In this document: in pieces, positions 1 to 64,000 of the stretch
Position numbering within the stretch: position 1 is the first letter of the stretch
How the letters are laid out: the number at the start of each line of letters is the position of its first letter
From: Lachnospiraceae bacterium
GTDB taxonomy: Bacteria > Bacillota > Clostridia > Lachnospirales > Lachnospiraceae
Assembly: GCA_014804755.1 (NCBI GenBank)
Contig: JAAUZE010000008.1
Coordinates: forward strand, 100,109-164,108
Direction of reading: 5' to 3'
DNA: 64,000 nucleotides
Translations under genes and position numbers: made by a program
Notes under the pieces: generated by a model
What the model saw: the letters and a program-made list of their open reading frames with translations, nothing else
Database searches by the model: none
What the model was told of the DNA's origin: nothing

Positions 1-1
1 C

Positions 2-229
2 TGGGAGGAATATACGGAGCATACGAGAGAATGCTATATTGATCAGGACGAATACATGCCGGAGCGAAAAGCGACGACGATGGAGGAACTCATGGAGGGA
101 ATCTGCGAGGTGCTGAAAGAGGATACTCATAAAGAGCAGCGCCATGTCTCGCGCAGACGGATGTTTGCGAAGACGGACGGCAGGTCGTGTGAGCGGTTGA
201 TCCGAAAGATTAAGGATATTAGGAAGTAA
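2..229 (+). CDS. 3' end of an ORF truncated by the window edge; possibly the C-terminus of a TagF/TarL-type CDP-alditol phosphotransferase
   Basis: Frame 2 is open from the window edge to TAA at 227-229 (...RRRMFAKTDGRSCERLIRKIKDIRK*). The tail resembles TagF-family C-termini and lies just upstream of a cytidylyltransferase gene. No start codon is in the window. Confidence 0.3.
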   Translation, partial: WEEYTEHTRECYIDQDEYMPERKATTMEELMEGICEVLKEDTHKEQRHVSRRRMFAKTDGRSCERLIRKIKDIRK

Positions 230-271
230 GGTATCGGAAATGCCCCTAAAAGCGGGCGGATAGGAGCGGTT

Positions 272-982
272 ATGAATGTTGCAATGCTGATCGCCGGCGG
301 AAGCGGGCAGAGAATGAAGCAGGATATACCGAAACAGTTTATCAACGTAAATGACAGGCCTGTCATCGTATATACGTTGGAAGCGTTTCAGAAACATCCG
401 AATGTGGATGCGATCGCAGTCGTATGTCTGCAGGGCTGGGAGGAGATCTTAAGGGCATACGCAAAGCAGTTTAATATCACGAAGCTGCAATGGATTTTTC
501 CGGGTGGAGAAAACGGTCAGGAATCCCTTCGGAACGGTGTGATGGGATTAAAGGAAGTCTGCGACGGTGAAGATCTGGTGATCATTCATGATGCGATCCG
601 TCCGATGGTATCGCAGGAGATCATTTCGGAGAATATCAGCTGCTGCATGCGTCACGGTTCCGCGATCACAGTGATTCCGTGCGCGGAGGCGATGCTTTTG
701 ACGGATGATAAAAACAGCTCCACGGAAATGATACCGAGAGACCGCCTTGCAAGAACGCAGACGCCGCAGGCGTTTCCGCTGAAGAAGCTGGTGTGGGCGC
801 ACGAGGAGGCTGCAAAGCGGGGAATTAAGGAATCCATTGCGACCTGTACGCTCATGATCGAGCTTGGAGAGCAGATTTATTTTTCGACCGGTTCGGAGAA
901 AAATTTGAAATTGACGACGGCGGAGGACATTGAGATATTCAAGGCGCTGCTGCACTCAAAAAAGGATGACTGGATGAAGTAG
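272..982 (+). CDS. IspD/TarI-family cytidylyltransferase (ribitol-5-phosphate or MEP cytidylyltransferase-like)
   Basis: The N-terminal AMLIAGGSGQRM...IPKQF motif and the 236-aa length are typical of the IspD/TarI fold. The polysaccharide-cluster context fits. Confidence 0.7.
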   Translation: MNVAMLIAGGSGQRMKQDIPKQFINVNDRPVIVYTLEAFQKHPNVDAIAVVCLQGWEEILRAYAKQFNITKLQWIFPGGENGQESLRNGVMGLKEVCDGEDLVIIHDAIRPMVSQEIISENISCCMRHGSAITVIPCAEAMLLTDDKNSSTEMIPRDRLARTQTPQAFPLKKLVWAHEEAAKRGIKESIATCTLMIELGEQIYFSTGSEKNLKLTTAEDIEIFKALLHSKKDDWMK

Positions 983-996
983 CTCACACTGCAGGA

Positions 997-2106
997 ATGG
1001 AGGACATGATGCTGGAAAGCGCCCTGTATCAGGAGGATCTGAAAAAAATAAATGAGGTCGTCTTTTCGGGAGAGGAACTCGAACAGAAAAATGTTTTGAT
1101 CACGGGAGGAACCGGCCTGATCGGTTCCTGTCTTGTCGATGTGTTACTCTTCAGAAATGAACATCTGGGAACGCATATCGGTATCTGGGTGCTGTGCCGC
1201 AATGAGGCGCGCGCGAAAGAGGTATTCGGAACCTATTTGGATAAAGAATACTTTCACCTGATCGTTCAGGACGTTTCCGTACCGCTGCCGCCGGATGCTC
1301 CGAAATCCATGGACTATATCATTCACGCCGCAAGCAAGGGAGATCCGAACAGCTTTGTCACAGATCCGCTCGGTGTGATGAATGCGAATGTATTAGGAAT
1401 GCATTGGCTTTTAGAATATGCGAAGCAGGTAAAAGTAAAAAAAATCCTATATCTGTCCAGCGGGGAGGCATACGGAAAGGTGGATCTGCCGGAGGATCTT
1501 CCAATCTCAGAGACAATGACGGGGCTGCTTGACAGTCTGAAAGTCAGAAACTGTTATGGCATTTCAAAACGGGCGGCGGAGACGATGTGCGTCAGTGCGG
1601 CATGTGAATATCAGGTTCCGGTATGCATCGCAAGATTGTGCCATATCTATGGACCGACCATGACGACGGGTGAAAACAGAGTGATTTTTCAGTTCCTCCG
1701 GAAAGCATTGGATCAGGAGGAAATTGTATTAAAAAGCGAAGGGCTTCAAAGGCGGTCTTACTGCTATGTGGCGGATGCGGCGGCGGCACTGTTTACGATC
1801 CTTTTCCGGGGCGCTCCGGGGGAAGCTTATAATGTGTCGAATGAAAAATCCGTCGTGACGATCCGCGGGCTTGCGGAAATCCTCGGCAGCTATGCGGGAA
1901 GCGGCGTAAAATATGAACAGCAGACAGAGTCAGAGCGCAGAGGAAATTCCGGCATTATGCACGCGGTGCTTGATAATCAGAAGCTCTTAGAGCTCGGCGT
2001 TCGTATGGAATATGATATGGAGGCCGGATTAAAGAGGACGTTGGAAATTATGAAGGAGCAAGAAGATGAAAAAAGAAATCGGGATTGTCATATGCAATTA
2101 CAATAA
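997..2106 (+). CDS. NAD-dependent epimerase/dehydratase (extended SDR)
   Basis: Rossmann motif ITGGTGLIGS, a YxxxK-type segment (CYGISKRAAE), and 369 aa. The start is ambiguous among 997, 1006 and 1009. Confidence 0.7.
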   Translation: MEDMMLESALYQEDLKKINEVVFSGEELEQKNVLITGGTGLIGSCLVDVLLFRNEHLGTHIGIWVLCRNEARAKEVFGTYLDKEYFHLIVQDVSVPLPPDAPKSMDYIIHAASKGDPNSFVTDPLGVMNANVLGMHWLLEYAKQVKVKKILYLSSGEAYGKVDLPEDLPISETMTGLLDSLKVRNCYGISKRAAETMCVSAACEYQVPVCIARLCHIYGPTMTTGENRVIFQFLRKALDQEEIVLKSEGLQRRSYCYVADAAAALFTILFRGAPGEAYNVSNEKSVVTIRGLAEILGSYAGSGVKYEQQTESERRGNSGIMHAVLDNQKLLELGVRMEYDMEAGLKRTLEIMKEQEDEKRNRDCHMQLQ

Positions 2107-3391
2107 ACAGGACTATGTGCTCAAATGTCTGGAATCTTTATTTGCTTCTGATACGGACGATTTTGATGTCTACGTCGTGGACAACGCATCGCAGGATGAT
2201 TCCGTAAAACTGATCAGAGAACAATTCGGGGATCGCGTAACGCTTTTGGTCAATCAGGAAAATCTGGGCGGCTCCGGCGGGTTCAACACAGGACTCAGAA
2301 AAGTGCTGGAGAGCGATTACAAATATTTGATGTGCGTGGATAACGATATTGTATTTGCTCCCGATGCGGTCAGCGCGCTGCGCCGCTTTTTGGAGGAGCA
2401 CGAGGATACGGCGGTGGTAGGCAGCAAAGCGTACTTTATGGACGAGCCGGATAAGATCTGGAATTTCGGCGGGATCATCCGCTTTGATACCTTTATTCAG
2501 CAGGATCAGCATAAAAATTGTATCGATGCGGGACAACTTCCGGAGGTGGTATACGGCGATTATGTTCCCGCCTGCTCTCTGATGGCGCGGGTGGATGCGG
2601 TCAGGAAGGTCGGTATCATGCCGGAGGATAATTTTATTTATTGGGACGATATGGAATGGGGGTATCGATTCCGGCAGGCAGGCTATAAGGTCGCGTCCTA
2701 CGGAAAATCGAAGGTGTGGCACAAGGCCGGGGGCAGGAATGCGGGAAACACCTTTATTCATTACTATATGTGGCGGAATCGGATTCATTTTTTCAGACAG
2801 TTTCTTCCGCCGGAGGACAGGGAACGTTTTGCGGAAAGTCTGCTGACAGAAATGTTCCGAATGATCTATAGCGTCAACCTAAAAGGAGAGACGAATATCA
2901 TACGGACGCTCATGTATGCCTTTGACGACGCCGTACACGGAGTAAGGGGAAAAGCAAAAGAGGGAAGAATTCTGCCAAGGCCTGCCGTGGCGAACCGGTT
3001 AGAGCAGGCATTGTCGGGAAAAGAAAGCGTGCTGATCCGATTTAACGGAAGCTTTGAGGGGATCGGAAACATTATCAAAAATATACGGAAAACCCTGCCG
3101 GATATGCGGATCGCGATTTCCACGGCGGACTGTCCTGAGCAAGTGAAAGAGCTGACAACGCAGTATCCGGACTGTGAAGTCACGGAGCGCTATGAGCCGG
3201 AGAAATTTGCGGCCCATCTGGTCATGTGCGAGCATATTTTTAAGCTGTCACCGGACATGGAAAAGGACTGTTATATCGATCCGTGGTGCAACCTGATCTA
3301 CACGGCAAAAGATTTTATCTATGCCAGCAGCTTTGAGCAGACCAAGGATTTGTTTGTGCTGTGTAAGAAAGAGCTTTTGTGCGGCGATTGA
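2066..3391 (+). CDS. Family 2 glycosyltransferase (paralogue A)
   Basis: IGIVICNYNK, DVYVVDNASQDDS, NLGGSGGFNTGLR, MCVDNDIV and FIYWDDMEWGYR match a GT2 GT-A fold. Its start overlaps the end of the SDR gene. Confidence 0.8.
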   Translation: MKKEIGIVICNYNKQDYVLKCLESLFASDTDDFDVYVVDNASQDDSVKLIREQFGDRVTLLVNQENLGGSGGFNTGLRKVLESDYKYLMCVDNDIVFAPDAVSALRRFLEEHEDTAVVGSKAYFMDEPDKIWNFGGIIRFDTFIQQDQHKNCIDAGQLPEVVYGDYVPACSLMARVDAVRKVGIMPEDNFIYWDDMEWGYRFRQAGYKVASYGKSKVWHKAGGRNAGNTFIHYYMWRNRIHFFRQFLPPEDRERFAESLLTEMFRMIYSVNLKGETNIIRTLMYAFDDAVHGVRGKAKEGRILPRPAVANRLEQALSGKESVLIRFNGSFEGIGNIIKNIRKTLPDMRIAISTADCPEQVKELTTQYPDCEVTERYEPEKFAAHLVMCEHIFKLSPDMEKDCYIDPWCNLIYTAKDFIYASSFEQTKDLFVLCKKELLCGD

Positions 3392-3422
3392 AAGCGGACG
3401 TAAAGTATGGAGGAGGAAAGCG

Positions 3423-4847
3423 ATGGATCCGGTTGTAGTATTTGGCGCAGGAACCGGCGGGAAGATCGTGAAGTGGATGCTGAATGATTTTGGTATTCCG
3501 GTCAGGGCCTTTACGGATAACGGCAAGGATAAGTGGGGTACAATACTGGACGGGATTCCGGTGATTCCTCCGGATTCTTTATATGATGACGAAAGCAGGA
3601 TTGTGATCGCAAGCACCTGGGAGAGTGAGATCAGGAAGCAATTGACTGAAATGGGATTGAAAGACCGTGTGGTTGAGAAAGAGGTCTTTATGTATCAATA
3701 CCTGGAACAAAGCGCGGGGGTATATTCCGACCTTTCCGGGTATCCGATCGACAGCAGTAAAAAGCCAACGTTTTTATTCGGCACGGATCTCGGGTTATAC
3801 CAGGGCGGCGTGGAGAGCTGGACCTATACGGTAGCGGACGAGTTAAGAAAAAGGGGATACGGGATCAAGATTCTGACCAATCAGACCTCGCAGCCTGCAC
3901 CGGAACGGTTTCAAAACGACACCTATTATCTGAATATGCGGGGGCGGGAATATTGCAGTGGTTTACGTGATACAGTCCATGTGATCATGGAAAATGCGCC
4001 CTGCGTGGTCATTGATTCCTGGCAGAGCATGACGATGCTTGCGGCGGCAATCGTGAAAAGGCAGAATCAGGTTGCTGTTCGACAACTGATAGAGATAGTA
4101 CATAATAATCTGCCACGGCTCTTTGGAATCGTGAAGAAATTTGAAGCTGAGATCAATGCCTGTATGGGAGTGAGCAGGGATATTAATCGGAGTCTGGTCG
4201 AAGAATATCAAATGGCGCCGGAGAAGGTGCATTATAAAGAGAGCCCGGTAAAATATGATGCAGGCATAGGGCGGGATTATATGTCTGACGAGAGTCAGCC
4301 GCTTCGGATCGGGTACGCGGCGAGGTTGTCGAAAAGTCAGAAAAGGGCGGATTTACTGCCGGAATTGATGGACAGACTGATGGAACGCAAGGTTCATTTC
4401 CGCATGCAGATTGCCGGAAGCGGAGCTCTGCGCGATATGATTCAAAACCATATCACGGAAAAGGGGTACGCGCAGTTTGTGTCCCTTACAGGCTATATTC
4501 CAAGGGAAGAGATGAATCGTTTTTGGAGCAGTCAGGATATTTTTATTAATCTGTCCGAATACGAAGGCACTAGTCTGTCAATGTTGGAGGCGATGGGGAA
4601 CGGATGTGTTCCGATCGTTACGAAAGTCGCCGGATGCGAGGAGTTTGTCGCAGAGGACATGGGATATCTCTGTGAAATCGGTGATCTGGATGCCATGGCG
4701 GAAAAAATTGCATATCTTGACCGGCATAGAGAAAAGCTTGGGCAGATGGGACAGAAAGCGTGTGAATCCGCTAGAAGAAAATGCAGTGTGGAAGCATATG
4801 TGGATCATCTGCTGGGATTGACGGCTGAGGGCAGGGAAAAGGGATAA
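3423..4847 (+). CDS. GT-B fold glycosyltransferase (GT4-like) with an N-terminal Rossmann-like extension
   Basis: The C-terminal motif EYEGTSLSMLEAMGNGCVPIVT is GT4-like. GGAGGAGG lies upstream of the ATG at 3423. The listed ORF start at 3321 overlaps the upstream gene and is unlikely to be used. Confidence 0.7.
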   Translation: MDPVVVFGAGTGGKIVKWMLNDFGIPVRAFTDNGKDKWGTILDGIPVIPPDSLYDDESRIVIASTWESEIRKQLTEMGLKDRVVEKEVFMYQYLEQSAGVYSDLSGYPIDSSKKPTFLFGTDLGLYQGGVESWTYTVADELRKRGYGIKILTNQTSQPAPERFQNDTYYLNMRGREYCSGLRDTVHVIMENAPCVVIDSWQSMTMLAAAIVKRQNQVAVRQLIEIVHNNLPRLFGIVKKFEAEINACMGVSRDINRSLVEEYQMAPEKVHYKESPVKYDAGIGRDYMSDESQPLRIGYAARLSKSQKRADLLPELMDRLMERKVHFRMQIAGSGALRDMIQNHITEKGYAQFVSLTGYIPREEMNRFWSSQDIFINLSEYEGTSLSMLEAMGNGCVPIVTKVAGCEEFVAEDMGYLCEIGDLDAMAEKIAYLDRHREKLGQMGQKACESARRKCSVEAYVDHLLGLTAEGREKG

Positions 4848-4971
4848 GTTTATACTGCCGTAGGCGGTACGAGTGAAGAATATTGAATAGCCGGGAAATA
4901 TTATGAGGCGTTGCAGGAAGGCATGAGAGAGCATTGATTGTACTGTTAAACGTGTATATAGGAGGCTGCGC

Positions 4972-6294
4972 ATGGGCAAAAAAATTGGTATCGTCATTTG
5001 CAATTATAATAAAAAACAATTTGTATTATCGTGCATCCAATCAGTACTGGATTCAAGCAGAAAGGATTTTGACGTCTATGTGGTGGATAATGCCTCGACG
5101 GACGGCAGTGCGGACGCGGTGAAAGCGGCATATGGAGACAGGGTCATTCTGATTCAGAACGAGCAAAACCTCGGCGGCAGCGGGGGATTCAACACGGGAC
5201 TCCGCGCGGCAAGGCAGACGGGATACCCCTATTACATGTGCGTGGATAATGATATTGTGATGGATGAGCATAATATTGAAAACCTGCTTTGTTTTTTAGA
5301 AGAGCATCATGAGGTGGGAATCGTCGGTTCCAAGATCTGCCGCATGCAGCACCCGGAACGGCTCCAGGAGCTTGGAGCGCGGCTGGATTTTGAAAAATGC
5401 ACACATGTTCCTTATTATAAAGACCATTTAGACAATGAGGATATCCCGGAGGTGCAGGATTGCGATTATGTTCCGGCCTGTTCGCTGATGGTTCGGGATG
5501 AGGTGATCGATAAGATCGGGCTGCTCCCGGAAGAAAACTTCATTTATTGGGACGATATGGAATGGTGCTATAAGGCAAAGCTTGCGGGGTATCGGGTTGC
5601 GGCGTACCGACAGGCGAAGGTGCTGCATGATATGGGAACCAATTCCGGGGATACGTATTTTTCTACTTATTATTTCTGGCGAAACAGAATTCGTTTTTTT
5701 GCGAGGTATACACCGCAGGATCAAAGAGAAGCAGCGATAGGAACCTTGCTGGAAAATGTTTTTCAGACCATGTACGGCTGTTATTACAAGGGGAAGACAA
5801 ATCAGATTTCCATTATGATGCATGCGCTTGACGATGCGATTCATCATCTCACAGGGAAGGCGGCCGAGGGAAAAATCCTGCCGAAGGATGCGATCGAAGA
5901 CCGGGTGGCAGGATTGTTTGAGACCTATCATAATGTGGTCGTTGAATTTAACGGGGATTACAAGCTGCTTCAGGATATTGTGAAAAAGATACAAAAAGCG
6001 GAGACGGAAGTTTCTCTGCGGATTGTCAGTGACGATGCGGAGGAAGTGCAAAGACAATATCCGGAATATCCCGTTATAAAGAGGGATCAGGTGTCAATCG
6101 AAACGGTTGAGGACTTAAGCGTGTTGTGGCTTGCGATGTGTGAGCATGTATCCAAAGTGGAGGATCACAGCCTGAAAAAGGTTTATATTGACCCGTACAG
6201 TAACCTTTTGGAGAATGAGCGGGATTTGCAGCATTTTGCGGGGTATCAATATAATAAGGATTTGTTTGTGCGCATGTGGAAGGTGCTGCTGTAA
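4972..6294 (+). CDS. Family 2 glycosyltransferase (paralogue B)
   Basis: It has the same motif series as 2066-3391 (IGIVICNYNK, DVYVVDNASTDGS, NLGGSGGFNTGLR, MCVDNDIV, FIYWDDMEWCYK) and the same length class. Confidence 0.8.
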   Translation: MGKKIGIVICNYNKKQFVLSCIQSVLDSSRKDFDVYVVDNASTDGSADAVKAAYGDRVILIQNEQNLGGSGGFNTGLRAARQTGYPYYMCVDNDIVMDEHNIENLLCFLEEHHEVGIVGSKICRMQHPERLQELGARLDFEKCTHVPYYKDHLDNEDIPEVQDCDYVPACSLMVRDEVIDKIGLLPEENFIYWDDMEWCYKAKLAGYRVAAYRQAKVLHDMGTNSGDTYFSTYYFWRNRIRFFARYTPQDQREAAIGTLLENVFQTMYGCYYKGKTNQISIMMHALDDAIHHLTGKAAEGKILPKDAIEDRVAGLFETYHNVVVEFNGDYKLLQDIVKKIQKAETEVSLRIVSDDAEEVQRQYPEYPVIKRDQVSIETVEDLSVLWLAMCEHVSKVEDHSLKKVYIDPYSNLLENERDLQHFAGYQYNKDLFVRMWKVLL

Positions 6295-6490
6295 GCAGCA
6301 CAGAGATGTCGAATGAAAATGTGTATATTATCGCCGGATGTGCCGTTCTTGGGAATAAAATAGTACAAACGGGATAAAGTGTAGTGCAAAATAAAATAAA
6401 GTATGATATGATACAAGTTAGGTTAAATATATCGGACGCGTCCGGAGAGGGCGCAAAAATATCACGTTTATCATTAGGAGGAAAGAAAAC

Positions 6491-6967
6491 ATGAAAAAAG
6501 GCGGCGTAGCAGTATTTTCCACATTGGTCGGAGCGATTGCAGGGTTTGCGGGAAGCTCCTATCTGGGCAACAAGCAGGTTGCACAGAAGGCAGAGAAGGT
6601 TGACAAGTTCAAGGGTTATTACAACATGCTTAATCAGTGGCTTGTATTAAAGCAGGAGGGTAAATCCTTAGAGAAGTACTTCACGGACAACGGTTATAAG
6701 ACGATTGCCATCTACGGTATGGGAGAGATGGGAAACCGTCTGTATGACGAGCTGAAGGGGACTTCCGTAACCGTAAAATACGCGGTTGACAAAAATGCGG
6801 CAAGCACTTACTCCGAGTTGGATGTCATTGATCCCGAGGACGATTATGAAGAGGTTGACGCGATCGTTGTCAGCGCGATCTTCGCTTTTGATGAGATTGA
6901 GGAGATGCTGAGCGACAAAGTTGAATTCCCGATCGTATCCTTAGAGGATGTCGTGTACGAGGTATAA
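6491..6967 (+). CDS. Small membrane-anchored protein with a Rossmann-like module; function unknown
   Basis: Strong RBS (AGGAGGAAAG) and an N-terminal hydrophobic helix. The IAIYGMGEMGNRLYDEL segment resembles the N-terminal module of the 3423-4847 protein. Confidence 0.5.
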   Translation: MKKGGVAVFSTLVGAIAGFAGSSYLGNKQVAQKAEKVDKFKGYYNMLNQWLVLKQEGKSLEKYFTDNGYKTIAIYGMGEMGNRLYDELKGTSVTVKYAVDKNAASTYSELDVIDPEDDYEEVDAIVVSAIFAFDEIEEMLSDKVEFPIVSLEDVVYEV

Positions 6968-7038
6968 GCGCGGGAAGCGTTTGCCGGGAAGATCACAGAA
7001 GCTGTGATAGAACGGTTTTGTTTATGATGATAGTGGCA

Positions 7039-7070
7039 GGCGCCCAAGTCATAAGACTTGGGCGCTTTTC
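7039..7070 (+). terminator. Rho-independent terminator closing the polysaccharide cluster
   Basis: GGCGCCCAAGTC-ATAA-GACTTGGGCGC followed by TTTTC. Confidence 0.8.
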
Positions 7071-7449
7071 TTAGCTTATAGGAAACTCTTTTTTACACGA
7101 TTCAACCGTCAGGTGAATTTTTATATCAAAACATCTGGTCATTGTAACAACGAATAGGATATCTGCTCTTGCTTTTTTGCCGATCAGGATTCATAATATT
7201 TGATAAGCAGCGATTGTGAATCGCAGAACATAATATGTGCGTAACTTTGCTTGTGGATAAGAGATAAGGAGGGATGCACGATGCTGTGTCATATGCGCAT
7301 TGACTTAGGATTCAATCTCTGTACAAGGTCTGATCGTTGGGCAATCCTTGTGCAGAGGGAAAACTAAGAGAATATTCATTGCCCGCATCGGATTTTGTAC
7401 TTATAGGGAACCGCAAATATGAAAAAATAACTATAAGGAGAGAAATTCG

Positions 7450-8724
7450 ATGAATCATAATTATAAAAAATATATTGTTTTTTGGTTAAGTCAGGCGGTA
7501 TCGCAGCTTGGAAGTCAGCTCACGGGGTTTGCATTGATTCTGTGGGCGTATTCACAGAACCATTCTGCGATGACGGTTTCTTTGATGTCCTTTTTTAACT
7601 ATGTACCTTACATTTTAGTGAGTCTGGCGGCGGGAGCGTTTGTTGACAGCCATAGCAAAAAGGGGATCATGCTGGTATCGGATACGATCGCGGCGATCTG
7701 TTCCGTGGTCGTACTCTTTTTAAGCATGTCGGGAGGGCTGCGGGTCTATCATATCTATATGGTCAATTTTGTGATCGGGCTGACGAGCGCGTTCCAAGGA
7801 CCCGCGTCCGCGGTGGCGGTCGGAAAAATGGTGCCGGAGGAGAAACTTGCACAGGTGAGCGGGATGAACTCTTTTTCGGGTAATCTGATCATGGTGTTGG
7901 CGCCGGTGCTTTCCGCGTCGTTATTTGCATTTGGCGGATTAACGATGGTATTAGTGGTTGATCTGTCAAGCTTTGTTTTTGCATTTGCGGTGCTGCTGTT
8001 ACTGATATATATTCCCGAAAATGAGCGGTTACAAGACGATAAAAAATCAATATTTGAAGGATGTGCGGAAGGGTTTCGTTATCTGGCGCGGCAGAAGGCG
8101 ATTTTCACGATCATCATTACGATGGCGCTGCTCAATTTTTTCTCAAGGCTTACCTATGAGAATATTTTGTCGCCCATGATCCTGGCAAGGAGCGGAAATG
8201 ATTCTTTGACGCTCGGGATCGTAAATGCGGTGATGGGGATCGGCGGCATTGCAGGCGGAATTTTGGTTGCCGCGGGGAAGTTTTCGAAGAATAGCGTAAA
8301 GATGATTTATTTTTCCGCGATGTTGTCTTTTTTGCTGGGCGATCTTCTGATGGGTATGGGACGCGGCGTTGTCCTGTGGTCGTTTGCGGGACTGATGGCA
8401 AGTCTGCCGATTCCGTTTATCAATGCGGGTCAGAATGTCATTTTTTATCGTACGGTGCCGACGGAAATGCAGGGCCGGGTATTTGCGGTGAGAAACGCCA
8501 TTCAGTTCTGCACGGTTCCGGTTGGCATCTTATTAGGAGGATTTTTGGCCGACTATGTCTTCGAACCGTTTATGGCGGCGGAATACGGTGTGGTTTCTGC
8601 GCTTCAATTGCTCGTCGGGAAAGGCGCAGGAAGCGGTATGGCGGTGATGTTTTTGTGCACGGGGCTGTTGGGAAGCTTTTTCAGTTATGTGTGCTACAGA
8701 ATCTATGAGAGTCATGCGGAATAA
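7450..8724 (+). CDS. MFS transporter (efflux-type, about 12 TM helices)
   Basis: 424 aa, hydrophobic throughout. The N-terminus FWLSQAVSQLGSQLTGFALILWAY is typical of the Mef/EntS-like MFS subfamily. Confidence 0.7.
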   Translation: MNHNYKKYIVFWLSQAVSQLGSQLTGFALILWAYSQNHSAMTVSLMSFFNYVPYILVSLAAGAFVDSHSKKGIMLVSDTIAAICSVVVLFLSMSGGLRVYHIYMVNFVIGLTSAFQGPASAVAVGKMVPEEKLAQVSGMNSFSGNLIMVLAPVLSASLFAFGGLTMVLVVDLSSFVFAFAVLLLLIYIPENERLQDDKKSIFEGCAEGFRYLARQKAIFTIIITMALLNFFSRLTYENILSPMILARSGNDSLTLGIVNAVMGIGGIAGGILVAAGKFSKNSVKMIYFSAMLSFLLGDLLMGMGRGVVLWSFAGLMASLPIPFINAGQNVIFYRTVPTEMQGRVFAVRNAIQFCTVPVGILLGGFLADYVFEPFMAAEYGVVSALQLLVGKGAGSGMAVMFLCTGLLGSFFSYVCYRIYESHAE

Positions 8725-8792
8725 AAAGAAGAATTTAACGTAAGAGAATGTATAGCAGCGGAGCGGCAGATAAGGACTGAAAGGGGAAACGA

Positions 8793-9635
8793 TTGGACAG
8801 ACTGTTACTCATTGACGGAAGCAACCTGTTGTTTCAAATGTTTTTTGGCATGCCGGCAAGAATCGTAAACGGGCAGGGAAAAGCGATTCAGGGGACGCTC
8901 GGCTTTGTGGGCGCCATGTTAAAAATCATCCGCATGGTGGAACCCACGCATATGGCGGTCCTATTTGACGGAGAGCATGAAAATCCCCGATGTGAGCTGG
9001 ATTCCGCTTACAAAGCGAACCGGCCGGATTATAGCACGGTATGTGAGGAAGAAAACCCGTTTTCCCAGCTGCCGGATGTATATAAAGCGTTGGATTTCCT
9101 TGGAATCAGGTACATAGAAACGATGGATTGTGAGGCGGACGATCTGATCGCCGGTTATGCGCTGTCATTCGGTCGGAATGAGGAGGTCGTGATCGCATCG
9201 TTTGACAGTGATTTTTTTCAGCTTATCACGGACAAGGTATCCGTGCTTCGTTATCGCGGTGAAAAAACAATGATCTGCACGCCGGAATATGTCAAGGAGA
9301 AATTTGATATTGCGCCGGAGCAATATGCGGATTGGAAATCGCTTGTGGGCGATACGGCGGACAACATTAAAGGTGCGGAAAAGGTTGGCGCAAAGACGGC
9401 GGCTTCGCTGCTTCATGAGTTTGGCACGCTGGAACAGGTTCTTTTTTATGCGGAAAAGATCGCAAAACCGTCCGTGAGACAATCCATCCTCCGGAATGCA
9501 GACAGGCTTCGGGTCAACTATCAAATGATCAAGCTTGCGGGCGGGGCGGCGCTGCCGTTCAGCGGGCAGGAATTGAAGTACCGCTATGACGGAAGGACGA
9601 CCAATGAGGTGTTGACGGGGATCGGATTGCGGTGA
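8793..9635 (+). CDS. 5'-3' exonuclease (FEN/Pol I N-terminal domain family)
   Basis: LLLIDGSNLLF and the acidic clusters (FDGEH, EADDLIA, SFDSDFFQL) indicate a PIN-like domain. GDTADNIKGAEKVGAKTAASLL is an H3TH (helix-3-turn-helix) motif. The start codon is TTG. Confidence 0.8.
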   Translation: MDRLLLIDGSNLLFQMFFGMPARIVNGQGKAIQGTLGFVGAMLKIIRMVEPTHMAVLFDGEHENPRCELDSAYKANRPDYSTVCEEENPFSQLPDVYKALDFLGIRYIETMDCEADDLIAGYALSFGRNEEVVIASFDSDFFQLITDKVSVLRYRGEKTMICTPEYVKEKFDIAPEQYADWKSLVGDTADNIKGAEKVGAKTAASLLHEFGTLEQVLFYAEKIAKPSVRQSILRNADRLRVNYQMIKLAGGAALPFSGQELKYRYDGRTTNEVLTGIGLR

Positions 9636-9654
9636 TGAGGAAAGCGGGCTTTGC

Positions 9655-10482
9655 ATGAGGAGCGGAGAGATTGTGGAAAGAGACAAGACTGTGAACAGAA
9701 ATCAGACGATGGAGAACAGTGAGATTATTGAAAGCAATAAGGCGTACTGGAATGAACATGCCGATCTGTGGTTTGGGACAACTGCGCTCCCTGTGTATGG
9801 GGTTCGGTTTCCGACAGGGGATGAGCTGCATCTGTTTGGGGACGTTACGGGTAAGAGGATGTTGGAAATATGCTGCGGCAGCGGGCATTCTTTGAAGTAT
9901 CATGCCGAGAGGGGCGCGGGCGAGTTATGGGGTGTTGATCTGTCGCAGAAGCAGCTTGATAACGCCGCGAGGCTGTTAAAGGAGAGCGGATATTCGGCAA
10001 AGCTGATCTGCTCCAAAATGGAAGCGGAACTCGATGTGCCGAAGGATTATTTTGATTATGTTTATTCCATCTACGGGATCGGATGGACAACGGATCTGCA
10101 GGGGACGTTTGATCATATCGCCTCTTATCTGAAAAAGGATGGGATTTTCATTTTCAGCTGGCATCATACCTTGAATTATTGCGTGGGATGGTCGTGCGAC
10201 GAGAGGAAGGACGTATTTGAAGATGATAAGCTGGTGATGACAAAAAGCTATTACGACGAGTCCTGGTTTAAAATGCCGGTGCATGACAGTGAGGTCATTC
10301 TTTGCAACAGAAAAATGTCAACCTATATCAATGCGCTGGCGAAAGCGGGCTTTGCGATTGAACAGCTGGTGGAGGAAACGGATGACGGGTCCCTGCACGC
10401 CGCAGAGGACGCGGATGCAAAAACGAAAAAAGCACAAATGCTGCCGATCTCATTTTGTATGAAGGCGAGGAAAATGCATTGA
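9655..10482 (+). CDS. Class I SAM-dependent methyltransferase
   Basis: Motif I is MLEICCGSGHS. The start is uncertain (9655 or 9709). Confidence 0.7.
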   Translation: MRSGEIVERDKTVNRNQTMENSEIIESNKAYWNEHADLWFGTTALPVYGVRFPTGDELHLFGDVTGKRMLEICCGSGHSLKYHAERGAGELWGVDLSQKQLDNAARLLKESGYSAKLICSKMEAELDVPKDYFDYVYSIYGIGWTTDLQGTFDHIASYLKKDGIFIFSWHHTLNYCVGWSCDERKDVFEDDKLVMTKSYYDESWFKMPVHDSEVILCNRKMSTYINALAKAGFAIEQLVEETDDGSLHAAEDADAKTKKAQMLPISFCMKARKMH

Positions 10483-10622
10483 ATTCGTTAAGTGACTGTG
10501 GTAGGATTTAGGGCGATCATAATGATATAAAAGAGTTTCAGATAAGGCGCGGGTTTAGGCGGATTTGTTGTGCAGAAATATTTAAGATTAAGATGATTCG
10601 TTTCTAAGGGGGTGAAGCAGTT

Positions 10623-10892
10623 ATGATGTATCCTTTTTTGACTTTAGAGGACAACACAGAAATTGTACATTCGGAGCAATTGGAAAATGGGGAGGTAAAG
10701 GTATATGTTGAGACACCTGATGAAAAGGATTGTTTTCACAACATGACCTGTTATCTGCCGTCTTATCGCATGGAGGTTCATGGTTATTCAGAGGAACAAG
10801 TCAAATATTATATGGATATTATTAAATCTACGGCACACCTTATTATGGAATTTTCACGAGAAGGAGGATTTATGAATGCCTCGGGTTTTTAA
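10623..10892 (+). CDS. Hypothetical small protein, translationally coupled to the DUF4160-like gene
   Basis: Good RBS (AAGGGGGTGA). It overlaps the next ORF by 17 nt. No motif was recognised. Confidence 0.4.
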   Translation: MMYPFLTLEDNTEIVHSEQLENGEVKVYVETPDEKDCFHNMTCYLPSYRMEVHGYSEEQVKYYMDIIKSTAHLIMEFSREGGFMNASGF

Positions 10893-11154
10893 AATCGGCT
10901 CCTATTGGGTTTACTTTTGGGCGAATGAAGGAAGACCGAGTGAGCCTGTACATGTGCATGTGTCAGAAGGAAATCCGTCAGCAAACGCTACAAAGATATG
11001 GATTACTGCTTCGGGTAAATGCCTGCTGGCACATAATAATTCCGATATACCACCAAATGCATTGCGGAATATTATGAGAATCATAGAAGCACGCAGTGAG
11101 GAAGTGATTCAGAAATGGATTTTATTTTTTGGGACGGAAACATATTATTGTTAA
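10876..11154 (+). CDS. DUF4160-like small protein
   Basis: The pattern YWVYFWANEGRPSEPVHVHV resembles the DUF4160 signature (xxEHxPPHxHV-type). Confidence 0.5.
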   Translation: MPRVFKIGSYWVYFWANEGRPSEPVHVHVSEGNPSANATKIWITASGKCLLAHNNSDIPPNALRNIMRIIEARSEEVIQKWILFFGTETYYC

Positions 11155-11239
11155 TGTCGTTGCAATTAGTGAGTTTAGCCAATATTGGGCTTTTAAATTT
11201 GTGAAGAGGAGGTTTCTATGATGAAAGGAAAGCAGTTTT

Positions 11240-11998
11240 ATGAATAGAGATCACTTTAAAACCATTTGGAAACAGGAAGAGGAAATAGCGCATATTCACG
11301 GTTGGGATTTTTCGCATATTCATGGGAGATACGAAGAAGAAAATGACTTGCCGTGGGATTATGAAAAGATCGTCAGAAGTCACTTAAAAAGCCACTTGGA
11401 TATACTGGATTATGATACGGGCGGCGGCGAGCTTTTACTATCCTTACATCACCCATATGACAAAACATCCGCAACGGAAGGGTATCCGCCCAATGTGGAT
11501 TTGTGTAAGGAAACACTACTTCCGTTGGGGATAAATTTCAAGGAATGCAATGATCCGACAAACATCCCATTTGCCGATGAGGCATTTGACTTAATGATCA
11601 ATCGGCATGGTGATTTTGACGCAAGAGAAATATTTCGATTACTGCGGCAGGATGGTGTGTTTATCACAGAACAGGTGGGCGAAGATAATGATAGGGATTT
11701 AGTGGAAATGGTATTGCCCGGAACAGACAAGCCGTTTCCTGATCTGAATCTTGCAAAGCAGCGGAAGAACTTTGAAGAGGCAGGTTTTCAGATTATGCAG
11801 GCGGAAGAAGCCTACCGTCCGATCACGTTCTATGACGTAGGCGCATTCGTTTGGTTTGCACATATCATTGAATGGGAATTCCCTGATTTTTCGGTGGATC
11901 GGTGTTTTGAGCGGCTGTTGAAAATGCAGGAGATGATTGAAAAAGACGGAAAAGTGGAAGGAACTATTCATCGTTATTTGATCGTTGCAAAAAAATAA
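11240..11998 (+). CDS. Class I SAM-dependent methyltransferase
   Basis: ILDYDTGGGELL (motif I) and DLMINRHG (motif II-like). Confidence 0.6.
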   Translation: MNRDHFKTIWKQEEEIAHIHGWDFSHIHGRYEEENDLPWDYEKIVRSHLKSHLDILDYDTGGGELLLSLHHPYDKTSATEGYPPNVDLCKETLLPLGINFKECNDPTNIPFADEAFDLMINRHGDFDAREIFRLLRQDGVFITEQVGEDNDRDLVEMVLPGTDKPFPDLNLAKQRKNFEEAGFQIMQAEEAYRPITFYDVGAFVWFAHIIEWEFPDFSVDRCFERLLKMQEMIEKDGKVEGTIHRYLIVAKK

Positions 11999-12001
11999 GG
12001 A

Positions 12002-12039
12002 AATGAGCCGTTGCCCGCCGTGGGTGGCGGCTCATTTTG
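12002..12039 (+). terminator. Rho-independent terminator
   Basis: AATGAGCCG...CGGCTCATT stem followed by TTGG. Confidence 0.6.
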
Positions 12040-12181
12040 GCAGTTTGATGAAAGATTAAGAAGCAAAGGTCAAAAATATTTTTTTTTGAAAAACGAGAGA
12101 AAGTTTTGCGGTTACAAATCGCAAAACGCATTGATTTTGAGAGAGAATAAGGGTATACTTTTCTTGGAGAGGGGTGATTAC

Positions 12182-13393
12182 ATGATAGATAGGCCAATGT
12201 ATATTGATAAAGTGATGGCGTATACGGATGCGCCTTTCGTTAAAATTCTTACGGGTGTCCGTCGATGCGGTAAGTCTACCATACTTAAAATGATCATGGA
12301 GAGGCTGCGCGATGAAAGAGCCATACCGGAAAGTCAGATCGTTAGTTATCGGTTCGATTCGATGGAATATGAAGACATGACTGCAAAGCAGATGTATGCA
12401 GAATTGAAAAGCAGACTCAGCACGAACGGGAGAACTTACTTTTTTTTGGATGAAATACAGGAAGTTTCGGGTTGGGAAAAGGTTGTCAATTCTTTGGTAT
12501 CGGATTTTGATGTGGATTTGTATGTTACCGGGTCAAATTCTAAAATGATGTCTTCAGAGATATCTACGTATCTAACGGGAAGATATATTGCTTTTCGAAT
12601 TTACACACTGTCTTTTCAGGAGTATTTGACATTCAAAGGTCAGCATACTCTGCTAAAAGATACGAGAACGGAACTGGCAGATTATATTCGGCGTGGTGGT
12701 TTTCCGGCCGTTCATCTTCAAGACTATAGTTTGGATGAAATAGATACGATTGTTCGCGACATCTATAATTCCACGATTTTTTCAGATATTGTAAGGCGGA
12801 ATCAGGTTCGCAAGATTGACCAATTAGAGCGCGTTGTGAAATATACATTCCATAATGTAGGAAATACATTCTCAGCAAAATCAATTTCAGACTATTTGAA
12901 GGCGGAGCGCAGGTCTTTGGATAATGAGACGGTATACAGTTATTTGGAGAAACTGGAAAAGGCTTATCTGCTACATCGTTGCTCACGTTATGATTTGCGG
13001 GGCAAGGAAATATTGAAAACACAGGAGAAATTTTATTTGGCAGATACGTCGCTTCGCTATAGTGTTTTGGGATATCAGGCTAATATGACAGCATCTAGTC
13101 TTGAAAATATCGTCTATTTGGAATTATGCCGCCGTGGATATACGGTATATATCGGAAAGACAGACGATGGGGAAGTGGACTTTGTCGCAGTTCGCCAGAA
13201 TGAGAAAGTTTACGTTCAGGTTACGCAGAAGATTGATTCGGAAAAGACAGAGGAGCGGGAATATAAACGGCTGTTGGAAATTCGGGACAATTATCCGAAA
13301 TATGTGTTGCGGACAGATGAATTTGCCGAGGGTAATTATGATGGAATTAAGACGATGCATGTGGCGGATTTTTTGTTAAGTCAGGAATACTAA
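12182..13393 (+). CDS. AAA-family ATPase with a DUF4143-type C-terminal domain
   Basis: Walker A is GVRRCGKST and Walker B-like is YFFLDEIQ. The C-terminal region is typical of the AAA_14/DUF4143 architecture. GGAGAGGGG precedes the ATG at 12182. Confidence 0.7.
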   Translation: MIDRPMYIDKVMAYTDAPFVKILTGVRRCGKSTILKMIMERLRDERAIPESQIVSYRFDSMEYEDMTAKQMYAELKSRLSTNGRTYFFLDEIQEVSGWEKVVNSLVSDFDVDLYVTGSNSKMMSSEISTYLTGRYIAFRIYTLSFQEYLTFKGQHTLLKDTRTELADYIRRGGFPAVHLQDYSLDEIDTIVRDIYNSTIFSDIVRRNQVRKIDQLERVVKYTFHNVGNTFSAKSISDYLKAERRSLDNETVYSYLEKLEKAYLLHRCSRYDLRGKEILKTQEKFYLADTSLRYSVLGYQANMTASSLENIVYLELCRRGYTVYIGKTDDGEVDFVAVRQNEKVYVQVTQKIDSEKTEEREYKRLLEIRDNYPKYVLRTDEFAEGNYDGIKTMHVADFLLSQEY

Positions 13394-13401
13394 TGCCTTG
13401 A

Positions 13402-14316
13402 ATGTGTAAAGGGATCATGTGGTTGGAGGAACTTATGAAAATCGGAGAAGTCAGTCTGCTGACAAATGATATAGCGGAAAGGAACATCCAATTGGACAGC
13501 AAAGACCTTATCCTATCAAAAGTCCATAAGCTGATGGCGGCATATCGGGACGGCCTGCTCGGCGGCGAAAGGCTGAAAGAATGCAATTCTTTCAACCACG
13601 AATCTGTACCGCATAGCACAAATTCACAGGCTGGAAAAGGGGCATGGATCATCAAGATGCCGGAACATGAGAACCCCGGTTTGGACAGGGCCTCGAAAGA
13701 GAACTACTTGTATTTTACGTTGCCGATGGCGTTGAATTATCAAAGAAATTCGTATGTTTTGTGGGAGTGCGCCAATCGGTTATACAAGAATGTGCCGGAG
13801 ATTTTTGACTGCGGACATGTATTGCGGATGGCGGAAGCCGATTTGAAAGATTTGCTGGTTCAATATAAGGTCGCATTGCAGCCGAATAAGCAGTCGGTCA
13901 TTTGGAAAACGCTCTGCGCCACGTTCCACGACAAATACGGTGGCGATGTACGGAGCTTTTTCTCGGCGATGAATTATGAAGTATCTGCCATAAAAGAATC
14001 CATAAGCAGGAATAAAAAAGCATTTCCTTATTTGGGCGGCAGTAAAATATGTAATTACTGGCTGTATGTGATGGAGCAGTACACCGATGCAAAATTTGTT
14101 GACCGCGAACATATTACTGTGGCGCCGGATACGCATGTCATCCAGGCGAGTGAGAAGCTGGGCGTGATCAGTGCGGAAGAGGCAAAAAGAGCAGATGTTC
14201 AGCAAATCGTTGCGGATAGATGGAATGAGCTGCTGCGCGGTACGGAATATGTTCCCATTGATATTCATACGCCGATGTGGCTGTGGAGCAGGGGGAAATT
14301 TAAAACAATATTGTAA
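13402..14316 (+). CDS. Hypothetical protein; possible HhH-GPD/endonuclease III-like fold (tentative)
   Basis: This is a long ORF with an uncertain start. The segment KICNYWLYVM...ITVAPDTHVIQASEKLGVI resembles the helix-hairpin-helix region of HhH-GPD proteins, but no catalytic motif was verified. Confidence 0.3.
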   Translation: MCKGIMWLEELMKIGEVSLLTNDIAERNIQLDSKDLILSKVHKLMAAYRDGLLGGERLKECNSFNHESVPHSTNSQAGKGAWIIKMPEHENPGLDRASKENYLYFTLPMALNYQRNSYVLWECANRLYKNVPEIFDCGHVLRMAEADLKDLLVQYKVALQPNKQSVIWKTLCATFHDKYGGDVRSFFSAMNYEVSAIKESISRNKKAFPYLGGSKICNYWLYVMEQYTDAKFVDREHITVAPDTHVIQASEKLGVISAEEAKRADVQQIVADRWNELLRGTEYVPIDIHTPMWLWSRGKFKTIL

Positions 14317-14393
14317 AGCAAAAGCTAAACAATTGCTTTACAAATACAGAACCGCGTGATAGAATGGAAGGGTAAAAAGAAGGAGCGGTAATT

Positions 14394-14654
14394 ATGGCAC
14401 AGGCAATGATTAATTTTCGGATGGATGAAGAATTAAAAAAGAATATGGAAGAAATTTGCAAAGATTTAGGATTAAGCATGACAACCGCATTTACTATTTT
14501 TGCAAAAAAAATGACAAGAGAAAAAAGAATTCCGTTTGATGTATCGTTAGATCCGTTTTATTCAGAAAGTAATATGTCATATTTGAAAAAGGTAGTAGAC
14601 GATATTGAATCAGGAAAATCGGTTCTTTCTGAGCATGAATTACTCGAGGATTAA
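14394..14654 (+). CDS. Type II antitoxin (RelB/DinJ-type N-terminus)
   Basis: INFRMDEELKKNMEEICKDLGLSMTTAFTIFAKKMTREKRIPF is a DinJ-like ribbon-helix-helix. It ends 3 nt before the YoeB gene. Confidence 0.8.
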   Translation: MAQAMINFRMDEELKKNMEEICKDLGLSMTTAFTIFAKKMTREKRIPFDVSLDPFYSESNMSYLKKVVDDIESGKSVLSEHELLED

Positions 14655-14657
14655 TGC

Positions 14658-14921
14658 ATGAAGATACTTTGGGAGGAGCGCGCCTGGGAAGAATACTTAG
14701 AGTGGCAGATACAAGACAAGAAAACATTAAAAAGGATTAATGCTCTCATCAAAGAGATACAAAGGAACTGCTACGAAGGGATTGGTAAGCCGGAACCATT
14801 AAAAAATAATTTAAGTGGGTGGTGGAGCAGGCGTATTGATGAAGTAAATCGAATTGTTTATAAAGAAAAAGATGGAGCGGTTATTATAGCATCATGCAAG
14901 GGACATTATGAGGATACATAA
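14658..14921 (+). CDS. yoeB: YoeB/Txe-family toxin (mRNA interferase)
   Basis: KILWEERAWEEYLEWQIQDKKTLKRINALIKEIQR...GIGKPEPLKNNLSGWWSRRIDEVNRIVY...HYED is a near-textbook YoeB sequence. Confidence 0.85.
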   Translation: MKILWEERAWEEYLEWQIQDKKTLKRINALIKEIQRNCYEGIGKPEPLKNNLSGWWSRRIDEVNRIVYKEKDGAVIIASCKGHYEDT

Positions 14922-14953
14922 TGTCCCTTGTTGCGGTATGAAGATCATTTGGG

Positions 14954-15820
14954 TTAGAAATTGTTGTGCCGCAAATAGCATCGAAACGCTTCCGCAACAT
15001 ATTCCGCAGAACCGGTGCCGTTTTTGGTGTCAAAAACGGATCTCAAATAGTCAGTGGAATAGAGATCGATGATCAGGCGGCAATAATTGGCCTGATCGCC
15101 GACCAATTCAGATGGGGCGTTTCCCTGTGCGCGGGCGATGATTTCCTGAACGATTTGCTGCACCTCATCTGAGGAAACGTCCTTTTCTTTATTGGCGGCC
15201 AATTTCACAAAAAGATCCTGCTTCATTTCTTCGGGGATTTCGGAAACCCATTTTTCCATGATCTCTGAAAAATGAGCCAGATTTTCTTTCATCGCCGCGG
15301 TATACGCTTCCATGCTGCCGAACTGTTTGATAGCAAGCTTTGCGACGTTCGGTTCGTCGTCCTTGATTTTTTGAATAAACAGATCATAATTCTCTACACT
15401 GCCCCAGTATTTGATCACCTCATTGGTATTGCGATTCTTGAACTCCTCCAACGCATGAATATAATCGGATAAGTCAAATTCCTTGAAACTCATACAGTTT
15501 TCTCCTTTCTCTAAACGGTCAAGGAGCTGTATCAGCCGGTCTGTGCGGTTGCGCTTTAACAGAAGCAGTTCTTTTTGCTTTTTGAAAGCAGCGATCCTGT
15601 CAAAATCGGGCTTCTCCAATATATCCCGGATATCCTTTAGCTTGAAACCTAATTCCTTGAAAAATAAGATCTGCTGTAATGTCTGTAACGCTTCATCATT
15701 GTACAGGCGGTAACCGGACGGCGTTGTTTCGCTTGGCTTGAGCAGTCCGATTTCGTCATAATACTGCAATGTGCGTACACTGACGTTGGTCAATTTCGCA
15801 ACTTGGCTTGTGGTCCGCAT
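14954..15820 (-). CDS. MerR-family transcriptional regulator with a TipAS-like C-terminal domain
   Basis: The HTH is MRTTSQVAKLTNVSVRTLQYYDEIGLLKPS. The start was moved to the ATG at 15820, which has a GGAG RBS. Confidence 0.8.
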   Translation of the reverse strand: MRTTSQVAKLTNVSVRTLQYYDEIGLLKPSETTPSGYRLYNDEALQTLQQILFFKELGFKLKDIRDILEKPDFDRIAAFKKQKELLLLKRNRTDRLIQLLDRLEKGENCMSFKEFDLSDYIHALEEFKNRNTNEVIKYWGSVENYDLFIQKIKDDEPNVAKLAIKQFGSMEAYTAAMKENLAHFSEIMEKWVSEIPEEMKQDLFVKLAANKEKDVSSDEVQQIVQEIIARAQGNAPSELVGDQANYCRLIIDLYSTDYLRSVFDTKNGTGSAEYVAEAFRCYLRHNNF

Positions 15821-15977
15821 GGGAATCAACTCCTTGCCGATCAGGATTGCGGAATGGTTTCGCAATCACTTGTGGGTTTATAGCCAATCAAAACAGGCTT
15901 AACATATCGTAGGAAGCAGGAAGGAACTGCCGGCCGGTATCATTACTGCTCTCCTGAAAAAAGAATACCGTATCACG

Positions 15978-16790
15978 TTACGTTGAAGTCAAGAGTTTTT
16001 TTGCCACAAAGAGAAAATGATTTGTCTTTCCAAGGTGCTCCGGTTTTTCACAATAAAAGAGGTGCAGTTTCAAATATTGCGCATATCCGGCATCATCAAG
16101 CTGATTGATTCGATCCTCCAATAATTCACTCATGCCGTCTGAGGCGATTTCGTGAATGATAGTAAGATCATTACGGGTGAGCATTTCACGACATTGATTT
16201 AGGTTAAAAAATACAAATGGGAAATTAACTGTTTTGAACGTTTCCCTATCATACTCACCGGTCAGAAGATAGTCCGGGTTATAGCCCCATTCCGTGTAGT
16301 GGAGCATGTCATTATTAATAAAAGCGACAAACAGGGTACCGTCTTTTTTCAACACTCGTTTCGCTTCCCTAATTGCTGTGTTCCGATCCTTTTCATCGTG
16401 CAAATGATAAAGCGGACCGAATAACAGGACAATATCAAACGTTTCATCGTCAAAATCGGATAGGTCGAGAGCGTTTCCCTGTCTGAGATCAATCGTAAGA
16501 CCGTCAGTTATCTTTTCACGGAAATCCGCCACGTTTTTATCCGCAAGTTCAACCGCATTCACGTGGTATCCCTTATTTGCAAAATAAAGACTGTACTCCC
16601 CGGCGCCTGCTCCGAGATCAAGAATTTTCATGCCCTGTTTTAGATATTTTTCAATATATGTGATCGTAGTCGTAAACTCAACTCTGGCTGCATTACTGCA
16701 GTTTAATCTGGATTTTTCATCAAAAAAATGGTAAACAGCATTCACGAGTTCCGCATCGTTCTTGATTTTTTTCAGTTCATTCAGATCCAT
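15978..16790 (-). CDS. Class I SAM-dependent methyltransferase
   Basis: ILDLGAGAGEYSLYFA (motif I) and FDIVLLFGPLYHL. Confidence 0.7.
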   Translation of the reverse strand: MDLNELKKIKNDAELVNAVYHFFDEKSRLNCSNAARVEFTTTITYIEKYLKQGMKILDLGAGAGEYSLYFANKGYHVNAVELADKNVADFREKITDGLTIDLRQGNALDLSDFDDETFDIVLLFGPLYHLHDEKDRNTAIREAKRVLKKDGTLFVAFINNDMLHYTEWGYNPDYLLTGEYDRETFKTVNFPFVFFNLNQCREMLTRNDLTIIHEIASDGMSELLEDRINQLDDAGYAQYLKLHLFYCEKPEHLGKTNHFLFVAKKLLTST

Positions 16791-16831
16791 TTTCGGTACC
16801 TATCTGAGTTGTTTTGGGGGTAATAGGAATG

Positions 16832-17248
16832 TTATTCTCTCCGAATAATCTTTCTCATACCGCAGCCGCAATATTCGTGCGGTATTTTTTTGAAACCGAG
16901 AGATTCGTAAAACGGTTCTTTTCCCGGCTCCGCAATGAGTTGAATACTTGACCTGCCGCCTGCGGGCGTGTGATCGGATACATAGGTTAACAGCATATTC
17001 AGAATGGTGGTGCCGATTTTTTGCTTTTGAAAATCAGGGCGCACGATGACATCCGCGATCAGATCATATTGTCCGTCGCCGATCAATCTGCCCATGGCGA
17101 TCGTTTCATTATGTTCAACCGCGGTTGCGATATACAGGCTGTTTCGGATCGCATTCTCTGATTGCTCCTTTGAAAAGTTGAGCCATCCGACACTTTCGCG
17201 CAGTTTCGCGTAGTCTTCATAAGATAAGGTATTTTCTTTGTATTCCAT
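16832..17248 (-). CDS. GNAT-family N-acetyltransferase
   Basis: RPDFQKQKIGTTILNMLL is the acetyl-CoA-binding motif A. The internal ATG at 17248 has an RBS, and the longer listed ORF adds an implausible N-terminus. Confidence 0.7.
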   Translation of the reverse strand: MEYKENTLSYEDYAKLRESVGWLNFSKEQSENAIRNSLYIATAVEHNETIAMGRLIGDGQYDLIADVIVRPDFQKQKIGTTILNMLLTYVSDHTPAGGRSSIQLIAEPGKEPFYESLGFKKIPHEYCGCGMRKIIRRE

Positions 17249-17255
17249 GCTGTGT

Positions 17256-17516
17256 TCATCCTTTCCGATTATTCGGGGTGAAAAAGCCCCAGACACAATT
17301 GCTGAATTCTCCGGCGGCAAATGTATGCTGCTGACCATGAATCTTAGCAGTATAAATAGGAAACTTGTATTCCTGACCGTATAAGGGGTCATGAACCGTT
17401 GCGGATTCATGGGTCGGTTTCCATTTGTACTTAAATATATTGACGCCAAATAGGTTTGTATCTCCATCGACACCGGTTACTTCATGCTGCCATGCTTGTT
17501 CTTTCGGGGATTCCAT
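17256..17516 (-). CDS. Hypothetical small protein
   Basis: RBS AAGGAAAGGA. It stops 7 nt before the GNAT start, so the two are probably co-transcribed. No motif was recognised. Confidence 0.4.
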   Translation of the reverse strand: MESPKEQAWQHEVTGVDGDTNLFGVNIFKYKWKPTHESATVHDPLYGQEYKFPIYTAKIHGQQHTFAAGEFSNCVWGFFTPNNRKG

Positions 17517-17713
17517 ATCGTCGGTTCCTTTCCTTGATAAGCCCTGTCAATCTGGTCTGTTTCATAAAATCATAGCATACTCGCGTTCATATTTCTATAA
17601 CAGTATTGATAAACTGGAATTTTCATGGTATTTGATCGTGAAAGAAATCAGATGGACAACCAGTGTGCGCAATTGCATAATGATTAAAAAACAAAAGAGG
17701 AGCGTGTCTGATT

Positions 17714-18640
17714 ATGAATACGTTACATTGTTGCATGAGGGAATATTTGGAATATTGTCATTATCGGAAGCGGTTGGATTCCAAGACATTGAAGGCTTAT
17801 CGTATTGACTTAAAACAGTATGAGGATTTTTGCGCCGGGGTATCTGATTGTTTTTCCCAAAATGCGGTGGACAATTTTATCACCTGTCTGCACAAACGGT
17901 ATAAGCCCAAAACGGTCAAGCGGAAGATCGCAAGCTTAAAAGCCTTTTTTCATTACATGGAATATAAAGAAATATTGCATGAAAATCCGTTCGTAAAGCT
18001 GGACGTCCGTTTTCGGGAAGCGAAGCTCTTGCCTAAGACCATTCCGTTTCATTCGATACAGGCATTTCTCTCTGCCATCTACACACAAAAAGAACAGGCA
18101 AAATCAGAATATCAGCGGCGATGCTGCGTCAGAGATATTGCCGTGATGGAGTTATTGTTTGCGACAGGAATGCGGATATCGGAGTTGTGTTCGTTAAAAC
18201 CCGCGGATATAGACCTTGAGAGCAATAACATTTTGATATACGGAAAAGGTGCAAAAGAGCGGATGATCCAGCTTGGTAATCGGGAGGTAATCGCTGCGTT
18301 GGTACAGTATCGGGAGACATTTAGAGAGGACATAGAGGTTTGCGGGTATTTTTTTGTGAATCGGTTACAGCATAAGCTATCCGATCAGTCGGTCCGTTTT
18401 ATGATCAATCACTATGCGGAGCTTGCGGGCATCACGCAGCACATCACGCCGCATATGTTCCGGCATTCTTTTGCCACACTTTTATTGGAGCAGGACGTCG
18501 ATATCCGCTATATTCAAAGGATGCTTGGGCACAGCTCCATTAGCACGACGGAGATTTATACGCATGTGTCGAACGCAAAGCAGAAGGATATTTTGGTGCG
18601 CAAGCATCCGAGGAATTTGATGGAGGTGAATGGAGGATAA
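17714..18640 (+). CDS. Tyrosine site-specific recombinase (XerC/D-integrase family)
   Basis: N-terminal SAM-like core-binding domain (FCAGV...KPKTVKRKIASLKAFFHYM). Catalytic signatures are ATGMRISEL (Arg), HMFRHSFATLLL (HxxR) and LGHSSISTTEIYTHV (Tyr). The last 7 nt of the CDS, through the stop codon at 18638-18640, lie inside the left inverted repeat. Confidence 0.9.
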   Translation: MNTLHCCMREYLEYCHYRKRLDSKTLKAYRIDLKQYEDFCAGVSDCFSQNAVDNFITCLHKRYKPKTVKRKIASLKAFFHYMEYKEILHENPFVKLDVRFREAKLLPKTIPFHSIQAFLSAIYTQKEQAKSEYQRRCCVRDIAVMELLFATGMRISELCSLKPADIDLESNNILIYGKGAKERMIQLGNREVIAALVQYRETFREDIEVCGYFFVNRLQHKLSDQSVRFMINHYAELAGITQHITPHMFRHSFATLLLEQDVDIRYIQRMLGHSSISTTEIYTHVSNAKQKDILVRKHPRNLMEVNGG

Positions 18641-18700
18641 TAAGAAATTATCTATTGAATAATGATTTGTATATTGTGAAAAACACCAATTTATCGGAGG
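18634..18700. repeat. Left 67-bp inverted repeat (IRL) of the candidate invertible cassette
   Basis: AGGATAATAAGAAATTATCTATTGAATAATGATTTGTATATTGTGAAAAACACCAATTTATCGGAGG is the exact reverse complement of 20587-20653 (67/67, checked base by base). Confidence 0.95.
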
Positions 18701-18705
18701 TTGAT

Positions 18706-19383
18706 ATGCATGTTCCTAAAGACGCTATTTTAATGCTATCTGGAGTATCATGTGTTGGAAAAACAACTGCAGCGTATGAGATAGTGAAGAATTATCCTGA
18801 ATTTAGAAGAGTAAGTGAATATGATTTGCTGAGAACAGTTGTGCGAACCGCATATGAATGTTTGGCTGAAGAAGCTTATATAGACAAGGATGAATTAATA
18901 AGTAAATATCATGCGTTGTTTGAGTCTATTACAAATAGCAATTTTGAAATTACCAAGTTACAGTCAGAACAATTACTTCCCTACGTTAAGGAGATAATTC
19001 TCAGACAACAAAGGCGACGGATACCAACTATAATAGAAGGTACTGGTATTATACCAAGCGCATATTTTCCTAATAATCAGCCATTAGCATGGTTATCAAA
19101 ACACGTAGTATTTATTAATCTATATATCTCTGACGAGGAAGATCACATTTCCCGAAGACAATCGCGTTCGGAGGAACGTGATTATCATGAATCGGCCAGT
19201 AAAACAGAAATAATTATTTCCCAATCTAGAGCAGGAAAAAATCAGTTATTACATATGCAGGCAATTAAGTTGCAGCAAAAATTTAAAAATGTGTTTAGCT
19301 TGGATGTTTCAAATTATACTCCAAGTCATATGGCAAGCAAAATAATGGAACTTGTTTTTGATTATTTTGATACCTATAACTAA
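18706..19383 (+). CDS. P-loop NTPase/kinase-like protein; function unknown
   Basis: Walker A is LSGVSCVGKTTAAYE. The ATG at 18706 lies 5 nt after the GGAGG that ends IRL. The listed TTG start at 18655 lies inside the repeat. Confidence 0.6.
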   Translation: MHVPKDAILMLSGVSCVGKTTAAYEIVKNYPEFRRVSEYDLLRTVVRTAYECLAEEAYIDKDELISKYHALFESITNSNFEITKLQSEQLLPYVKEIILRQQRRRIPTIIEGTGIIPSAYFPNNQPLAWLSKHVVFINLYISDEEDHISRRQSRSEERDYHESASKTEIIISQSRAGKNQLLHMQAIKLQQKFKNVFSLDVSNYTPSHMASKIMELVFDYFDTYN

Positions 19384-19392
19384 CAATATGAC

Positions 19393-20580
19393 TTATATAT
19401 CGTACAATTCGTTGTAGAGCTTTTCGGTCAAGGGAACCGCTTGTTCCCATACGTTTAAAAATGTATCATAAAGATGTTTTCCACGGCTTTGTATATCATT
19501 TTCGGAAATTTCTATTATTTCAAATGAAGAATTAGTAATTTGGAGAGGGTATCCTTCGCTGTCACATATTATTGGACTATAAAGCACGGCGTTATCACTT
19601 ATGATTATAGATTCTTTGCGTGGGCATTTGTATAGCCTAATCATTTCGCTTATAGGCAAGTGAAATCTATTTTGCATCCTAACAGCCGCTTCCAAACAGG
19701 TTTGTAAATCTGCTAAGAATCTCCTCTCTTTGTCTTTGCTTACAGCTTTGGTCATAGCTTCGCTTTTTGGATGTGGAAATAGACATTTAAAATCCACCCC
19801 ATTATTTATTCCTTCAATGGCTAGATACTTAAAAAAATCATCATTTTCACCTGTAAATATTTTTTTATTCCTTCTGCCATAAAACCATAAACGTTTGCCT
19901 TGATAATCAATTACATTTCGAATAAGTATTTTCGTAAGAACGCTGGTTGAAAATCCTTTATGAAAAAGAATATGCTCCTTGGTTATTTCAGGACTAACTA
20001 TTGTGAAATTTCCATGGTTGTCCTTCATAATTTGCTCAACCAAATCTCTGCAAGTGTCGGGAATCATTTGTTCACGTTGCAAGATCATTTTAACTTCTTT
20101 TATATATGCATTCCAGTGACTATTGAAGTTTTTGATATCTGTATTAGAATCTTTTGCCAATTCTTGTAAAAAACGTTTGAATTCCTCTCGTGATTTCTTA
20201 AAATTATCATTTTCATTATTTAAACGTATAGGGACATAACGATTTAGAGGTTTATCTACCCATGATGACCAATCGGGAATATGTTCAAATAATATTGGTA
20301 TAACTATACTTCCTCCTGGCTCTGCAAAATGTGCACCATACACTACACCTGCTTCATACATTAACCAAGGATTCTTAAAATTATCTGATGTTATACAAAC
20401 GATACATTTATCACTTCTCAAAAGATTATTATGTATTTCATTATCAACGGATGTCCCTTTATACATATCGGGAGAAAAAAACACTTCAATTTTATTTTCT
20501 AATGTATTCAAGATGAATTTTTTTGTTTCTAATGCTAATAATTTACTTTTATCTTTTGACCAGCTAATAAATATTTCCAC
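19393..20580 (-). CDS. TIR-domain protein with an uncharacterised C-terminal domain of about 250 aa
   Basis: The N-terminus IFISWSKDKSKLLALETKKFIL...VFFSPDMYKGTSVDNEIHNNL...CIVCITSDNFKNPWLMYEAG matches the bacterial TIR pattern (FISWS...S.DI..G......L.....I.......S.W...EAG), including the conserved Glu. The GTG start lies 6 nt after the GGAGG that ends IRR. Confidence 0.7.
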   Translation of the reverse strand: MEIFISWSKDKSKLLALETKKFILNTLENKIEVFFSPDMYKGTSVDNEIHNNLLRSDKCIVCITSDNFKNPWLMYEAGVVYGAHFAEPGGSIVIPILFEHIPDWSSWVDKPLNRYVPIRLNNENDNFKKSREEFKRFLQELAKDSNTDIKNFNSHWNAYIKEVKMILQREQMIPDTCRDLVEQIMKDNHGNFTIVSPEITKEHILFHKGFSTSVLTKILIRNVIDYQGKRLWFYGRRNKKIFTGENDDFFKYLAIEGINNGVDFKCLFPHPKSEAMTKAVSKDKERRFLADLQTCLEAAVRMQNRFHLPISEMIRLYKCPRKESIIISDNAVLYSPIICDSEGYPLQITNSSFEIIEISENDIQSRGKHLYDTFLNVWEQAVPLTEKLYNELYDI

Positions 20581-20586
20581 TTTGTT

Positions 20587-20653
20587 CCTCCGATAAATTG
20601 GTGTTTTTCACAATATACAAATCATTATTCAATAGATAATTTCTTATTATCCT
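20587..20653. repeat. Right 67-bp inverted repeat (IRR)
   Basis: Exact reverse complement of 18634-18700. Confidence 0.95.
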
Positions 20654-20771
20654 TTATCTTTAGAAACTACATCAACAGATACCGTTGAATACTTATTCGT
20701 CCAGCCCGTCAGACGACCTTTTATTACCCAATAACAAATGATCCAGTAGCATCCCATCTACCTAATTTTGT

Positions 20772-20800
20772 ATTGTACTACACGATTGTGCGTATTTCAA
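20772..20800 (-). promoter_or_regulatory. Putative sigma-70-type promoter firing leftward into IRR
   Basis: The minus strand reads TTGAAA, a 17-nt spacer, then TACAAT (plus strand ATTGTA at 20772-20777 and TTTCAA at 20795-20800). It lies about 120 nt outside IRR. Confidence 0.4.
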
Positions 20801-21025
20801 CATCTTTCTCAAATATTCAGTAAATACATACAAGCATTCTTAACTGCTGTCTTTTGCCATGAATATTAAGTTTGCTAATCTCGCCGCTTTACACTATCCA
20901 AGATTTATGAGAAAATGGTTCTGAATTAAGTCAAAACAGTTGAATAAAGTTGCGCAAAGCCCAACTTGCCAATATATACCCATTAACACAGTCTCCGTTG
21001 CTGGAGTATGCGAAAGGAGTCCATC

Positions 21026-21559
21026 ATGTTCTACACCCTCAAAAACGGAAAATCAGTCACTATCAGAAAACCAATCACCAAGGACGCGCAGGACATCGTC
21101 TCCATCATTTCCACCGCAGATGTGGAGACGTTGTTTTTGGCGCGTAATCCGGGCGAGTTCCGCACGACCGCGGAGCGAGAAGAAGCGGTCATTGAAGGCG
21201 TCTTAGCCGATGATGACAGCACATGGTTTGTGGCAGAATACGAGGGCAGGCTGGTAGGTCAATGCTCTGTGGGACTTGTGAGGCGGTATCAGAGATATCG
21301 GCATAGAGCTGAGGTTGCGTTTGTGATCCTGAAAGATTATCAAGACTTAGGAATCGGTGGGAAGATGATGGAGGAATGCATCAAGTGGTGCAGGGAGAAA
21401 GAAGTCACGCAGATCGAACTGGATGTGGTCACAGCCAATCAAAAAGCGCTTTCCATGTATTTGGGCTTTGGATTTGAAGTGACAGGGACCTTGCCGAATG
21501 CATTGCGCTATATGGACGGGACATACGCAGACGAATATAAAATGGTAAAGCGTCTGTAG
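21026..21559 (+). CDS. GNAT-family N-acetyltransferase
   Basis: ILKDYQDLGIGGKMMEECIKW is motif A. The RBS AAAGGAG precedes the ATG at 21026. Confidence 0.7.
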   Translation: MFYTLKNGKSVTIRKPITKDAQDIVSIISTADVETLFLARNPGEFRTTAEREEAVIEGVLADDDSTWFVAEYEGRLVGQCSVGLVRRYQRYRHRAEVAFVILKDYQDLGIGGKMMEECIKWCREKEVTQIELDVVTANQKALSMYLGFGFEVTGTLPNALRYMDGTYADEYKMVKRL

Positions 21560-21703
21560 AAAAAAGATTTCATATCCAATGAAAGATGTTGCAAGCGATT
21601 TTGAGGCATAACGGCTGAAAGGACACGCTCTTTTTAAAATGGTGTGTCTTCAGAAAAGCGCGTATTCTTGTTTATCAAATTGGAGTTAGAGGAGAAAATC
21701 TGT

Positions 21704-22564
21704 ATGGCAGATGACGCACTTACCTGGTTGTTGGAGACAGGAAATCCGGCGGTAAAACATAGGACAAAAATAGAATTACTTGGGCTGGAGGATGACCCAG
21801 CTGAAGCATTCACATGGATTGTGTCAAAACTGCCTGACGATTGGTACAGAGTAAAAGGTTTGTGGTATGCATATTATATCAATGCTCTGGCAGAATGTGG
21901 TCTGAATCAATCCATGATGCCGTCCGAATGGTTCGAAACAGCAATGGACAGAATTCGGGCAGGCTTTGACTTTGGCTGCGAAGCATTCATGCTATTACAG
22001 GCAATGGTTGCCCTTGGATTTGGTGGAAATCCTGATGTGCAGAAAATATTTGCGCTGTTGCATGATAATCGCTTACCGGACGGAGGTTTTCTTTGCGAAA
22101 GACGAAAAGGCAGACTAAAGTATATTCCTAAAAGTTGTTATAAAGCAGATTATTATGCGTTAAGATTATGCTCATGTTGCCGCAAAAAGGGAATCATTCT
22201 CGATATAGAACAGGAGTTAATTCGTTATTTTCTGAGCAGAAATTTATTATTTAGACGGGATAATTTGGATAAATTAATACTTGGGGATAATGAGAAAGAA
22301 GGCTCGCGCAATTCAGATGTATTCTATCCGTTTGAACCGATGCGAATGGGAATTCAAAACATTATGGAAACGATTTCCTCACTTGGGTACGGAAATGATC
22401 CTGCAACTGCAGCCGGTTGGAATTGCTTGAATTCAGCAAAAGATGATATAGGGCGGGTAATTCTGGCCGGTACACTTACGAAGTCTTGGTTGCCAAAGGA
22501 AAAAGTAGGAAAACCAAGTGCGTGGGCAACGTTTTATGCGCTATTGGCTGAAAAAGAACGATAA
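21704..22564 (+). CDS. Hypothetical protein (helical-repeat; possibly prenyltransferase/terpene-cyclase-like fold)
   Basis: RBS GAGGAGAA before the ATG at 21704. Aromatic-rich helical repeats are present, but no catalytic motif was verified. Confidence 0.35.
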   Translation: MADDALTWLLETGNPAVKHRTKIELLGLEDDPAEAFTWIVSKLPDDWYRVKGLWYAYYINALAECGLNQSMMPSEWFETAMDRIRAGFDFGCEAFMLLQAMVALGFGGNPDVQKIFALLHDNRLPDGGFLCERRKGRLKYIPKSCYKADYYALRLCSCCRKKGIILDIEQELIRYFLSRNLLFRRDNLDKLILGDNEKEGSRNSDVFYPFEPMRMGIQNIMETISSLGYGNDPATAAGWNCLNSAKDDIGRVILAGTLTKSWLPKEKVGKPSAWATFYALLAEKER

Positions 22565-22687
22565 ATCTTGAATTGCTGGACGTGACACCACAATTATAAC
22601 CACGAAAATGATACTTCCTTTTTGGAAGCGTTTGCCTTCTGAAAATAGCTTATACTGATTCTCAATACATCCGAATTGAGGGGAGAA

Positions 22688-23362
22688 ATGATAAAGGCGA
22701 TATACTTTGATTTGTTTTTTACATTGATTGTTCCGGCATACGAAAAAATAAATAATGAATTTGATATATTAAATTTGTCTGTTGGCGAGTGGGAACAGTA
22801 CGCCGAAAATGATATTTTATATCGTGAAAGGGCTTTGGGTTTCGTTAAAAATGAAAGAGAGATAATAGATAATATCGTGTCTCTTATGCCGTTTGAGGTT
22901 AGTATTGTTCAAAAACAGCAAGTTTTGAATGCTCGTGAAAAGAGGATGCAAAATGCCCTAAAAATGGTATCAAAAGAAATATTAGACGTTTTACAAAAAT
23001 TAAAAGCAGAGAATATCAAATTAGGGCTGATAAGTAATGCAGACTGCATTGATTGTAAATATTGGAACCAATCACCGTTATCTCCGTATTTTGATGATGC
23101 CATCTTTTCGTGTGACGTCGGATTGCTAAAGCCTGATAGACAGATTTATGAGTTAGCAATGCAGCGTTTGCATGTATCTCCGGAGGACAGTCTGTTTGTT
23201 GGTGACGGAGGTTCAAATGAATTATGCGATGCAAAGGAGGCAGGTATGGGTACTGTTTTTTCAGAAATGCTTGAAACGAAAAACGATGAGCAGAAAAAAA
23301 CAATTATCAAATATGCAGATTATCATATTAAGCATATGAGCGAACTGTTTTATTTGCTGTAA
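22688..23362 (+). CDS. HAD-superfamily hydrolase
   Basis: IYFDLFFTL (motif I-like), LISNAD (motif II) and FVGDGGSNEL (motif IV). Confidence 0.6.
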   Translation: MIKAIYFDLFFTLIVPAYEKINNEFDILNLSVGEWEQYAENDILYRERALGFVKNEREIIDNIVSLMPFEVSIVQKQQVLNAREKRMQNALKMVSKEILDVLQKLKAENIKLGLISNADCIDCKYWNQSPLSPYFDDAIFSCDVGLLKPDRQIYELAMQRLHVSPEDSLFVGDGGSNELCDAKEAGMGTVFSEMLETKNDEQKKTIIKYADYHIKHMSELFYLL

Positions 23363-23452
23363 AGAAAAACTTCCGCTTTATCCAACAGCCAATCAAAAGC
23401 GCTTTCTATGTATCCATGAGTCAGAATATAAATTTAGTAGGAGGATTTCTGC

Positions 23453-23929
23453 ATGCCAATACAAATATCAGCCCAAGAGACAATCAATGCACTAAATGCA
23501 ATTTTTGAGAAACATAAAATGGAGCGTATTTGTGTTTTGGGAACAACATGTTGTGGTAAGACAACCTTGTTAAAACAAATTCCTGGTTGTGTAGATTTGG
23601 ATGATGAATTATGGCCGCAATTAACCAAAGAAGAAGCAGATTTTATCAGCCAAAAACCATGGACAAATGAAATTGGTGACTTTATAGATAAACTGGTTTA
23701 TGAAAAAATATCAGTAAAAGTTGGTCATCCGTTGTTCACTACAATCATTGTAGATTGCGATGTAGTAATATATTTGGATATCAGCGATGAGTTATTGGCT
23801 GAACATTGTAAGAAGCGGGGAAATGATTTTAAAGATTCCATAAATGTAAAGAAATCTATAGAAGGAGATTGGAATAATCACAGAAAAAGTGGTGGAAAAA
23901 CTTTTTATTATTTAACCGTCAATGAGTAA
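23453..23929 (+). CDS. Small P-loop NTPase/kinase-like protein
   Basis: Walker A is VLGTTCCGKTTLL. The RBS is GGAGGA. Confidence 0.55.
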   Translation: MPIQISAQETINALNAIFEKHKMERICVLGTTCCGKTTLLKQIPGCVDLDDELWPQLTKEEADFISQKPWTNEIGDFIDKLVYEKISVKVGHPLFTTIIVDCDVVIYLDISDELLAEHCKKRGNDFKDSINVKKSIEGDWNNHRKSGGKTFYYLTVNE

Positions 23930-24007
23930 TAATCATGAAAAGAGAACTATAAAAAATAGCATCGCAGGGATACAACAGCATACCACCCGATGAGGAGCCA
24001 AAACCAT

Positions 24008-25162
24008 ATGGAACATAAAGGGACGGTCAGAAAAGAAACAGAAAGCTTGATCTTGCCGGAAATAAAAGAAAATAAACAGATCAAAGGCCTGAAACTGTGC
24101 GAAGACTTTTTCAACGATTGCGCAAAAGCAATTCTTGATGAAAACTTTCCTGAATTAAGATATTCAGCAGGGCTGATCGGCTATGGTTCCGATGTGTTAG
24201 GGTATGATGATGCCGTATCAACAGATCACATGTGGGGACCGCGGTTTTATCTTTTTTTAAGTAAAGAGGATCTGTCAAAAAAGAATGACATCCTTTCGGT
24301 ATTATCCGAAAAGCTCCCTTATACATACGAGGGTTATAGCGTGAATTTCACAGAACCCGATCCGAATGACTGCGGCGTGCAGCATCCCAAACTGATCAGC
24401 GAAGGAAAAGTGAATCCGCTGATCTTCATTTACACATTTGAGGAGTATTTGACGGAACAGATTGGGAAGTCCGATTTAGATCATATCAGTCCGCTAGAGT
24501 GGCTTGCGTTTTCGGAACACAGATTGTTATCATTGGTTTCGGGAAAATTCTTTGTCGATCAGCTAAATTGTGTCGGGACGATCTCCAAGCTGATATACTA
24601 TCCGAAGGACGTAAAGCTGTATCTGATCGCCTCCAATTGGGAATGCATCGCATCGGAGCAGGCTTTTATGAAACGTTGCGGCGCATGCGGGGACGAGATC
24701 GGTTCACGGATCATCTGCGCCAGAATTGCGGAGCGCCTGATGAGGTTATGTTTTTTGTATCAGGACACGTACGCGCCGTATAGCAAGTGGTTCGGAACGG
24801 CATTCAGTAAACTGCCGATTGCTGAGAAAATAAAGCGGGCGATAGAAGGCGCGCTGACTGCGAATTGTTTGACAGAACGGGAAGACCGACTCATCGAAGC
24901 ACAGGCGTTGGTCGCGGATATGCATAATGCAAGCGGGCTTACCGAGTTTGTTGCTTATCAGATCGAAAGCTATTTCGGCAGAAATATCAAGGTGATCTTT
25001 GCCGACAAGTTTGTTGAGGCAACAGTTAAAGAACTGAAAGGAACGGTATTTGAGAACATGCCGTTGATCGGGACATTCAGTCAGATCGGCGGACTCGCGG
25101 GATTTGCCGATGAAAAGGAATCTTACGGGCGGATGGCGAGATTATACTGCGGTGATGAATGA
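24008..25162 (+). CDS. Hypothetical protein, DUF4037-like (tentative)
   Basis: The pattern GLIGYGSDVLGYDDAVSTDHMWGPRFYLFL is remembered from the DUF4037 family. The start is 23990 or 24008. Confidence 0.35.
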   Translation: MEHKGTVRKETESLILPEIKENKQIKGLKLCEDFFNDCAKAILDENFPELRYSAGLIGYGSDVLGYDDAVSTDHMWGPRFYLFLSKEDLSKKNDILSVLSEKLPYTYEGYSVNFTEPDPNDCGVQHPKLISEGKVNPLIFIYTFEEYLTEQIGKSDLDHISPLEWLAFSEHRLLSLVSGKFFVDQLNCVGTISKLIYYPKDVKLYLIASNWECIASEQAFMKRCGACGDEIGSRIICARIAERLMRLCFLYQDTYAPYSKWFGTAFSKLPIAEKIKRAIEGALTANCLTEREDRLIEAQALVADMHNASGLTEFVAYQIESYFGRNIKVIFADKFVEATVKELKGTVFENMPLIGTFSQIGGLAGFADEKESYGRMARLYCGDE

Positions 25163-25270
25163 GATGGTTAGATGATTGTAAAACGCTAACAACTTCACTA
25201 GTTCATATTGAGTTTTCTGGCCGCCTATGATAATATTCAGAGCAACAAATCGGGACCTGCGGAGGACAAT

Positions 25271-25747
25271 ATGGAGATTTATTCCAATCAGGTTGATGAA
25301 GCAATTAGGATTATGAAGGAAGTTGCTATGTGGGGGCGGAATAAGGGCTTTCGCATATGGCGGGATGAATGGCTGACAAAAGAAGAACTGATTACAATAG
25401 ATGCGCAGCCGGAGAACTTTTATATTGGTAAAATGGATGGTGTTGCAGTCTGTGCGTTTATTTTACAATGGAGGGATTCAGAGTACTGGCCTGATGCGGA
25501 AAATGAAGCTGTGTATTTGCACAAGCTTTGTGTAAGACGTGAATTTGCCGGTAAAAACATGACGCGCTTCATCATAGAAGCAATCAAGCAGCTTTGCAAA
25601 AAGAAGGGAATAAGGTATATACGGTTAGATACAGCACTTGATGAAAAGGTTGTAAGAAAGATATATTTAAAATTGGGATTTAAAATTGTGGATATTATAG
25701 ATTACCCCAATGGACGCTCTATGGCATTGTATGAGTTAGAGGTATAA
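25271..25747 (+). CDS. GNAT-family N-acetyltransferase
   Basis: VRREFAGKNMTRFIIEAIK is motif A. GGAGG lies 5 nt upstream of the ATG at 25271. Confidence 0.65.
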   Translation: MEIYSNQVDEAIRIMKEVAMWGRNKGFRIWRDEWLTKEELITIDAQPENFYIGKMDGVAVCAFILQWRDSEYWPDAENEAVYLHKLCVRREFAGKNMTRFIIEAIKQLCKKKGIRYIRLDTALDEKVVRKIYLKLGFKIVDIIDYPNGRSMALYELEV

Positions 25748-25831
25748 ATATCTGTTTATCGGGTTGCTATCTGTTATGGCTGGCAACCCTAATCTGAAAA
25801 GGGAGAACACAAAAACCAAATGGATGGGTGA

Positions 25832-26404
25832 ATGATTCACATGAGTTCTTTATTGCAATCAACAAGAAACACGCGGGTGCTGCCGACAGGTACGATGCGA
25901 TATATTAGGAGCGATGTTCCGGAAAATTTGACTGGTCAGGAAATTCAGTGGCTGCTGGATCAGCATGTAACAACGATTGTGGATTTAAGGTCGGAGGAAG
26001 AATGTGTGAGAAGACCATGCTGTCTGAAAGGACAGGATGGTTTTAAGTATTTTCATCTCCCGGTTACCGGCGGTGGCGATACGCCCAAATCACTGGAACA
26101 TCTTCATGTGGTATATCGACAGATGATAGATGAAAAAATGGACAAGATCATCGATACAATCATGGGTGCGGAATCGAACGTGATGTATTTCTGTACAGCA
26201 GGCAAGGACCGTACCGGCGTCGTATCAGCAATGATCTTGAAACGGCTGGGATTCAGTAATGAAGTGATCATCAATGATTATATGGAGTCAAAGGATAATT
26301 TAATGGAGATGCTCACGGCATATGTGACTGAGCATCCGGAAGTGGATATCGAAATCATCATACCGCACAGGGAAAATATGGAACAATTGTTGAAACGTTT
26401 ATAG
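25832..26404 (+). CDS. Protein-tyrosine phosphatase-like protein (CX5R)
   Basis: The catalytic P-loop is FCTAGKDRTGV. Confidence 0.7.
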   Translation: MIHMSSLLQSTRNTRVLPTGTMRYIRSDVPENLTGQEIQWLLDQHVTTIVDLRSEEECVRRPCCLKGQDGFKYFHLPVTGGGDTPKSLEHLHVVYRQMIDEKMDKIIDTIMGAESNVMYFCTAGKDRTGVVSAMILKRLGFSNEVIINDYMESKDNLMEMLTAYVTEHPEVDIEIIIPHRENMEQLLKRL

Positions 26405-26513
26405 AGTTCAGAACGGTCACGTTATCAGGAACATACAAACGTGATGGAATTTTTTTGATGTAAATGCAAATGGCTTGTAATGGAGCAGAAAAGTCGGTAC
26501 GAGGTGACGAAAC

Positions 26514-27044
26514 ATGAGAAAAATCAGTTTATTTATTGCAATGAGCCTCGATGGGTATATAGCGGATAGTAAGGGCGGTGTCGATTGGCTGAAAGGACAA
26601 AGTAGCGATGAAGAGAATATTGACACCTATTCCGAGTTTGTAAAGAATATTGATACAATATTGATGGGGTGGAATACTTATCATCAAGTAGTTACAGAAC
26701 TTTCTCCCAATGAGTGGGTGTATAATGATTTTACAACTTATGTAATTACGCACAATGAGTATACTTCTTCAGAAAAAATTCGATTTACAAGCACAAATCC
26801 TGTTGATTTGATAAAAAGCTTAAAAAAAGAAAACGGAAAAGGTATTTGGATATGCGGTGGAGCTAATCTTATTCAGCAGTTAATAAATGAGGACTTAATT
26901 GACTGCTATTATATTACTATAATTCCAACACTTTTAGGCTCTGGTATTCGGCTTTTTGAAAATGCAAAATCTGAAATTAAGCTAAGATTGCGTAATATAC
27001 AGTCATATAATGGTATGGCAGATTTGATCTATACACGAAGATAA
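26514..27044 (+). CDS. Dihydrofolate reductase-like protein (RibD C-terminal domain family)
   Basis: MRKISLFIAMSLDGYIADSKGGVDWL and IWICGGANLIQQL. Confidence 0.7.
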   Translation: MRKISLFIAMSLDGYIADSKGGVDWLKGQSSDEENIDTYSEFVKNIDTILMGWNTYHQVVTELSPNEWVYNDFTTYVITHNEYTSSEKIRFTSTNPVDLIKSLKKENGKGIWICGGANLIQQLINEDLIDCYYITIIPTLLGSGIRLFENAKSEIKLRLRNIQSYNGMADLIYTRR

Positions 27045-27169
27045 CTTGGCATTTATAGAGGGGATGGATATGACGGAAAAAGCTTTATTGTGGAATAGAT
27101 TTATTGAGGGAATTTGTAAAAAGTGCGTGGAGAAAATTTTTCGGGAGATTAGGGCGTAAGTGAGCAGCA

Positions 27170-28165
27170 TCATGTGGAAACCTGTCTTTGCAGTCTCGCT
27201 TTCAGACTGTTCAGGAATCTTTCATTTTCGAGCACAGTAAGCATAGGCCCAAAGGACATGACTTCAATCAGCAGTTCGGTCTCCATATTCCGGTTATAAT
27301 AGATGACGCATTCATAGGTATCCTCATCTATTTTTGTAGTATTTTTTTCATAGTTTGCAAAGTGCAGCATGGCACGCTCAAGGGCATTGCGTTTGTTGAC
27401 AATGCGCAGTTTAAGAGGTTCTTTATAGTAAGAACGCTGAATCATCGCGTCTAAGTCCACAGGGGAGGATAGCGTTTTTGGCATCAGTTTTACGCTCTGA
27501 ATACGGGAAACATTCAGAATTTCCAGCTTCATTCTTCCGTCCGCTTTAGCTTCATGGTGCGAATCTGAATCAAAAGCCGGACGGCAAGGTTTCAAGGCGA
27601 GAATCCGGAATTTGTCATTTTTGACCGAGTATTCCAGACGGGCGGGGATATAGTGGTGATGTACGCGGTTCCCGTTGGGCGCGGTGTAGTCGATGTCCAC
27701 GTACTGTTTCTGTTTCTGTGCCTGAAGCAGAGTCCGAAAGCAGTGGCGGTAATTTTCATCCTCGTAAGGGTCGCTGTCGGCGAACCGATCGAAATAATAG
27801 AACTGTTCCGGTCTCCAAAGCGGAGCAACGGAAGCCAGCATTTTATCCAATGTTTCCAGCTGATCCTGTTCCAGGAACAACCCTATGCGCGGGTCGGACA
27901 GCAGTGCCTTAAGATAGGACTTCTCAAGGCTGGAAACAGGGGTGATAAAGGAGGATGAGAGACGGGAATGGTATAGCTTCCCATCCTTTTCAAATAAATT
28001 CCATGTCCCGTCTTCCAGCCTGGGGATTATGGAGAGCAGGCTCTCCTCAAAACCTTCGTCGCAGATCCGGCGGCGGATGTCTTGCATGGTCAGTGCGTCC
28101 TGACTGCACAGTAAATGTCTTAATACCTGGTAGTAACAGCTATATATTTCTGAGAATACTTCCAT
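27170..28165 (-). CDS. WYL-domain protein (WYL plus WCX-like C-terminus), partner 2
   Basis: The WYL-like core is VDIDYTAPNGNRVHHHYIPARLEYSVKNDKFRILAL...LEILNVSRIQSV. The C-terminal LKLRI...LIEVMSFGPMLTVLENERF is typical of the WCX extension. Confidence 0.55.
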   Translation of the reverse strand: MEVFSEIYSCYYQVLRHLLCSQDALTMQDIRRRICDEGFEESLLSIIPRLEDGTWNLFEKDGKLYHSRLSSSFITPVSSLEKSYLKALLSDPRIGLFLEQDQLETLDKMLASVAPLWRPEQFYYFDRFADSDPYEDENYRHCFRTLLQAQKQKQYVDIDYTAPNGNRVHHHYIPARLEYSVKNDKFRILALKPCRPAFDSDSHHEAKADGRMKLEILNVSRIQSVKLMPKTLSSPVDLDAMIQRSYYKEPLKLRIVNKRNALERAMLHFANYEKNTTKIDEDTYECVIYYNRNMETELLIEVMSFGPMLTVLENERFLNSLKARLQRQVST

Positions 28166-28180
28166 AGGTCTTCTTCCTTT

Positions 28181-29425
28181 TCAAGAGTTGTCCTTTATTT
28201 GGTACATCCGGCACATTGTCTGTAGATCCCGATAAAAGCGATGTTCCACGGATTTGTCCGTACATTCCAGAGACAAGATCCTGCCTATGAAGGTGCGGAT
28301 CCAGGGCAGCATCTCATTGCAGTCGAATACTTCTATTTCGTACTGATAAACATTACGTTCTATTCTTGTGACCGTACCGCCTCTGCCCTCACGCTTTAAA
28401 CGTTCCACAATATATTGTTCGGAAGGTTCCAGAGCCTGTATTGTCATAGTCAGCCGGTTAAGGTGGTGTCGGGCATTCCCCTGAAAGGATACGCCCCACA
28501 GATGGCAGCGGTTCCGATCCAGCTGTGCCAGCAGTTCCTCATATTTCTCCGATTGGTCTAAGAGAGTGACGGTTTTGACGGTATCCAGGCGGTAGCAGGT
28601 GAAACGCTTACTTTTTTTCGCATATCCGCATAGAAAACGGCGGCCGCTTCTGGTGCTGGTGAAAATCTGCAGGGGCGTACAGTCGGCGGTATTCAGTGCT
28701 CCGTTTTTGGAGCTTTTTATTTCCAGACGTACATCTGTCTTATGGTTCATGGCATTCAGAAGGTCGAAAAGGATTTCCTCCTCCAAAGTATGTACGCAGA
28801 AGCTGTGTTTCACCCGGAAGGTCCGGTTGTGATGATCAAACTGTTCCGAAAGGTGGTTTCCGATGATCCCGAAGCTCCCTGCCATCTGGTAAAATGCAAG
28901 GGCGTCCAGCATGCTCTCATTGGATTTTATCCAGACAGCCAGAGAATTATCGATGGAAAAAACGATGGTTTTCCCAGATTTCTTTTTATGTAACAGCCCT
29001 TCTTTTTCATAGGCGTTGCATTTTCGGCGAACGGTCTGTATATCGAACAGCGCCTCATATTTCTCAAGCAGGCCGCCTGTTATTTCCTCCGCAGTCAATT
29101 CTGCGCCGTCCTGAAGCAGATCAAGTATCAGAAAATGGAGCACGATATCGTTGTCGGTGAAGCTTTTCGTCTTCCATACCCGAAACAGAGGGTTGGTATC
29201 CAGCAGGTTACTGTCTATGGCGAGAGAAATGTTGGAGCCGTTAGACACATGGTCTTTCCGCACATGATTCCCAAGCCAGCTTTCCAGTCGCCTCCGTTCA
29301 TTGTCGTAGGTTCGGGGGCTTTTGTCCTTGAATTCATCTCTGGTCTTGAAGCCGTAGACAAAAAAATCACGCACATATTCTCTTGTTTTGGGAAAGCTTT
29401 TGACCAGCTCCTGAAAATCAGACAT
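28181..29425 (-). CDS. wHTH-WYL-WCX transcriptional regulator (PafBC/BrxR-like architecture), partner 1
   Basis: N-terminal winged-helix region. The WYL core is VRLEIKSSKNG...PLQIFTSTRSGRRFLCGYAKKSKRFTCYRLDTVKTV. The WCX-like tail is LTMTIQAL...MLPWIRTFIGRILSLE. Confidence 0.6.
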   Translation of the reverse strand: MSDFQELVKSFPKTREYVRDFFVYGFKTRDEFKDKSPRTYDNERRRLESWLGNHVRKDHVSNGSNISLAIDSNLLDTNPLFRVWKTKSFTDNDIVLHFLILDLLQDGAELTAEEITGGLLEKYEALFDIQTVRRKCNAYEKEGLLHKKKSGKTIVFSIDNSLAVWIKSNESMLDALAFYQMAGSFGIIGNHLSEQFDHHNRTFRVKHSFCVHTLEEEILFDLLNAMNHKTDVRLEIKSSKNGALNTADCTPLQIFTSTRSGRRFLCGYAKKSKRFTCYRLDTVKTVTLLDQSEKYEELLAQLDRNRCHLWGVSFQGNARHHLNRLTMTIQALEPSEQYIVERLKREGRGGTVTRIERNVYQYEIEVFDCNEMLPWIRTFIGRILSLECTDKSVEHRFYRDLQTMCRMYQIKDNS

Positions 29426-29632
29426 ATTGCCTCCGAATGACCGCCGTTTATGGCAGTTAGTTTTTATTTAGGAATAAATATAACACACTTCGCAACATTT
29501 TTGAAATGATTATTTGGAAAATGTTTCATATACTGATTTTAGTTCATCAAGCAAAACCATATAAAATGCGGCTTTGCATCAGGGAACGGAAGATGAACCA
29601 TATACAAGATAGGAAGAAAGGATGGAGAGGAT

Positions 29633-30865
29633 ATGTTCGTATTGTATAACGAGAATACAAGATTTCCGGTAAAGGTGTGGCTGAAAGATGAGAGTGGGCT
29701 GGAGGGAAAATGTCTGGAGCAGGCATACAACCTGTCGAAGCTTCCTTTCATACATAAATGGGTATGTCTGATGCCTGATACCCATGCGGGTAAGGGAATG
29801 CCCATCGGCGGAGTGATCGCCACAAAGGATGTGATCATCCCCAATGCGGTTGGGGTAGATATCGGATGCGGTATGGATTTTATTCCTACCAATATTCGCG
29901 TGGAGGACATAAAAGGCATTCAGACCGGAAACGGCACCCTGATCCAGTCCATCATCGGAAGCATCATGCGGACGATTCCGCTAAATACAGAGAGATACAA
30001 GGTTCCGCAGGAGTCGGAAGTGCTGGATCGTGCACAGCGGGAAATGGAAAAATATGAGGAGGATGCAGAGCTGGTGCCATTGATTGAGGACGGATATTTT
30101 CAGGTGGGAAGTCTGGGCGGCGGTAATCATTTTATCGAGCTTCAGGAAGATCAGGAAGGATATCTCTGCATTATGATCCACTCCGGAAGCCGTCATCTCG
30201 GAAAGGCAATCTGCGATTACTTCCATAAGAAGGCGGGAGAGCTGAACAGAATGTGGCACAGCGAAGTCAAGGATGAGTATCATTTGTCTTTCTTGCCTGT
30301 CCAGACAAAAGAAGGGCAGCAGTATATCAACTGGATGAATCTGGCGCTGGATTATGCCTTCGAGAACCGCGCCCGTATGCTGGATAAGACCTGTGGCATT
30401 GTGAAAGAGCAGATTGAGAAGCACACGGACCTCACAGTGGAATTCGGAGAGGAGATCAACTGCCATCACAACTATGCGGCATTGGAAAATCATTATGACG
30501 CTAATGTCTGGGTACATAGGAAAGGCGCTACCAGAGTGAGGGAAGGAGAAATGGCTGTGATACCGGGAGCCATGGGATCTTACAGCTATGTGGTGGAAGG
30601 AAAAGGAAATAAGGAATCCTTCTGCACCTCCTCCCACGGTGCTGGCAGAAGATACTCCAGATCCGGCGCCATGCAGGCATTCAGCACAGAGCAGGTCATG
30701 GTGGATCTGAAGGAACAGGATGTTGTGCTGGGAAAGCGCAAGAAAAATGATGTTGCCGAGGAGTGCCGGTTTGCCTATAAGGATATTGACCAGGTTATGG
30801 CACAGCAGCTGGACATGGTCACGCCGGTGAGGAAGTTAAAGACAGTGGGCGTGGTGAAAGGATGA
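29633..30865 (+). CDS. rtcB: RNA-splicing ligase RtcB (3'-phosphate/5'-hydroxyl RNA ligase)
   Basis: VGVDIGCGM, GGGNHFIEL, NCHHNYA, VHRKGAT, IPGAMGSYSYVV and SSHGAGR form the full RtcB metal/GTP-binding motif series. Confidence 0.9.
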   Translation: MFVLYNENTRFPVKVWLKDESGLEGKCLEQAYNLSKLPFIHKWVCLMPDTHAGKGMPIGGVIATKDVIIPNAVGVDIGCGMDFIPTNIRVEDIKGIQTGNGTLIQSIIGSIMRTIPLNTERYKVPQESEVLDRAQREMEKYEEDAELVPLIEDGYFQVGSLGGGNHFIELQEDQEGYLCIMIHSGSRHLGKAICDYFHKKAGELNRMWHSEVKDEYHLSFLPVQTKEGQQYINWMNLALDYAFENRARMLDKTCGIVKEQIEKHTDLTVEFGEEINCHHNYAALENHYDANVWVHRKGATRVREGEMAVIPGAMGSYSYVVEGKGNKESFCTSSHGAGRRYSRSGAMQAFSTEQVMVDLKEQDVVLGKRKKNDVAEECRFAYKDIDQVMAQQLDMVTPVRKLKTVGVVKG

Positions 30866-31049
30866 GCTCAGCGGGGGTCAAATACCCCGCAGTATACTGA
30901 ACAGAAAAGCTGATATGGTGTCAGTATACTGTGGGATATTTGACAAGGCACGGGTATTGGAAGTCACTTCCTGCCCGGCGGTGCCGACAGCGTGCTGTGC
31001 GGTATTCCACGAATATTCCAACCGGCTTAACGTGGTGTTAAGTGAAGGT

Positions 31050-31112
31050 TTGTGGTGTCGAGGGTTCGAATCCCTCCCGTGTAAACGGTAGCTCAGTGGG
31101 TAGAGTGCACAA
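31050..31112 (+). ncRNA. Circularly permuted tRNA-like module (YrlA/Y-RNA-like tRNA mimic candidate)
   Basis: Read 5' to 3': TTGTG, GTGTC, T arm GAGGG-TTCGAAT-CCCTC, CCGT-GTAA-ACGG, TA, D arm GCTC-AGTGGGTA-GAGT, G, CACAA. The terminal 5-mers are perfectly complementary. Confidence 0.5.
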
Positions 31113-31122
31113 CATTATGGCA

Positions 31123-31152
31123 AGACCTGTAAAGTCTGCGGTTCGAATCCGC
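31123..31152 (+). ncRNA. Second partial tRNA-like module (anticodon-arm-like hairpin plus T arm)
   Basis: AGAC-CTGTAAA-GTCT has a 7-nt loop of the form CU-GUA-AA. It is followed directly by GCGG-TTCGAAT-CCGC. Confidence 0.4.
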
Positions 31153-31447
31153 CCAAAGCAATACTTTTATCCCGATTTCAGGCAAATTCTGCATCTCTGT
31201 GAAGCGCAAAGGATTGCGAAGCAGGGAAAGCGTGAGGGCGCCAAATCAGTCTGCGGCCTGAAGGCCGGGGATACCGCAGATCGGAAGGAGGAACAACACT
31301 CTGTAAAGAATATTGAGAAACGGTGATGATATCCCTTTACAGAGTGCCCTTCCTCCCCACGGTCTGCTGAACCGGGCTTCCGCTTCAGACTGATGAATGA
31401 GGGATATCAGTATTACTAAAACAAATTAAGATCAGGAGGAGTAAGTT

Positions 31448-32554
31448 ATGAAGTATATTATCAGAGATAATCAGGCAGGGTTTGTATTGAAGAATGGCGT
31501 ATTTCAAAAGATGATCACCGCGGGAACCTGGCATTTTCCTAAGATAGCAGGTTACACGGTCGAGATTGAGGAGATGTCGAATGAACTGGATTATCAGGAG
31601 GTTCCCTATCAGGTGCTTTCCGGAGATGCTGCATTCCTTAATGCCACTGTACATACGGAAATACCGGATGGCTCTGTGGGTTTCATCTACATGAATGGCA
31701 AGCTGACAGCCTTTGCGAGCAGGAAGGATTATGTATTCTGGAATGTGTTTGATACGTATGAGGTCAAAGTTGTGTCCATGGCGGAGACGTTCATCGGAGC
31801 AGAAGTGACGAAGCAGATGCTTTCGCTGGTGCCGAAGCACCTTTATACGGAGGTGTCGGTGGGAGAGGGAGAAATCGGTCTGGTATACTATGACAACGTC
31901 ATGCAGACCCCACTTTCCAAAGGCGTATATCGTTTCTGGAATTACCATCATGTCGTTTCCTGCTGCGTGATTGATATGAAGCAGAAAGAACTGGATATCG
32001 TGGGTCAGGAAATTCTGACCAAAGACAAGATAGGCATCAGAATGAACGTTGCATGCATGTATAAAATACGGGATGCAGTAGAATTCGTTGCAACGATCTC
32101 GGATCTGAAAGGACAGCTTTACCCTGCGGTACAGCTTGTGATCAGAGAGGTCGTGGGCAATTACAAGCTGGACGAGATACTGGAGGCAAAGGAGCAGATC
32201 TCCGGGGAAATCTACGAGGCGCTTAAGGGGCGGGAAGAGATGTTCTGTGTGAATTTCCTCACCGCGGGAATCAAGGATATCATACTGCCCGGCGAGATCA
32301 GGGAGATCATGAATTCTGTCCTTGTGGCGGAAAAGGCAGCTCAGGCAAACGTGATCGCCAGAAGGGAGGAGGTGGCCTCTACCAGATCTCTGCTCAACAC
32401 GGCGAAGCTTATGGACGAGAACCAGACACTCTACAAGCTGAAGGAGCTTGAGTATCTGGAGAAGATCTGTGAGAAGGTAGGCGACATATCTGTCAATGGC
32501 AATGTGGGAATCATGGAGCAATTGGGGAAAATGATGGGGACGAGACAGGGATGA
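31448..32554 (+). CDS. SPFH/band-7 (slipin-like) domain protein
   Basis: The RBS is AGGAGGAG. The SPFH core is IREVVGNYKLDEILEAKEQISGEI, followed by a coiled-coil tail, AEKAAQANVIARREEVASTRSLLNTAKLM. Confidence 0.65.
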   Translation: MKYIIRDNQAGFVLKNGVFQKMITAGTWHFPKIAGYTVEIEEMSNELDYQEVPYQVLSGDAAFLNATVHTEIPDGSVGFIYMNGKLTAFASRKDYVFWNVFDTYEVKVVSMAETFIGAEVTKQMLSLVPKHLYTEVSVGEGEIGLVYYDNVMQTPLSKGVYRFWNYHHVVSCCVIDMKQKELDIVGQEILTKDKIGIRMNVACMYKIRDAVEFVATISDLKGQLYPAVQLVIREVVGNYKLDEILEAKEQISGEIYEALKGREEMFCVNFLTAGIKDIILPGEIREIMNSVLVAEKAAQANVIARREEVASTRSLLNTAKLMDENQTLYKLKELEYLEKICEKVGDISVNGNVGIMEQLGKMMGTRQG

Positions 32555-32596
32555 TCTAATTAGTTCTTCATGTTTTGGTTATATTGTGTTAAAATA

Positions 32597-32629
32597 ACAG
32601 ATATGGCTCCGGCGGGGAGCCATATCTGT
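32597..32629. terminator. Strong GC-capped hairpin, probably a terminator
   Basis: ACAGATATGGCTCC-GGCGG-GGAGCCATATCTGT is a 14-bp perfect stem. The T-tract is weak on the plus side and better on the minus side. Confidence 0.5.
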
Positions 32630-32728
32630 GTTATAAATTCAAATTTGTTTAAACAACCATTACTACAACTGAATAAATAACACAACGTCAGAGCGAAATC
32701 CCAATCGTAATTCACGGAGGAACATAGA

Positions 32729-33163
32729 ATGATAAAACAGGCAGAACAAGCAGATGCGTTAACCTTGGCAGAATTGGCAATCCAGATGTGGGAAGACAAT
32801 ACCATATCGGAGCTGGCATCCGAATTTGCGGAAATGATTGGCAGCGAGGATGCGGCTTGCTTTATTCAATATGCGGAGGACAAGCCGATCGGATTTGCGC
32901 AGTGTCAGCTTAGGCATGACTATGTCGAGGGCACGGAGACATCACCGGTCGGTTATTTAGAAGGAATCTTTGTTCAGGACGAGTTTCGCCATAAAGGCTA
33001 TGCAAAAGAACTGCTGCAGGAATGCGAAAAGTGGGCAAAGGGAAAAAACTGTTCTGAATTTGCAAGTGATTGTGAATTAGACAATGTGAATAGTCTCAAA
33101 TTTCATTTGGCAATGGGGTTTGAAGAAGCCAATCGGGTTATTTGTTTTCGAAAAGACATTTGA
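32729..33163 (+). CDS. AAC(6')-I-like aminoglycoside N-acetyltransferase (GNAT)
   Basis: IGFAQCQLRHDYVEGTETSPVGYLEGIFV...GYAKELL...ASDCELDNVNSLKFHLAMGFEEANRVICFRK closely parallels the remembered AAC(6')-Iy/Ic-type sequence pattern. Confidence 0.6.
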   Translation: MIKQAEQADALTLAELAIQMWEDNTISELASEFAEMIGSEDAACFIQYAEDKPIGFAQCQLRHDYVEGTETSPVGYLEGIFVQDEFRHKGYAKELLQECEKWAKGKNCSEFASDCELDNVNSLKFHLAMGFEEANRVICFRKDI

Positions 33164-33201
33164 GCAAGGTTAATTGATGCGGGACGAAAGGAATATATAA
33201 A

Positions 33202-33633
33202 GTGGAAAAGCTGAATCAGGAAACAAAAAAGATCATGGAAGAACGGTTCGGAAAAGACAATATTATCGCATTGGCGACGTTGGAAGGCGATATGCCCAGC
33301 GTCCGCAATGTGGACGGATTTTATGAGGATGGGGCGTTTTATACGATCACGTATGCGCTTTCCGACAAAATGAAGCAGATCGAAAAAAATCCGAATGTGG
33401 CGATTGCGGGAGAATGGTTTACCGCGCATGGGAAGGCGGTCAGTCTCGGTTATTTTGGCAGGGCGGAGAATGAGGACATTGCCGGAAAGTTGCGGACGGC
33501 TTTTGCAGAGTGGATTGATAACGGACACAACAATTTTGAAGATGAAAACACAGTCATCCTCTGTGTGCAGCTGACGGACGGTGTTCTTTTTTCACAGGGA
33601 GCAAGATACGAAATTGATTTTAGTGCGGATTGA
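33202..33633 (+). CDS. Pyridoxamine 5'-phosphate oxidase-family (general stress protein 26-like) protein
   Basis: IIALATLEGDMPSVRNVDGFYEDGAFYTIT...NPNVAIAG is a PNPOx-like split barrel. The start codon is GTG. Confidence 0.55.
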   Translation: MEKLNQETKKIMEERFGKDNIIALATLEGDMPSVRNVDGFYEDGAFYTITYALSDKMKQIEKNPNVAIAGEWFTAHGKAVSLGYFGRAENEDIAGKLRTAFAEWIDNGHNNFEDENTVILCVQLTDGVLFSQGARYEIDFSAD

Positions 33634-33650
33634 GGAGGGAATAGAAGACC

Positions 33651-34091
33651 ATGATTCATTTTGAAGCGATAACGGAAGAAAATTTTGATGCGGTCATCCA
33701 AATGAAGCGTCCACCGGAGGAGCATTTTGTAGCGTCAAATGCGTACTCTCTTGCGCAGGCGTGGCTGTATCGGGATGCGGGCGATGTGTATCCGTTTGCG
33801 ATCTGCAATAGCGGCGTATCGGTCGGTTTTATGATGCTGGATGAGGATTTGGAAGAACGCTGCCTCATCATATGGAGGATCATGTTCCCGCCGGAGCATC
33901 AGAACCAGGGTTATGGAACACAGGCCATCCAAGAGATTATTCGCATGGCCAAGGAATCCGGGAAATATGATTTTTTGCTTCTGAACTGCGCGCCCGAAAA
34001 TCACATTGCGGCGCATGTTTATGAAAAGCTGGGATTCAAACCGACCGGCGTTGTCAGTCACGGAGAGACGGAGTTAAAGCTGCTTTTTTGA
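33651..34091 (+). CDS. GNAT-family N-acetyltransferase
   Basis: PPEHQNQGYGTQAIQEIIRMAK is motif A. Confidence 0.7.
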   Translation: MIHFEAITEENFDAVIQMKRPPEEHFVASNAYSLAQAWLYRDAGDVYPFAICNSGVSVGFMMLDEDLEERCLIIWRIMFPPEHQNQGYGTQAIQEIIRMAKESGKYDFLLLNCAPENHIAAHVYEKLGFKPTGVVSHGETELKLLF

Positions 34092-34148
34092 AGCTATATA
34101 ACATTTTTAAGAGGCAGAATGTTTCTGATGACAAGGAGGAGTACGCCT

Positions 34149-34685
34149 ATGAAAAGATGCAGATTATCCTATGATGAATGGAAATGTATCCTGTCAAAAG
34201 AGATGACCGGCAAAAGAGTGGTTGGGGACTTTTTTGAGGGATATATTGGTCTGATCGACATTCGACAGGTAAGTGAAGTGCAGAAATGGAAATTGGGCGG
34301 GGAAGAGATCGTGGTCTGCGACGGAGGCATCAAATGGCTGAGTATTTTGCCGCAGAATGATTTTTATTGTATCACTGCCATGATGAATGAAAAAAGCGAT
34401 ATATTGTTATGGTACATTGATATGATCGCGGGTCAGGGAACGGATACGGACGGTATGCCGTGGTTTGACGATCTGTACTTGGATCTGGTGGTTTATCCGA
34501 ACGGAGAAATTAAAGTGGATGACATGGATGAACTGGAAGAAGCGCTGCGGCAAAAAGACATCACGCAGGAACAATTTGATCTTGCGCTTCATACGGCCGA
34601 TCAATTGAAAAAAGGATTGTTAAAGGACATCCATTCTTTTAAGGACTATACATATGCATGCTATGAGCTCCTATGCAAAGATTGA
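34149..34685 (+). CDS. DUF402-domain protein (nucleoside di/triphosphatase-like)
   Basis: WYIDMIAG...FDDLYLDLVVYPNG...DELEEAL is the DUF402 pattern. AGGAGG precedes the ATG at 34149. Confidence 0.6.
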   Translation: MKRCRLSYDEWKCILSKEMTGKRVVGDFFEGYIGLIDIRQVSEVQKWKLGGEEIVVCDGGIKWLSILPQNDFYCITAMMNEKSDILLWYIDMIAGQGTDTDGMPWFDDLYLDLVVYPNGEIKVDDMDELEEALRQKDITQEQFDLALHTADQLKKGLLKDIHSFKDYTYACYELLCKD

Positions 34686-34793
34686 AAAATCAAAGATTTT
34701 TCTAAAGCGAACAAGTTCGCTTTGCAAATTTGTGCTGACGCCCAAATTCGCGGGCTGTTGGCAGCATGGAGGATTAGTTTGAAGGGAAAAACA

Positions 34794-35396
34794 ATGAATA
34801 TAGGCTTTCAGATCATAGCGATCGTGATATTACTCGTTTTTTACGGGTGCTATTTTACAAAAATGATATTGCAGAGAAAAAAGGGTATACAGACCAATCA
34901 GATGGGAAAAGGGAAAACGGGGCTTGTGAAGCGCATTGAGATTACAATGAAAATCACGTCACTCCTCGTCCCTGCGGCGGAGATTGTCAGTATTGTTTTG
35001 GACGTATCGCCCTTGCCGCTATGGGCAAGAATAGCGGGCGTGCTGATCGGAATCTGCGGAGCGGTGGTTTTTATTTTGGCGGTGGTGACGATGCGGGACA
35101 GCTGGCGTGCAGGCGTTTCGGAAATGGAGCGCACGGAGCTTGTCACAGGCGGTATTTATCAGATCAGCCGCAATCCGGCTTTCCTTGGATTTGACCTTGT
35201 TTACATAGGGATTGTGCTGATGTTTTTTAACTGGGTTCTGCTTGCGGTATCGGTATTTGCCGGTCTGATGTTCCATTTGCAGATCGTGAATGTGGAGGAA
35301 GATTTTTTGGTCCGAACGTTTGGACAAGCTTACCTTGATTATCGAAAAAAGGTGAACCGATATTTGGGGAGAAAGATTGGCAAACAAAATGGGTGA
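34794..35396 (+). CDS. Isoprenylcysteine carboxyl methyltransferase (ICMT)/phospholipid methyltransferase-family membrane protein
   Basis: Multi-TM protein with TGGIYQISRNPAFLGFDLVYIG and HLQIVNVEEDFL. Confidence 0.65.
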   Translation: MNIGFQIIAIVILLVFYGCYFTKMILQRKKGIQTNQMGKGKTGLVKRIEITMKITSLLVPAAEIVSIVLDVSPLPLWARIAGVLIGICGAVVFILAVVTMRDSWRAGVSEMERTELVTGGIYQISRNPAFLGFDLVYIGIVLMFFNWVLLAVSVFAGLMFHLQIVNVEEDFLVRTFGQAYLDYRKKVNRYLGRKIGKQNG

Positions 35397-35436
35397 GATT
35401 TGGGATTCTGTTTGAGCAGAATCATGGAGGATTAAC

Positions 35437-36159
35437 ATGAACATACACGAATTGGGAACGTGGGAACAGCTTCAGAAAAAATTGACATGGGAGCAGCTCG
35501 GGGGATTTTCGGGAAAACGGATTCTGGAGTTCGGCTGCGGAAACGGCGTGATGGGCGCGCATTATGCAAAGGATAACACTGTGATCGCGATAGAGCCGAA
35601 TGCGCAGGTTTTAACGGAGAATCCGTATGAAGATGTGGAGCAGATCTGCGGGGATTTCAAATTATTATCCCGATATGAGGACGAATCGTTTGATGTGATT
35701 TTTTGTCATAATGTACTGGAATACGCCGCAGAGCGCGCGGAAATCTTAAAGGAATTCCAACGACTGTTAAAAAAAGACGGACTTCTTTCCGTATTGAAGC
35801 ATAACCGTCCGGGGCGCGTCATGCAGATGACGGTACTGCTGAACAATTTTGAACATGCGAATGAATTGCTGGACGGAGCATGTGGCGTGAGTCCGCAGTT
35901 TGGGGAAATTCATTATTACGAGGACGAGGATCTGATCAAATGGGCACCAAAGCTGCGGATTGAAAAGATCCTGGGTATGCGGACATTTTGGGATTTACAG
36001 CAGAATCAGGACATACAGAAGGAAGAAGAATGGCAGCAAAAGATGATGCGTTTGGAGCAGCGGGTTTCCGGCATGGAAGAATATCGGAACATCGCGTTCT
36101 TTCACCATGTTTTTTTGAGAAAAGGGAACTGTTCAGAAAGTGCATCTTCAAAGCTGTGA
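35437..36159 (+). CDS. Class I SAM-dependent methyltransferase
   Basis: ILEFGCGNGVMG (motif I) and FDVIFCHNVLEY. Confidence 0.7.
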   Translation: MNIHELGTWEQLQKKLTWEQLGGFSGKRILEFGCGNGVMGAHYAKDNTVIAIEPNAQVLTENPYEDVEQICGDFKLLSRYEDESFDVIFCHNVLEYAAERAEILKEFQRLLKKDGLLSVLKHNRPGRVMQMTVLLNNFEHANELLDGACGVSPQFGEIHYYEDEDLIKWAPKLRIEKILGMRTFWDLQQNQDIQKEEEWQQKMMRLEQRVSGMEEYRNIAFFHHVFLRKGNCSESASSKL

Positions 36160-36302
36160 GGAACGAGGTTTTGAACACTTACGAAGAAATAAAGTCAGCA
36201 TGAGCGAGGGAATACAAGCATGGACTTGTTCTCTATACGAATATGGCGCCTGTGGCATGAACGCATGCGCGTCGCGGTTTGCAGAAAGGCAGGGGGACTT
36301 TT

Positions 36303-37070
36303 ATGATCTTAACAGAGTTTGATTCGATAAAAAAAGCAGTCATCAATCCGGAAGATATTATCAAGCCGGTGGAGGGCATGCCGGAGGTGGCGGTCGCCTG
36401 CTATTCTCATATGACGTTTGAAAGAATGGTCGAGGAATTGGATGCAAAGATCTTTGCGGAGACAAGTACCGCAAATGGTGTGAAACCGGTTTACAAGGCA
36501 GTGTACAAGGGCATGGATGTTGCGCTGTTTATGGTCGACGTGGGCGCGCCTATGAGCGTGGGGATGTTGGAAGATGTATTTATGATGGGCGTTAAGAAAG
36601 CGATCATTTTCGGAACCTGCGGCGTGCTTGACAAAAGCATCGACGACTGTTCTGTCATTATTCCTGATTGCGCGGTGAGGGACGAGGGAACAAGCTACCA
36701 CTATGCGCCAGCATCGGATGAGATCGAAGTAAATAGGAAGTATCTGGAAGTGTTTACCGGTATGCTGGATGAACTTCAGGTGAAATATACGGTAGGGAAA
36801 ACATGGACGACGGATGCGTTTTATCGTGAGACGCCGGAAAAAGTCAGGCGCAGAAAAGAGCAGGGCTGTATCTGTGTGGATATGGAATGCTCGGCGGATG
36901 CGGCAGTCGCGCAGTTTCGCGAAAAAGACCTGATCCAGTTTTTCTATGCGGCGGATAATCTGGATGCGGAGGAATGGGATGTGCGGAGCTTAAGCAATCA
37001 TTCCAAATTGGAGGAAAAAGACCGGATCGCCATGATCGCGCTGGAGCTGGCGGCGCGGGTTTCGCGTTAG
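36303..37070 (+). CDS. Nucleoside phosphorylase (PNP/UDP-1 family)
   Basis: GVGAPMSVGMLEDV, FGTCGVL, WTTDAFYRET and VDMECSA. Confidence 0.65.
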   Translation: MILTEFDSIKKAVINPEDIIKPVEGMPEVAVACYSHMTFERMVEELDAKIFAETSTANGVKPVYKAVYKGMDVALFMVDVGAPMSVGMLEDVFMMGVKKAIIFGTCGVLDKSIDDCSVIIPDCAVRDEGTSYHYAPASDEIEVNRKYLEVFTGMLDELQVKYTVGKTWTTDAFYRETPEKVRRRKEQGCICVDMECSADAAVAQFREKDLIQFFYAADNLDAEEWDVRSLSNHSKLEEKDRIAMIALELAARVSR

Positions 37071-37130
37071 GAGACGGTCCGGCCAAGAAAAGCGGTGCGG
37101 ACGATTGAAACGGTGAGGAAGGAGAGAAAT

Positions 37131-37760
37131 ATGAACGCGTATTGGAAGAAAAATCTTTTTCCGCTGGCGGTAGAAATTGCTTTTATCATTTCGTGCTTTG
37201 TGATTCCGGCGGAGTATTTTATCTATACGAATTTTCTGTTTTATTTTGTGCTGCTCCTTTATTTCGTCGCGGTAAAGGATTTCTCGGTAAAGGAGTGGGG
37301 AAGAAGCTTAAAAGCTGGGAAAGCGTTTTGGAAGCCCGTGGGGATCACCGTATTCTTTTTTATGCTGGCGTTTGCGGCAACCATGATATTGGAAAGCACG
37401 TTTCCGCAATGGGATACGGGAATGATCGGATTAAGGCGTGACAATTGGTTCACGCTTGTATTGTTTGCCATTTCGACGATCGTTCTGCCGCCCGTTGTAG
37501 AGGAGACCTTTTATCGGAAAAACCTGATTTTGACGGGAAATAAAAACGTGATGGCGGCGACCGTGATATGCAGCATGCTTCTTTATGCGGCGGAGCATTC
37601 CCTGACGCCATGGGGGATTTTTCTCACGATGCTCTGGGCGCTGCCGCTCAGCGTTTCCTATGTAAAAACCAAGAATGTATTTATCCCGATGACGGCGCAT
37701 TTCATGGTTAATTTCGTGGGAAACGGCGCGGACGTGGTATTTACGATCATCGGCATGTGA
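37131..37760 (+). CDS. CPBP-family intramembrane glutamic endopeptidase (CAAX protease-like)
   Basis: VVEETFYRKNL (EExxxR motif), AAEHS and HFMVNF, plus multiple TM helices. Confidence 0.7.
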   Translation: MNAYWKKNLFPLAVEIAFIISCFVIPAEYFIYTNFLFYFVLLLYFVAVKDFSVKEWGRSLKAGKAFWKPVGITVFFFMLAFAATMILESTFPQWDTGMIGLRRDNWFTLVLFAISTIVLPPVVEETFYRKNLILTGNKNVMAATVICSMLLYAAEHSLTPWGIFLTMLWALPLSVSYVKTKNVFIPMTAHFMVNFVGNGADVVFTIIGM

Positions 37761-37799
37761 TAGTCGGCACGGATGGATCGCAGAAAAAGGAGGAATGGC

Positions 37800-38018
37800 A
37801 TGTTCGGAAAAAAGAAGCTTCAAGTGGAATACTATGACAAAGAAAATGTAAAGCCGGTCATCCGCGCCAGCATCTGCACGGGAGAGCAGGTTGCCGGATT
37901 TAAGAATATTCATACCGGAAAGTTTGAGGAGATCATGCTGATCCGGGACGAGCGGGATAAAGAAGTATTTTTGAGCAGGTACGGCATTTCGGCGGGGGAA
38001 ATCACAAAGGAATATTAA
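37800..38018 (+). CDS. Conserved small hypothetical protein
   Basis: AGGAGG RBS; 72 aa; contains the CTGEQVAGFK segment. Function unknown. Confidence 0.45.
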   Translation: MFGKKKLQVEYYDKENVKPVIRASICTGEQVAGFKNIHTGKFEEIMLIRDERDKEVFLSRYGISAGEITKEY

Positions 38019-38043
38019 TTGCTGCAGAGAAAGAGAGATAAAT

Positions 38044-38787
38044 ATGCAGATAGATTTTTATTATTGGGGCGGCATGTGTCCTATTTCAGACGAAATCATT
38101 CAAATGCTGTCACGTTGGGATAACAAATTTGATATTCGGTTGCATGACATAACAAATGATTTTGATCTGGCAAAAAATAAAAGCATGTTCTTTCCGTTCC
38201 TCACGATTGTGAATCATAAAGAAAGATATTATGGCCCTGTTTCAGAAGCATTCTTACAAACGTTAAGTACGGGAATGCTGCCAAAAGAAACTCCATATAG
38301 AATTACGATGGGAACAGTCGAAAAAAGCGAGGTCATTCAGCCGATACATAAGGATAATTATTTTCTTGCGTCACAGTGTACCGGTAGAAGGAATTGTTCA
38401 GGATGTAGTTCAAAGGTTAAAATGTATCAGGATTTTCCGGATGGAATAATCGGGTTTATGAATATGGATAACGAAACATTGTTGGGGGGCGCGGAGTACG
38501 TTCCATCTTTGTACGTCCCATATGATATTCCTAAGGGACAGGAAATTGCATTTATTACCTGTGTTTATTTGTCAGATGAGACTTTTGATTATAAATCAGC
38601 ACCATTGAGGGCATTAGAACAATATCTGTCAAAGCGGTACAAAAAAGCGATTGTTATTTCAGATGAAGAAGGTACTTTTCCGAATGGGGATTTACAATTT
38701 TTCGAGAAAAACGGATATCATGATGAGAAAGTGATTTTTGAGGATCGTTATTGCAGACTGCATCTCTTAGTGAAAGATTTAATTTAA
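38044..38787 (+). CDS. Hypothetical protein (thioredoxin-like N-terminal region; tentative)
   Basis: This is a long ORF with coding-like composition. The N-terminal YYWGGMCPIS...FFPFLTIVN suggests a Trx-like fold, but this is not verified. Confidence 0.35.
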   Translation: MQIDFYYWGGMCPISDEIIQMLSRWDNKFDIRLHDITNDFDLAKNKSMFFPFLTIVNHKERYYGPVSEAFLQTLSTGMLPKETPYRITMGTVEKSEVIQPIHKDNYFLASQCTGRRNCSGCSSKVKMYQDFPDGIIGFMNMDNETLLGGAEYVPSLYVPYDIPKGQEIAFITCVYLSDETFDYKSAPLRALEQYLSKRYKKAIVISDEEGTFPNGDLQFFEKNGYHDEKVIFEDRYCRLHLLVKDLI

Positions 38788-38802
38788 TAAATAAAAATTT
38801 GA

Positions 38803-38831
38803 TTGACATAGTTGAACTCCATTTATATAAT
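38803..38831 (+). promoter_or_regulatory. Consensus sigma-70/SigA promoter
   Basis: TTGACA (38803-38808), a 17-nt spacer, then TATAAT (38826-38831). Both hexamers are perfect. Confidence 0.7.
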
Positions 38832-38837
38832 ACTAGT

Positions 38838-38956
38838 ATAGATGAGCAATCATCAGGTGAGTCCTACCGATAAGTGGAATCGATAAGAGAGTATTTCCGT
38901 TGCGACGGATACTACCGAAAGGCTATGCTTTGGCGTAGCCTTTTCTATTATTTTTT
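38838..38956 (+). ncRNA. Orphan small RNA candidate (about 115 nt) between a consensus promoter and an intrinsic terminator
   Basis: No ORF with an RBS. Internal hairpins are GATGA-GCAA-TCATC (GNRA loop) and GTAT..CCGT-TGCG-ACGG-ATAC (UNCG-type loop). The terminator is GGCTATG-CTTTGG-CGTAGCC followed by TTTTCTATTATTTTTT. Confidence 0.5.
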
Positions 38957-39072
38957 AACACAAACATGACACACAGATGTCATGTTTTGCGTTCTATGAT
39001 AAATAAAAGCGGAGACAGAAGCGATAAAAGCGATGTGCCGCGGGCGAGGGTGCGGCATACAGGAGGACCGCC

Positions 39073-39987
39073 ATGAAAATAGACAGACTGATCGGAATTT
39101 TGTCCATATTACTGCAAAAGGATACCGTGACCGCGCCTGACCTGGCGGAGAAGTTTGAGGTTTCCAGACGAACGATCAACCGGGATATTGAAGATCTGTG
39201 TAAAGCGGGCATTCCCATTGTGACGCGGCAGGGAGCGGGCGGCGGCATCTCGATCATGGACAACTATAAGATAGACCGGACACTAGTGAATCACGCGGAG
39301 ATGCAGGATATTCTCGCGGGGCTTCGCAGCTTAGACAGCGTAAACGGAACCAATCGGTACGGACAATTGATGGAAAAATTATCGGTCGGTTCCTCGGATT
39401 TTTTAGTCGGAAATCAGTCAGTGCTGATCGATCTCTCCTCGTGGTATAAAGAATCACTTGCGCCCAAGATCGAATTGATACGCGCCGCGATCGATGTGAA
39501 AAAAGAACTGCTGTTTACCTACTATTCTCCGAGCGGTGAATCCGTCCGGCGCATCGAGCCGTATTATCTGATCTTTCGATGGTCAAGCTGGTATGTGTGG
39601 GGCTTTTGCAAAATGCGGGAGGATTTCCGGCTGTTCAAGCTAAACCGCATGGAGGATGTGCGCGTGTCGGAGGAGGTGTTTGTAAAGAGGAAAGCAGATG
39701 TGCCGGATTTAAATGATGAGGGTATCTTTCCCGGCGGAATCAAGGTGAAAGCACTTTTTGAACCGGAATGCAAATGGAGACTGGTCGAAGAGTTCGGGAC
39801 GGAATGCTTTCGGGAAACGGAGAACGGGAAGCTGCTTTTTCAGGCGGATTATACAAACAGGGAAAATCTGATCACGTGGCTCATGACGTTTCGGGAAAAA
39901 GTGGAGCTTTTGGAACCGGAGGAGATCCGGGCGGAGCTTATCGCGTGTTTTGAGAGGATACGCAGAAAATATGATTCGGGCAGCTAG
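39073..39987 (+). CDS. YafY-family transcriptional regulator (HTH plus WYL domain)
   Basis: The HTH_11-type segment is MKIDRLIGILSILLQKDTVTAPDLAEKFEVSRRTINRDIEDLCKAGIPI. The WYL core is LLFTYYSPSGESVRRIEPYYLIFRWSSWYVWGFCKMREDFRLFKLNRM. Confidence 0.8.
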   Translation: MKIDRLIGILSILLQKDTVTAPDLAEKFEVSRRTINRDIEDLCKAGIPIVTRQGAGGGISIMDNYKIDRTLVNHAEMQDILAGLRSLDSVNGTNRYGQLMEKLSVGSSDFLVGNQSVLIDLSSWYKESLAPKIELIRAAIDVKKELLFTYYSPSGESVRRIEPYYLIFRWSSWYVWGFCKMREDFRLFKLNRMEDVRVSEEVFVKRKADVPDLNDEGIFPGGIKVKALFEPECKWRLVEEFGTECFRETENGKLLFQADYTNRENLITWLMTFREKVELLEPEEIRAELIACFERIRRKYDSGS

Positions 39988-40088
39988 AGAACGGCGGTTC
40001 GGGGGTAAATGGTACAGGCGATGGAGAGAAATAGGATACCTTGTGCATATACTTAAACGCATAGATGGAGTAAGATAGGAGGACAAAG

Positions 40089-40841
40089 ATGAGATATACA
40101 TGGATCGATGAATTTTTGTTAAGCAAACCGGGAGTGACGAAGGATTTGCAGAATGATTGGAATTGGCTTCGCTATCAGATCGGCGGCAAGATGTTCGCGG
40201 CCATCTGCATGGGGGAAAACGATGAGCCTTACTATATCACATTGAAACTGGAACCGATGGAGGGGGAGTTCTTCAGACAGCAATATGAGGACATTGTTCC
40301 CGGCTTTTATATGAATAAAGTGCATTGGAATTCCGTGAAGCCGGACGGCGCAGTACCGGATGAGCTGTTAAAAGATATGCTGGACAAGTCGTATCAGCTG
40401 GTACTTGGCGGACTGAGCAAGAAAAAGCAGAAGGAGATATTGGAAGGCGCGGCTTGCGGTCAGATTGCGGACAGCGAAAAAGGAGCATCGGGCGGAAGCG
40501 GGGATTATGGCAGGGAGGCTGCGCACGAAGCCGGAAACACTTGCGGCGGTACTGCGCACGAAGCACTCAGCTGCTGCGGTACGCAGTGCAGGGAATGCGC
40601 CTGCTATGGAACGATGTGCAAGGGCTGTAATGAGAGTGCCGGAAAAGTGTTCCACGCGCCGGAGGGACAGGCCTGCCCCATTTATGAATGCTCGGTTAAT
40701 CAAAAAAAGCAGAAAAACTGCGGCGGCTGTCAGAACCTTCCGTGCGATATTTGGAGAAACACGAAAGACCCGTCCATGTCGGATGAGGAATTTGAAAACA
40801 ATATCCGGCAGCGAGTCGAAAATGTGAGAAAAACTTGTTGA
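40089..40841 (+). CDS. MmcQ/YjbR-family domain fused to a Cys-rich DUF3795-like domain
   Basis: The N-terminus has GKMFAAI...YITLKLEP...PGFYMNKVHWNSV (YjbR). The C-terminus has CGTQCRECACYGTMCKGC...CPIYEC...CGGCQNLPC. Confidence 0.55.
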   Translation: MRYTWIDEFLLSKPGVTKDLQNDWNWLRYQIGGKMFAAICMGENDEPYYITLKLEPMEGEFFRQQYEDIVPGFYMNKVHWNSVKPDGAVPDELLKDMLDKSYQLVLGGLSKKKQKEILEGAACGQIADSEKGASGGSGDYGREAAHEAGNTCGGTAHEALSCCGTQCRECACYGTMCKGCNESAGKVFHAPEGQACPIYECSVNQKKQKNCGGCQNLPCDIWRNTKDPSMSDEEFENNIRQRVENVRKTC

Positions 40842-40955
40842 ATTCGCGCTAATGATCGCAAACGCAGGAGAAACGAAAAAACCTAGGGCGGTATGCGTTT
40901 ACGGCGGAATGTTCGAAAACATGCAAAAGTAGAAAGAAAAGAGGAAGGAAAGCAC

Positions 40956-41591
40956 ATGGCATTTGATTATAAAAAAGAATACAAGCAATTTTACATGCCC
41001 AAAAACAAACCGGGTATTGTGGAAATACCGCCCATGAATTATCTGGCGGTTCGCGGCAGCGGAGATCCGAATGAAGAAGGAAGCGAGTACAAGCAGTCCA
41101 TCGGACTGCTCTACGCGATCGCGTTTACAATCAAAATGAGCAAAATGGGTGATCACCGGATCGAGGGATATTTCGACTATGTTGTTCCGCCGCTGGAAGG
41201 CTTTTGGTGGCAGGATGGTGTAAAGGGAATCGATTATAGCCATAAAGAAAATTTTCAATTTATTTCCGTTATCAGACTGCCCGATTTTGTGACAAAAGCA
41301 GATTTTGACTGGGCAATCGGGGAAGCGGAGCGGAAAAAGAAAGCGGATTTTTCAAAAGTGGAATGGATGACCTACAATGAGGGTCTGTGCGTGCAATGCA
41401 TGCATATCGGCGCATATGACGATGAGCCGAAAACGGTCCGACTGATGCATGATTTTATGGAGGAGCAGGGTTATGAGCTTGACATTACGGAAAGCCGTTA
41501 TCATCATGAGATTTATTTAAGCGACGCAAGAAAGGTGGCGCCTGAACGGCTTAAAACTGTTTTAAGACATCCAATCAAAAGCGCACTGTGA
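40956..41591 (+). CDS. GyrI-like small-molecule-binding domain protein
   Basis: FDYKKEYKQFYMPKNKPGIVEIPPMNYLAVRGSGDPN...PLEGFWW...CVQCMHIGAYDDE. Confidence 0.6.
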   Translation: MAFDYKKEYKQFYMPKNKPGIVEIPPMNYLAVRGSGDPNEEGSEYKQSIGLLYAIAFTIKMSKMGDHRIEGYFDYVVPPLEGFWWQDGVKGIDYSHKENFQFISVIRLPDFVTKADFDWAIGEAERKKKADFSKVEWMTYNEGLCVQCMHIGAYDDEPKTVRLMHDFMEEQGYELDITESRYHHEIYLSDARKVAPERLKTVLRHPIKSAL

Positions 41592-41712
41592 TGAAAGGAT
41601 TGACATACGGGAGAGCAATTATAGTCTTATTCTTTTTACGGAATTGTGCACCCGTTTATAATTGGTTATAATTGCAATAACAATAAGAATTATACGGAAA
41701 AGGAGACTGAAA

Positions 41713-42135
41713 ATGCAGATCGTACCTACGCTAAGTTTTGGAGGAAATTGTCGGGAAGCCATTCATATGTATGAAAAGGCATTTAATGGGAAGATTAGTT
41801 GTCTGATTACATATGGAGAAGCGAATGATCCCGAATATAATCCGTTGCTTAAAGAAAATCAAAAAGAGTATATATACCATTCGGAACTTGTATTGGGCAA
41901 TCAAAGAATCATTATGAGCGACCATGTGGATATTGAATTTCAAACGTGCTATTCAAATTTCCTCACTGTTATGTATGATACAAAAGAAGAAGTGCAAAGA
42001 GCATATGAAATCATGAAAGAAGGAAGTAAGACAATATATCAACTGGAAGCGACTCCATATAGTTCTTGTCGAGTTGTTTTTGTTGATAAGTTTGGAATTC
42101 GTTGGGGAATTATGACCGAGCAAACAGCGGAATAA
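41713..42135 (+). CDS. VOC/glyoxalase-superfamily protein (PhnB-like)
   Basis: MQIVPTLSFGGNCREAIHMYEKAFNG...DKFGIRWGI. Confidence 0.6.
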   Translation: MQIVPTLSFGGNCREAIHMYEKAFNGKISCLITYGEANDPEYNPLLKENQKEYIYHSELVLGNQRIIMSDHVDIEFQTCYSNFLTVMYDTKEEVQRAYEIMKEGSKTIYQLEATPYSSCRVVFVDKFGIRWGIMTEQTAE

Positions 42136-42159
42136 AGCAGAGATGCGGGAGAGTCAGTT

Positions 42160-42873
42160 ATGTGCGGACGCTACTATATGGAGGATGATACTGCAAAAGA
42201 GATCGAGAAAGTCATTCGCTGGGTGGATGAAAAACTGCGCGCACAGCGGACTGTGCAGGAAGCAACGCGGAAACAGGAGGCAGGAATTACGCAGGAGAAG
42301 AACCCTTGGAATGAAGGAAAAGGGAACGTTGCGGCAGGAATCGGGAAGGCGGGAGACATTTACCCTGCGGCACTTGCACCCGTGCTCGGCGCCGGGATGG
42401 AAACCGCCGGATACAGAACCTTAGATTGCCGCATGCTGCGCTGGGGACTGCCGGGATATACGCTGAAGGGAAACGGCAAAAAAGGACAGGTTATTTTTAA
42501 TGCACGGAGCGAAACTGCGATGGAGAAACCGACCTTTCGGGAGGGGATAAAAAACCATCGCATTGTGATCCCGGCGGCGGGCTTTTATGAGTGGAACCAC
42601 AAAAAAGAAAAATATCGTTTTCGCAGAACCGATTCGCCCGTACTTTTTATGGCGGGATGTTTTCGGCGTTATGAGGACGGCGATCGGTTTGTCATCCTGA
42701 CAACGGCGGCGAATGCATCTATGGAACCGGTGCATGACCGCATGCCGCTTATTTTGGAACCGGACGAGATCGCGGATTGGATATGGGACGGGGAGCGGAC
42801 GAAAAATCTGTTGGAAAAACAACCCTGCCTTTTAGAGCGCACGACGGACTATGAGCAGATGACGCTCTTTTAA
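42160..42873 (+). CDS. SOS response-associated peptidase (SRAP/YedK family), abasic-site processing protein
   Basis: It begins MCGRY, giving the catalytic Cys2. Also present: FNARSETAMEKPTFR, PAAGFYEW and HDRMPLIL. Confidence 0.85.
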   Translation: MCGRYYMEDDTAKEIEKVIRWVDEKLRAQRTVQEATRKQEAGITQEKNPWNEGKGNVAAGIGKAGDIYPAALAPVLGAGMETAGYRTLDCRMLRWGLPGYTLKGNGKKGQVIFNARSETAMEKPTFREGIKNHRIVIPAAGFYEWNHKKEKYRFRRTDSPVLFMAGCFRRYEDGDRFVILTTAANASMEPVHDRMPLILEPDEIADWIWDGERTKNLLEKQPCLLERTTDYEQMTLF

Positions 42874-42892
42874 GCGCATGGAAAAAAATACC
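42823..42892 (+). repeat. Left direct repeat (covers the last 51 nt of the SRAP gene plus 19 nt downstream)
   Basis: About 64 of 70 positions match 45547-45616 by hand alignment. Confidence 0.85.
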
Positions 42893-43257
42893 CACAACGT
42901 GCATTTTAGATATATTCCTGAATTGTAAAGTTAACTTCCATATGAAACGGTAAATTCTACATGCACTTTGAAAACGCCATAAATTTTAAAGTTTTTAGTT
43001 ACGATAACTTCCGAAATGTGGTATACTCATCTCAAATTTATGCTAAAAATCGTGTTTAGAAGCATGGCAAACAGGCCTCTGGAAGATGGGTGTGTCAGAC
43101 TAACTTCTACAGGCCGTTAGAGATATGTTTGATTTCTGACCAGCGGCGGTTTTGCATAAGTTTATAAAGCTACTTAAGCAGCTTCGGGGACAGCTTTACT
43201 TCATCGGGTGCGATGTACCGGAGCTGCAGCTTTTGTAGCGTCTCCAGATCTGAGAGG

Positions 43258-43503
43258 ATGGTTCCTTTAAAAATAGTTAGTGCATTATTAATTGTTTCAC
43301 CAATTATTGTACCCATTTCTCCAATTAACAACATTGATATTATATTATCTATTCCGCTAGCATTTTTGGGATTGGCAATTATTGTTGCATGCTCTGTTAA
43401 TGATTATGAGAGCAAAGAACCTTTAGAGTTGAAAGATAAAATTGACCATAATAAATGTACAATAGGTTCTTGTAATCAACTAATTAATTATTTATCAAAA
43501 TAA
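43258..43503 (+). CDS. Small two-TM membrane protein
   Basis: RBS GAGAGG before the ATG at 43258. It has two hydrophobic helices (IVSALLIVSPIIVPI and LSIPLAFLGLAIIVA). Confidence 0.4.
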   Translation: MVPLKIVSALLIVSPIIVPISPINNIDIILSIPLAFLGLAIIVACSVNDYESKEPLELKDKIDHNKCTIGSCNQLINYLSK

Positions 43504-43736
43504 GCATTTAAGTCAAACACATAGTCGTAAGTAACAGGTAGTAAAATTTGAAATACTTAAAGCATAATATAGTGTTACAAAAGAAATAAGACATCAACTA
43601 ATGTGTTTTTATTGTACGACTACCCTTTCATATTATGCAAAAATATGTTCTGTATAGTATTGACACGCAATATGTAGTATAATGTCAATATTGGTATTTT
43701 ATTATAAAACCATTGACAATTGCGAGGAAAATATTA

Positions 43737-44480
43737 ATGAAATCGATAGGAACTTCAATGCATGAAGATTTATCACTATTTATAGATGAATCTGGCAGCA
43801 TAACTAAAACTAATATATCTTTTAATAGGTACTTTATTATTGCCATTCTATTTACACGGAAATATAGTAGATTGCAAAGATATTTTCAAAAGGGAATTGC
43901 GTCTTTATTGCAAAACCCCAAATATAAAATAATGCTGGAAGAAAATGGAGAAATAAAGGGAAGTAAGTTATCGGAAACAAAAAAGAAACCTATTTACGAT
44001 CGTATTATAAGAAATTGCTCAGAAGATTTTGAATTGGGAATAATTGTTTTAGATAATACATATACTACAGATGAGTTTATAAAAAATCATGCTAGAACAT
44101 TCAATTATATATTGCAACTCTACTTAGATAATATGTTTAGACATTGTAGTAAGTATTCTAAAAATACAAGAGATATGAGAATATTGATAGATGAACAAAA
44201 TATTTCTACAGATGCTAAGTATACATTGGATGATTATCTAGAACAGCATTTTACTGTTATGAATCCATTATGTCGCACGGTAGATGTTAAATATACAGAT
44301 TCTAAAAACCACCCTATGATTCAATTAATTGACTTTATATCTAACACTTTTTATCGAAACCTTGAAAAACATGATAAAACAAGTATAGAAACTGTAAAAA
44401 TGTTACTTCCCTATGTTTGTGGCGGAAAAATATTTGATTTTTCAACTAATCATGACACAAGATTAATGTTGGATGAATAA
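43737..44480 (+). CDS. DUF3800-family protein
   Basis: The N-terminal LFIDESGS motif and the C-terminal LIDFISN-type motif are characteristic of DUF3800. The start could be 43713, 43737 or 43758. Confidence 0.6.
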   Translation: MKSIGTSMHEDLSLFIDESGSITKTNISFNRYFIIAILFTRKYSRLQRYFQKGIASLLQNPKYKIMLEENGEIKGSKLSETKKKPIYDRIIRNCSEDFELGIIVLDNTYTTDEFIKNHARTFNYILQLYLDNMFRHCSKYSKNTRDMRILIDEQNISTDAKYTLDDYLEQHFTVMNPLCRTVDVKYTDSKNHPMIQLIDFISNTFYRNLEKHDKTSIETVKMLLPYVCGGKIFDFSTNHDTRLMLDE

Positions 44481-44659
44481 TATAGAATGTACTTGACAAC
44501 ATTATTATGGTATGTTATATTTACTTCACCAAGTAATTTCCCTTATACGGTGCATGAGGATGTAAGGCGGCTGTAATGTCGTCCACCATAGGGTTTTGGT
44601 AGAAAGACATTCCAGATATGGGATGTTTTTTCGCTTTATAAGTAAATATTTTCATATAT

Positions 44660-44692
44660 AAAAGAGACGGGATTGATCACCTCGTCTCTTTT
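44660..44692. terminator. Bidirectional-looking intrinsic terminator
   Basis: AAAAGAGACG, a 13-nt loop, then CGTCTCTTTT. The A and T tracts are built into the stem ends. Confidence 0.6.
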
Positions 44693-44970
44693 ATTACAAT
44701 GCCCTTTTATTAATTTTAGAAAGGATGTGATCTGATCAATCTAATACTACCACATAGTCCTACAATTAGATTGTGTCAATCACCAAAGCTGTTAACCAAG
44801 CTTTTACAGACTCAGGAGAAACTTAAGAAGAATGTTGTGAAAAAGCAAGAAATGTTGACGTGTGTTTGCTGTTCTTATTTATGTTGAACTGCAGGCCTTT
44901 TTCGGGTATAATTCATTCATGGCAGGAAAATAGGTTTCCGATTGGTTCGATCATGAGAGGGGGATTTCCC

Positions 44971-45213
44971 ATGAGCACTTTAGATGCAACAGTTTCCATG
45001 CTGGAAGCAATGCCGGAGGAGGCAAGAATCAAGGTTTTGGAATTTACGAAGCAGTTGTTCAACTCCAGAAAGCCGGCCAATCCGTTTGTCCCGGTCAGTC
45101 AGAGGCAGGTTCATTCCGACCTTACGGAATCACGTCAGCAGATTGCTGCCGGACAGGGATTGAATATGGAAGACGCTTTAGACAGAATGGGAAAACAGCA
45201 TGAATTCATTTGA
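44971..45213 (+). CDS. Type II antitoxin (partner of the RelE/ParE toxin)
   Basis: 80 aa with RBS GAGAGGGGG. It overlaps the toxin start by 14 nt. Confidence 0.55.
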   Translation: MSTLDATVSMLEAMPEEARIKVLEFTKQLFNSRKPANPFVPVSQRQVHSDLTESRQQIAAGQGLNMEDALDRMGKQHEFI

Positions 45214-45523
45214 TGTAATTATTTCACCAAAAGCATTGTCTCAACTGAACAGTTATGTTGATTATCTGCAATATACGCTGCTGAATGATCAGGCAGCTCG
45301 TAATGTGTGGCAGGATGCCATGGAAACACGGGATCAGCTTTCAAAAGCTGTCGAGGGTCTGAAACCCTGTTCTTATCCTCTGCTAAAAAAGAACGAATAC
45401 TGTGTCATCCATTTCATGCGGCACCGCTATCTGATGCTTTATCGGATAGAGGGATCGACCATTTATGTGGATGCGATATATCATCAGCTTCAGGACTATG
45501 AAAATATTTTTGCAGATGAATGA
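45200..45523 (+). CDS. RelE/ParE-family type II toxin
   Basis: 107 aa. The pattern ISPKALSQL...YLMLYRIEGSTIYVDAIYHQLQDY is typical of ParE/RelE-fold toxins. Confidence 0.7.
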   Translation: MNSFDVIISPKALSQLNSYVDYLQYTLLNDQAARNVWQDAMETRDQLSKAVEGLKPCSYPLLKKNEYCVIHFMRHRYLMLYRIEGSTIYVDAIYHQLQDYENIFADE

Positions 45524-45546
45524 GGCCGGTCAAAGCACAAAGGCGG

Positions 45547-45616
45547 CCCTGTCTTTTAGAGCGTACGACGGACTATGAGCAGATGACGCTCGTTTAAACA
45601 TATGGAAAAAAATACC
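45547..45616 (+). repeat. Right direct repeat (relic copy of the SRAP gene 3' end)
   Basis: It still reads in frame as PCLLERTTDYEQMTLV*, compared with PCLLERTTDYEQMTLF* in the intact gene. Confidence 0.85.
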
Positions 45617-45618
45617 GG

Positions 45619-45647
45619 TTGAAAGCAGAACGTATGTTTGCTATAAT
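45619..45647 (+). promoter_or_regulatory. Promoter with an embedded LexA (Cheo/DinR-type) box upstream of the Y-family polymerase
   Basis: TTGAAA (45619-45624), a 17-nt spacer, then TATAAT (45642-45647). The spacer contains AGAACGTATGTTTG (45627-45640), compared with the Firmicutes SOS-box consensus CGAACnnnnGTTCG. Confidence 0.6.
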
Positions 45648-45661
45648 GTGTCACACAGGAG

Positions 45662-46936
45662 GTGAACACACGTTTGAAATCAGTGATATTTCATATTGAT
45701 GTGAATGCAGCCTTCCTTAGTTGGGAGGCTGTTTATCGTCTGTATCATAAAGGAGGGACAGTGGATCTTCGCGAGATCCCTTCAGCGGTAGCGGGAGATG
45801 CAAGTCTGCGCCACGGCATTATTCTTGCCAAGTCCATACCGGCGAAGCGATATGGCATACAGACGGGCGAGAGCATACCGGAGGCAAAAAGAAAGTGTCC
45901 GGGGCTCACGCTTGCCGCGCCGAACTATAACCTGTATGAGCGCTGCTCTGCGGCGGTGATGGAGATCCTGCGGGAATACTCGGACACCGTGGAGCAGTAC
46001 AGCATTGACGAGGCATTTGTGGATATGACGCAGACCTGCCATTTGTTCGGGGAGCCGGAGCAGACTGCGGAAATGATAAAGGATCGGATTCATCGTGAAT
46101 TGGGATTTACGGTGAATGTGGGGGTGTCGGAAAACAAGCTGCTCGCTAAGATGGCGTCTGATTTTCGGAAGCCGGATAAGGTGCATACACTGTGGAAGTC
46201 GGAAATACAGAGGAAAATGTGGCCGCTCTCCGTATCGGAGCTGTTTTTTGTGGGAAGGGCGACCGCGAAAAAACTATTTTCTGTCGGGATCAGGACGATC
46301 GGGGAGCTTGCGCAGGCGGATCCGGCATATATCAAGAGCATACTCAAAAAGCAGGGAGAGATCGTGTGGGCATTTGCGAACGGGCTGGATTCTTCCCCGG
46401 TGATGAAGCAGGCTCCGGCCAACAAAGGATACGGGAACAGCACAACCACTCCTTTTGACGTGACGGATGCGCCGACAGCCAAAAAAGTGTTGTTGGCGCT
46501 GTCGGAAACGGTGGCGGCAAGGCTTCGCGCAGATGGCGTGCAGATCGGTGTGGCTGCCGTGGGGATCAAAGGAACGGATTTCTCCTACTGCTCGCACCAG
46601 CGTGTACTGCCGGTTTCCACCAATATTACGCTGGAGATTTATCAGGCGGCGTGCGGGCTGTTTGACGAGCTTTGGGGCGGGAGTCCGATCCGGCATCTGG
46701 GCGTGCATACCTCCGGCGTATGCAGAGAGAACTTCACAAGACAGATGAGCCTGTTTGACGGGGCGGACTACGAAAAGCTGGCACGACTGGATACGGCGGT
46801 GGACGCTGTTCGGGAACGGTTCGGCGCGGATGCGTTGATGAGGGCAGCCTTTTTAAATCAACCGATTGACCATATGAGCGGAGGAATCTCAAGAGAAAAG
46901 AGAGAGGCGGATTACAGCGGAATGAAACCGGAATAG
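45662..46936 (+). CDS. Y-family DNA polymerase (DinB/UmuC-like translesion polymerase)
   Basis: IFHIDVNAAFLSWE, YSIDEAFVDMT, VNVGVSENKLLAKMASDFRKPD and FFVGRATAKKL. The start codon is ambiguous (GTG 45662 or TTG 45674). Confidence 0.85.
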   Translation: MNTRLKSVIFHIDVNAAFLSWEAVYRLYHKGGTVDLREIPSAVAGDASLRHGIILAKSIPAKRYGIQTGESIPEAKRKCPGLTLAAPNYNLYERCSAAVMEILREYSDTVEQYSIDEAFVDMTQTCHLFGEPEQTAEMIKDRIHRELGFTVNVGVSENKLLAKMASDFRKPDKVHTLWKSEIQRKMWPLSVSELFFVGRATAKKLFSVGIRTIGELAQADPAYIKSILKKQGEIVWAFANGLDSSPVMKQAPANKGYGNSTTTPFDVTDAPTAKKVLLALSETVAARLRADGVQIGVAAVGIKGTDFSYCSHQRVLPVSTNITLEIYQAACGLFDELWGGSPIRHLGVHTSGVCRENFTRQMSLFDGADYEKLARLDTAVDAVRERFGADALMRAAFLNQPIDHMSGGISREKREADYSGMKPE

Positions 46937-46946
46937 GAGGTGCGCG

Positions 46947-47258
46947 ATGGCATTCGGGGCAGGAAAAGAACATCAGGACGGGCATGCAGGGCAGATACGC
47001 GGGAGGCAGCAGGAGGTTGCCTGTGAGTGCTGGTTTACCAGTACCGGGAGGCTGATACCATTGATGCTGAAGTTAAAAGACGAGGACGGAATGTGCCGAA
47101 CCGTCAGACCGATCATGGTGCATTCCGCTGAGAAAAAAATGTATGCGGGCACGCCCTTTATCGAGTTTGACTGTGAGATTGTGGTGAGGGAACAAAGGAT
47201 ACGCGTATGGCTGATCTATTATCAGAGTGAGAACCGCTGGGTGTTGAACTTCCGGTGA
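46947..47258 (+). CDS. Hypothetical protein co-transcribed with the Y-family polymerase
   Basis: AGGAGG lies 6 nt before the ATG. 103 aa; no motif recognised. Confidence 0.4.
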   Translation: MAFGAGKEHQDGHAGQIRGRQQEVACECWFTSTGRLIPLMLKLKDEDGMCRTVRPIMVHSAEKKMYAGTPFIEFDCEIVVREQRIRVWLIYYQSENRWVLNFR

Positions 47259-47277
47259 CGGTGGGAACTGTCACCGG
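47252..47277. terminator. Hairpin between convergent genes (shared terminator candidate)
   Basis: CCGGTGAC, a 10-nt loop, then GTCACCGG. It overlaps both stop codons. Confidence 0.5.
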
Positions 47278-49178
47278 AAATTTTCTTTCTTAATAAATTC
47301 AATAAATGCCTTTGCTTCCAGGGGCTTTGAGAAATAATAGCCTTGGATATAGTCGATACCCAGCTCTTCAAGCACGGTCAACTGCTCTTTTGTCTCCACG
47401 CCCTCAGAGACGACCTTTAAGTGCATATCGTGGATCATGTTCATGGCGGCGCGCAGGACGAACTTTGCTTTTTCACCCTTAAAGTATGACTGCGTCATAT
47501 CGCGGTCGAATTTCACGATCTGAACCGGCATGTCCACGATATAGTTTAAGTTCGACTGCCCGCTTCCGAAATCATCCAGCGAAAAGGACACGCCGTAATC
47601 GATTAAGCACCGCATGTTTTCAAGCAGCGTCTTTCGCGTGTTGATCGATGCGGATTCCGTGATTTCCAGATTGATGGATTCGGGAGCGATATGATGTTTT
47701 TGCATAATACTGATGTACGTGTTTGCGAGGGCCTCGCTGTCGCACTGTATGACGGAGAGGTTTGCCTCAATATATTGAATGCCGTAGTCGTTCAGATTCT
47801 GCTCTTTTATAAAACGGCAGGTTTTGTCGAATAGGATCTCGCCGACCTCGCTGATAAGCCCGGTCTCCTCCGCGATGGGGATAAAAAGTCCCGGCGGGAT
47901 GATGCTGCCGTCTTCCCTGCGGATACGCGCCAATGCCTCTGCGGATACGAATTTCTTTTCTTTTGTGGAGTAAATGGGCTGATAAAACACCTCAATCCGG
48001 TCTTCCTTTATGGCGCGCACAAGCGTGCCGAGCATTTCGTCATGCTCGCGTCGTTTTTTCACACTGTCTTCATCTATCGTTATGACAGAGTCCTCCGATG
48101 ATTCCGCACAGTGAGAACGGAAATATTTGAGAACGCCGAGCATTTCCTCTGCATTTTCTGCCACCTTGCAGGAGGGAATGAGGATGTAATTCGGCTGTAA
48201 AAATACCGGCTCCTCATCAGCGTGGTCTGTAAGCCAGCTGCGTCGAAAACGGTCGTAAATGATGCCGCAGGCGTGATAGAGTGCCTCTTTCTCTTCAAAT
48301 TCCAGTGAAAACTCCCGATCGTCCGTCTTGAACACCCGGACTTTCGGAATCCGGCGGATAAACTGTACGATCTCCGCCATGGCTTTCTCCATTTTGGCAG
48401 GCGTCATATTGTTGATGACATGCACATTTTCAAGGGAAAGAAGGATGCCGCAGCAGTCAATGTCCATGTGGTAGCGCTGTTTGATAAATTCAACAAATGC
48501 ATAGCTGTTAAAAAAACCGGTGCTCCTGTCAATGTAAATTTCAGGATTTTCAAGCTCGAAAAATAAAATGACCATTCCCATAACGCTCGCGAAACCGACC
48601 AACAAAAGCTTGCTGTTTAAGAATTGGGTCAGGGCAGCCACAATCCATATCAGCAGCCACAGACGGATGGCGCTGCGGCGTTTGGGGTTCATTGTTTTTC
48701 CGTGCAGAAAAATCTTGAGCAGCGTTGCCAGAATCAAGAGCAGCGCGCCTGCATAGGTGGCGGAGCACGCCAGACCGTGTGTGTATACAATATTGTGACC
48801 GTCATAATAAGTAGAAATGGGAAGCGCAAAGATCAGGATGCCGATCACAATGACCACAACTCCCAGTCTGCGGGTAAACTTGTCCGCCTTGACTAAATGA
48901 TGAATATCGGCGCTTGCGTAGGCAAATGCGATATAACCGGTAGTGATGAGGGAGACGAGATACGCCTTGCATTCGGTTTTCACCAGCCATATCGGGAGAT
49001 GCGCCTGATTGATGATGAGAACGATCGATAAAATATCCAGGATCAGACAAGCGATCGTAATGTAAAGCGCACGCAAAAAGAGTCTTCCGGTATACAGCCC
49101 GATGGTATGCTGGCGTTTGTAGAAATAAAGCAGCAGTAATAGAATGAATACGCCGCCTGTTTGCATCTGAATATTCAT
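47271..49178 (-). CDS. Membrane-anchored EAL-domain c-di-GMP phosphodiesterase with a degenerate GGDEF-like middle domain
   Basis: About 6 N-terminal TM helices. EAL motifs: EVFYQPI, EALARI, IEANLS, LEITES, SLDDFGSGQSNLNY, VKFDR, VVSEGVET and QGYYFSKP. No GG(D/E)EF motif was seen. Confidence 0.8.
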   Translation of the reverse strand: MNIQMQTGGVFILLLLLYFYKRQHTIGLYTGRLFLRALYITIACLILDILSIVLIINQAHLPIWLVKTECKAYLVSLITTGYIAFAYASADIHHLVKADKFTRRLGVVVIVIGILIFALPISTYYDGHNIVYTHGLACSATYAGALLLILATLLKIFLHGKTMNPKRRSAIRLWLLIWIVAALTQFLNSKLLLVGFASVMGMVILFFELENPEIYIDRSTGFFNSYAFVEFIKQRYHMDIDCCGILLSLENVHVINNMTPAKMEKAMAEIVQFIRRIPKVRVFKTDDREFSLEFEEKEALYHACGIIYDRFRRSWLTDHADEEPVFLQPNYILIPSCKVAENAEEMLGVLKYFRSHCAESSEDSVITIDEDSVKKRREHDEMLGTLVRAIKEDRIEVFYQPIYSTKEKKFVSAEALARIRREDGSIIPPGLFIPIAEETGLISEVGEILFDKTCRFIKEQNLNDYGIQYIEANLSVIQCDSEALANTYISIMQKHHIAPESINLEITESASINTRKTLLENMRCLIDYGVSFSLDDFGSGQSNLNYIVDMPVQIVKFDRDMTQSYFKGEKAKFVLRAAMNMIHDMHLKVVSEGVETKEQLTVLEELGIDYIQGYYFSKPLEAKAFIEFIKKENFR

Positions 49179-49270
49179 AGCCTGAGTAACTCTCCTCTCC
49201 GATATGACCTCATTTTACCATATTTTACATTTAGATGACAATTCCTGTCAGAGTTATTTTTATGCTGTTT

Positions 49271-49309
49271 ATGACAGGAAAAAATAACTGTGGTAGATTT
49301 TCCTGTCAT
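49271..49309. promoter_or_regulatory. 12-bp perfect inverted repeat (operator candidate) in the divergent EAL/tmk intergenic region
   Basis: ATGACAGGAAAA (49271-49282), 15 nt, then TTTTCCTGTCAT (49298-49309). A related TGACA-ATTCC-TGTCA lies at 49236-49250, and TATAAT at 49314-49319. Confidence 0.4.
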
Positions 49310-49392
49310 ACGTTATAATGAATTACATGGAGCAGCACAGATGCTGCATGTAAAAATGTTCTGACAAAGAATAGCAGGAGAACGAAACACAT

Positions 49393-50049
49393 ATGGGGAA
49401 GGTAACTGATAGCAGGGAAAACACAGGGCGGGGCAGTCTGATCGCCCTAGAGGGCATTGACGGGAGCGGAAAGAGCACACAGGCGGCGTATCTTTATGAG
49501 CGGTTAAAAAAAGAAGGCGTCTGCTGTGAGCTGACAATGGAGCCGACTGCTTCGCCGATCGGGGCGTTGATCCGGCAAATTTTGAAGGGGGAGTTTCGGA
49601 CGGACAACCGTGTGATCGCGGGGTTATTTGTTGCGGATCGTTTAGATCATTTATTAAACGAAGCGGACGGGATCGCGGCGAAGGTGGAATCCGGTACGAC
49701 CGTGATCACGGACAGATACTATTTTTCTTCCTATGCCTATAACAGTGTGGATATGCCGATGGACTGGGTCATTCAGGCAAATAAGCCGAGCAGCGCGATC
49801 CTAAGACCCGCCGTGAATCTGTTTATTGACGTTGATCCGGATGTCGCGTTGGAGAGAATCGCGAAGAACCGCCGTCATGTGGAGCTGTTTGAGACAAAGG
49901 AAAGACTGAAGCTTGTGCGGGAAAATTACAGGAAAGCGTTTCAGATGCTGGAAAATGAGGAGCGTTGTGTGATCATTGACGGAAACCGCCCACAGGAGGA
50001 GATTGCGGAGAGCGTATGGGAAGCCGTACGGGAGATCCTGTCTAAGTAG
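49393..50049 (+). CDS. tmk: Thymidylate kinase
   Basis: LIALEGIDGSGKSTQ (P-loop), DRY motif (ITDRYYFSSYAY), and about 218 aa. Confidence 0.85.
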   Translation: MGKVTDSRENTGRGSLIALEGIDGSGKSTQAAYLYERLKKEGVCCELTMEPTASPIGALIRQILKGEFRTDNRVIAGLFVADRLDHLLNEADGIAAKVESGTTVITDRYYFSSYAYNSVDMPMDWVIQANKPSSAILRPAVNLFIDVDPDVALERIAKNRRHVELFETKERLKLVRENYRKAFQMLENEERCVIIDGNRPQEEIAESVWEAVREILSK

Positions 50050-50119
50050 ACCTCTCATTGGATCAGCGATTCCCAGAGTAAAATATATAGAAACCCTGAT
50101 TGAATCCGTGTTTCCGTAA

Positions 50120-50166
50120 AAAACAGACCGACCTGGTACAATGGTGTATCGGATCGGTCTGTTTTT
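50120..50166. terminator. Rho-independent terminator (A-tract and T-tract flanked, so possibly bidirectional)
   Basis: AAAAACAGACCGA...TCGGTCTGTTTTT. Confidence 0.7.
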
Positions 50167-50269
50167 ATGTATCGGAATTTTCGTGCGCTCATTTTTTTTA
50201 TCAACAGAAACTTTCGTGCACGCGAGTTTTGCGTAGCAAAATCTCGCAAAGAATGCCTTGCATTCTTTT

Positions 50270-50701
50270 TTATTCTATCGTGGAAATCTCTTCCTGCTCC
50301 GCTGCCTTTGCCTTTTTGCGGTCAAAGGGTTTGGTTGACGGATCAGCCTGAGCGGTCGTCATGGTACACTTGCCGTCAAAGCATGCATCCTCGTCCACGA
50401 TCAAAGAGCGCGCGGTAACATTGCCGGTAACTTTTGCGGTGGAGAAAAGCTCCAGCCTGCCCTGCACGTGAATATCGCCCGTTACCCTGCCTGAAAGTGT
50501 GACATTCAGAGCCGATATATTGCCGATGATCACGCCGTCCGTGCCGAGTATGACATTTTCCTTACACGTACAGTCGCCGTTTAAGCTGCCGTCAATGCGG
50601 ATGGTTTCGGGGGCGTTGATGTTTCCGTCAAAAACGGCTCCGGCGCCGATCAGTGTGCCGACTGTCTGTGTTTTTCCAACGTCAGTATTTTTTTTTCTCA
50701 T
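50270..50701 (-). CDS. Bactofilin (polymer-forming cytoskeletal protein, DUF583)
   Basis: Repetitive beta-helix pattern: IGAGAVFDGNI...IRIDGSLNGD...VILGTDGVIIGNI...VTLSGRVTGDI...LELFSTAKVTGNV. GGGAGG RBS before the ATG at 50701. Confidence 0.8.
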   Translation of the reverse strand: MRKKNTDVGKTQTVGTLIGAGAVFDGNINAPETIRIDGSLNGDCTCKENVILGTDGVIIGNISALNVTLSGRVTGDIHVQGRLELFSTAKVTGNVTARSLIVDEDACFDGKCTMTTAQADPSTKPFDRKKAKAAEQEEISTIE

Positions 50702-50767
50702 AAATTTGTTCCTCCCTTTAGTGCATTGCATTTTGCGATGCCTGTGTTAATGTACGAAGCTCATTTT

Positions 50768-51541
50768 TTAGCCCTTGGTATCCATAATGGAGAGCGGATC
50801 GATCCATTCTTCTCCAAACAGTACCCCATAATCTAATTCCGTGCCTTCAGAAGTGATCGTGAACAGGGAATCTCCTTTATTTACCTGTGCACCTTCTTCC
50901 ACCTTCAATTCGGCATTCTGGCGGTAGAGATAGTAGGTCGTATAGCCGCTTTCATGCACGATCTCGATCATGTAGCGGTAGGTGTCATCCGAATTGATCG
51001 ACCTGACCGTGCCGTTGCCGGCTGCGATAACATCGGTTCCCGACTCAACGGTAAATGAGGTGTACGGGTGTTCATTAGAAAAGGTGGAAGTGATTACTCC
51101 CACGCCGGAGGATGGATATAAAGTGGGAACCAATGCCTCCGCCGCTTCGCGTTCCGCCGCTTCCGCCGCTTCCCGCTCGGCATCTGCGATCGCCTGCAGC
51201 TCCTGTTCCCGCAAATCCAAATCTGAGCGAACTGCAGCCAGTTCCTCCTCCAATGCCTGTTTTTCCTGTGTCCAATTATCTTTTTCGTCTTCCCATTCCG
51301 AAACAAGCCGTTCTTCCGCAAGCTGTTGTTCACGAAGCTGCTGCTGCAATCCGCTCTCGTGCTGTATCTGGGTCAGCGCCTGATAGCTGAGCCATCCGGC
51401 AGCGGCAAGGATCGTGAAAAAGAGAACAAACAACAGACGCAGCGTAGAGCGTGCAATGCGAAAACGCCGATTGCGTCTGTCTATGTTGGAGACAAAAAGT
51501 ACGGAATAGGATTCCTTGCGTTTATGTCGTCGGTTCTTCAT
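50768..51541 (-). CDS. M23/LytM-domain protein with an N-terminal TM helix and coiled coil; catalytic residues appear degenerate
   Basis: The C-terminal GTDVIAAGNGTV...IVHESGYTTYYLY...VEEGAQVNKGDSLF...WIDP follows the M23 fold pattern. The HxxxD and HxH positions read EHPYTSF and LDYGVLF. Confidence 0.65.
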   Translation of the reverse strand: MKNRRHKRKESYSVLFVSNIDRRNRRFRIARSTLRLLFVLFFTILAAAGWLSYQALTQIQHESGLQQQLREQQLAEERLVSEWEDEKDNWTQEKQALEEELAAVRSDLDLREQELQAIADAEREAAEAAEREAAEALVPTLYPSSGVGVITSTFSNEHPYTSFTVESGTDVIAAGNGTVRSINSDDTYRYMIEIVHESGYTTYYLYRQNAELKVEEGAQVNKGDSLFTITSEGTELDYGVLFGEEWIDPLSIMDTKG

Positions 51542-51821
51542 ACGCAAAACCTCCCTCGGAGTCCTGTAAGTACTCGGTACGCATATTATAGTAGCAAATC
51601 GCAAGAAAAGCAAATGGAAAATGCGTTTTAGGGGGTAGAAATTACCGCGTTTTGGTAAAATAAAGCGATGGAAAGCACTTTGCAGCGATTTTTGCTCTTG
51701 TTTTTACCGGGGAGGCACACTATAATGGGAATGCAGGAATCCGGCGTGCGGGGGCATAAAGAGCGTGTGCCGGAAAAAGAAAACCGGATTTGCGGGCAGC
51801 AGAAAGGCATGAGTATCGGTT

Positions 51822-52916
51822 ATGAAAGTAGTTTTACAGAATTTGACAAAAAAATTTCCGAACCGCAATAAAAAAGCGGGCGGCGAGGTCGTTGCAGTGG
51901 ATGATTTTTCCTTTGAAATTCCGGACGGGAAGCTTGTCGGGCTGCTCGGACCCTCGGGCTGCGGAAAAAGTACGACGCTTTTTATGATATGCGGGCTGCA
52001 AAAGCCGACAAGCGGTAAAATCTTTTTCGGCGAGGACGATGTGACGGATTTACCGCCCGAAAACAGGGGGGTCGGTGTGGTGTTCCAAAATTATGCGCTC
52101 TATCCGCATTTGACAGTCAGACAGAATATCACGTTTCCGCTGGAGAACCTCAAGGGTGAGGACAAGCTCACGAAGCAGCAGATGCAGGACAAAGCGCATG
52201 AAGCGGCAAAGCTCGTGCAGATCGAGGAATTGATGGACAGAAAGCCGAACGAGCTTTCCGGCGGTCAGCAGCAGCGCGTTGCGATCGCGCGTGCGATGGT
52301 GAAGATGCCGAAGGTGCTTTTGCTGGACGAGCCGCTTTCGAATCTCGATGCGCGCCTGCGCTTACAGACGCGGGAGGAAATTCGGCGCATTCAGCGGGAG
52401 ACGGGCATTACGACCGTGTTTGTGACGCATGATCAGGAGGAAGCGATGAGCATTTCCGATGTGATCGTCGTTATGAAGGACGGCGTAGTGCAGCAGATCG
52501 GAAAGCCGCAGGAGGTGTATGACGATCCGGTCAATTTATTTGTTGCCAAATTTTTAGGCACGCCGCCGGTCAATCTCTTTGACGGCGAGGTCAAAGCGGG
52601 AATGCTCCATATCGGTGACGACGCCGTACTGTCTGTTCCGGGCGCAGCGGACGGGGCAGTGGATGTCGGCATCCGTCCCGAGGGCTTTCTTTTAAAAGAA
52701 GACGGGGTATTATGCTGTGCGCTGACGGGAGTAGAGGTCATGGGACGCGATATCAGCGTCGTATCGACGAATCCGCATGCGCAGAGCAAGGCGATCCGCT
52801 CCATTATCAACGCGGAGAACAAGGTGGACACGGATGCAAAGGACGTCCGGTTTGCGTTAAAACCGAATAAGGTGCTTCTGTTTCAGAAAGAGACGGGAGA
52901 ACGGATTTATTTTTAA
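51822..52916 (+). CDS. Sugar ABC transporter ATP-binding protein (MalK/MsmX/UgpC-like)
   Basis: GPSGCGKST, LSGGQQQRVAIARA and LLLDEPLSNLD, plus a C-terminal regulatory (TOBE-like) domain. Confidence 0.85.
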   Translation: MKVVLQNLTKKFPNRNKKAGGEVVAVDDFSFEIPDGKLVGLLGPSGCGKSTTLFMICGLQKPTSGKIFFGEDDVTDLPPENRGVGVVFQNYALYPHLTVRQNITFPLENLKGEDKLTKQQMQDKAHEAAKLVQIEELMDRKPNELSGGQQQRVAIARAMVKMPKVLLLDEPLSNLDARLRLQTREEIRRIQRETGITTVFVTHDQEEAMSISDVIVVMKDGVVQQIGKPQEVYDDPVNLFVAKFLGTPPVNLFDGEVKAGMLHIGDDAVLSVPGAADGAVDVGIRPEGFLLKEDGVLCCALTGVEVMGRDISVVSTNPHAQSKAIRSIINAENKVDTDAKDVRFALKPNKVLLFQKETGERIYF

Positions 52917-52937
52917 TACTCAGGAAGGCAGACTAAC

Positions 52938-53708
52938 ATGTCGAAGATTAGTTCCTATGACGAATATATCGAAAAGTTGGATGGGCGGGGCGATGTCATT
53001 GTGTTCCGAGGACAGGCAAACAGCGAGTTTGTGCTGATCCCGTCAGGGCTTCGCGGGGATCACATCCACATTGCGGACAGTCAGATGTTCCGCTTTGTTG
53101 ATGAAATGAAGCAACTGTTTAATTTTGATGAGCTGACCTGTATTGAGATCGCGCAGCATTTTGCACTTCCGACGAGAATGCTGGATTTTTCCTATTCCTT
53201 TGACGTGGCCTTGTTTTTTGCATGCCATGACGCCAAGGGGCGGTACGCGGAAAATGACGGCAAGGTGTTCATTTTTAATAAGAGTAAATATGAGCAAGCG
53301 CTCAGGGAAAGAAGAAAGCTTTCCAGCGAGGTCATCCGGAATAATAAATTTCTGTATGAATGGCTGCAAAAATACATAGATAAGGAATCAACGCTCATGG
53401 GAAACGAGGGCGTTGATATGCCGATCTTTGTGGATGCGACGCAGCAGTTCGACCGGTTGTATATGCAGAAGGGATTGTTCCTGCTCTGGGGGCGGGACGA
53501 GTGCTCCCTTGAAAAAATACTGGAAAATGAACGAATACCGATGTCGCAGCTCATCGATACGATCACGATCGACGCGTGCGCCAAGCCGCGTATTTTGTCC
53601 GAGCTTGCAAAAAAACACATCAGTGAGGATACACTGTATATGAACATCGGAAAGATCAAGGATTTGGTTTACCATATCAAGTATGGAGATAAACCAAAAC
53701 AGGAATGA
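52938..53708 (+). CDS. FRG-domain protein
   Basis: VIVFRGQANSEFVLIPSGLR...AQHFALPTRMLDFS...RLYMQKGLFL matches the FRG-domain pattern. Confidence 0.6.
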   Translation: MSKISSYDEYIEKLDGRGDVIVFRGQANSEFVLIPSGLRGDHIHIADSQMFRFVDEMKQLFNFDELTCIEIAQHFALPTRMLDFSYSFDVALFFACHDAKGRYAENDGKVFIFNKSKYEQALRERRKLSSEVIRNNKFLYEWLQKYIDKESTLMGNEGVDMPIFVDATQQFDRLYMQKGLFLLWGRDECSLEKILENERIPMSQLIDTITIDACAKPRILSELAKKHISEDTLYMNIGKIKDLVYHIKYGDKPKQE

Positions 53709-53716
53709 GGAATTGT

Positions 53717-54610
53717 ATGGAAAAAAATAAATTGAAGGGTTGGCTGTATCTGCTGCCGGCTATTTTGTTTTTGGGATGCTTTATGGTATATCCGCTCATT
53801 GACGTATTTGTGTATTCGTTCGAGGAAAGCTACAATTTTGCTTCCCAGACCTATCAGGGAACCGGTGGCTATAATTTTGCGTATGTTCTGCATGACACGT
53901 ATTTTTTGCAGGCGGTAAAAAATACCTTCCTCATGGTGGTCATCACCGTGCCGCTCTCAACAGGCATCGCGCTTTTGATCTCCGTGGGTTTAAGCTCCAT
54001 CAAACCGCTTCGCAGGCTTTTTCAGACGGTTTATTTTCTGCCGTATGTGACGAATACGCTTGCCGTCGGTCTTGTCTTTATGATCCTGTTCAAAAAGACG
54101 GAGTATACGGACGGACTCGTGAACCTGCTCATTCATTGGTTCGGCGGAGAGTCGGTCGATTTTATTTCCGGACCGTACTGGGCGAAAATGTTTGTCATGT
54201 GTTTTTATATCATATGGGTCGTTATGCCGTTTAAGATCCTGCTCCTCACAAGCGCGCTCTTATCTGTGGATCAGAGCTATTACAACGCGGCAAAGGTGGA
54301 TGGCACGTCGGGCGCGCGTATTTTTAGAAAGATCACGCTGCCGATGATTTCGCCTACGATCTTTTATCTTGTCATCACGGGCTTTATCGGCGCGTTCAAG
54401 GAATACAGCGACGCTGTCGCATTATTCGGGACGAACTTAAATGCGGCGGGAATGAATACGATCGTCGGATATGTGTACGACATGCTTTACGGGGACAGCG
54501 GCGGCTATCCGTCGTATGCCTCGGCGGCGGCGATCATATTATTTGTGATCGTCTTGACGATCACCTGTATCAACCTGCTCATCAGCAGTAAGCACACGAC
54601 GTACAATTAA
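53717..54610 (+). CDS. Carbohydrate ABC transporter permease (MalF/UgpA-like)
   Basis: Six TM helices. The EAA-loop is YNAAKVDGTSGARIFRKITLPMISP. Confidence 0.8.
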   Translation: MEKNKLKGWLYLLPAILFLGCFMVYPLIDVFVYSFEESYNFASQTYQGTGGYNFAYVLHDTYFLQAVKNTFLMVVITVPLSTGIALLISVGLSSIKPLRRLFQTVYFLPYVTNTLAVGLVFMILFKKTEYTDGLVNLLIHWFGGESVDFISGPYWAKMFVMCFYIIWVVMPFKILLLTSALLSVDQSYYNAAKVDGTSGARIFRKITLPMISPTIFYLVITGFIGAFKEYSDAVALFGTNLNAAGMNTIVGYVYDMLYGDSGGYPSYASAAAIILFVIVLTITCINLLISSKHTTYN

Positions 54611-54623
54611 GGAGGAATCCTTC

Positions 54624-55499
54624 ATGGCAAAAACGGATACTTATAAGGAGATTGAGCGCACGGCGGCGCGGCGCAAAAAAGGTGTGCGCACGGTCACTTA
54701 TATCCTGCTCACATTGTGGGCGCTCATCGTGCTGTTTCCTTTTTACTGGATGCTGCTGACGAGCATCAAAAGCTACGGCGCGTACAACTCAGAATATATT
54801 CCGCAATTTATTACCCTGTCGCCGACGCTTCAGAACTATGCGGATGCGTTCAGCGCCGTTCCGCTCGGCAGATACCTGCTCAACACGTTTATTTTTACGG
54901 TGGCGACGACCGCGATCATGATGGTGGTCATCACATTGGCGGCGTTCGCGTTTGCGCGTTTGAACTTTCGGGGAAAAAATCTCGTGTTCACGCTGTTTCT
55001 GGCGCTGATGATGATACCGAACGAGCTTGTCATCATTACGAACTTTGCGACGATCACAAACATGAACATGCGCAATTCGTTTTTGGGACTGATCTTACCG
55101 TCCGTCACATCCGTTTTTTATATCTATTTGCTAAAAGAGAATTTTGCGCAGGTGCCGGATTCGCTTTATTATGCGGCGAAAGTGGATGGTACCTCCGACT
55201 TAAAGTATCTGTGCAAGGTGATGGTGCCGATCTGCCGCCCGACGCTCATTACGATCGTGATCTTAAAGGTGATCGAGTGCTGGAATTCCTATGTGTGGCC
55301 GCGCCTCATCACCGACGACGAGCGCTATTTTCTGGTGTCGAACGGCATTCAGGAGATCCGGGAGAACGGTTTCGGCCGTGAAAATATCCCCGCGATGATG
55401 GCGGCGGTCGTTGTGATCTCGCTGCCGCTCATCGTGCTGTTTCTCATTTTCCGCGAAAAGATCATGGCGGGTGTATCAAGAGGGGGGACAAAAGGGTGA
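54624..55499 (+). CDS. Carbohydrate ABC transporter permease (MalG/UgpE-like)
   Basis: The EAA-loop is YYAAKVDGTSDLKYLCKVMVPICRP. Six TM helices. Confidence 0.8.
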   Translation: MAKTDTYKEIERTAARRKKGVRTVTYILLTLWALIVLFPFYWMLLTSIKSYGAYNSEYIPQFITLSPTLQNYADAFSAVPLGRYLLNTFIFTVATTAIMMVVITLAAFAFARLNFRGKNLVFTLFLALMMIPNELVIITNFATITNMNMRNSFLGLILPSVTSVFYIYLLKENFAQVPDSLYYAAKVDGTSDLKYLCKVMVPICRPTLITIVILKVIECWNSYVWPRLITDDERYFLVSNGIQEIRENGFGRENIPAMMAAVVVISLPLIVLFLIFREKIMAGVSRGGTKG

Positions 55500-57097
55500 C
55501 GAAAAAAAGAAAGACCGTTCGTTTTTTGCTGTTATCTCTGCTTTTTGCATTTGCCGCGCTGCTTGCAGGCTGTCACGGGTCGAAGGGGCTTGACCCGTTC
55601 GGGATGCCGGAAGAATTCGACACCTCAAGGAATTATACGATCACGTTTTGGGCAAAAAACGATACGAACAAGACGCAGGCGGACATTTACGAGCGGGCGA
55701 TCGCTGAGTTTGAACAGCTGTATCCGAATATCAAGGTGAATCTGCGTTTGTATACGGATTATGGAGTGATCTATAATGACGTCATTACGAATATTTCCAC
55801 GAATACGACGCCGAATGTCTGTATCACTTATCCGGATCACATCGCAACTTATCTGACCGGAACAAATGTCGTGGTTCCTCTGGACGAATTGTTTGCCGAT
55901 GAACGTTATGGTTTCGGAGGGAGCGAGGTGCGTTTTGACGCGGTGGCACAAAACGAGGTCGTTTCCCGTTTCTTGGAAGAGGGTGCGTTTGACGGGCACT
56001 ATTACGCGATCCCGTTCATGCGTTCCACCGAGGCGTGCTATGTGAATAAAACCTATGTGGAAGCGCTGGGTTATACACTGCCCGATGTGCTGACATGGGA
56101 TTTTGTGTGGGAGGTATCCGAGGCGGCTCTGGCGGCGGACGCGGACGGAAATTATATCGTCAACGGGCAGAACGTGCTGATCCCGTTTATCTACAAATCC
56201 ACGGATAACATGATGATCCAGATGCTTAAGCAGACGGGCGGCGACTATTCCACGGATGAGGGGGACATCCTTCTTTTTAACGATACGACGAAGGCGCTTC
56301 TCTATACGATTGCGGAGCATGGAAAGACCAAAGCGTTTTCCACATTTAAGATATCGAGTTATCCCGCCAATTTCCTCAATGCGGGACAGTGTATTTTTGC
56401 GGTCGATTCCACGGCGGGCGCGACATGGATGGGAACGGATGCGCCGCTTCGGGACATCAGCGATGAGAAACTGGTGCAGTTTGAGACCGAGATCAGGATG
56501 GTCCCGCAGTTTGACACGGATGCGCCGCAGATGATCTCGCAGGGACCGTCCGTGTGCTTGTTTAACAAGTCTGACCCGCAGGAGGTATTGGCGTCATGGC
56601 TGTTTGCGCAGTATCTTCTGACGAACAACGTGCAGATCGCGTATGCCGAGACGGAGGGTTATATCCCCGTGACAACGAGGGCGCAGAATGCGGCGGAGTA
56701 TACGGACTATCTGGCGAGGGGCGGCGAGGACAACGCTCTGCACTATGACATCAAGATCAAGGCGGCGAAGCTCCTGATTGACAATATTGACAATACTTTT
56801 GTTACGCCGGTGTTTAACGGCTCGGCATCCTTGCGCAATGCCGCAGGGCAGTTGGTCGAGGAGACAGTGAAGGCAGTCAGGAGGGGGCAGACCGTGGATG
56901 AGGCGTTTATAGAGACGCTCTATGCCGACACGACATCACTGTACCGCTTAGATCAGGGCGGGTCATCCGCGACGGGAAAAACAGACTTAGGTCCGCTCCC
57001 GAAAACGGCGGTTGTTCTGCTTGTTTCGCTGGCGGTCGTATGGATTTTGATCATACTTTATGTCATTTTGCAGGCAAAAAAGCAGAAAAGCTATTGA
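55496..57097 (+). CDS. Extracellular solute-binding lipoprotein with an additional C-terminal TM helix
   Basis: The lipobox is LLAGC. The body is SBP-like. The C-terminus LPKTAVVLLVSLAVVWILIILYVILQAKKQKSY is hydrophobic with a basic tail. Confidence 0.7.
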   Translation: MTKKRKTVRFLLLSLLFAFAALLAGCHGSKGLDPFGMPEEFDTSRNYTITFWAKNDTNKTQADIYERAIAEFEQLYPNIKVNLRLYTDYGVIYNDVITNISTNTTPNVCITYPDHIATYLTGTNVVVPLDELFADERYGFGGSEVRFDAVAQNEVVSRFLEEGAFDGHYYAIPFMRSTEACYVNKTYVEALGYTLPDVLTWDFVWEVSEAALAADADGNYIVNGQNVLIPFIYKSTDNMMIQMLKQTGGDYSTDEGDILLFNDTTKALLYTIAEHGKTKAFSTFKISSYPANFLNAGQCIFAVDSTAGATWMGTDAPLRDISDEKLVQFETEIRMVPQFDTDAPQMISQGPSVCLFNKSDPQEVLASWLFAQYLLTNNVQIAYAETEGYIPVTTRAQNAAEYTDYLARGGEDNALHYDIKIKAAKLLIDNIDNTFVTPVFNGSASLRNAAGQLVEETVKAVRRGQTVDEAFIETLYADTTSLYRLDQGGSSATGKTDLGPLPKTAVVLLVSLAVVWILIILYVILQAKKQKSY

Positions 57098-57213
57098 TTT
57101 CAAAAGAAATCTATTGATTTCTTTGCGATTGTTGAGTACAATGTCAACGTGTGATTGTTGAAGGGAGCTCTGAAAGGGACTTCCGCGCATAAAGAAAAAG
57201 AGGAGAGAAAAAA

Positions 57214-57939
57214 ATGAAAAAAAGTGTGGCATTGATTTTAACGTTTTCCCTGATGCTTGCGCTCGCAGGCTGCGGTGGAAAGGGTGATGCAGGAAGCGAT
57301 GTAAAGTCCGAGGGTGTCATGACCCATGCGGAGTACGTGGCTGCGGCAGTGGACGCGCAGGTCGTCGTAGAGACCTATGTACAGGCAAAGCAGGCTTGGT
57401 GGGATAATAAGGCGACGATTTATACGCAGGATAAGGACGGCGCATATTTTATTTACGAGATGGCTTGCTCCGAGGCGGACTACGATAAGCTGACGCCGGG
57501 TACGAAGATCAAGGTTACGGGCTATAAGGCAGAGTGGTCAGGCGAGGTTGAGATTATTGACGCAACGTTCGAGATCGAGGATGGCAATTATGTTGCATCA
57601 GCGCTTGACGTAACGAGCATGCTCGGATCGGATGACCTGATCGCACATCAAAATGAATTTGTATCGTTCAAGGGGATGACCGTGGAGGATGCGGGCAACG
57701 GCGCTGCATTCATGTATAAGTGGGACAATTCCGGTACGGACGGCGACGATCTGTACTTCAATGTTTCCTTAAACGGACAGACCTATACGTTTACGGTAGA
57801 GTCCTATCTGTGTGATAACACGACGGATGTTTACGCGGCAGTCAAGAATCTACAGATCGGCGATGTAGTCGATATGGAAGGTTTCTTATACTGGTATGAG
57901 GGCGTGAATCCGCACATCACATCCGTGACTGTAAAGTAA
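57214..57939 (+). CDS. Lipoprotein of unknown function
   Basis: The signal peptide and lipobox are LMLALAGCGG. Strong RBS. Confidence 0.5.
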   Translation: MKKSVALILTFSLMLALAGCGGKGDAGSDVKSEGVMTHAEYVAAAVDAQVVVETYVQAKQAWWDNKATIYTQDKDGAYFIYEMACSEADYDKLTPGTKIKVTGYKAEWSGEVEIIDATFEIEDGNYVASALDVTSMLGSDDLIAHQNEFVSFKGMTVEDAGNGAAFMYKWDNSGTDGDDLYFNVSLNGQTYTFTVESYLCDNTTDVYAAVKNLQIGDVVDMEGFLYWYEGVNPHITSVTVK

Positions 57940-58039
57940 TCGGACAAAAGGATCATAGCACGTAAAATGAGCGATACATTTGCCAAAACGGCGGGGTACC
58001 GCTCATTTTGTTATCATTGGCGTAAAGAGGAAGCACATT

Positions 58040-60169
58040 ATGAGGTATCAGATACGGCATGCGCTGGTGCAGTACGGCGCGGACACGATTATAGAGGATG
58101 TAAATTTTGAGATTCACGACCATGAGAAAATTGCGGTGGTCGGACGGAACGGCTGCGGAAAGACAACGCTCCTAAAGCTGATCAACGGTGACATTACCAT
58201 GAATAATTTGGACAGCGACGAGACGTGCGGCATTACGATGGCGGGAAAGCAGGAGATTGGTTTTTTACATCAGATCAGCTTTCCGGACGCGGACCTCAGC
58301 GTGGAAGAGGAGATCAAGAAAACCTTTGCCGCGGTGTTTGCCTGCGAGGCGCGCATGAAAGAGATTGAGTGTCAGTTGGAGAGCGGCACGGCGTACAGAA
58401 ACGGCAGCGAAGAGGAAGCTGACGGGATGCAGGACGCAGAACCGCAGAGCGAAGAACAACGGCGGCTGCTCGGCGAATACAATGCGCTGCAAAGGCGGAT
58501 GGAGGCGCTCAGAGGATATAGCTGGCGCAGGGACATGGAGATCATGTTTCAGCAGTTCGGTTTTGCGCTTGCGGACTTACAGCGTCCGATTGGGAGCTTT
58601 TCGGGCGGGCAGCAGACGAAGATCGCGTTTATTAAGCTGCTGCTCTCAAGACCGGACATCATGCTATTGGACGAGCCGACCAACCACCTTGACCTGCAGA
58701 CGATCGAATGGCTGGAAGATTATTTGAAAAAATATGACAAAGCTGTCGTTATTGTATCGCATGACCGCATGTTCCTGGACCGCGTGATCGACGTGACCTA
58801 TGAGATCGAGTATCACCGCATCAAGCGTTATCCGGGCAATTACAGCGCATTCATGAAGCGCAAGGAGGAAGACCTGCAGAAGCAGGAGAAGGATTATGAG
58901 GCGCAGCAGAAGGAGATCAAGCGTCTGACGGAGTGGATCGAAAAGTGGAAGAACACGCCGACAAAGGTGGCGTCCGCGCATTCCAAGCAGATGGCGATCG
59001 AGCATATGGTGAAGATCGAGAAGCCGAGGCGGTTTGACACAAAAACCTTCCGCGCCATGTTTATGCCGCGCATCGAAAGCTATACGGAAGTATTGAATGT
59101 CAAAAACCTAAAGATCGGTTATGACAAAGAGCTTGCGGAGGTTTCTTTTTTATTGGAAAAGGGGCAAAAGCTGGCGATTCTCGGGGAGAACGGTATCGGA
59201 AAATCGACGCTGCTCAAAACGCTTGTCGGGTTGATCCCGCCGCTTTCGGGGAGATTCTCATTCGGTCACAATGTGGAGTGGGGGTATTTCGACCAGCAGG
59301 AAGCGGTCATGAAAGACGCGCCGCCGGAGCAGACGATATTGGATAATTTTTGGGAGGAATATCCGAAGCTTTTGCGCGAGCAAGTGCGGAGCGCGCTCGG
59401 TGCGTTTCTTTTTTCGGGGGAGGATGTCATGAAGCAGATGGGGCAGCTTTCCGGAGGGGAGAAAGTGCGCCTGGAGCTCTGTAAAATGTTTTATCGTAAG
59501 CCGAATCTGCTCATTTTGGATGAGCCGACCAACCATATGGATATGGCGGGAAAGGATGCGCTGGAAAAAATGCTGGGGGATTTTCCGGGGACGATCCTGT
59601 TTGTTTCGCATGACCGCTATTTTGTCAGCCGGATCGCGACGGGCGTGCTGGAATTTGACTTGGGCGAGGTGCGGCAGTATCGGGGCGGTTACGAGGAATA
59701 TTTAGAGGAAAAACAGAAGCGCATGAGCGGGGTCGTGAAGGATACCGTGCGGGAGAACGGAACCGCCGCGCAGGGAAAAAAGAATGCCGCCGGAGAGAAA
59801 GCGGGCGGTGCGGGAACGAATGGCAGTCCGGTACAGGCCGGGCAAAGTAATGCAGGGATGAACGGCAGCGGGAACGCCGCAAAGAATCCGACGCTGGACG
59901 ATGTATTTGACAAGAAAACATATTATAATCCGGGAAAGGTTCTGTCCCGGCTCAAAAAGCAGCTGGAAAAGTATGAAAAGCAGCTTGAGGAGAGCGAGGC
60001 GCGGGCGGCGGAGCTGTCTTTACGCCTCATGGAGCCAGAGCTTGCCTCGGACTATCAGAAGCTGATGGAGCTGCAGGAGCAGTTAGACGGCGAGGAGCAT
60101 TTGCAGGAGACACTGTTGGAGCGGATGATGGAGACCGAGACCGAGTTGCAGGAGATGGAGCAGGCATAA
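58040..60169 (+). CDS. ABC-F family ATPase (two ABC domains, no TM domain; translation-factor/ARE-like class)
   Basis: Walker A motifs GRNGCGKTT and GENGIGKST, signature motifs FSGGQQTK and LSGGEKVR, an inter-domain linker, and a C-terminal coiled coil. Confidence 0.8.
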   Translation: MRYQIRHALVQYGADTIIEDVNFEIHDHEKIAVVGRNGCGKTTLLKLINGDITMNNLDSDETCGITMAGKQEIGFLHQISFPDADLSVEEEIKKTFAAVFACEARMKEIECQLESGTAYRNGSEEEADGMQDAEPQSEEQRRLLGEYNALQRRMEALRGYSWRRDMEIMFQQFGFALADLQRPIGSFSGGQQTKIAFIKLLLSRPDIMLLDEPTNHLDLQTIEWLEDYLKKYDKAVVIVSHDRMFLDRVIDVTYEIEYHRIKRYPGNYSAFMKRKEEDLQKQEKDYEAQQKEIKRLTEWIEKWKNTPTKVASAHSKQMAIEHMVKIEKPRRFDTKTFRAMFMPRIESYTEVLNVKNLKIGYDKELAEVSFLLEKGQKLAILGENGIGKSTLLKTLVGLIPPLSGRFSFGHNVEWGYFDQQEAVMKDAPPEQTILDNFWEEYPKLLREQVRSALGAFLFSGEDVMKQMGQLSGGEKVRLELCKMFYRKPNLLILDEPTNHMDMAGKDALEKMLGDFPGTILFVSHDRYFVSRIATGVLEFDLGEVRQYRGGYEEYLEEKQKRMSGVVKDTVRENGTAAQGKKNAAGEKAGGAGTNGSPVQAGQSNAGMNGSGNAAKNPTLDDVFDKKTYYNPGKVLSRLKKQLEKYEKQLEESEARAAELSLRLMEPELASDYQKLMELQEQLDGEEHLQETLLERMMETETELQEMEQA

Positions 60170-60175
60170 GGCAGT

Positions 60176-61081
60176 ATGGATGAGAAGCTATTTAGGATAC
60201 TAAAAAAGGTATATTATAAAAAAGACTATATCAAAGATGAAAAAGGAAATAAAATACGAGTCAAAACGGGGGATGTATTTGATCTGAAATCGAATACCAG
60301 ACAGTATTCTATAGAAAATCTTTCACCAGAAGAGGTCCTGTATTTACAGGAAAGCGGATTTGTTGTAAATGACATCGTCTATGATACACATGACGATAAC
60401 ATTCATAAGTTAAAGGAAATAATCGGTAATTCAAATCTGACATTGCATAATGTGCTTTCTGCCTATATTGCTGGGTTTGGGAGTTTCCCAAGGGGACGGC
60501 AGCCGATTATGAGCTATTTGTTCGCGCGTGCAGTGCCGCTTCATCATTTTTGCAATTCGCAGGGGAGAGATATATGCGAAATCTGCACAATAAAAAGGGA
60601 TTTTTGGTCCGAAAGGGGAAAGGAAATATTTCGCAGATATTGGGGATATTCCTGGAATGAGTTTGTCGATCGGTTTTATATTGATTTAGAAGAATTTGTG
60701 AAATTGCCCCCACGGACAGCTACGGAAGAAGATTTGCAGATTTTCCGCTCTGTAATTGATATGATACGGAATGCGCCGGAGGATGAAACACCCGGACAGT
60801 TGGAACAACGTATCAAAAAGTCAAAACTGATTCCAAACTGTGAAAAATATAGGTTGCGGGGGCAGCTCATGACATTAGCAGAGCTTGGTGTTATGTATAA
60901 TCCATTTATCAAACCATTGTTTGATGGTTTTACGAATTTTAATACCCGCTGCGAGATAGGACGGAAAGTGCCGGGAAGCAGCCGTTCAGATATAATCCTT
61001 CCGCTAAGCGGTTGGCGTGGCAAATATGGAGTCTGTGAAGAACGGTTTGAGGAACTCTTCGGTTCGTTCTATCGCGAATGA
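60176..61081 (+). CDS. Hypothetical protein
   Basis: 301-aa ORF starting 6 nt after the ABC-F stop. No motif recognised. Confidence 0.4.
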   Translation: MDEKLFRILKKVYYKKDYIKDEKGNKIRVKTGDVFDLKSNTRQYSIENLSPEEVLYLQESGFVVNDIVYDTHDDNIHKLKEIIGNSNLTLHNVLSAYIAGFGSFPRGRQPIMSYLFARAVPLHHFCNSQGRDICEICTIKRDFWSERGKEIFRRYWGYSWNEFVDRFYIDLEEFVKLPPRTATEEDLQIFRSVIDMIRNAPEDETPGQLEQRIKKSKLIPNCEKYRLRGQLMTLAELGVMYNPFIKPLFDGFTNFNTRCEIGRKVPGSSRSDIILPLSGWRGKYGVCEERFEELFGSFYRE

Positions 61082-61137
61082 GGATCAAATGATACAAGAT
61101 GCATTTTATAAAGAGCTCAGAAAGTAGGAGAACCGGC

Positions 61138-61998
61138 ATGGACGTGCAATGTCTGATCGTGGACGATGAGGTGGAACTTGCGCAGATGACCTGCGAGTAT
61201 TTTGAGATGTTCGGCGTAAGCTGCAAGTATGTGGAGTCGGCGCGGGAGTGCCTTGCTTTTTTAGCCGAAAACACGGTGGGGCTCATTCTGCTTGACATTA
61301 ATCTGGTGAACGAGAGTGGTTTTTCTCTGTGTAAAAAAATAAGGGAAACCTTGGATATTCCTATCTTATTCATCAGTGCGCGCGATAGCGACAGTGATGT
61401 GCTGATCGCCTTAAACATCGGCGGGGACGATTATATCAAAAAGCCCTATTCTTTAAGCGTGCTGCTTGCGAAGGTACAGGTGGTCTTAAAACGCATGGAA
61501 GCGGGGAGGCGGGCGGCAGCGTGTATAAAAGAAGAAGCATTGCAACAGGAAGCCGGCAGGATGGATGGGACAGGAACGGTGAATGATGCAGAGATGGACG
61601 GCGGAGCGGACAATGTCAAAGGAGCCGGAAGCGCTGCGGGAAGCGGGACGGATCAGGGCGGCGCGGACGCGGGGGAACAGGACGGTCCGCTCCGCCTTGC
61701 GGAGGAAAAGCTGTGCGTGTACCTGAAAAAGAATAGGACCGGAGCAACGAGCAGCGCGGAGGAACAGGAGATTCCCTTAAAGGCGAAGGAGTTTGCGCTG
61801 CTTAAATGCTTATATGAGCACCGCGGAACGATCGTGACGAAGGAGCAGTTGTTTCTTTCGGTGTGGGGCGATGCGTTTTACAGTGACGGCACCCTGAACG
61901 TTCATATCAGGAGGCTGCGGGAAAAGCTGGAGGAGGATCCGTCCGATCCCAGGCTCATCAAAACGATCTGGGGAACGGGATATATGCTGGAAGGATGA
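61138..61998 (+). CDS. OmpR-family response regulator with an unusually long low-complexity interdomain linker
   Basis: The receiver domain has LIVDDE...ILLDINL...DDYIKKP. The wHTH has LNVHIRRLREKLEEDPSDPRLIKTIWGTGYMLE. About 90 Gly/Ala/Asp-rich residues lie between them. Confidence 0.8.
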   Translation: MDVQCLIVDDEVELAQMTCEYFEMFGVSCKYVESARECLAFLAENTVGLILLDINLVNESGFSLCKKIRETLDIPILFISARDSDSDVLIALNIGGDDYIKKPYSLSVLLAKVQVVLKRMEAGRRAAACIKEEALQQEAGRMDGTGTVNDAEMDGGADNVKGAGSAAGSGTDQGGADAGEQDGPLRLAEEKLCVYLKKNRTGATSSAEEQEIPLKAKEFALLKCLYEHRGTIVTKEQLFLSVWGDAFYSDGTLNVHIRRLREKLEEDPSDPRLIKTIWGTGYMLEG

Positions 61999-62083
61999 TC
62001 AGGATGCCCGCCCGCAAGATGGAAAGTGCAGGCTTTTGGGGGGCGGCGTTGTCGGTACGACGTAATCAGGGAGAGGAAATTTC

Positions 62084-63349
62084 ATGACGAAACTGCGGTA
62101 TTGGCTTTTCTGTTATCTGGCGGTCATGCTTTTGCTTTTACTGTTCATCGGATACGGTTTTGAGCGGACGGATGCGGAAGGCAGAGACATGGTTTTTTAT
62201 CATGAGCAGCGCACATTGGCACAGCAGGCGCTGAGGCGGGGGGAGAACCGGGAGCGCGTGGAACGGGAATACGGCTGCCGGATTCTTCTTTTTTCTGATG
62301 AGGATTATGAGATTGCGCTTGGCAGCGCATACCAAAGTGAGGCGCTCATCATGGATTTGATGTGGGAACAAGAGCCGGAGACAGTCCGGCAGGATGGGGA
62401 GTGCGCCGGCAAGATCGTTTGGAATGTGTCTGAACAACGTTATCGGAGCATGGAGCGGATATTATACAGGCGCATGCTGATCATGTGGGGGATTCTTTTG
62501 GCTGGCGGTCTGCTGCTATTCGGTTTTTTCTATGTGCGCTTTATCCGTCCGTTTACGCAATTGCAGACATTTGCGAGGCAGATCGCAAAGGGGAATCTCG
62601 ATTTTCCGCTGCCGATGCGGAAACGCCAGTATTTCGGCGCATTTACGGAAAGCTTTGACCTGATGCGCGAGGAGCTGAAGCGGGCGAAGGAGAGCGAGTA
62701 TCAGGCGAACCGAAGTAAAAGGGAGCTGGTCGCGGAGCTGTCGCACGATATTAAGACGCCGATCGCCACGATCCGGGCAACCTGCGAGGTATTGCAGGTT
62801 AAGGAACAGAATCCCGATACAAAGGCAAAGGTTGCGGTCATTCATGCGAAGGCGGGTATGGTGGATGCGCTGGCGAACAATCTGTTTCAGGCAAGCTTAG
62901 AGGAGCTGGAGGTTCTGAAAGTGGAACCGGCGGAGGAGCAGTCCCCGTGTATCCGCGAGATGTTTGAAGAGTTACAGGATTACAGCGAGATTCGTATAGA
63001 GGGGGATGTGCCGCACTGCCTTGTGTGGATGGACAGGCTCAGGCTTCGTCAGGTCATTGATAATGTTGTCAGCAATTCGTGGAAATATGCGGGTACGCCC
63101 GTGACAGTTACTTTTTTTGAGACGGATCAAAGGCTCGGAATGCGGATCCGGGACGAGGGTGCGGGCGTGGAGACGGACGAGCTTGTCCTGCTCGGCGAGA
63201 AATTTTACCGGGGAAGCAACGCGAAGGGAAAGAGCGGTTCGGGACTCGGGCTGTATCTGGCAAAGCTGTTTATGGAGCGGATGTACGGAGAAATTCATTT
63301 TTGGCAGGAGGGAGGCTTTGTTGTGGAGCTTTCCCTGAAAAAAGTATAA
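62084..63349 (+). CDS. Sensor histidine kinase (TM, HAMP, HisKA, HATPase_c)
   Basis: The H-box is LSHDIKTPIATIRA, the N-box DNVVSNSWKY, and the G-box GSGLGLYLAK. Confidence 0.85.
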   Translation: MTKLRYWLFCYLAVMLLLLLFIGYGFERTDAEGRDMVFYHEQRTLAQQALRRGENRERVEREYGCRILLFSDEDYEIALGSAYQSEALIMDLMWEQEPETVRQDGECAGKIVWNVSEQRYRSMERILYRRMLIMWGILLAGGLLLFGFFYVRFIRPFTQLQTFARQIAKGNLDFPLPMRKRQYFGAFTESFDLMREELKRAKESEYQANRSKRELVAELSHDIKTPIATIRATCEVLQVKEQNPDTKAKVAVIHAKAGMVDALANNLFQASLEELEVLKVEPAEEQSPCIREMFEELQDYSEIRIEGDVPHCLVWMDRLRLRQVIDNVVSNSWKYAGTPVTVTFFETDQRLGMRIRDEGAGVETDELVLLGEKFYRGSNAKGKSGSGLGLYLAKLFMERMYGEIHFWQEGGFVVELSLKKV

Positions 63350-63358
63350 AAGACAAAA

Positions 63359-63400
63359 GAAACAGCATCGAAGCCATAAACGGTTTCGATGCTGTTTTTA
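63359..63400 (+). terminator. Rho-independent terminator
   Basis: AACAGCATCGAA, a 12-nt loop, then TTCGATGCTGTT followed by TTTA. Confidence 0.75.
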
Positions 63401-63507
63401 GGCCCGGATGAATAGTCTTGCCATTCCTTCGATAAAGGAATTTTCGTAAAAGGCCGCACATTCCGCATGGCGAAAACGTTATACATGATGAGAGGAGGTT
63501 ATAAGCG

Positions 63508-63957
63508 GTGAATGATCTGGCTGACATTTATGATAAAATATACCGTTTTTGCTTTTATAAAGTGAGAAATTCCTTTGTCGCCGAAGACATCACGCAGGAA
63601 ACCTTTCTCAAATATTTCGGGCAGCAGTCCAAAATACGTCGCGGTCAGGATATGGCTTATCTGTACACGATCGCCAAGAACCTGTGTGTCGATCACTTCC
63701 GGCGAAAGCAGGCTTTGGGATTGACCGAAGATTACCCTGCGGAGGATTTCGCGGAGCAGAGAGAAATCAAGGTAGCTGTCCGAGGCGCGCTCGAAAAGCT
63801 TGACGAGCGGCAGCGCGAGATCATTGTTTTACGATATATCGGCGAGTTGTCAGTGAACGAAACCGCATGCGCGGCGGGAATTTCAAGATTCGCGGTATAT
63901 CGTCTTGAGAAAGCTGCCTTGAAAGAATTGAAAAAACTGATGGAGGGAGTGTTGTAG
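63508..63957 (+). CDS. ECF-type sigma-70 family RNA polymerase sigma factor
   Basis: Region 2 is EDITQETFLKYF...AYLYTIAKNLCVDHFR. Region 4 is REIIVLRYIGELSVNETACAAGISRFAVYRLEKAALKEL. GTG start with a GAGGAGG RBS. Confidence 0.8.
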   Translation: MNDLADIYDKIYRFCFYKVRNSFVAEDITQETFLKYFGQQSKIRRGQDMAYLYTIAKNLCVDHFRRKQALGLTEDYPAEDFAEQREIKVAVRGALEKLDERQREIIVLRYIGELSVNETACAAGISRFAVYRLEKAALKELKKLMEGVL

Positions 63958-63959
63958 TA

Positions 63960-64000
63960 TGAAAATCAGGGAGGCTCTGCGAGGCGCTTTTACACCGCCC
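63960..64000 (+). CDS. 5' end of an ORF running off the window (possible anti-sigma factor by position)
   Basis: The ATG lies 2 nt after the sigma-factor stop. Only 13 codons are visible. Confidence 0.25.

What the first reader, a model, noticed from the sequence alone, without database searches (positions are those of the whole stretch)
17714..20800. Tyrosine recombinase plus a two-gene cassette (P-loop protein / TIR protein) bracketed by perfect 67-bp inverted repeats: candidate whole-gene inversion switch
Seen in sequence:
- 18634-18700 is the exact reverse complement of 20587-20653 (67/67, verified base by base).
- IRL begins inside the last codons and stop of a 308-aa tyrosine recombinase carrying HxxR and catalytic Tyr motifs.
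- The 1,886 bp between the repeats contain exactly two convergent genes and are far more AT-rich than either flank.

Established knowledge: tyrosine recombinases next to inverted repeats drive site-specific inversion. Examples are fim switches, hsdS shufflons, C. difficile RecV switches and gut-bacterial invertons.

Inference:
- The whole cassette flips. This would exchange which of the two genes lies behind the recombinase operon and which faces the right-hand flank.
- A switch that swaps two complete, unrelated ORFs, one of them a TIR-domain (NADase-type immune effector family) protein, is not a described class as far as I know.
- It could be a phase-variable defence or toxin module.
Basis: partly seen in the sequence, partly recalled or inferred. 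Interest (0 to 1): 0.92.

Follow-up and report, generated by a model that had tools for sequence, protein, structure and literature searches.

The report
Invertible TIR / kinase two-gene cassette
A 2-kb DNA segment carrying two inward-facing genes (a TIR-domain immune-type protein and a small nucleotide-kinase-like protein) sits between perfect inverted repeats next to a Xer-like recombinase, and near-identical relatives in other gut-bacterial samples carry it in both orientations, so it looks like a real flip-switch of a kind I found no description of.

Summary
18634-18700 and 20587-20653 are a perfect 67-nt inverted repeat. The left arm starts in the last codons of a 308-aa XerD-like tyrosine recombinase with all six catalytic residues. 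The 1,886 bp between the arms hold two convergent genes and are AT-rich.

The flipping inference is supported by comparison, not by this locus. The TIR + P-loop pair is a conserved cassette in gut Clostridia and Bacilli. It is bracketed by exact inverted repeats in nearly every locus that could be checked. Each repeat carries a dyad core, RATAAY-N4-6-RTTATY, at its outer end. In three independent lineages, assemblies with 99.8-100% identical flanks hold the cassette in opposite orientations, with breakpoints inside the repeats. One of these lineages is a close relative of the window.

Each repeat ends in the GGAGG ribosome-binding site of a cassette gene. Inversion therefore exchanges which complete ORF follows the recombinase or upstream operon.

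Not shown:
- Inversion in this strain; only one orientation was found.
- Any effect on expression; promoter scans were inconsistent.
- The function of either protein.

The TIR protein has the catalytic Glu and a PLD-like C-terminal fold. The P-loop protein has an NMP-kinase fold. I found no published description. I rate it a new variant of a known kind.

The parts
17653..17681 (+). Promoter-like site upstream of the recombinase gene (TGGACA-17-CATAAT)
   Evidence: 10 of 12 matches. This is a consensus match only. The region as a whole holds no more such sites than shuffled sequence does.
17714..18640 (+). Xer-like tyrosine recombinase, 308 aa, the presumed invertase. It reads into the left repeat.
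   Evidence: Pfam PF00589 8e-42. NCBIfam XerD scores 246.6 bits, below the 329.6 cutoff. The alignment to XerD 1a0p keeps all six catalytic residues (R, K, H, R, H, Y).
18634..18700 (+). Left inverted repeat (IRL). It overlaps the recombinase stop codon and ends in the GGAGG RBS of the P-loop gene.
18635..18652 (+). Left core site GGATAAT-AAGAA-ATTATC, with dyad arms around an asymmetric 5-nt spacer. Presumed crossover site.
   Evidence: The same RATAAY-N4-6-RTTATY core sits at the outer end of the repeat in every homologous locus. In L035/L036 the crossover maps inward of repeat position 6.
18706..19383 (+). P-loop protein, 225 aa, with an NMP-kinase-like fold. In this orientation it lies behind the recombinase gene.
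   Evidence: Homologues are about 225 aa. The Walker A GVSCVGKTT and an Arg cluster (R150, R151, R154, R158) are invariant. AF2 pLDDT is 93. Foldseek top hits are CMP, AMP and dTMP kinases and dephospho-CoA kinase (E 2e-6 to 1e-4). Pfam AAA_33 is below its cutoff.
19393..20580 (-). TIR-domain protein, 395 aa: N-terminal TIR with the conserved WxxxE glutamate (E76), and a C-terminal PLD-superfamily-like domain without an HKD motif.
20587..20653 (-). Right inverted repeat (IRR). It ends in the GGAGG RBS (20591-20587) of the TIR gene. The core site is at 20635-20652.
20654..21007 (-). AT-rich non-coding distal flank. It holds inward-reading promoter-like sites (TTGAAA-17-TACAAT at 20800-20772; TTGATG-18-GATAAT at 20675-20646, which uses the core as its -10) and a weak hairpin at 20688-20672.
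   Evidence: The sequence is not conserved in related loci. Its role as the promoter of the TIR gene is inferred only.

Best explanation
This is a site-specific DNA inversion switch.

Proposed mechanism:
- A Xer-like tyrosine recombinase recombines two inverted core sites (GGATAAT-AAGAA-ATTATC) that lie at the outer ends of the 67-nt repeats. This flips the 1.9-kb segment between them.
- The recombinase is the adjacent one, or in some relatives a paralogue acting in trans.
- The segment carries two complete inward-facing ORFs. Each starts 5-6 nt after a GGAGG that is part of the repeat. Almost no room is left for a promoter of their own.
- Transcription is therefore inferred to enter from outside. 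On one side it comes from the recombinase gene, whose stop codon lies inside the repeat (in relatives, from an upstream defence-type operon). On the other side it comes from whatever the distal flank supplies.
- Inversion would exchange which ORF is joined to which outside transcription unit. In the window's present state the pairing is recombinase -> kinase-like gene and distal flank -> TIR gene. The flipped state would be recombinase -> TIR and distal flank -> kinase.
- The result would be two subpopulations with different TIR-to-kinase expression.

Shown:
- The repeats, the core sites and an intact recombinase active site.
- Conservation of the bracketed cassette across the family.
- Both orientations between identical flanks in three related lineages.

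Inferred:
- That this strain switches.
- That the adjacent recombinase is the catalyst.
- That expression changes with orientation.
- That the module serves phage defence.
For: Anatomy:
- Searches give the repeat, the two core copies and the recombinase active site.

Family-wide conservation:
- TIR and P-loop genes are convergent and bracketed by exact inverted repeats in loci down to about 30% protein identity.
- 36 of 94 TIR protein clusters have a longest contig of 1.88-2.06 kb, the size of a cassette cut at its repeats.

Opposite orientation relative to the recombinase:
- L008: recombinase collinear, cassette reversed, with the switch of strand inside the repeat.
- L007 is also opposite.

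Both orientations between identical flanks:
- L035/L037 versus L036/L038-L041. Flanks are 100% identical over 3,282 + 1,489 bp. The repeat is 27 nt, shorter than the assembler's k-1 as I recall it (k = 31, so 30), so the junctions should be read-supported.
- L060/61/62/64/69 versus L063. The repeat is 73 nt, the contig names indicate k = 141 (k141_), and identity is 99.8-100%. The recombinase is 83%, the TIR protein 90% and the P-loop protein 87% identical to the window's.
- L071 versus L072. Flanks are 100% identical over 2,280 + 905 bp on contigs of 79,076 and 79,077 nt. The repeat is 34 nt.

Crossover position:
- In L035/L036 the only mismatch between the arms (position 6) stays with the flank. 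The crossover therefore lies inward of it, in or beyond the spacer.

Mixed populations:
- Cassette-only contigs ending exactly at the outer edges of the repeats, or at that mismatch, recur in 21 samples. This is what a mixed population would give in a de Bruijn graph (inference).

Site and recombinase match:
- Core arms follow the recombinase clade. They read GGATAAT where the recombinase is at least 46% identical to the window's. They read [CA]AATAA[CT] where it is 29-38% identical.

Read-through:
- No terminator-like site lies between the recombinase gene and the P-loop gene.
Against: - The window's exact locus was found in only two samples. One is resolved and has the window's orientation. 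The other is broken at the repeats because 67 nt exceeds k-1, so it is uninformative.
- In three lineages every resolved contig shows recombinase -> P-loop: 10 places for P0007, 2 resolved of 3 places for P0015, 4 places for P0159. Switching may be rare or biased.
- In L071/L072 the adjacent recombinase is reduced to a 40-codon remnant, yet the cassette differs in orientation. L006 has no recombinase within 6 kb. The neighbouring recombinase is therefore not always the catalyst.
- Promoter scans of the distal flanks give no consistent inward promoter. L016, L025 and L080 have none, and L047 is at chance level. In the window both flanks have equally good promoter-like sites. The effect on expression is unproven and could be small.
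- The identity of the inner part of the repeat is not explained by crossover at the core.
Confidence: 0.7

Rival explanations
1. The repeats are the ends of a mobile or exchangeable cassette. They serve as docking sites for recombinase-mediated cassette exchange between genomes. In-place inversion is then a by-product with no regulatory purpose.
For: - Cassette DNA is 92% (L007) and 89% (L006) identical to the window's. Yet the neighbouring recombinase is only 46% identical in L007 and absent in L006. Homology stops at the outer edges of the repeats.
- The cassette is much more AT-rich than the recombinase gene.
- L006 carries two different cores in each arm. L045 has three stacked cores upstream of the TIR gene. 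This looks like repeated capture at different sites.
Against: - Two inverted sites give inversion, not excision.
- There is no transposase. The sequences next to the outer ends of the repeats are not direct repeats.
- Flipping between identical flanks was seen three times.
- No relatives were found on phage or plasmid records or on viral contigs.
- Exchange and switching do not exclude each other.
Confidence: 0.12
2. The inversions come from general homologous recombination between duplicated leader sequences. The Xer-like gene next door has another job.
For: - Orientation differs in L071/L072 although the adjacent recombinase is a remnant.
- In close relatives the repeat extends 30-55 nt inward of the core to the RBS and is kept perfectly identical. 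The window's leader looks like a chimera of the two L007 leaders. This suggests gene conversion.
Against: - The repeats are only 18-37 nt in several lineages (L012, L013, L035, L010), too short for efficient RecA-dependent exchange as I recall it, and one of these lineages (L035/L036) still flips.
- A dyad core with an asymmetric spacer is conserved at the outer end in all lineages. Its arms follow the recombinase clade.
- A tyrosine recombinase lies beside the cassette, or one operon away, in most lineages with enough flank.
- The crossover in L035/L036 maps next to the spacer.
Confidence: 0.08
3. In this particular strain the element is frozen. It inverted in evolutionary history but is no longer switching, so the window shows a fixed recombinase-kinase operon and a separate TIR gene.
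For: - Only one orientation was seen for this exact sequence.
- Several lineages show a single orientation in all resolved assemblies.
Against: - The arms are 67/67 identical.
- The recombinase ORF is intact with all catalytic residues.
- Its closest relative group (83% recombinase identity) is polymorphic in orientation.
- Consensus assemblies hide minority orientations.
Confidence: 0.1

Closest known systems
Phage Mu G segment / P1 C segment (Gin, Cin) invertible tail-fibre switches
   Same: An invertible segment is bounded by short inverted repeats and carries two inward-facing alternative coding units. Transcription enters from outside, so orientation decides which unit is read. The recombinase gene lies next to the segment. 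(From my own knowledge of these systems.)
   Different: - Gin and Cin are serine invertases that need an enhancer and Fis. Here the enzyme is a Xer-like tyrosine recombinase.
- The Mu alternatives are homologous variable C-terminal exons fused to a constant N-terminus. Here they are two unrelated, complete ORFs, each with its own start codon and a shared RBS inside the repeat.
- The cargo is a TIR protein and a kinase-like protein, not tail fibres.
- The element is chromosomal, in gut Firmicutes.
Tyrosine-recombinase invertons (E. coli fimS with FimB/FimE; C. difficile RecV switches; gut-bacterial invertons)
   Same: A tyrosine recombinase acts with short inverted repeats and produces reversible population heterogeneity. 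Some of these recombinases act in trans on several loci, which would fit L071/L072 and L006.
   Different: - Those switches flip a promoter or another small regulatory element of about 150-800 bp (sizes from memory). Here the flipped DNA is two whole genes and the promoters appear to stay outside.
- The recombinase is not of the FimB/E family (66.6 bits against a 221-bit cutoff).
Type I R-M hsdS inversion systems and shufflons (gene-altering programmed inversions, PMC9881135, PMC7672463)
   Same: Tyrosine-recombinase-driven inversions inside defence loci change the protein output. They are widespread in host-associated bacteria.
   Different: - In those systems the repeats lie inside coding sequence and shuffle homologous half-genes into new alleles.
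- Here the repeats lie in the 5' leaders and no ORF is altered.
- The survey text in PMC9881135 does not mention TIR.
Thoeris and other TIR-based anti-phage systems
   Same: The TIR domain has the conserved catalytic glutamate. In relatives the cassette sits directly downstream of a ThsB_TIR + PNP_UDP_1-STALD operon (L035/L036) or of a TIR-STALD + thymidylate-kinase + HMUDK_hel + thymidylate-synthase operon (L060).
   Different: - No PADLOC model matches beyond the generic TIR part.
- The partner is an NMP-kinase-like protein, not a ThsA-type SIR2 or Macro effector.
- The TIR protein carries a PLD-like C-terminal domain.
- No defence phenotype is known.

Membership tests
Site-specific DNA inversion switch driven by a tyrosine recombinase | Segment bounded by inverted repeats that contain a recombinase core (dyad arms around a short asymmetric spacer) | tested here: met
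   The repeat is 67/67. The core GGATAAT-AAGAA-ATTATC sits at both outer ends and nowhere else in the window. The same core architecture appears in all homologous loci.
Site-specific DNA inversion switch driven by a tyrosine recombinase | Tyrosine recombinase with a complete R-K-H-R-H-Y active site encoded nearby | tested here: met
   (alignment to XerD 1a0p). The gene abuts the left repeat.
Site-specific DNA inversion switch driven by a tyrosine recombinase | Both orientations present among otherwise identical genomes or within a population | tested here: inconclusive
   Met in three related lineages. Not observed for the window's own sequence, where only one resolved assembly exists. Read mapping is not possible with these tools.
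Site-specific DNA inversion switch driven by a tyrosine recombinase | Orientation changes gene expression or product | not testable with these tools
   Geometry argues for it: the RBS lies in the repeat, the recombinase stop codon lies in the repeat, and no terminator intervenes. Promoter scans are inconsistent.
XerC/XerD chromosome-dimer resolution system | Protein reaches the NCBIfam equivalog cutoff; a single 28-bp dif site | tested here: not met
   XerD scores 246.6 bits against a 329.6 cutoff, and XerC 238.7 against 335.15. There are two inverted sites bracketing genes rather than one dif. It belongs to the Xer-like superfamily but is not XerC or XerD.
FimB/FimE-type DNA invertases | Match to the NF007370 / NF007371 subfamily models | tested here: not met
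   66.6 and 63.2 bits against cutoffs of 221 and 222.
Serine-invertase G/C/P-segment switches (Gin, Cin, Pin, Hin) | Serine recombinase (resolvase/invertase fold) | tested here: not met
   The only recombinase present is of the tyrosine type. The resemblance is in layout, not in membership.
Integron gene cassette | IntI-type integrase and attC-bounded cassettes in one orientation | tested here: not met
   The integron integrase model scores 112.4 bits against a 265 cutoff. The cassette is bounded by inverted identical sites and holds two convergent genes.
Transposon or IS with terminal inverted repeats | Transposase gene and target-site duplication | tested here: not met
   No transposase lies in or next to the segment. 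The sequences flanking the outer ends of the repeats (GTGAATGG / TTATCTTT) are not direct repeats.
Thoeris anti-phage system | ThsB-type TIR protein plus a ThsA-type effector recognised by defence-system models | tested here: not met
   PADLOC gives only a TIR-TM hit on the N-terminal TIR part of the 395-aa protein and nothing significant for the P-loop protein. Thoeris-like genes occur as neighbours in relatives, not in the window.
TIR-domain NADase | TIR fold with the catalytic glutamate | tested here: met
Nucleoside-monophosphate-kinase-like P-loop kinases | P-loop NMPK fold with Walker A and lid arginines | tested here: met
   AF2 pLDDT is 93. Foldseek hits CMP, AMP and dTMP kinases and dephospho-CoA kinase at E 2e-6 to 1e-4 with TM about 0.5. 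GxxxxGKT and R150/R151/R154/R158 are invariant. No Pfam or NCBIfam family cutoff is reached, so the substrate is unknown.

The most novel reading that the evidence does not exclude
A widespread, undescribed class of phase-variable immune module in gut Firmicutes. A recombinase flips a self-contained two-gene cassette so that cells alternate between expressing a TIR-PLD-like effector and a nucleotide-kinase-like protein. This could be an 'armed versus safe' state, or two alternative outputs plugged onto upstream Thoeris-like operons. The same inverted sites would also let cassettes be swapped between genomes and between different recombinase loci.
Probability: 0.35. Interest if true: 0.85.

Novelty: new variant of a known kind. 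Interest (0 to 1): 0.78.

Why it matters
Phase variation of phage-defence genes is known mainly for restriction-modification specificity subunits and promoter invertons.

This would be a conserved switch in which two whole, unrelated genes trade places behind fixed transcription units. One of them is a TIR-domain protein of the NAD-cleaving immune-effector type. If expression really toggles, gut Clostridia would gain a heritable, reversible way to carry a potentially costly TIR effector in only part of the population.

It also links a nucleotide-kinase-like protein functionally to TIR signalling. That pairing recurs in a non-invertible operon form (L019) and next to TIR-STALD operons with thymidylate-kinase genes (L060).

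It is directly testable, because three natural populations already show both states. The conserved GGATAAT-N5-ATTATCC core with a small Xer-like enzyme could also be of interest as a compact inversion or cassette-exchange tool.

Tried and rejected
- **Exact-protein look-ups** of the window's three proteins. Only two samples carry them. The second is broken at the repeats because 67 nt exceeds k-1 = 30, so it says nothing about orientation.
- **Metagenome-contig scan** with the TIR alignment.
- **Mobile-element searches.** The viral-contig scan and the phage and plasmid record searches found no relatives. There is no evidence the cassette rides on a phage or plasmid.
- **My first tblastn** used a P-loop query translated one base out of frame (18707 instead of 18706, noticed). 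The hits marked the right DNA but the identity values were meaningless. It was redone correctly.
- **Sequence searches for function.** Profile searches of both cassette proteins against solved structures gave nothing significant. Pfam on the TIR C-terminal half gave nothing. Only fold comparison was informative.
- **Rfam** on 17000-21600 gave no match, so there is no known riboswitch or leader in the repeats or the distal flank.
- **A promoter inside the repeat, or a hybrid promoter using the core's GATAAT as -10.** I looked by eye and with scans. Nothing is consistent across lineages. My by-eye call of a strong promoter in L016 did not pass the tool's criteria.
- **Literature searches.** They covered TIR, inverton, tyrosine recombinase, Thoeris, DNA inversion and programmed inversions. 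No description of this cassette turned up. One search returned only irrelevant papers.
- **Transposon reading.** Rejected because there is no transposase and no target-site duplication.


Full report
**1.

One search finds one outstanding inverted repeat in 16000-23000. Its arms are 18634-18700 and 20587-20653, 67 nt, 100% complementary and 1,886 nt apart. The runner-up is 25 nt at 80%.

The left arm begins 7 nt before the end of ORF 17714-18640. That ORF is a 308-aa tyrosine recombinase:
- Pfam Phage_integrase scores 8e-42.
- The best NCBIfam models are XerD and XerC, both below their equivalog cutoffs.
- The closest solved structure is E. coli XerD, and the alignment keeps R, K, H-x-x-R, H and Y.

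Between the arms lie two convergent genes 9 nt apart: a 225-aa P-loop protein (18706-19383, +) and a 395-aa TIR protein (19393-20580, -). G+C drops to 0.29-0.37 over the cassette, against 0.42-0.51 outside.

Both genes face inward. Each arm ends in GGAGG 5-6 nt before a start codon (ATG at 18706; GTG at 20580). The repeat is therefore the common leader and ribosome-binding site of both genes. The recombinase stop codon lies inside its outer end.

**2. What the proteins are**

*TIR protein.*
- It matches Pfam TIR_2 above the cutoff. It matches only a generic TIR-TM model in PADLOC.
- An AlphaFold model built on 21 homologues has pLDDT 85.
- The glutamate in W-x-x-x-E (E76) is invariant. This is the position I recall as the TIR NADase catalytic residue.
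- I see no H-x-K-x4-D motif in the C-terminal domain, so it may be a binding module rather than a nuclease (inference).

*P-loop protein.*
- It reaches no family cutoff.
- It models at pLDDT 93 as a nucleoside-monophosphate-kinase fold. Foldseek hits CMP, AMP and dTMP kinases and dephospho-CoA kinase at 2e-6 to 1e-4.
- The Walker A motif and a cluster of lid-like arginines are invariant.

**3. The cassette is a conserved, repeat-bracketed unit**

The database holds 94 clusters of the TIR protein (35-91% identity) and 95 of the P-loop protein. Thirty-six of the 94 TIR clusters have a longest contig of 1.88-2.06 kb. That is the size of a cassette cut at its repeats by short-k assemblers.

A scan of species-representative genomes gave loci in Butyrivibrio, Oscillospiraceae, Lachnospiraceae, other Clostridia, and Bacilli/Anaeroplasmataceae MAGs.

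Among the loci that carry both genes:
- The genes are convergent and almost abutting.
- In nearly every locus where both flanks are available they are bracketed by exact inverted repeats of 18-113 nt.
- The outer end of every repeat carries the same kind of core: dyad arms around a short asymmetric spacer, RATAAY-N4-6-RTTATY. The spacers differ between lineages but are identical between the two arms of a locus.
- The arms read GGATAAT where the neighbouring recombinase is at least 46% identical to the window's. They read [CA]AATAA[CT] where it is 29-38% identical. This is what recombinase-site co-evolution would give.

**4. The cassette really flips**

*Relative to the recombinase.* The window's recombinase region (17676-18642) aligns collinearly with L008 (83% aa identity). 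The cassette (18685-20602) aligns in reverse, and the switch of strand falls inside the repeat. L007 also has recombinase -> TIR.

*Between identical flanks.* Both orientations occur in three independent lineages.

| Lineage | Loci compared | Flank identity | Repeat |
|---|---|---|---|
| P0032 group | L035/L037 (+10 similar) vs L036, L038-L041 | 100% over 3,282 + 1,489 bp | 27 nt |
| P0103 group (recombinase 83%, TIR 90%, P-loop 87% identical to the window) | L060/61/62/64/69 (recombinase -> TIR) vs L063 (recombinase -> P-loop) | 99.8-100% | 73 nt |
| P0110 group | L071 vs L072, contigs of 79,076 and 79,077 nt from two samples of one project | 100% over 2,280 + 905 bp | 34 nt |

In all three the repeat is shorter than the assembler's k-1. 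I take k = 31 for Logan from memory and k = 141 from the megahit contig names; L071/L072 are NODE-named contigs whose k I do not know. The junctions should therefore rest on reads that span the repeat, not on an arbitrary assembler choice.

In the first group the single mismatch between the arms (position 6) stays with the flank in both states. That places the crossover inward of it, at or beyond the spacer.

In the same project, cassette-only contigs that stop exactly at the outer edge of the repeat, or at that mismatch, recur in 21 samples. This is the signature expected when both junction types coexist in one sample (inference).

**5. What inversion would do**

Only 4-40 nt separate the repeat from the start codons in most lineages. 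In the window the RBS is part of the repeat. There is little room for a private promoter.

On the recombinase side the recombinase gene runs straight into the repeat, with no terminator-like site before the P-loop gene. In relatives the non-recombinase side is often an operon reading in:
- ThsB_TIR + PNP_UDP_1-STALD in L035/L036.
- A 612-aa TIR-STALD protein + thymidylate kinase + HMUDK_hel + thymidylate-synthase-like gene in L060.
- A 612-aa TIR protein in L070-L072.

The simplest reading is that inversion exchanges which ORF is attached to which outside transcription unit. In the window that means recombinase -> kinase with distal flank -> TIR, versus the reverse.

This step is inferred. The window's distal flank has promoter-like sites reading inward (20800-20772; 20675-20646), but such sites are no more frequent than in shuffled sequence. 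Scans of the distal flanks of four relatives gave no consistent promoter. In a second architecture (L010, L012, L013) the recombinase diverges from the cassette, so the promoters must lie in short intergenic gaps.

**6. Things the simple model does not explain**

- L071/L072 flip although the neighbouring recombinase is a 40-codon remnant. L006 has no recombinase within 6 kb. A paralogue acting in trans is likely.
- Cassette DNA is 89-92% identical between loci whose recombinases are 46% identical or absent. Homology ends at the repeats. The cassette is much more AT-rich than the recombinase gene. Cassettes therefore move between docking sites.
- L006 has two different cores in each arm. L045 has three stacked cores.
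- In close relatives the repeat extends 30-55 nt inward of the core and is kept identical. Crossover at the core cannot do that. Gene conversion or a shared regulatory or accessory site is needed.
- Several lineages show only recombinase -> P-loop in every resolved assembly.

**7. Comparison with known systems and novelty**

In layout this is closest to the Mu G and P1 C segments. In enzyme it is closest to tyrosine-recombinase invertons. In biological neighbourhood it is closest to TIR-based defence systems. It fails the membership tests for XerC/D, FimB/E, integron integrases, serine invertases, transposons and Thoeris.

Full-text searches found promoter invertons, intragenic invertons and hsdS shufflons. 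They found nothing on an invertible TIR + kinase cassette.

I rate it a new variant of a known kind. The principle is classical. The unit (two unrelated complete ORFs sharing a leader inside the repeat), the cargo and the family are, as far as I can tell, undescribed.

**8. Verdict**

- The flipping inference is supported by comparative evidence.
- The regulatory and defence roles remain plausible but untested.
- Confidence that the family is a recombinase-driven invertible cassette: about 0.85.
- Confidence that this strain's copy is active: about 0.75.
- Confidence that inversion toggles expression of the two genes: about 0.5.

Noticed in passing
L071 5427-5546 and L072 762-881: Only the last 40 codons of the recombinase gene remain next to the repeat. 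Yet two samples with 100% identical flanks carry the cassette in opposite orientations. This suggests a recombinase acting in trans from elsewhere in the genome.
   Followed up: partly
L006 5882-5994 / 7881-7993; L045 3858-3960: Several different core sites are stacked at the cassette borders. L006 has two per arm within a 113-nt repeat. L045 has three upstream of the TIR gene (GATAAT-TGAAT-ATTATC, GGATAAT-TTTTAG-TTATCC, GGATAAT-AAGTA-ATTATCC). This looks like a record of capture at sites of different recombinases.
   Followed up: partly
L035 5963-8954; L036 958-3949: A Thoeris-like pair lies between the recombinase and the cassette and reads into it: ThsB_TIR (170 aa) and a PNP_UDP_1-STALD protein (472 aa). 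An IS3-family element lies on the other side.
   Followed up: partly
L060 1-3923; also L008 7952-8956: An operon reads into the cassette from the side opposite the recombinase. It encodes a 612-aa TIR-STALD protein, a thymidylate kinase, an HMUDK_hel protein and a thymidylate-synthase-like protein. It may be an undescribed nucleotide-based defence system.
   Followed up: no
L019 5426-7143: This is a non-invertible relative. A 192-aa guanylate-kinase-like P-loop gene lies upstream of a TIR homologue (32% identity), on the same strand and overlapping its start. No bracketing repeats or recombinase are present. It supports a functional link between the kinase and the TIR protein.
   Followed up: no
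L050-L059 (e.g. L050 1862-2578): A P-loop homologue (75% identical to the window's) stands alone, without a TIR gene, repeats or recombinase. It sits between two repeat-rich proteins (PEICLxAVKQNG repeats) upstream of rpoB.
   Followed up: partly
L016 5928-5964: Here the core is a palindrome with 15-bp arms followed by a T-run on the outward-reading strand. It scores as an intrinsic terminator for transcripts leaving the cassette.
   Followed up: no
L045 5188-5655 and L046: In the lineage whose TIR protein is 91% identical to the window's, about 93 nt are inserted between the two stop codons. Two independent contigs both end at the same point inside the P-loop gene (around residue 107). This suggests another repeat or an insertion there.
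   Followed up: no
window 14394-14921: A RelB/YoeB toxin-antitoxin pair (86 and 87 aa) lies about 3 kb upstream of the recombinase. It is preceded by an AAA_14/DUF4143 ATPase gene and an unannotated 304-aa ORF (13402-14316).
   Followed up: no
window 23453-23929: A second small P-loop ORF (158 aa, GTTCCGKTT Walker A) lies 3 kb downstream of the cassette and has no Pfam annotation in the look-up. Its relation to the cassette kinase was not examined.
   Followed up: no
window 18652-18700 compared with L007 5948-6000 / 7876-7927: The inner part of the window's repeat reads like a chimera of the separate TIR-side and P-loop-side leaders of L007. This suggests gene conversion between the arms.
   Followed up: partly

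Follow-up and report, generated by a model that had tools for sequence, protein, structure and literature searches.

Within the window, a 64,000-nt stretch of a Lachnospiraceae bacterium genome, a gene for a TIR-domain protein and a gene for a P-loop protein converge tail to tail between perfect inverted repeats, next to a gene for a recombinase. What transcribes these two genes, and would inversion of the segment that carries them change it? The original prediction held that each gene is read from whichever flank it faces, that the transcript of one runs antisense through the other and that inversion exchanges the promoters. We put at about 60% the probability that 18634–20653 is an invertible two-gene cassette of this kind, driven from its flanks, with antisense damping and a phase-variable bias towards either the TIR protein or the kinase-like protein.

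A two-gene cassette between inverted core sites

The left inverted repeat, IRL (18634–18700, + strand), is 67 nt long and 100% complementary to the right inverted repeat, IRR (20587–20653, − strand), with which it pairs perfectly; together they enclose the TIR and P-loop genes. IRL has the recombination core at its outer end and, at its inner end, the GGAGG that serves the P-loop gene as ribosome-binding site (18696–18700), and the same elements occupy 20635–20653 and 20587–20591 of IRR. GGAGG therefore stands at the inner ends of both arms, 5–6 nt from the ATG of the P-loop gene and from the GTG of the TIR gene. The left core site, GGATAAT-AAGAA-ATTATCT (18635–18653, + strand), is a palindrome with an asymmetric spacer and has its complement at 20635–20653, so that inverted cores with asymmetric spacers mark both ends of the segment. 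A pattern search found five matches to the core motif in the window, compared with 0.21 expected. A third core-like site, at 18780–18797 within the P-loop gene, is not conserved in the DNA of relatives and was taken as chance.

Beside the segment lies the gene for an Xer-like tyrosine recombinase of 308 aa, the presumed invertase (17714–18640, + strand), whose final codons and stop (18638–18640) fall within IRL and the core site. The protein matches Pfam Phage_integrase (8e-42), NCBIfam XerD (3e-73, under the equivalog cut-off) and XerD in the PDB (3e-34), and its motifs ATGMR, HMFRH, LGHSS and EIYTH contain R154, H247, R250, H273 and Y282, the catalytic R..H-x-x-R..H..Y pattern of tyrosine recombinases. 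This assignment rules out a serine invertase of the Mu Gin/Hin family. An integron was likewise rejected: the integron-integrase models gave 112 and 80 bits where 265 and 435 are required, and the sites here are inverted simple palindromes at both ends of the cassette. A tyrosine recombinase adjoins the cassette in most of the lineages whose contigs reach past it, with the gene directed away from the cassette in four lineages; the flanking sequence retrieved for L005, L017 and L019 showed none.

The cargo consists of two complete genes of unrelated families, TIR plus PLD-like and kinase fold, and not of variants of one protein family. The P-loop protein (225 aa; 18706–19383, + strand) has weak Pfam matches to AAA_33, AAA_18 and AAA_17, an AlphaFold2 model with a pLDDT of 93.7 and, as best Foldseek matches in the PDB, CMP, TMP, adenylate, shikimate and gluconate kinases, pointing to a nucleotide- or small-molecule-kinase fold; residues G13, G18, K19, T20, D40, R100, R150, R154 and R158 are invariant. 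The TIR protein (395 aa; 19393–20580, − strand) begins with a GTG codon, combines an N-terminal TIR domain recognized by Pfam with a C-terminal PLD-like fold and is probably an NAD-consuming immune effector. In the present orientation, the P-loop gene follows the recombinase gene and shares its strand. PADLOC includes no model of a TIR/kinase pair, and a search of viral contigs, plasmids and phages for a mobile-element origin returned no relative of the TIR protein. A type II toxin–antitoxin pair was considered and set aside, the two genes being convergent, of 225 and 395 aa, and devoid of any match to a toxin–antitoxin family.

Re-reading of the sequence bears out the anatomy of the junction as first described: the TAA of the P-loop gene (19381–19383, + strand) and the TAA of the TIR gene (19395–19393, − strand) are separated by the 9 bp caatatgac (19384–19392). 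A terminator scan of this junction was empty, in line with the lack of a hairpin first noted between the stops, and RNA folds of 41–91 nt across it on both strands gave z-scores of −0.26 to +0.45 relative to shuffles. Across the family, 19 distinct junctions were compared; in 16 of them the gap between the convergent genes is −12 to +12 nt, and only L019 among the 19 has a significant fold (z −2.7). Because the terminator-free, tail-to-tail junction is conserved, read-through antisense to the partner gene is to be expected, as had been proposed.

Inversion at the repeats in related lineages

Comparison of assemblies shows that the segment between the repeats inverts in nature in relatives of the window strain. 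In each of four related lineages, the cassette occurs both ways round within identical flanks, and the breakpoints lie at the repeats. L046, L047 and L050 differ in orientation from L048 and L049, with the switch at the 21-nt AAGGATAATTCTTTATTATCC; in L046 and L048, the entire breakpoint repeat, 21 nt, is the core motif. L036 and L038 differ from L037, L039 and L040 by a switch at a 27-nt inverted repeat. L054, L055 and L058 differ from L057 by a switch within a 73-nt inverted repeat, and the cassette DNA here is 85.5% identical to that of the window. The fourth pair is L034 and L035, with the TIR 91% identical. The breakpoints in these relatives fall on the same core motif, GGATAAT-N5-ATTATCC, at the outer repeat end.

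These breakpoints bear on a static account of the locus, in which a fixed pair of convergent defence genes has a duplicated regulatory leader, the repeats being nothing more, and the recombinase gene beside it is unrelated. The inner stretch of the repeat does provide both genes with identical leaders and ribosome-binding sites, as such an account would have it. It is contradicted by the inversion breakpoints at the repeats in four lineages, by the shortest repeat, which is the 21-nt core palindrome alone, and by the recurrence of a tyrosine recombinase next to the cassette on most extended contigs. In L074 the right arm of the long inverted repeat sits behind the 3′ end of a gene, and long repeats are thus not merely shared leaders, which also counts against the reading preferred below. 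As an RNA element, the shared leader has no Rfam match at E up to 1 and a fold z-score of about 0. We regard the static account as very improbable.

The window strain is represented by one resolved assembly in one orientation. A second assembly (SRR11425437) breaks at the repeats, which we rejected as a sign of inversion because a 67-nt repeat breaks any k=31 assembly. A search with a right-flank gene for the opposite orientation in the same species matched the source contig alone. In one species, all 10 assemblies listed have the same orientation, which suggests that switching could be infrequent or favour one state. Orientation counts were also considered as a guide to the ON side and were discarded, being inconsistent across lineages. 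The proteins form 94 TIR and 95 P-loop clusters, very many of them on contigs of about 1.9–2.05 kb; this is the length of the cassette itself and would be expected of assemblies broken at the flanking repeats. Cultured carriers include Petralouisia muris NM01_1-7b and Lachnospiraceae bacterium 47-T17.

The recombinase family also handles other cargo. A recombinase 84% identical to that of the window inverts another cassette, of 4.6 kb, at sites of the same kind, with both orientations seen. In a sister strain whose recombinase is 95% identical, the DNA is 91–95% identical up to 18641, where the left arm of the core ends; there homology stops, and a different spacer and different cargo follow at the same site. 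L006 has cassette proteins that are 92–93% identical next to a recombinase that is only 46% identical. Both cases would suit a recombinase whose core sites serve mainly to capture and exchange cassettes, with inversion as a by-product and cargo expression independent of orientation. So would the nesting of core sites two to three deep in L005 and L034/35, the GC content of the cassette (about 0.31, against 0.43–0.50 in the flanks) and the breadth of the recombinase family (at least 120 clusters at ≥83% identity, compared with roughly 30 TIR clusters at ≥75%). The persistence of both orientations in four lineages argues against reducing inversion to a by-product, as does the lack of promoters belonging to the cassette genes themselves, by which orientation must alter their drive; exchange and phase variation are, in any case, mutually compatible. 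We therefore consider it unlikely that inversion is incidental.

Probable transcription from the flanks

Neither repeat arm wholly contains an inward promoter-like site matching the consensus at 9 or more of 12 positions, in agreement with the original failure to find a convincing promoter there. In L036 and L037 the ATG of the TIR gene lies 4 nt inside a 27-nt inverted repeat, and in L046 the start codons follow the core site at only 40–50 nt. In these short-repeat relatives, 4–50 nt is too little to hold a promoter for either gene, and transcription must accordingly enter from the flanks. That the alternative genes are promoterless is thus read from anatomy only. Read-in from two sides is seen in the L054/L007 lineage, the closest one with both orientations (recombinase 83% identical), in which genes on either side are directed into the cassette and have their ends within the inverted repeat. 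Together, the missing promoter room and this two-sided read-in support the proposal that each gene is driven by the flank it faces.

On the left of the cassette, a site TGGACA-17-CATAAT (17653–17681, + strand; 10/12 consensus match) lies 5′ of the recombinase gene and is the sole + strand promoter-like site 5′ of the P-loop gene. No terminator was found between the recombinase stop (18638–18640) and the P-loop ATG at 18706, and rightward transcription into the cassette has no candidate source other than 17653–17681. Read-through from the recombinase gene, which had been named as the only evident source on this side, accordingly remains the candidate in the window and does not extend to the family: L046 has a strong terminator 3′ of the recombinase gene, from which it follows that the transcription source differs between lineages, and hairpins 3′ of the recombinase gene are visible by eye in L006 and L015. 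With the recombinase gene directed away from the cassette in four lineages as well, read-through from it is not a general drive of the cassette.

On the right, the leftward TTGAAA-17-TACAAT (20772–20800, − strand) that the original prediction took for a promoter is present, with a 10/12 match, but at chance level (P about 0.11): when the 354-nt right flank is shuffled, 10.6% of the shuffles contain an inward match of at least 10/12. The region as a whole holds 20 promoter-like sites, and its shuffles hold 16.4 ± 3.5. Between this site and IRR lies a weak terminator-like hairpin of seven pairs, three of them G–C (20672–20688, − strand). A hybrid promoter-like site, TTGATG-18-GATAAT (20646–20675, − strand; 9/12), takes its −10 element from the GATAAT of the core site; as a family feature it was rejected, since a −35 element matching at 4 or more of 6 positions at the right spacing occurs only in the right flank of the window and the far flank of L007. 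No homologue of either cassette flank in the window occurs in the related loci, and because the flanks are lineage-specific no conserved expression site can be defined. Some lineages have genes reading in on both sides, and in others one side is blocked. The idea that inversion swaps the flanking drive thus fares well as to the swap, both orientations occurring between identical flanks in four lineages, and less well as to the particular right-hand promoter.

In the reading that we prefer, the Xer-like recombinase would recombine the inverted GGATAAT-N5-ATTATCY cores at the outer ends of the repeats and flip the 2-kb segment. Its two promoterless genes, each behind the same repeat-encoded leader and GGAGG, would have as their sole source of transcription the polymerase that enters from the facing flank, and the transcript of one gene would continue as antisense RNA through the other, damping it. 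We infer the external promoters and their relative strength. In the orientation seen, the kinase-like gene would be co-transcribed with the recombinase gene, the stop codon of which falls within the repeat and is followed by no terminator; the TIR gene would face the AT-rich right flank, and inversion would exchange both connections. A population would then be split into TIR-biased and kinase-biased cells, a predicted phase variation of the probable NAD-consuming immune effector.

A stricter form of switch would have a single active flank promoter, the facing gene being ON and the other held OFF under antisense read-through, such that TIR and kinase are never produced together. L036 and L037 fit it: one side is an operon (a ThsB TIR gene, then PNP-STALD) that ends 25 nt from the inverted repeat without a hairpin, and the opposite side is an IS3 element directed away from the cassette, behind a hairpin. 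The strong terminator of L046 likewise blocks its recombinase side, the right-flank promoter match in the window is at chance level and the terminator-free junction is conserved. Strict exclusion is harder to reconcile with the genes that read into the cassette from both flanks in the L054/L007 lineage. It also sits uneasily with the co-inheritance of the TIR and P-loop proteins, whose identities fall in step across relatives (92/93, 89/83, 64/54, 55/40 and 33/29%), a pattern easier to understand if the two work together at least sometimes. We consider strict exclusion doubtful and retain a graded bias as the preferred reading.

Relation to known switches

The type of switch is already known; the TIR/kinase cargo is new. 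In the G segment of phage Mu, two alternative sets of genes converge, the invertase gene lies just beyond the segment, and which set is read depends on the orientation. The cassette resembles Mu G with Gin, P1 Cin and e14 Pin in being an invertible segment of convergent alternatives with an adjacent invertase gene. Gin is an enhancer-dependent serine invertase, and the tail-fibre genes that it switches are paralogues joined to a constant part, unlike the tyrosine recombinase, complete genes and non-homologous cargo found here; the Gin family is mentioned in PMC9881135 and PMC12529663.

Closer in enzyme are the vpma, vsp and vsa loci of Mycoplasma (Xer1, HvsR) and mba/UU376 of Ureaplasma, in which site-specific inversions join a silent promoterless gene to an active outside promoter and so bring about alternate expression (PMC3047005) and, as here, an Xer-type tyrosine recombinase adjoins the locus. 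These systems vary surface lipoproteins for antigenic variation, with several silent genes and often a fixed 5′ coding part to which they are fused, whereas the cassette comprises exactly two complete, unrelated cytoplasmic enzyme genes, tail to tail and without a terminator. As to a single fixed promoter outside the segment, the flanks of the present family vary by lineage, some with genes reading in on both sides and others blocked on one.

Promoter invertons, such as E. coli fimS (FimB/E) and C. difficile flgB, cwpV and pdcB (RecV; PMC5386303, PMC2784873), share the action of a tyrosine recombinase on short inverted repeats and give reversible ON/OFF heterogeneity. There, promoters or leaders of a few hundred base pairs flip and the genes stay fixed; in the cassette it is the genes that turn, between promoters that would keep their place. 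A fimS-type promoter inverton was accordingly rejected, the segment being two complete genes with no inward promoter-like site in the repeats.

Among phage defences, restriction–modification systems are well known to be phase-variable. Among them, the type I hsdS invertons resemble the cassette in having an Xer-like invertase beside a defence locus; those of S. pneumoniae (PsrA/CreX) give phase-variable defence (PMC7672463, PMC7096588). They reshuffle halves of a specificity gene within the coding sequence, in contrast to the exchange of whole genes at an expression position. Thoeris was rejected for the cassette, which has a TIR domain but a kinase-fold partner in place of a SLOG/Macro ThsA. 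Of known TIR defence proteins, the closest are single-protein effectors such as SpbK of B. subtilis, and Thoeris ThsB; the cassette has a kinase-fold partner and no SLOG or Macro effector, and its role in defence is predicted. Some relatives do have STALD/SLOG genes, in their flanks only; the window has none. A literature search found no paper connecting an inverton with a TIR protein.

A broader proposal, which we offer tentatively, is that an Xer-like family of gut Clostridia, with its stop codon inside its own site, flips and exchanges promoterless cassettes at a fixed chromosomal 'socket'. The TIR/kinase cassette could then be a binary immune-state switch, often downstream of Thoeris-like TIR/SLOG operons, in which one orientation would arm the TIR protein, the other would express a counteracting or resetting kinase and antisense transcription would enforce the choice.

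The wider pattern is that this recombinase family flips other multi-kilobase cassettes, and that in the sister strain the socket is occupied by another cassette. Whole-gene inversions of this sort may escape surveys that target short promoter invertons or within-gene inversions. If the flip does select between a TIR effector and a kinase, a costly defence would be carried by only part of the population.

Architecture of the cassette and its proteins

The cassette (18634–20653) is bounded by the perfect 67-nt arms of an inverted repeat, IRL (18634–18700) and IRR (20587–20653). Reading of the open reading frames places between them a P-loop gene on the plus strand (ATG 18706, stop TAA 19381–19383) and a TIR gene on the minus strand (GTG 20580, stop 19395–19393). 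The inner repeat ends form the GGAGG ribosome-binding sites of both genes, and core sites, the crossover palindrome, lie at both cassette ends (18635–18653 and 20635–20653); the window contains 5 matches to this core pattern where 0.21 would be expected, well over chance. Inside the P-loop gene (18780–18797, minus strand) is a third core-like site that has one mismatch (GGATAATTCTTCACTATC); its DNA is not conserved in relatives, and it is probably a chance match. The GC content is 0.31 in the cassette versus 0.43–0.50 in its flanks. Behind identical GGAGG motifs the start codons differ, GTG for TIR (20578–20580) and ATG for the kinase-like gene (18706–18708), likewise in the related loci L005 and L007; the GTG start could hold TIR translation lower.

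The stop codon of the neighbouring gene for a 308-residue tyrosine recombinase (17714–18640) overlaps the outer end of the repeat. This protein is Xer-like (Pfam Phage_integrase, 8e-42; PDB XerD, 3e-34), retains the catalytic residues R154, H247, R250, H273 and Y282, and matches the XerD model at 3e-73, under the equivalog cut-off. The 225-residue P-loop protein, modelled confidently (pLDDT 93.7), is predicted to have a nucleotide or small-molecule kinase fold, and its best structural matches are CMP, TMP, adenylate, shikimate and gluconate kinases. Its homologues share an invariant Walker A motif and R150, R154 and R158, taken to be lid arginines; the closest named family, 2-phosphoglycerate kinase, scores far under the cut-off. 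PADLOC recognizes only the TIR part of the pair.

Inversion in related loci

The cassette is a conserved, real invertible unit. Homologues of the TIR and P-loop proteins form 94 and 95 clusters, respectively, a large share of them on contigs of 1.9–2.05 kb, the length of the cassette itself, as expected of short-k assemblies of a segment between inverted repeats. In all loci fetched from genomes and metagenomes, with one exception (the P-loop lineage P0121), the pair is convergent; the repeats around it span 18–113 nt and share the outer-end motif GGATAAT-N5-ATTATCC. A tyrosine recombinase adjoins the cassette in most lineages with long enough contigs, and none was detected in the fetched flanks of L005 (within 5 kb), L017 and L019. 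In the P0121 lineage (L064–L073), the P-loop homologue, 75% identical, is solitary, without TIR gene, repeats or recombinase, and near rpoB it has a DUF4116 repeat protein on either side; 9 of the 10 contigs begin no more than about 450 nt before it.

Both cassette orientations occur between identical flanks in four lineages. First, L046/47/50 and L048/49 align directly over the cassette but in reverse over the flanks, with the switch at the 21-nt AAGGATAATTCTTTATTATCC. Second, L036/38 and L037/39/40 have flanks that are 100% identical and switch at a 27-nt repeat. Third, L054/55/58 and L057 switch inside a 73-nt repeat; in this lineage the recombinase is 83% and the cassette DNA 85.5% identical to those of the window. 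Fourth, L034 and L035, with TIR proteins 91% identical, have three nested core-like sites and diverge at the outermost. These breakpoints identify the palindrome, whose 5-nt spacer is asymmetric, as the crossover site. For the window's own cassette, inversion rests on homology, because no second resolved assembly of its strain was found. One species shows the recombinase-to-kinase orientation in 10 of 10 assemblies shown, a count derived from consensus assemblies, which may mean that switching is rare or that selection acts on it.

Proposed transcription from the flanks

The original prediction held that each gene is transcribed from the flank it faces, antisense through its partner, and that inversion swaps the promoters. 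The junction it described stands: the stops lie 9 bases apart, the terminator scan gave no match there, and RNA folds of the junction on either strand are no more stable or unstable than those of shuffled sequence (z −0.26 to +0.45). In relatives, the stop-to-stop gap is −12 to +12 nt in 16 of 19 distinct junctions, and only that of L019 has significant structure. With the tail-to-tail junction so conserved, transcripts from either side should run on as antisense of the partner gene.

The scan likewise bore out the absence of promoters from the repeats, finding no promoter-like site inside those of the window; the leader common to both genes has no Rfam match, and its fold is not unusual. In short-repeat relatives, only 4 nt (TIR in L036/37) to 40–50 nt (L046) separate the core from the start codon, a distance from which it appears that promoters must lie outside the invertible segment. 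These short distances and the conserved junctions support the central idea of flank-driven genes with antisense through the partner.

The specific right-hand promoter fared less well. The leftward TTGAAA-17-TACAAT is present (20800–20772), followed by a weak hairpin (20688–20672), but about 11% of shuffled versions of this 354-nt right flank contain an inward match as good. Promoter-like sites are no commoner than in shuffles (20 versus 16.4 ± 3.5), and such calls are weak in AT-rich Clostridia DNA. A second right-flank candidate, TTGATG-18-GATAAT (20675–20646), takes its −10 from the recombination site. The right input in the window is thus an unproven candidate. On the left, read-through from the recombinase gene is structurally sound: its stop falls within the repeat, and there is no terminator after it. 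What stands of the prediction is an invertible unit transcribed from outside, with antisense read-through expected; its right promoter is at chance level, and the ratio shift and the toxin/antidote arrangement that it raised are possibilities.

The source of transcription varies by lineage. In the L054/L007 lineage, genes on both flanks are directed into the cassette and end within the repeat: the recombinase gene on one side and, on the other, the last gene of an operon for TIR-STALD, thymidylate kinase, 5-hmdU DNA kinase and a thymidylate-synthase-like protein (L054 1–3423; P0103 lineage). In L036/37 (P0032 lineage), an operon of ThsB and PNP-STALD (L036 5463–7478) adjoins the cassette and reads in on one side, and an IS3 element on the opposite side points away. 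L046 has a strong intrinsic terminator behind the recombinase gene. By eye, L015 has a GC-rich hairpin after that gene and, 13 nt beyond the far repeat, an extended −10 (TGaTATAAT). The L015 repeat (4928–4964) is itself palindromic, with a T run after its 17-bp stem on the outward strand, and the scan marks it as a terminator of transcription out of the cassette. The recombinase gene is oriented away from the cassette in four lineages, and no homologues of the window's two flanks were found in other loci. With sources so dependent on lineage, the cassette seems to behave as a promoterless plug-in. Inversion would make an either/or choice in a host with one active flank and would shift the expression ratio in a host with two, and a given host may be of either kind.

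Possible cassette exchange, known switches and defence neighbours

The recombinase family extends beyond this cargo: at least 120 clusters are ≥83% identical to the window's recombinase, versus roughly 30 TIR clusters at ≥75%. An 84%-identical recombinase flips another segment, of 4.6 kb (L074 5912–10517 versus L077), seen in both orientations in different samples. It carries a 340-residue unknown gene, a polyprenyl synthetase, a 369-residue unknown gene and an FAD-dependent oxidoreductase. Perfect repeats of 86 nt bound it; they start with the same GGTGAATGGAGGATAAT...ATTATTCC and have the same type of core site. Beside an 83%-identical recombinase, some assemblies carry a segment of about 5.5 kb (Fer4, ApbE, FMN_red and CMD genes; L088 versus L091) that one assembly lacks, with far-flank orientation unchanged, a difference of insertion or excision rather than inversion.

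A sister strain (L082–L086), whose recombinase is 95% identical to the window's, has left-flank DNA 91–95% identical to 13462–18641. The match stops exactly at 18641, where the left core arm ends; past it lie a spacer TCCTG and different cargo, by eye similar to an ATP-grasp or Ddl-type enzyme (a 103-residue fragment had no Pfam match). L085 and L086 are identical as far as the core and then diverge. These loci suggest cassette replacement at the core site. Two or three nested tandem core-like sites stand at cassette ends in L005 (4882–4994 and 6881–6993), L034 (3840–3960) and L035 (130–250), for example GGATAAT-TGAAA-GTTATCC then GGATAAT-AAGAA-ATTATCC, which resembles capture by one socket of a cassette that brought its own sites. 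In L006, a 92%-identical cassette adjoins a 46%-identical recombinase. This mismatch, the nested sites and the low cassette GC point to exchange of cassettes at core sites.

Among known systems, the Mu G segment, with two convergent alternatives and an invertase gene just outside, is nearest in layout. Nearest in mechanism are Mycoplasma and Ureaplasma, in which inversion by Xer-like recombinases joins silent genes to a promoter that is active (PMC3047005). Unlike in either, the alternatives here are complete, unrelated enzyme genes, the junction lacks a terminator, a single expression site is only putative and the recombinase stop codon lies inside its own recombination site. By defining features, the cassette is neither a promoter inverton nor an integron, and neither Thoeris nor a type II toxin–antitoxin pair, and a full-text literature search found no paper linking an inverton to a TIR protein.

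Besides the ThsB and STALD operons, defence-type neighbours of the cassette in relatives include a TIR-SLOG protein reading towards it (L006 7196–9509) and Cap15 of CBASS (L011 6924–7535). The window itself has a RelB/YoeB toxin–antitoxin pair (14394–14921), which precedes the recombinase gene by 3 kb, and an AAA_14/DUF4143 ATPase gene (12011–13393). No relatives of the TIR protein were found in viral contigs, plasmids or phages. A defence role can reasonably be inferred. The type of switch is already known, and it is the cargo that makes the cassette a variant of real interest.

Follow-up and report, generated by a model that had tools for sequence, protein, structure and literature searches.

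An invertible cassette of a TIR-domain gene and a kinase-like gene beside a tyrosine recombinase: a possible expression switch

The gene for TIR-X, a TIR-domain protein with a C-terminal domain here called X, lies tail to tail with a P-loop kinase-like gene between the arms of a perfect inverted repeat, next to the gene of a XerC/XerD-like tyrosine recombinase. Positions refer to the whole stretch of 64,000 nucleotides that was analysed (the window). The features are the following.

17653..17681, plus strand: promoter-like site TGGACA-17-CATAAT before the recombinase gene (a 10/12 consensus match only)
17714..18640, plus strand: XerC/XerD-like tyrosine recombinase, 308 aa (Pfam Phage_integrase, 8e-42, and an N-terminal SAM-like domain)
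18634..18700, no strand: left arm of the perfect 67-nt inverted repeat, 100% complementary to 20587-20653 (repeat search)
18636..18652, no strand: left core GATAAT-AAGAA-ATTATC, in which a 5-bp spacer separates two inverted 6-bp half-sites (sequence reading)
18696..18700, plus strand: GGAGG, ribosome-binding site of the P-loop gene; innermost part of the left arm, 5 nt from the ATG (sequence reading)
18706..19383, plus strand: P-loop kinase-like gene, 225 aa; homologues align from the Met at 18706
19393..20580, minus strand: TIR-X gene, 395 aa, tail to tail with the P-loop gene, the stop codons being 9 nt apart
19396..19998, minus strand: X domain, predicted phospholipase D (PLD)-superfamily fold lacking the HKD motif, residues ~195-395 of TIR-X
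20161..20580, minus strand: TIR domain, residues ~1-140 of TIR-X (Pfam TIR_2, Foldseek and alignment columns; E76 invariant)
20587..20653, no strand: right arm of the 67-nt inverted repeat, with the mirrored core at 20635-20651 and the mirrored GGAGG at 20587-20591 before the TIR-X GTG
20654..21007, minus strand: non-coding right flank, with a promoter-like site and a weak hairpin

The repeat arms are 1886 nt apart and delimit a segment of 2020 bp (18634-20653) that holds exactly the TIR-X and P-loop genes. They are the sole long inverted pair in the 64-kb window, the other pair found being a short imperfect hairpin, and they did not figure in the original prediction for this DNA. The stop codon of the recombinase gene (18638-18640) sits in the outer half-site of the left core. 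The recombinase scores 247 bits with the NCBIfam XerD model and 239 bits with XerC, both under the equivalog cut-offs, and is also matched by NCBIfam models of tyrosine-type DNA invertases. On the opposite side, the promoter-like site of the right flank (20800-20772, TTGAAA-17-TACAAT, from a consensus scan only) is directed towards the cassette, and the weak hairpin is accompanied by a T-run at 20688-20672; this flank is not conserved in relatives. The neighbours of TIR-X in the window comprise the recombinase, GNATs, a methyltransferase and a HAD hydrolase. As originally stated, no ThsA-type effector is found nearby in the window.

TIR-X starts with a GTG at 20580, the GGAGG lying 6 nt upstream. 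Pfam TIR_2 covers residues 3-127 with a score of 35.4 bits (cut-off 28), the Pfam TIR model gives 24.9 bits (cut-off 21.3), and the PADLOC model "TIR-TM" matches the N-terminal part only (E=2.7e-16). In Foldseek, the AlphaFold model of TIR-X (pLDDT 84.8) was matched to the solved TIR domains of SPARTA TIR-APAZ, SpbK, SARM1 and MyD88, which have the flavodoxin-like TIR fold, with probabilities of 0.99-1.0. Within the "YEAG" motif, Y75, E76 and G78 are invariant in an alignment of 37 homologues sharing 37-91% identity with the window protein. The original prediction had proposed an N-terminal TIR domain, to be checked by profile and fold, and a conserved Glu in YEAG, and both proposals are borne out. 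E76 appears to be the equivalent of the catalytic Glu that follows the W-x-x-x-E helix in solved TIRs, an assignment taken from the motif and not from a residue-level superposition. TIR-X is most likely an NAD+-consuming or signal-making effector. The full-length model gave TIR-driven matches only in Foldseek. A relation to SPARTA TIR-APAZ was rejected, since the TM scores of 0.27-0.30 are explained by the TIR part; moreover the C-terminal domain is predicted to be PLD-like and not APAZ, and there is no Ago gene among the window neighbours, as SPARTA or a short pAgo system would require.

The C-terminal part had been described as about 250 aa without a recognisable domain. At the sequence level this is correct: the X domain has no match in Pfam (even at E≤10, PLDc models included), NCBIfam, PADLOC or PDB sequences, and PHROGs matches to TIR-X span the TIR part only. 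The stated extent can be refined: behind the TIR domain (residues ~1-125) come a helical linker (residues ~125-190) and a globular domain (residues ~195-395). The Foldseek search that had been suggested for this domain returned, from a confident model, a phospholipase D-superfamily fold, which we assign with confidence as a model-based prediction. No His is conserved across 94 aligned X-domain sequences, so that the HxK(x)4D signature of PLD enzymes is missing; judged by the loss of the HKD histidine, the domain is catalytically dead as a phospholipase D. What is conserved in these 94 sequences is the set G235, R236, K237, N238, K240, Y317, R321, D329 and T349, a cluster of basic and polar residues of the kind that could bind a phosphorylated ligand. 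HKD-less ligand-binding domains with a PLD fold are known (the sugar-binding domain of TrmB/TrmBL2, FAM83 DUF1669), but a sequence relationship to the X domain is undetectable, and the motif set GRKNxKLF, Y...R.......D, T...F is specific to the X-domain family. In other proteins the X domain follows GT4 (GT4-conflict), PNP (PNP_UDP_1) or metallophosphatase (Metallophos) domains. Because the same domain trails several effector-type domains, it looks like a sensor or regulatory module, and it is most likely the regulatory or ligand-sensing part of TIR-X. The proposal that TIR-X is a sensor-effector fusion is supported to that extent only. The X domain would represent an uncharted PLD-fold domain common to several conflict-type effectors.

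For the P-loop gene, the ORF list gave a TTG start at 18655. This was set aside for the ATG at 18706, the likely true start, since the TTG lies inside the repeat and homologues align from 18706. Conserved in the homologues are a Walker A motif SGVxxVGKTT, E38/D40, R47, RQQRR, IIEG and R150/R154, and with them the kinase-type Asp/Arg residues and the LID arginines. Profile matches are weak and below cut-off (AAA_33, 20.3 vs 27; 2-phosphoglycerate kinase, 28 vs 343); there is also a weak resemblance to adenylate kinase and to the nicotinamide riboside kinase NRK1, the best PDB match being adenylate kinase (E=4e-4). Among TIR-X family members with 31% identity or more, the P-loop gene adjoins each one for which the contig reaches far enough. 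In one relative (P0129) the two proteins are fused as one polypeptide, in a distant one (L022) they form a co-directional operon with the P-loop gene first, and at a further locus (L047) a cassette of this type holds a GT4-X gene and, convergent with it, a P-loop homologue. The partner family thus defined is large, with 473 proteins, most of those listed being ~205-245 aa. The P-loop kinase-like protein named as partner in the original prediction is a real and conserved neighbour, while its assignment as a kinase rests on sub-threshold matches and the pair is not an ordinary operon: its genes converge inside a recombinase-associated invertible segment. The fusion and the GT4-X cassette argue for a functional link, and we infer that the kinase-like protein acts as a partner of TIR-X, on the ligand of the X domain or on TIR-X itself.

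The arrangement recurs in relatives. The same two genes are bracketed by inverted repeats of 18-113 nt at loci from Lachnospiraceae, Oscillospiraceae, Bacilli and Anaeroplasmataceae, with TIR identity as low as 31%. A 17-bp core, RATAAY-N5-RTTATY, lies 5' of both genes in nearly all related loci, and in most long loci a homologous recombinase adjoins the cassette. A mirror-symmetry was noted at 9 of 11 loci. In many lineages, only 10-70 nt separate the core from each start codon, and the ribosome-binding site comes directly after the core. The longest contig measures 1.88-2.06 kb in 36 of the 94 homologue clusters, the size expected if assembly breaks at the repeats at k=31, a value assumed for the Logan assemblies and backed only by the 30-nt repeat ends of locus L032. 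Defence genes found near relatives' cassettes include ThsB, PNP-STALD, TIR-SLOG, AbiH and type I R-M. The cassette is present in the cultured Thomasclavelia cocleata, Petralouisia muris and Lachnospiraceae 47-T17; no TIR-X family member was found in viral contigs, and PADLOC has no model for the TIR-X/P-loop pair. The Metallophos-X (L049) and PNP-X (L050) loci have neither the P-loop partner nor the invertible layout, so that not all X-domain proteins, which form about 120 clusters, come in this kind of cassette.

Inversion is visible in nature. In the P0032 lineage, seven contigs (L039-L045) from the same run series encode the same TIR protein between flanks of 100% identity; relative to L040 and L042-L045, L039 and L041 have the 1973-bp segment inverted, both orientations being common. 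A single flank-specific base within the outer half-site remains tied to its flank in both orientations. A repeat-to-repeat segment from 13 samples (L046) carries the same flank variant at both ends, which fits mixed orientations within samples. Between the window and locus L011, the recombinase gene is collinear and the segment inverted. For the window's own lineage, represented by only one long contig of the same orientation, no orientation polymorphism was seen. The segment is invertible, and this claim, taken alone, we make with high confidence.

These observations suggest how the cassette might work. Each gene begins just inside one repeat arm, the outer end of which would be the 17-bp tyrosine-recombinase core. 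The adjacent XerC/D-like recombinase would flip 18634-20653 by crossover within the cores, and the flip would swap which gene joins the recombinase-side transcript and which the other flank. Since the core is near the start codon and the ribosome-binding site directly behind it, transcription would enter from outside the segment. A promoter inside the repeat was rejected, as no lineage has a consistent -35/-10 pair between core and ribosome-binding site. The gap of 9 nt in the window, and the overlapping 3' ends in relatives, leave no room for a terminator between the two genes, so the transcript from the stronger side would cross the other gene antisense. The outcome would be two heritable, reversible expression states. 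On balance we favour this reading as a whole, a programmed-inversion cassette that switches the TIR-X/kinase-like pair between expression states. The cassette would then probably be a phase-variable TIR-based defence module whose immune function can be switched. Of the separate components, we regard the switching of expression by inversion as roughly a coin toss, and a defence role could equally go either way.

Consensus promoter scans of the window flanks and 15 loci gave no consistent promoter side. At several loci (including L003, L010, L011, L019 and L048) genes read into the cassette from both sides, so both cassette genes may be transcribed in both states. The fusion and the operon suggest, moreover, that TIR-X and the P-loop protein are needed together, a poor fit with strictly exclusive expression. 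Both points would suit a conventional TIR system of two genes, expressed at all times from both flanks, in which the repeats and the recombinase serve mainly for cassette exchange and inversion is a by-product without regulatory effect. Exchange is favoured by further observations: the similarity between the window and L009/L010 (89-92% nt) begins and ends exactly at the outer repeat ends, the flanks of these loci are unrelated to those of the window, the recombinase is 46% identical in L010 and absent nearby in L009, and L009 has two nested core sites per arm. Against this alternative, both orientations occur between identical flanks, each commonly, in one lineage, and two inverted cores and a recombinase are kept in very divergent members, for which mobility alone would create no need. 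Nor does the module include a dedicated second promoter, as the far flank differs between relatives. We consider this alternative rather unlikely.

Less probable still is a toggle in which TIR-X is a toxin, the P-loop protein neutralises it or its product, and the flip separates protected from growth-arrested or self-killing cells, as bet-hedging or dormancy rather than phage defence proper. In its favour, toxicity is common among TIR NADases, and the kinase-like fold resembles small-molecule and nucleotide kinases, including the weak nicotinamide riboside kinase matches. With convergent genes, no terminator and only one dedicated promoter side, expression of the two genes would be mutually exclusive. 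Yet in L010, L011, L015 and L040-L045 the majority state, and the one assembled, has TIR-X beside the recombinase or operon, and that state is therefore not lethal; the toxin-antidote relation is without any family match, and the fusion protein would tie toxin to antidote permanently. That the apparent inversions are assembly artefacts of the inverted repeats is very improbable: assemblers cannot orient segments between repeats longer than k, and many contigs do break there, but the 27-nt repeat of the P0032 lineage is shorter than the assumed k, its junction k-mers are unique and its contigs cross both junctions in both states, the window's source contig comes from an assembly at k=119, exceeding the 67-nt repeat, and the flank-specific base segregates as site-specific crossover predicts.

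TIR NADases and other abortive-infection effectors come at a cost and a risk to the cell, which raises the question of how bacteria limit that cost. If the switch reading is true, flipping a whole effector/partner gene pair with a recombinase would offer a simple means, heritable yet reversible, of keeping only part of a population armed, and programmed inversion would reach further than promoters, surface structures and R-M specificity genes. The presence of the cassette in cultured strains makes the model directly testable. More tentatively, gut Firmicutes may harbour a widespread, undescribed class of immune modules in which an effector-sensor protein (TIR-, GT4- or double-TIR-X) and a kinase partner form a tail-to-tail cassette of ~2 kb, flipped and swapped between loci by a dedicated tyrosine recombinase; immunity, or its self-toxicity, would then be phase-variable through the inversion of whole genes, and the X domain and the kinase would form a new sensing pair.

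A limited literature search for inversion or invertons with TIR, Thoeris or defence returned no description of such an arrangement. Like Thoeris, which combines a ThsB TIR sensor with a ThsA SLOG/Macro effector, TIR-X has a bacterial TIR with a catalytic-type Glu, and some relatives' cassettes lie directly downstream of ThsB and a PNP-STALD gene. However, SLOG, STALD and Macro effectors are absent near the window copy, STALD and SLOG occurring only in some relatives, and unlike the Thoeris TIR, TIR-X has a PLD-like domain of its own and a kinase-like partner. The RecV switches of C. difficile (flgB, cwpV, cmr), the Bacteroides capsule promoters and fimS share with the cassette short inverted repeats and a tyrosine recombinase. 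They generate reversible ON/OFF heterogeneity by inverting segments of 150-400 bp that carry a promoter or leader, whereas in the cassette it is the genes that lie on the segment, while promoters would stay fixed. Closer to defence are the "epigenetic invertons" of S. pneumoniae, where tyrosine recombinases (PsrA/CreX) invert type I R-M hsdS genes (PMC7672463, PMC7096588). In both, a defence-related locus, putatively so in the cassette, is linked to a XerC/D-like tyrosine recombinase with inverted repeats as its substrate; in hsdS the repeats lie within paralogous coding sequences and specificity domains are reshuffled, whereas the cassette flips entire genes and its repeats are leaders upstream of them. 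The phage Mu G segment with Gin (and P1 Cin, e14 Pin and PinQ) also has oppositely oriented gene sets starting at the repeats and an adjacent recombinase gene and, as proposed for the cassette, expression signals outside the segment and two alternative expression states. Those systems use serine invertases, in contrast to the tyrosine recombinase found here, and their alternative genes are paralogous tail-fibre parts with a shared constant 5' part, whereas the cassette genes are unrelated (TIR-PLD-like vs P-loop kinase-like) and in relatives are fused or joined in one operon.

The TIR-X gene lies within an invertible segment of DNA, a feature missed by the original prediction. A repeat search of the window revealed a perfect 67-nt inverted repeat whose arms enclose exactly two convergent genes, those of TIR-X and of the kinase-like P-loop protein. 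At the settings used, the 64-kb window contained no other inverted repeat except an imperfect 33-nt one at 31276-31367 (79% complementary, 26-nt loop), a short hairpin. The features of the locus are as follows.

17653-17681: promoter-like site upstream of the recombinase gene (consensus match, near chance level)
17714-18640: XerC/XerD-like tyrosine recombinase gene, upstream of the left arm (Pfam Phage_integrase, 8e-42)
18634-18700: left arm of the 67-nt inverted repeat
18636-18652: core site GATAAT-AAGAA-ATTATC, at the outer end of the left arm
18706-19383, + strand: P-loop gene, stop codon 9 nt from the TIR-X stop
19393-20580, - strand: TIR-X ORF (395 aa), GTG start at 20580 with GGAGG 6 nt upstream
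20587-20653: right arm of the inverted repeat
20635-20651: core site, mirrored, at the outer end of the right arm
20800-20772: promoter-like site in the right flank, directed towards TIR-X (consensus match, near chance level), followed by a weak hairpin

The inner end of each arm is formed by the GGAGG, 5-6 nt ahead of a start codon. In each core, two inverted half-sites of 6 bp are separated by a 5-bp spacer, the layout of a tyrosine-recombinase core site, and the TAA stop of the recombinase gene falls within the outer half-site of the left core. The recombinase scores under the XerC/D equivalog cut-offs, and 'tyrosine-type DNA invertase' models match it too. The cassette is a low-GC patch (0.33, compared to 0.42-0.50 in its surroundings).

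Inversion of the segment is well supported by contigs of a lineage sharing an identical TIR protein (P0032) within one sequencing-run series, which occur in two orientations. The first reads recombinase - ThsB - PNP/STALD - [P-loop, TIR-X] - IS3 (L039 and L041 among the places listed, with 10 similar ones besides) and the second recombinase - ThsB - PNP/STALD - [TIR-X, P-loop] - IS3 (L040 and L042-L045). Comparison of the nucleotide sequences shows flanks of 100% identity and, between 27-nt repeats, an inverted segment of 1973 bp. Within this segment the two types differ at just two positions, a single base in each outer half-site (CAATAAC versus CAATAGC), and this base remains with its flank in both orientations. 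Therefore the crossover took place inward of that base, as expected for core exchange. An assembly artefact was rejected for this lineage, since the 27-nt repeat is shorter than the k=31 that we assumed for the Logan assemblies, so that the junctions are read-resolved; the sole support for this k is Logan contig L032, which represents the window's own sequence and whose 1946 nt correspond to 1886 + 2x30 nt, with 30-nt repeat ends. A further contig, L046, found in 13 samples, is the exact repeat-to-repeat segment with the IS-side variant at both ends; judging from how the assembler is likely to behave, it would be a graph product of both junction types within one sample. Compared with the relative L011, the window has a collinear recombinase (83% aa identity) and an inverted segment. 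The window's own lineage is represented by one long contig only, in the same orientation as the window.

The recombinase-flipped TIR-X/P-loop cassette, our main result, is widespread in gut Firmicutes. Relatives were taken from one-genome-per-species contigs (Butyrivibrio, Lachnospiraceae, Oscillospiraceae, Petralouisia muris, uncultured Bacilli and Anaeroplasmataceae) and from metagenome contigs. Wherever TIR identity is 31% or more and the available sequence suffices, the convergent P-loop gene is present; inverted repeats of 18-113 nt stand on either side of the pair and, in nearly all loci, both start codons are preceded at 10-70 nt by a core RATAAY-N5-RTTATY. In most long loci a homologous recombinase gene adjoins the cassette, on either side, reading inward or away; its neighbour is the P-loop gene in the window, L003-8, L013, L016/17, L019 and L038, and the TIR gene in L010, L011, L015, L035 and L048. 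For 36 of the 94 TIR-X clusters the longest contig measures 1.88-2.06 kb, the expected product of k=31 assembly breaking at the repeats. The P-loop family comprises 473 members at E <= 0.001; among the 120 listed, most are about 205-245 aa long and the contigs bear the same length signature. The layout also accommodates other cargo: in L047 a GT4-X gene faces a convergent P-loop homologue, and in L048 a TIR-X-P-loop fusion faces a second TIR-X, the 48-nt repeat taking in the first codons of both genes. Cultured carriers of the cassette family are Thomasclavelia cocleata, Petralouisia muris NM01_1-7b and Lachnospiraceae bacterium 47-T17 (P0316, L021 and L023).

In a Butyrivibrio MAG (L009), each arm of a 113-nt repeat (5882-5994 and 7881-7993) nests two different cores, a window-type and an L003/L021-type one, and no recombinase gene was found within 6 kb of the cassette. 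This cassette is 89% identical to that of the window and the similarity ends exactly at the inner core, which suggests that cassettes may be exchanged between loci. In two uncultured Bacilli MAGs (L016:2317-2942 and L017:6915-7540) matches to the P-loop gene are split between two reading frames, reflecting either a frameshift, and possibly a pseudogene, or a sequencing error.

The predicted TIR identity of the N-terminus of the 19393-20580 product was confirmed by profile scores, invariant residues and structural matches. Residues 3-127 score above the Pfam cut-offs for TIR_2 (35.4 bits; cut-off 28) and TIR (24.9 bits; cut-off 21.3), and the PADLOC 'TIR-TM' model matches the N-terminal 172 residues only. 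Full-length homologues form 94 clusters (372-419 aa, 35-91% identity). When 37 of these were aligned, the YEAG motif proved invariant at Y75, E76 and G78, E76 being the Glu already singled out as conserved. An AlphaFold model built from this alignment (pLDDT 84.8) matches the solved TIR domains of SPARTA TIR-APAZ, SpbK, SARM1 and MyD88.

The rest of the protein, described earlier as lacking any recognisable domain, indeed has no match in Pfam (even at E<=10), NCBIfam, PADLOC or PDB sequences. This X domain has a PLD-superfamily fold, and PPK, Zucchini and BfiI are likewise among its matches. A library-wide HMMER search found it in 122 representative clusters, 93 of whose representatives were aligned with the window's own sequence. 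The 94 sequences share G235, R236, K/R237, N238 and K240 ('GRKNxKLF'), together with L267, F268, P271, Y317, R321, D329, T349, F353 and W378. No conserved histidine was found in this alignment; the defining HKD motif is therefore absent and PLD enzyme identity was rejected. The X domain has the PLD fold, yet most likely it is not a PLD-type hydrolase. Elsewhere it stands alone or behind GT4-conflict glycosyltransferase, PNP_UDP_1 phosphorylase or calcineurin-like phosphoesterase domains. A shared C-terminal module behind interchangeable effector-type heads fits the pattern of a sensor or regulatory module, which X may thus be. At another locus (L049:2781-5220), a Metallophos-X gene is convergent with that of a 286-aa membrane protein, whose C-terminus resembles the X/PLD-like domain by eye; no P-loop gene is present there.

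The P-loop protein carries a Walker A motif SGVxxVGKTT, a conserved E-x-D, RQQRR, IIEG and LID-like arginines, and has sub-threshold matches to AAA_33, 2-phosphoglycerate kinase, adenylate kinase and nicotinamide riboside kinase. On these grounds 'kinase-like' is a reasonable, though not established, description. Three observations tie it to X-domain proteins: TIR, X and P-loop domain form one chain in the protein P0129; a co-directional guanylate-kinase-like P-loop gene (L022:5426-6004) precedes a distant TIR-X (32% identity) outside any invertible cassette, overlapping its start codon; and GT4-X in L047 has the same convergent partner. The original prediction had paired TIR-X with the P-loop protein rather than with a ThsA-type effector. 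This interpretation is borne out in part: the P-loop gene is a conserved partner and no ThsA-type gene is present here; the convergent arrangement had gone unseen.

In many lineages the ribosome-binding site directly follows the core (for example AATAACTATAAATTATTCGGAGAAGACTAAATG in L039). Since this arrangement has no space for an internal promoter, transcription must come in from the flanks. The two genes, 9 nt apart in the window, overlap at their ends in relatives, and therefore a transcript from one side continues antisense through the other gene. In the window state the recombinase transcript must run into the P-loop gene, and in the inverted state it would run into TIR-X instead. The simplest reading is a two-state switch, in which orientation would set which gene joins the stronger flank; the regulatory effect of inversion is what we infer from this layout. 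A scan of 15 loci found no consistent side for a promoter-carrying flank. Flanking genes are mirror-symmetric (both inward or both away) in 9 of 11 loci, so that each state may involve transcription of both genes, at different levels. Strictly exclusive expression is hard to reconcile with the link between TIR-X and the P-loop protein. In two lineages a Thoeris-like pair, ThsB-type TIR and PNP_UDP_1+STALD genes, reads straight into the cassette (L039:5963-8954 / L040:958-3949; L048:6934-8526), an arrangement that would make the flipped gene the last one of that operon. In L011 (7952-9947), thymidylate-synthase-like and 5-hmdU DNA kinase genes, of the kinds used for thymidine hypermodification in phages, read into the cassette from its far side.

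The cassette's neighbours in the window are GNATs, a methyltransferase, MerR, RelB/YoeB and a HAD hydrolase, with no classical defence genes. The RelB antitoxin / YoeB toxin pair (14394-14921) is found some 4 kb upstream of the cassette. At 23453-25162, among several GNAT acetyltransferase genes, lie a gene for a small P-loop protein that weakly matches a deoxynucleoside kinase and, after it, one for a DUF4037 protein. A second low-GC patch (43000-45600, GC 0.32), flanked by SRAP peptidase and Y-family polymerase genes, encodes a DUF3800 protein (43713-44480) and, preceded by a small ORF, a ParE-type toxin (45200-45523). In relatives, the cassette neighbours ThsB-type TIR genes, PNP-STALD, TIR-SLOG, AbiH, type I R-M and a Mu-like prophage. 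Given these neighbours and the conserved TIR Glu, our best guess would be an anti-phage, NAD+-linked function.

PADLOC holds no model for the TIR-X/P-loop pair. Thoeris identity was rejected for want of the ThsA-type gene, and SPARTA identity because there is neither an APAZ domain nor an Ago gene. A full-text literature search of a limited collection found no published account of a recombinase-flipped TIR-X/P-loop arrangement. Closest in logic are the Mu G segment and other Gin/Cin/Pin segments, with opposed genes inside and signals outside; unlike them, the cassette works with a tyrosine recombinase, and its two genes are unrelated. It has the recombinase type in common with RecV and the Bacteroides promoter switches, and both recombinase type and defence theme with the hsdS inversion systems. 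However, these systems flip coding fragments or promoters, whereas the cassette flips whole genes. It is akin to two known kinds of element, TIR defence modules and switches that work by programmed inversion, with a biochemistry that we infer.
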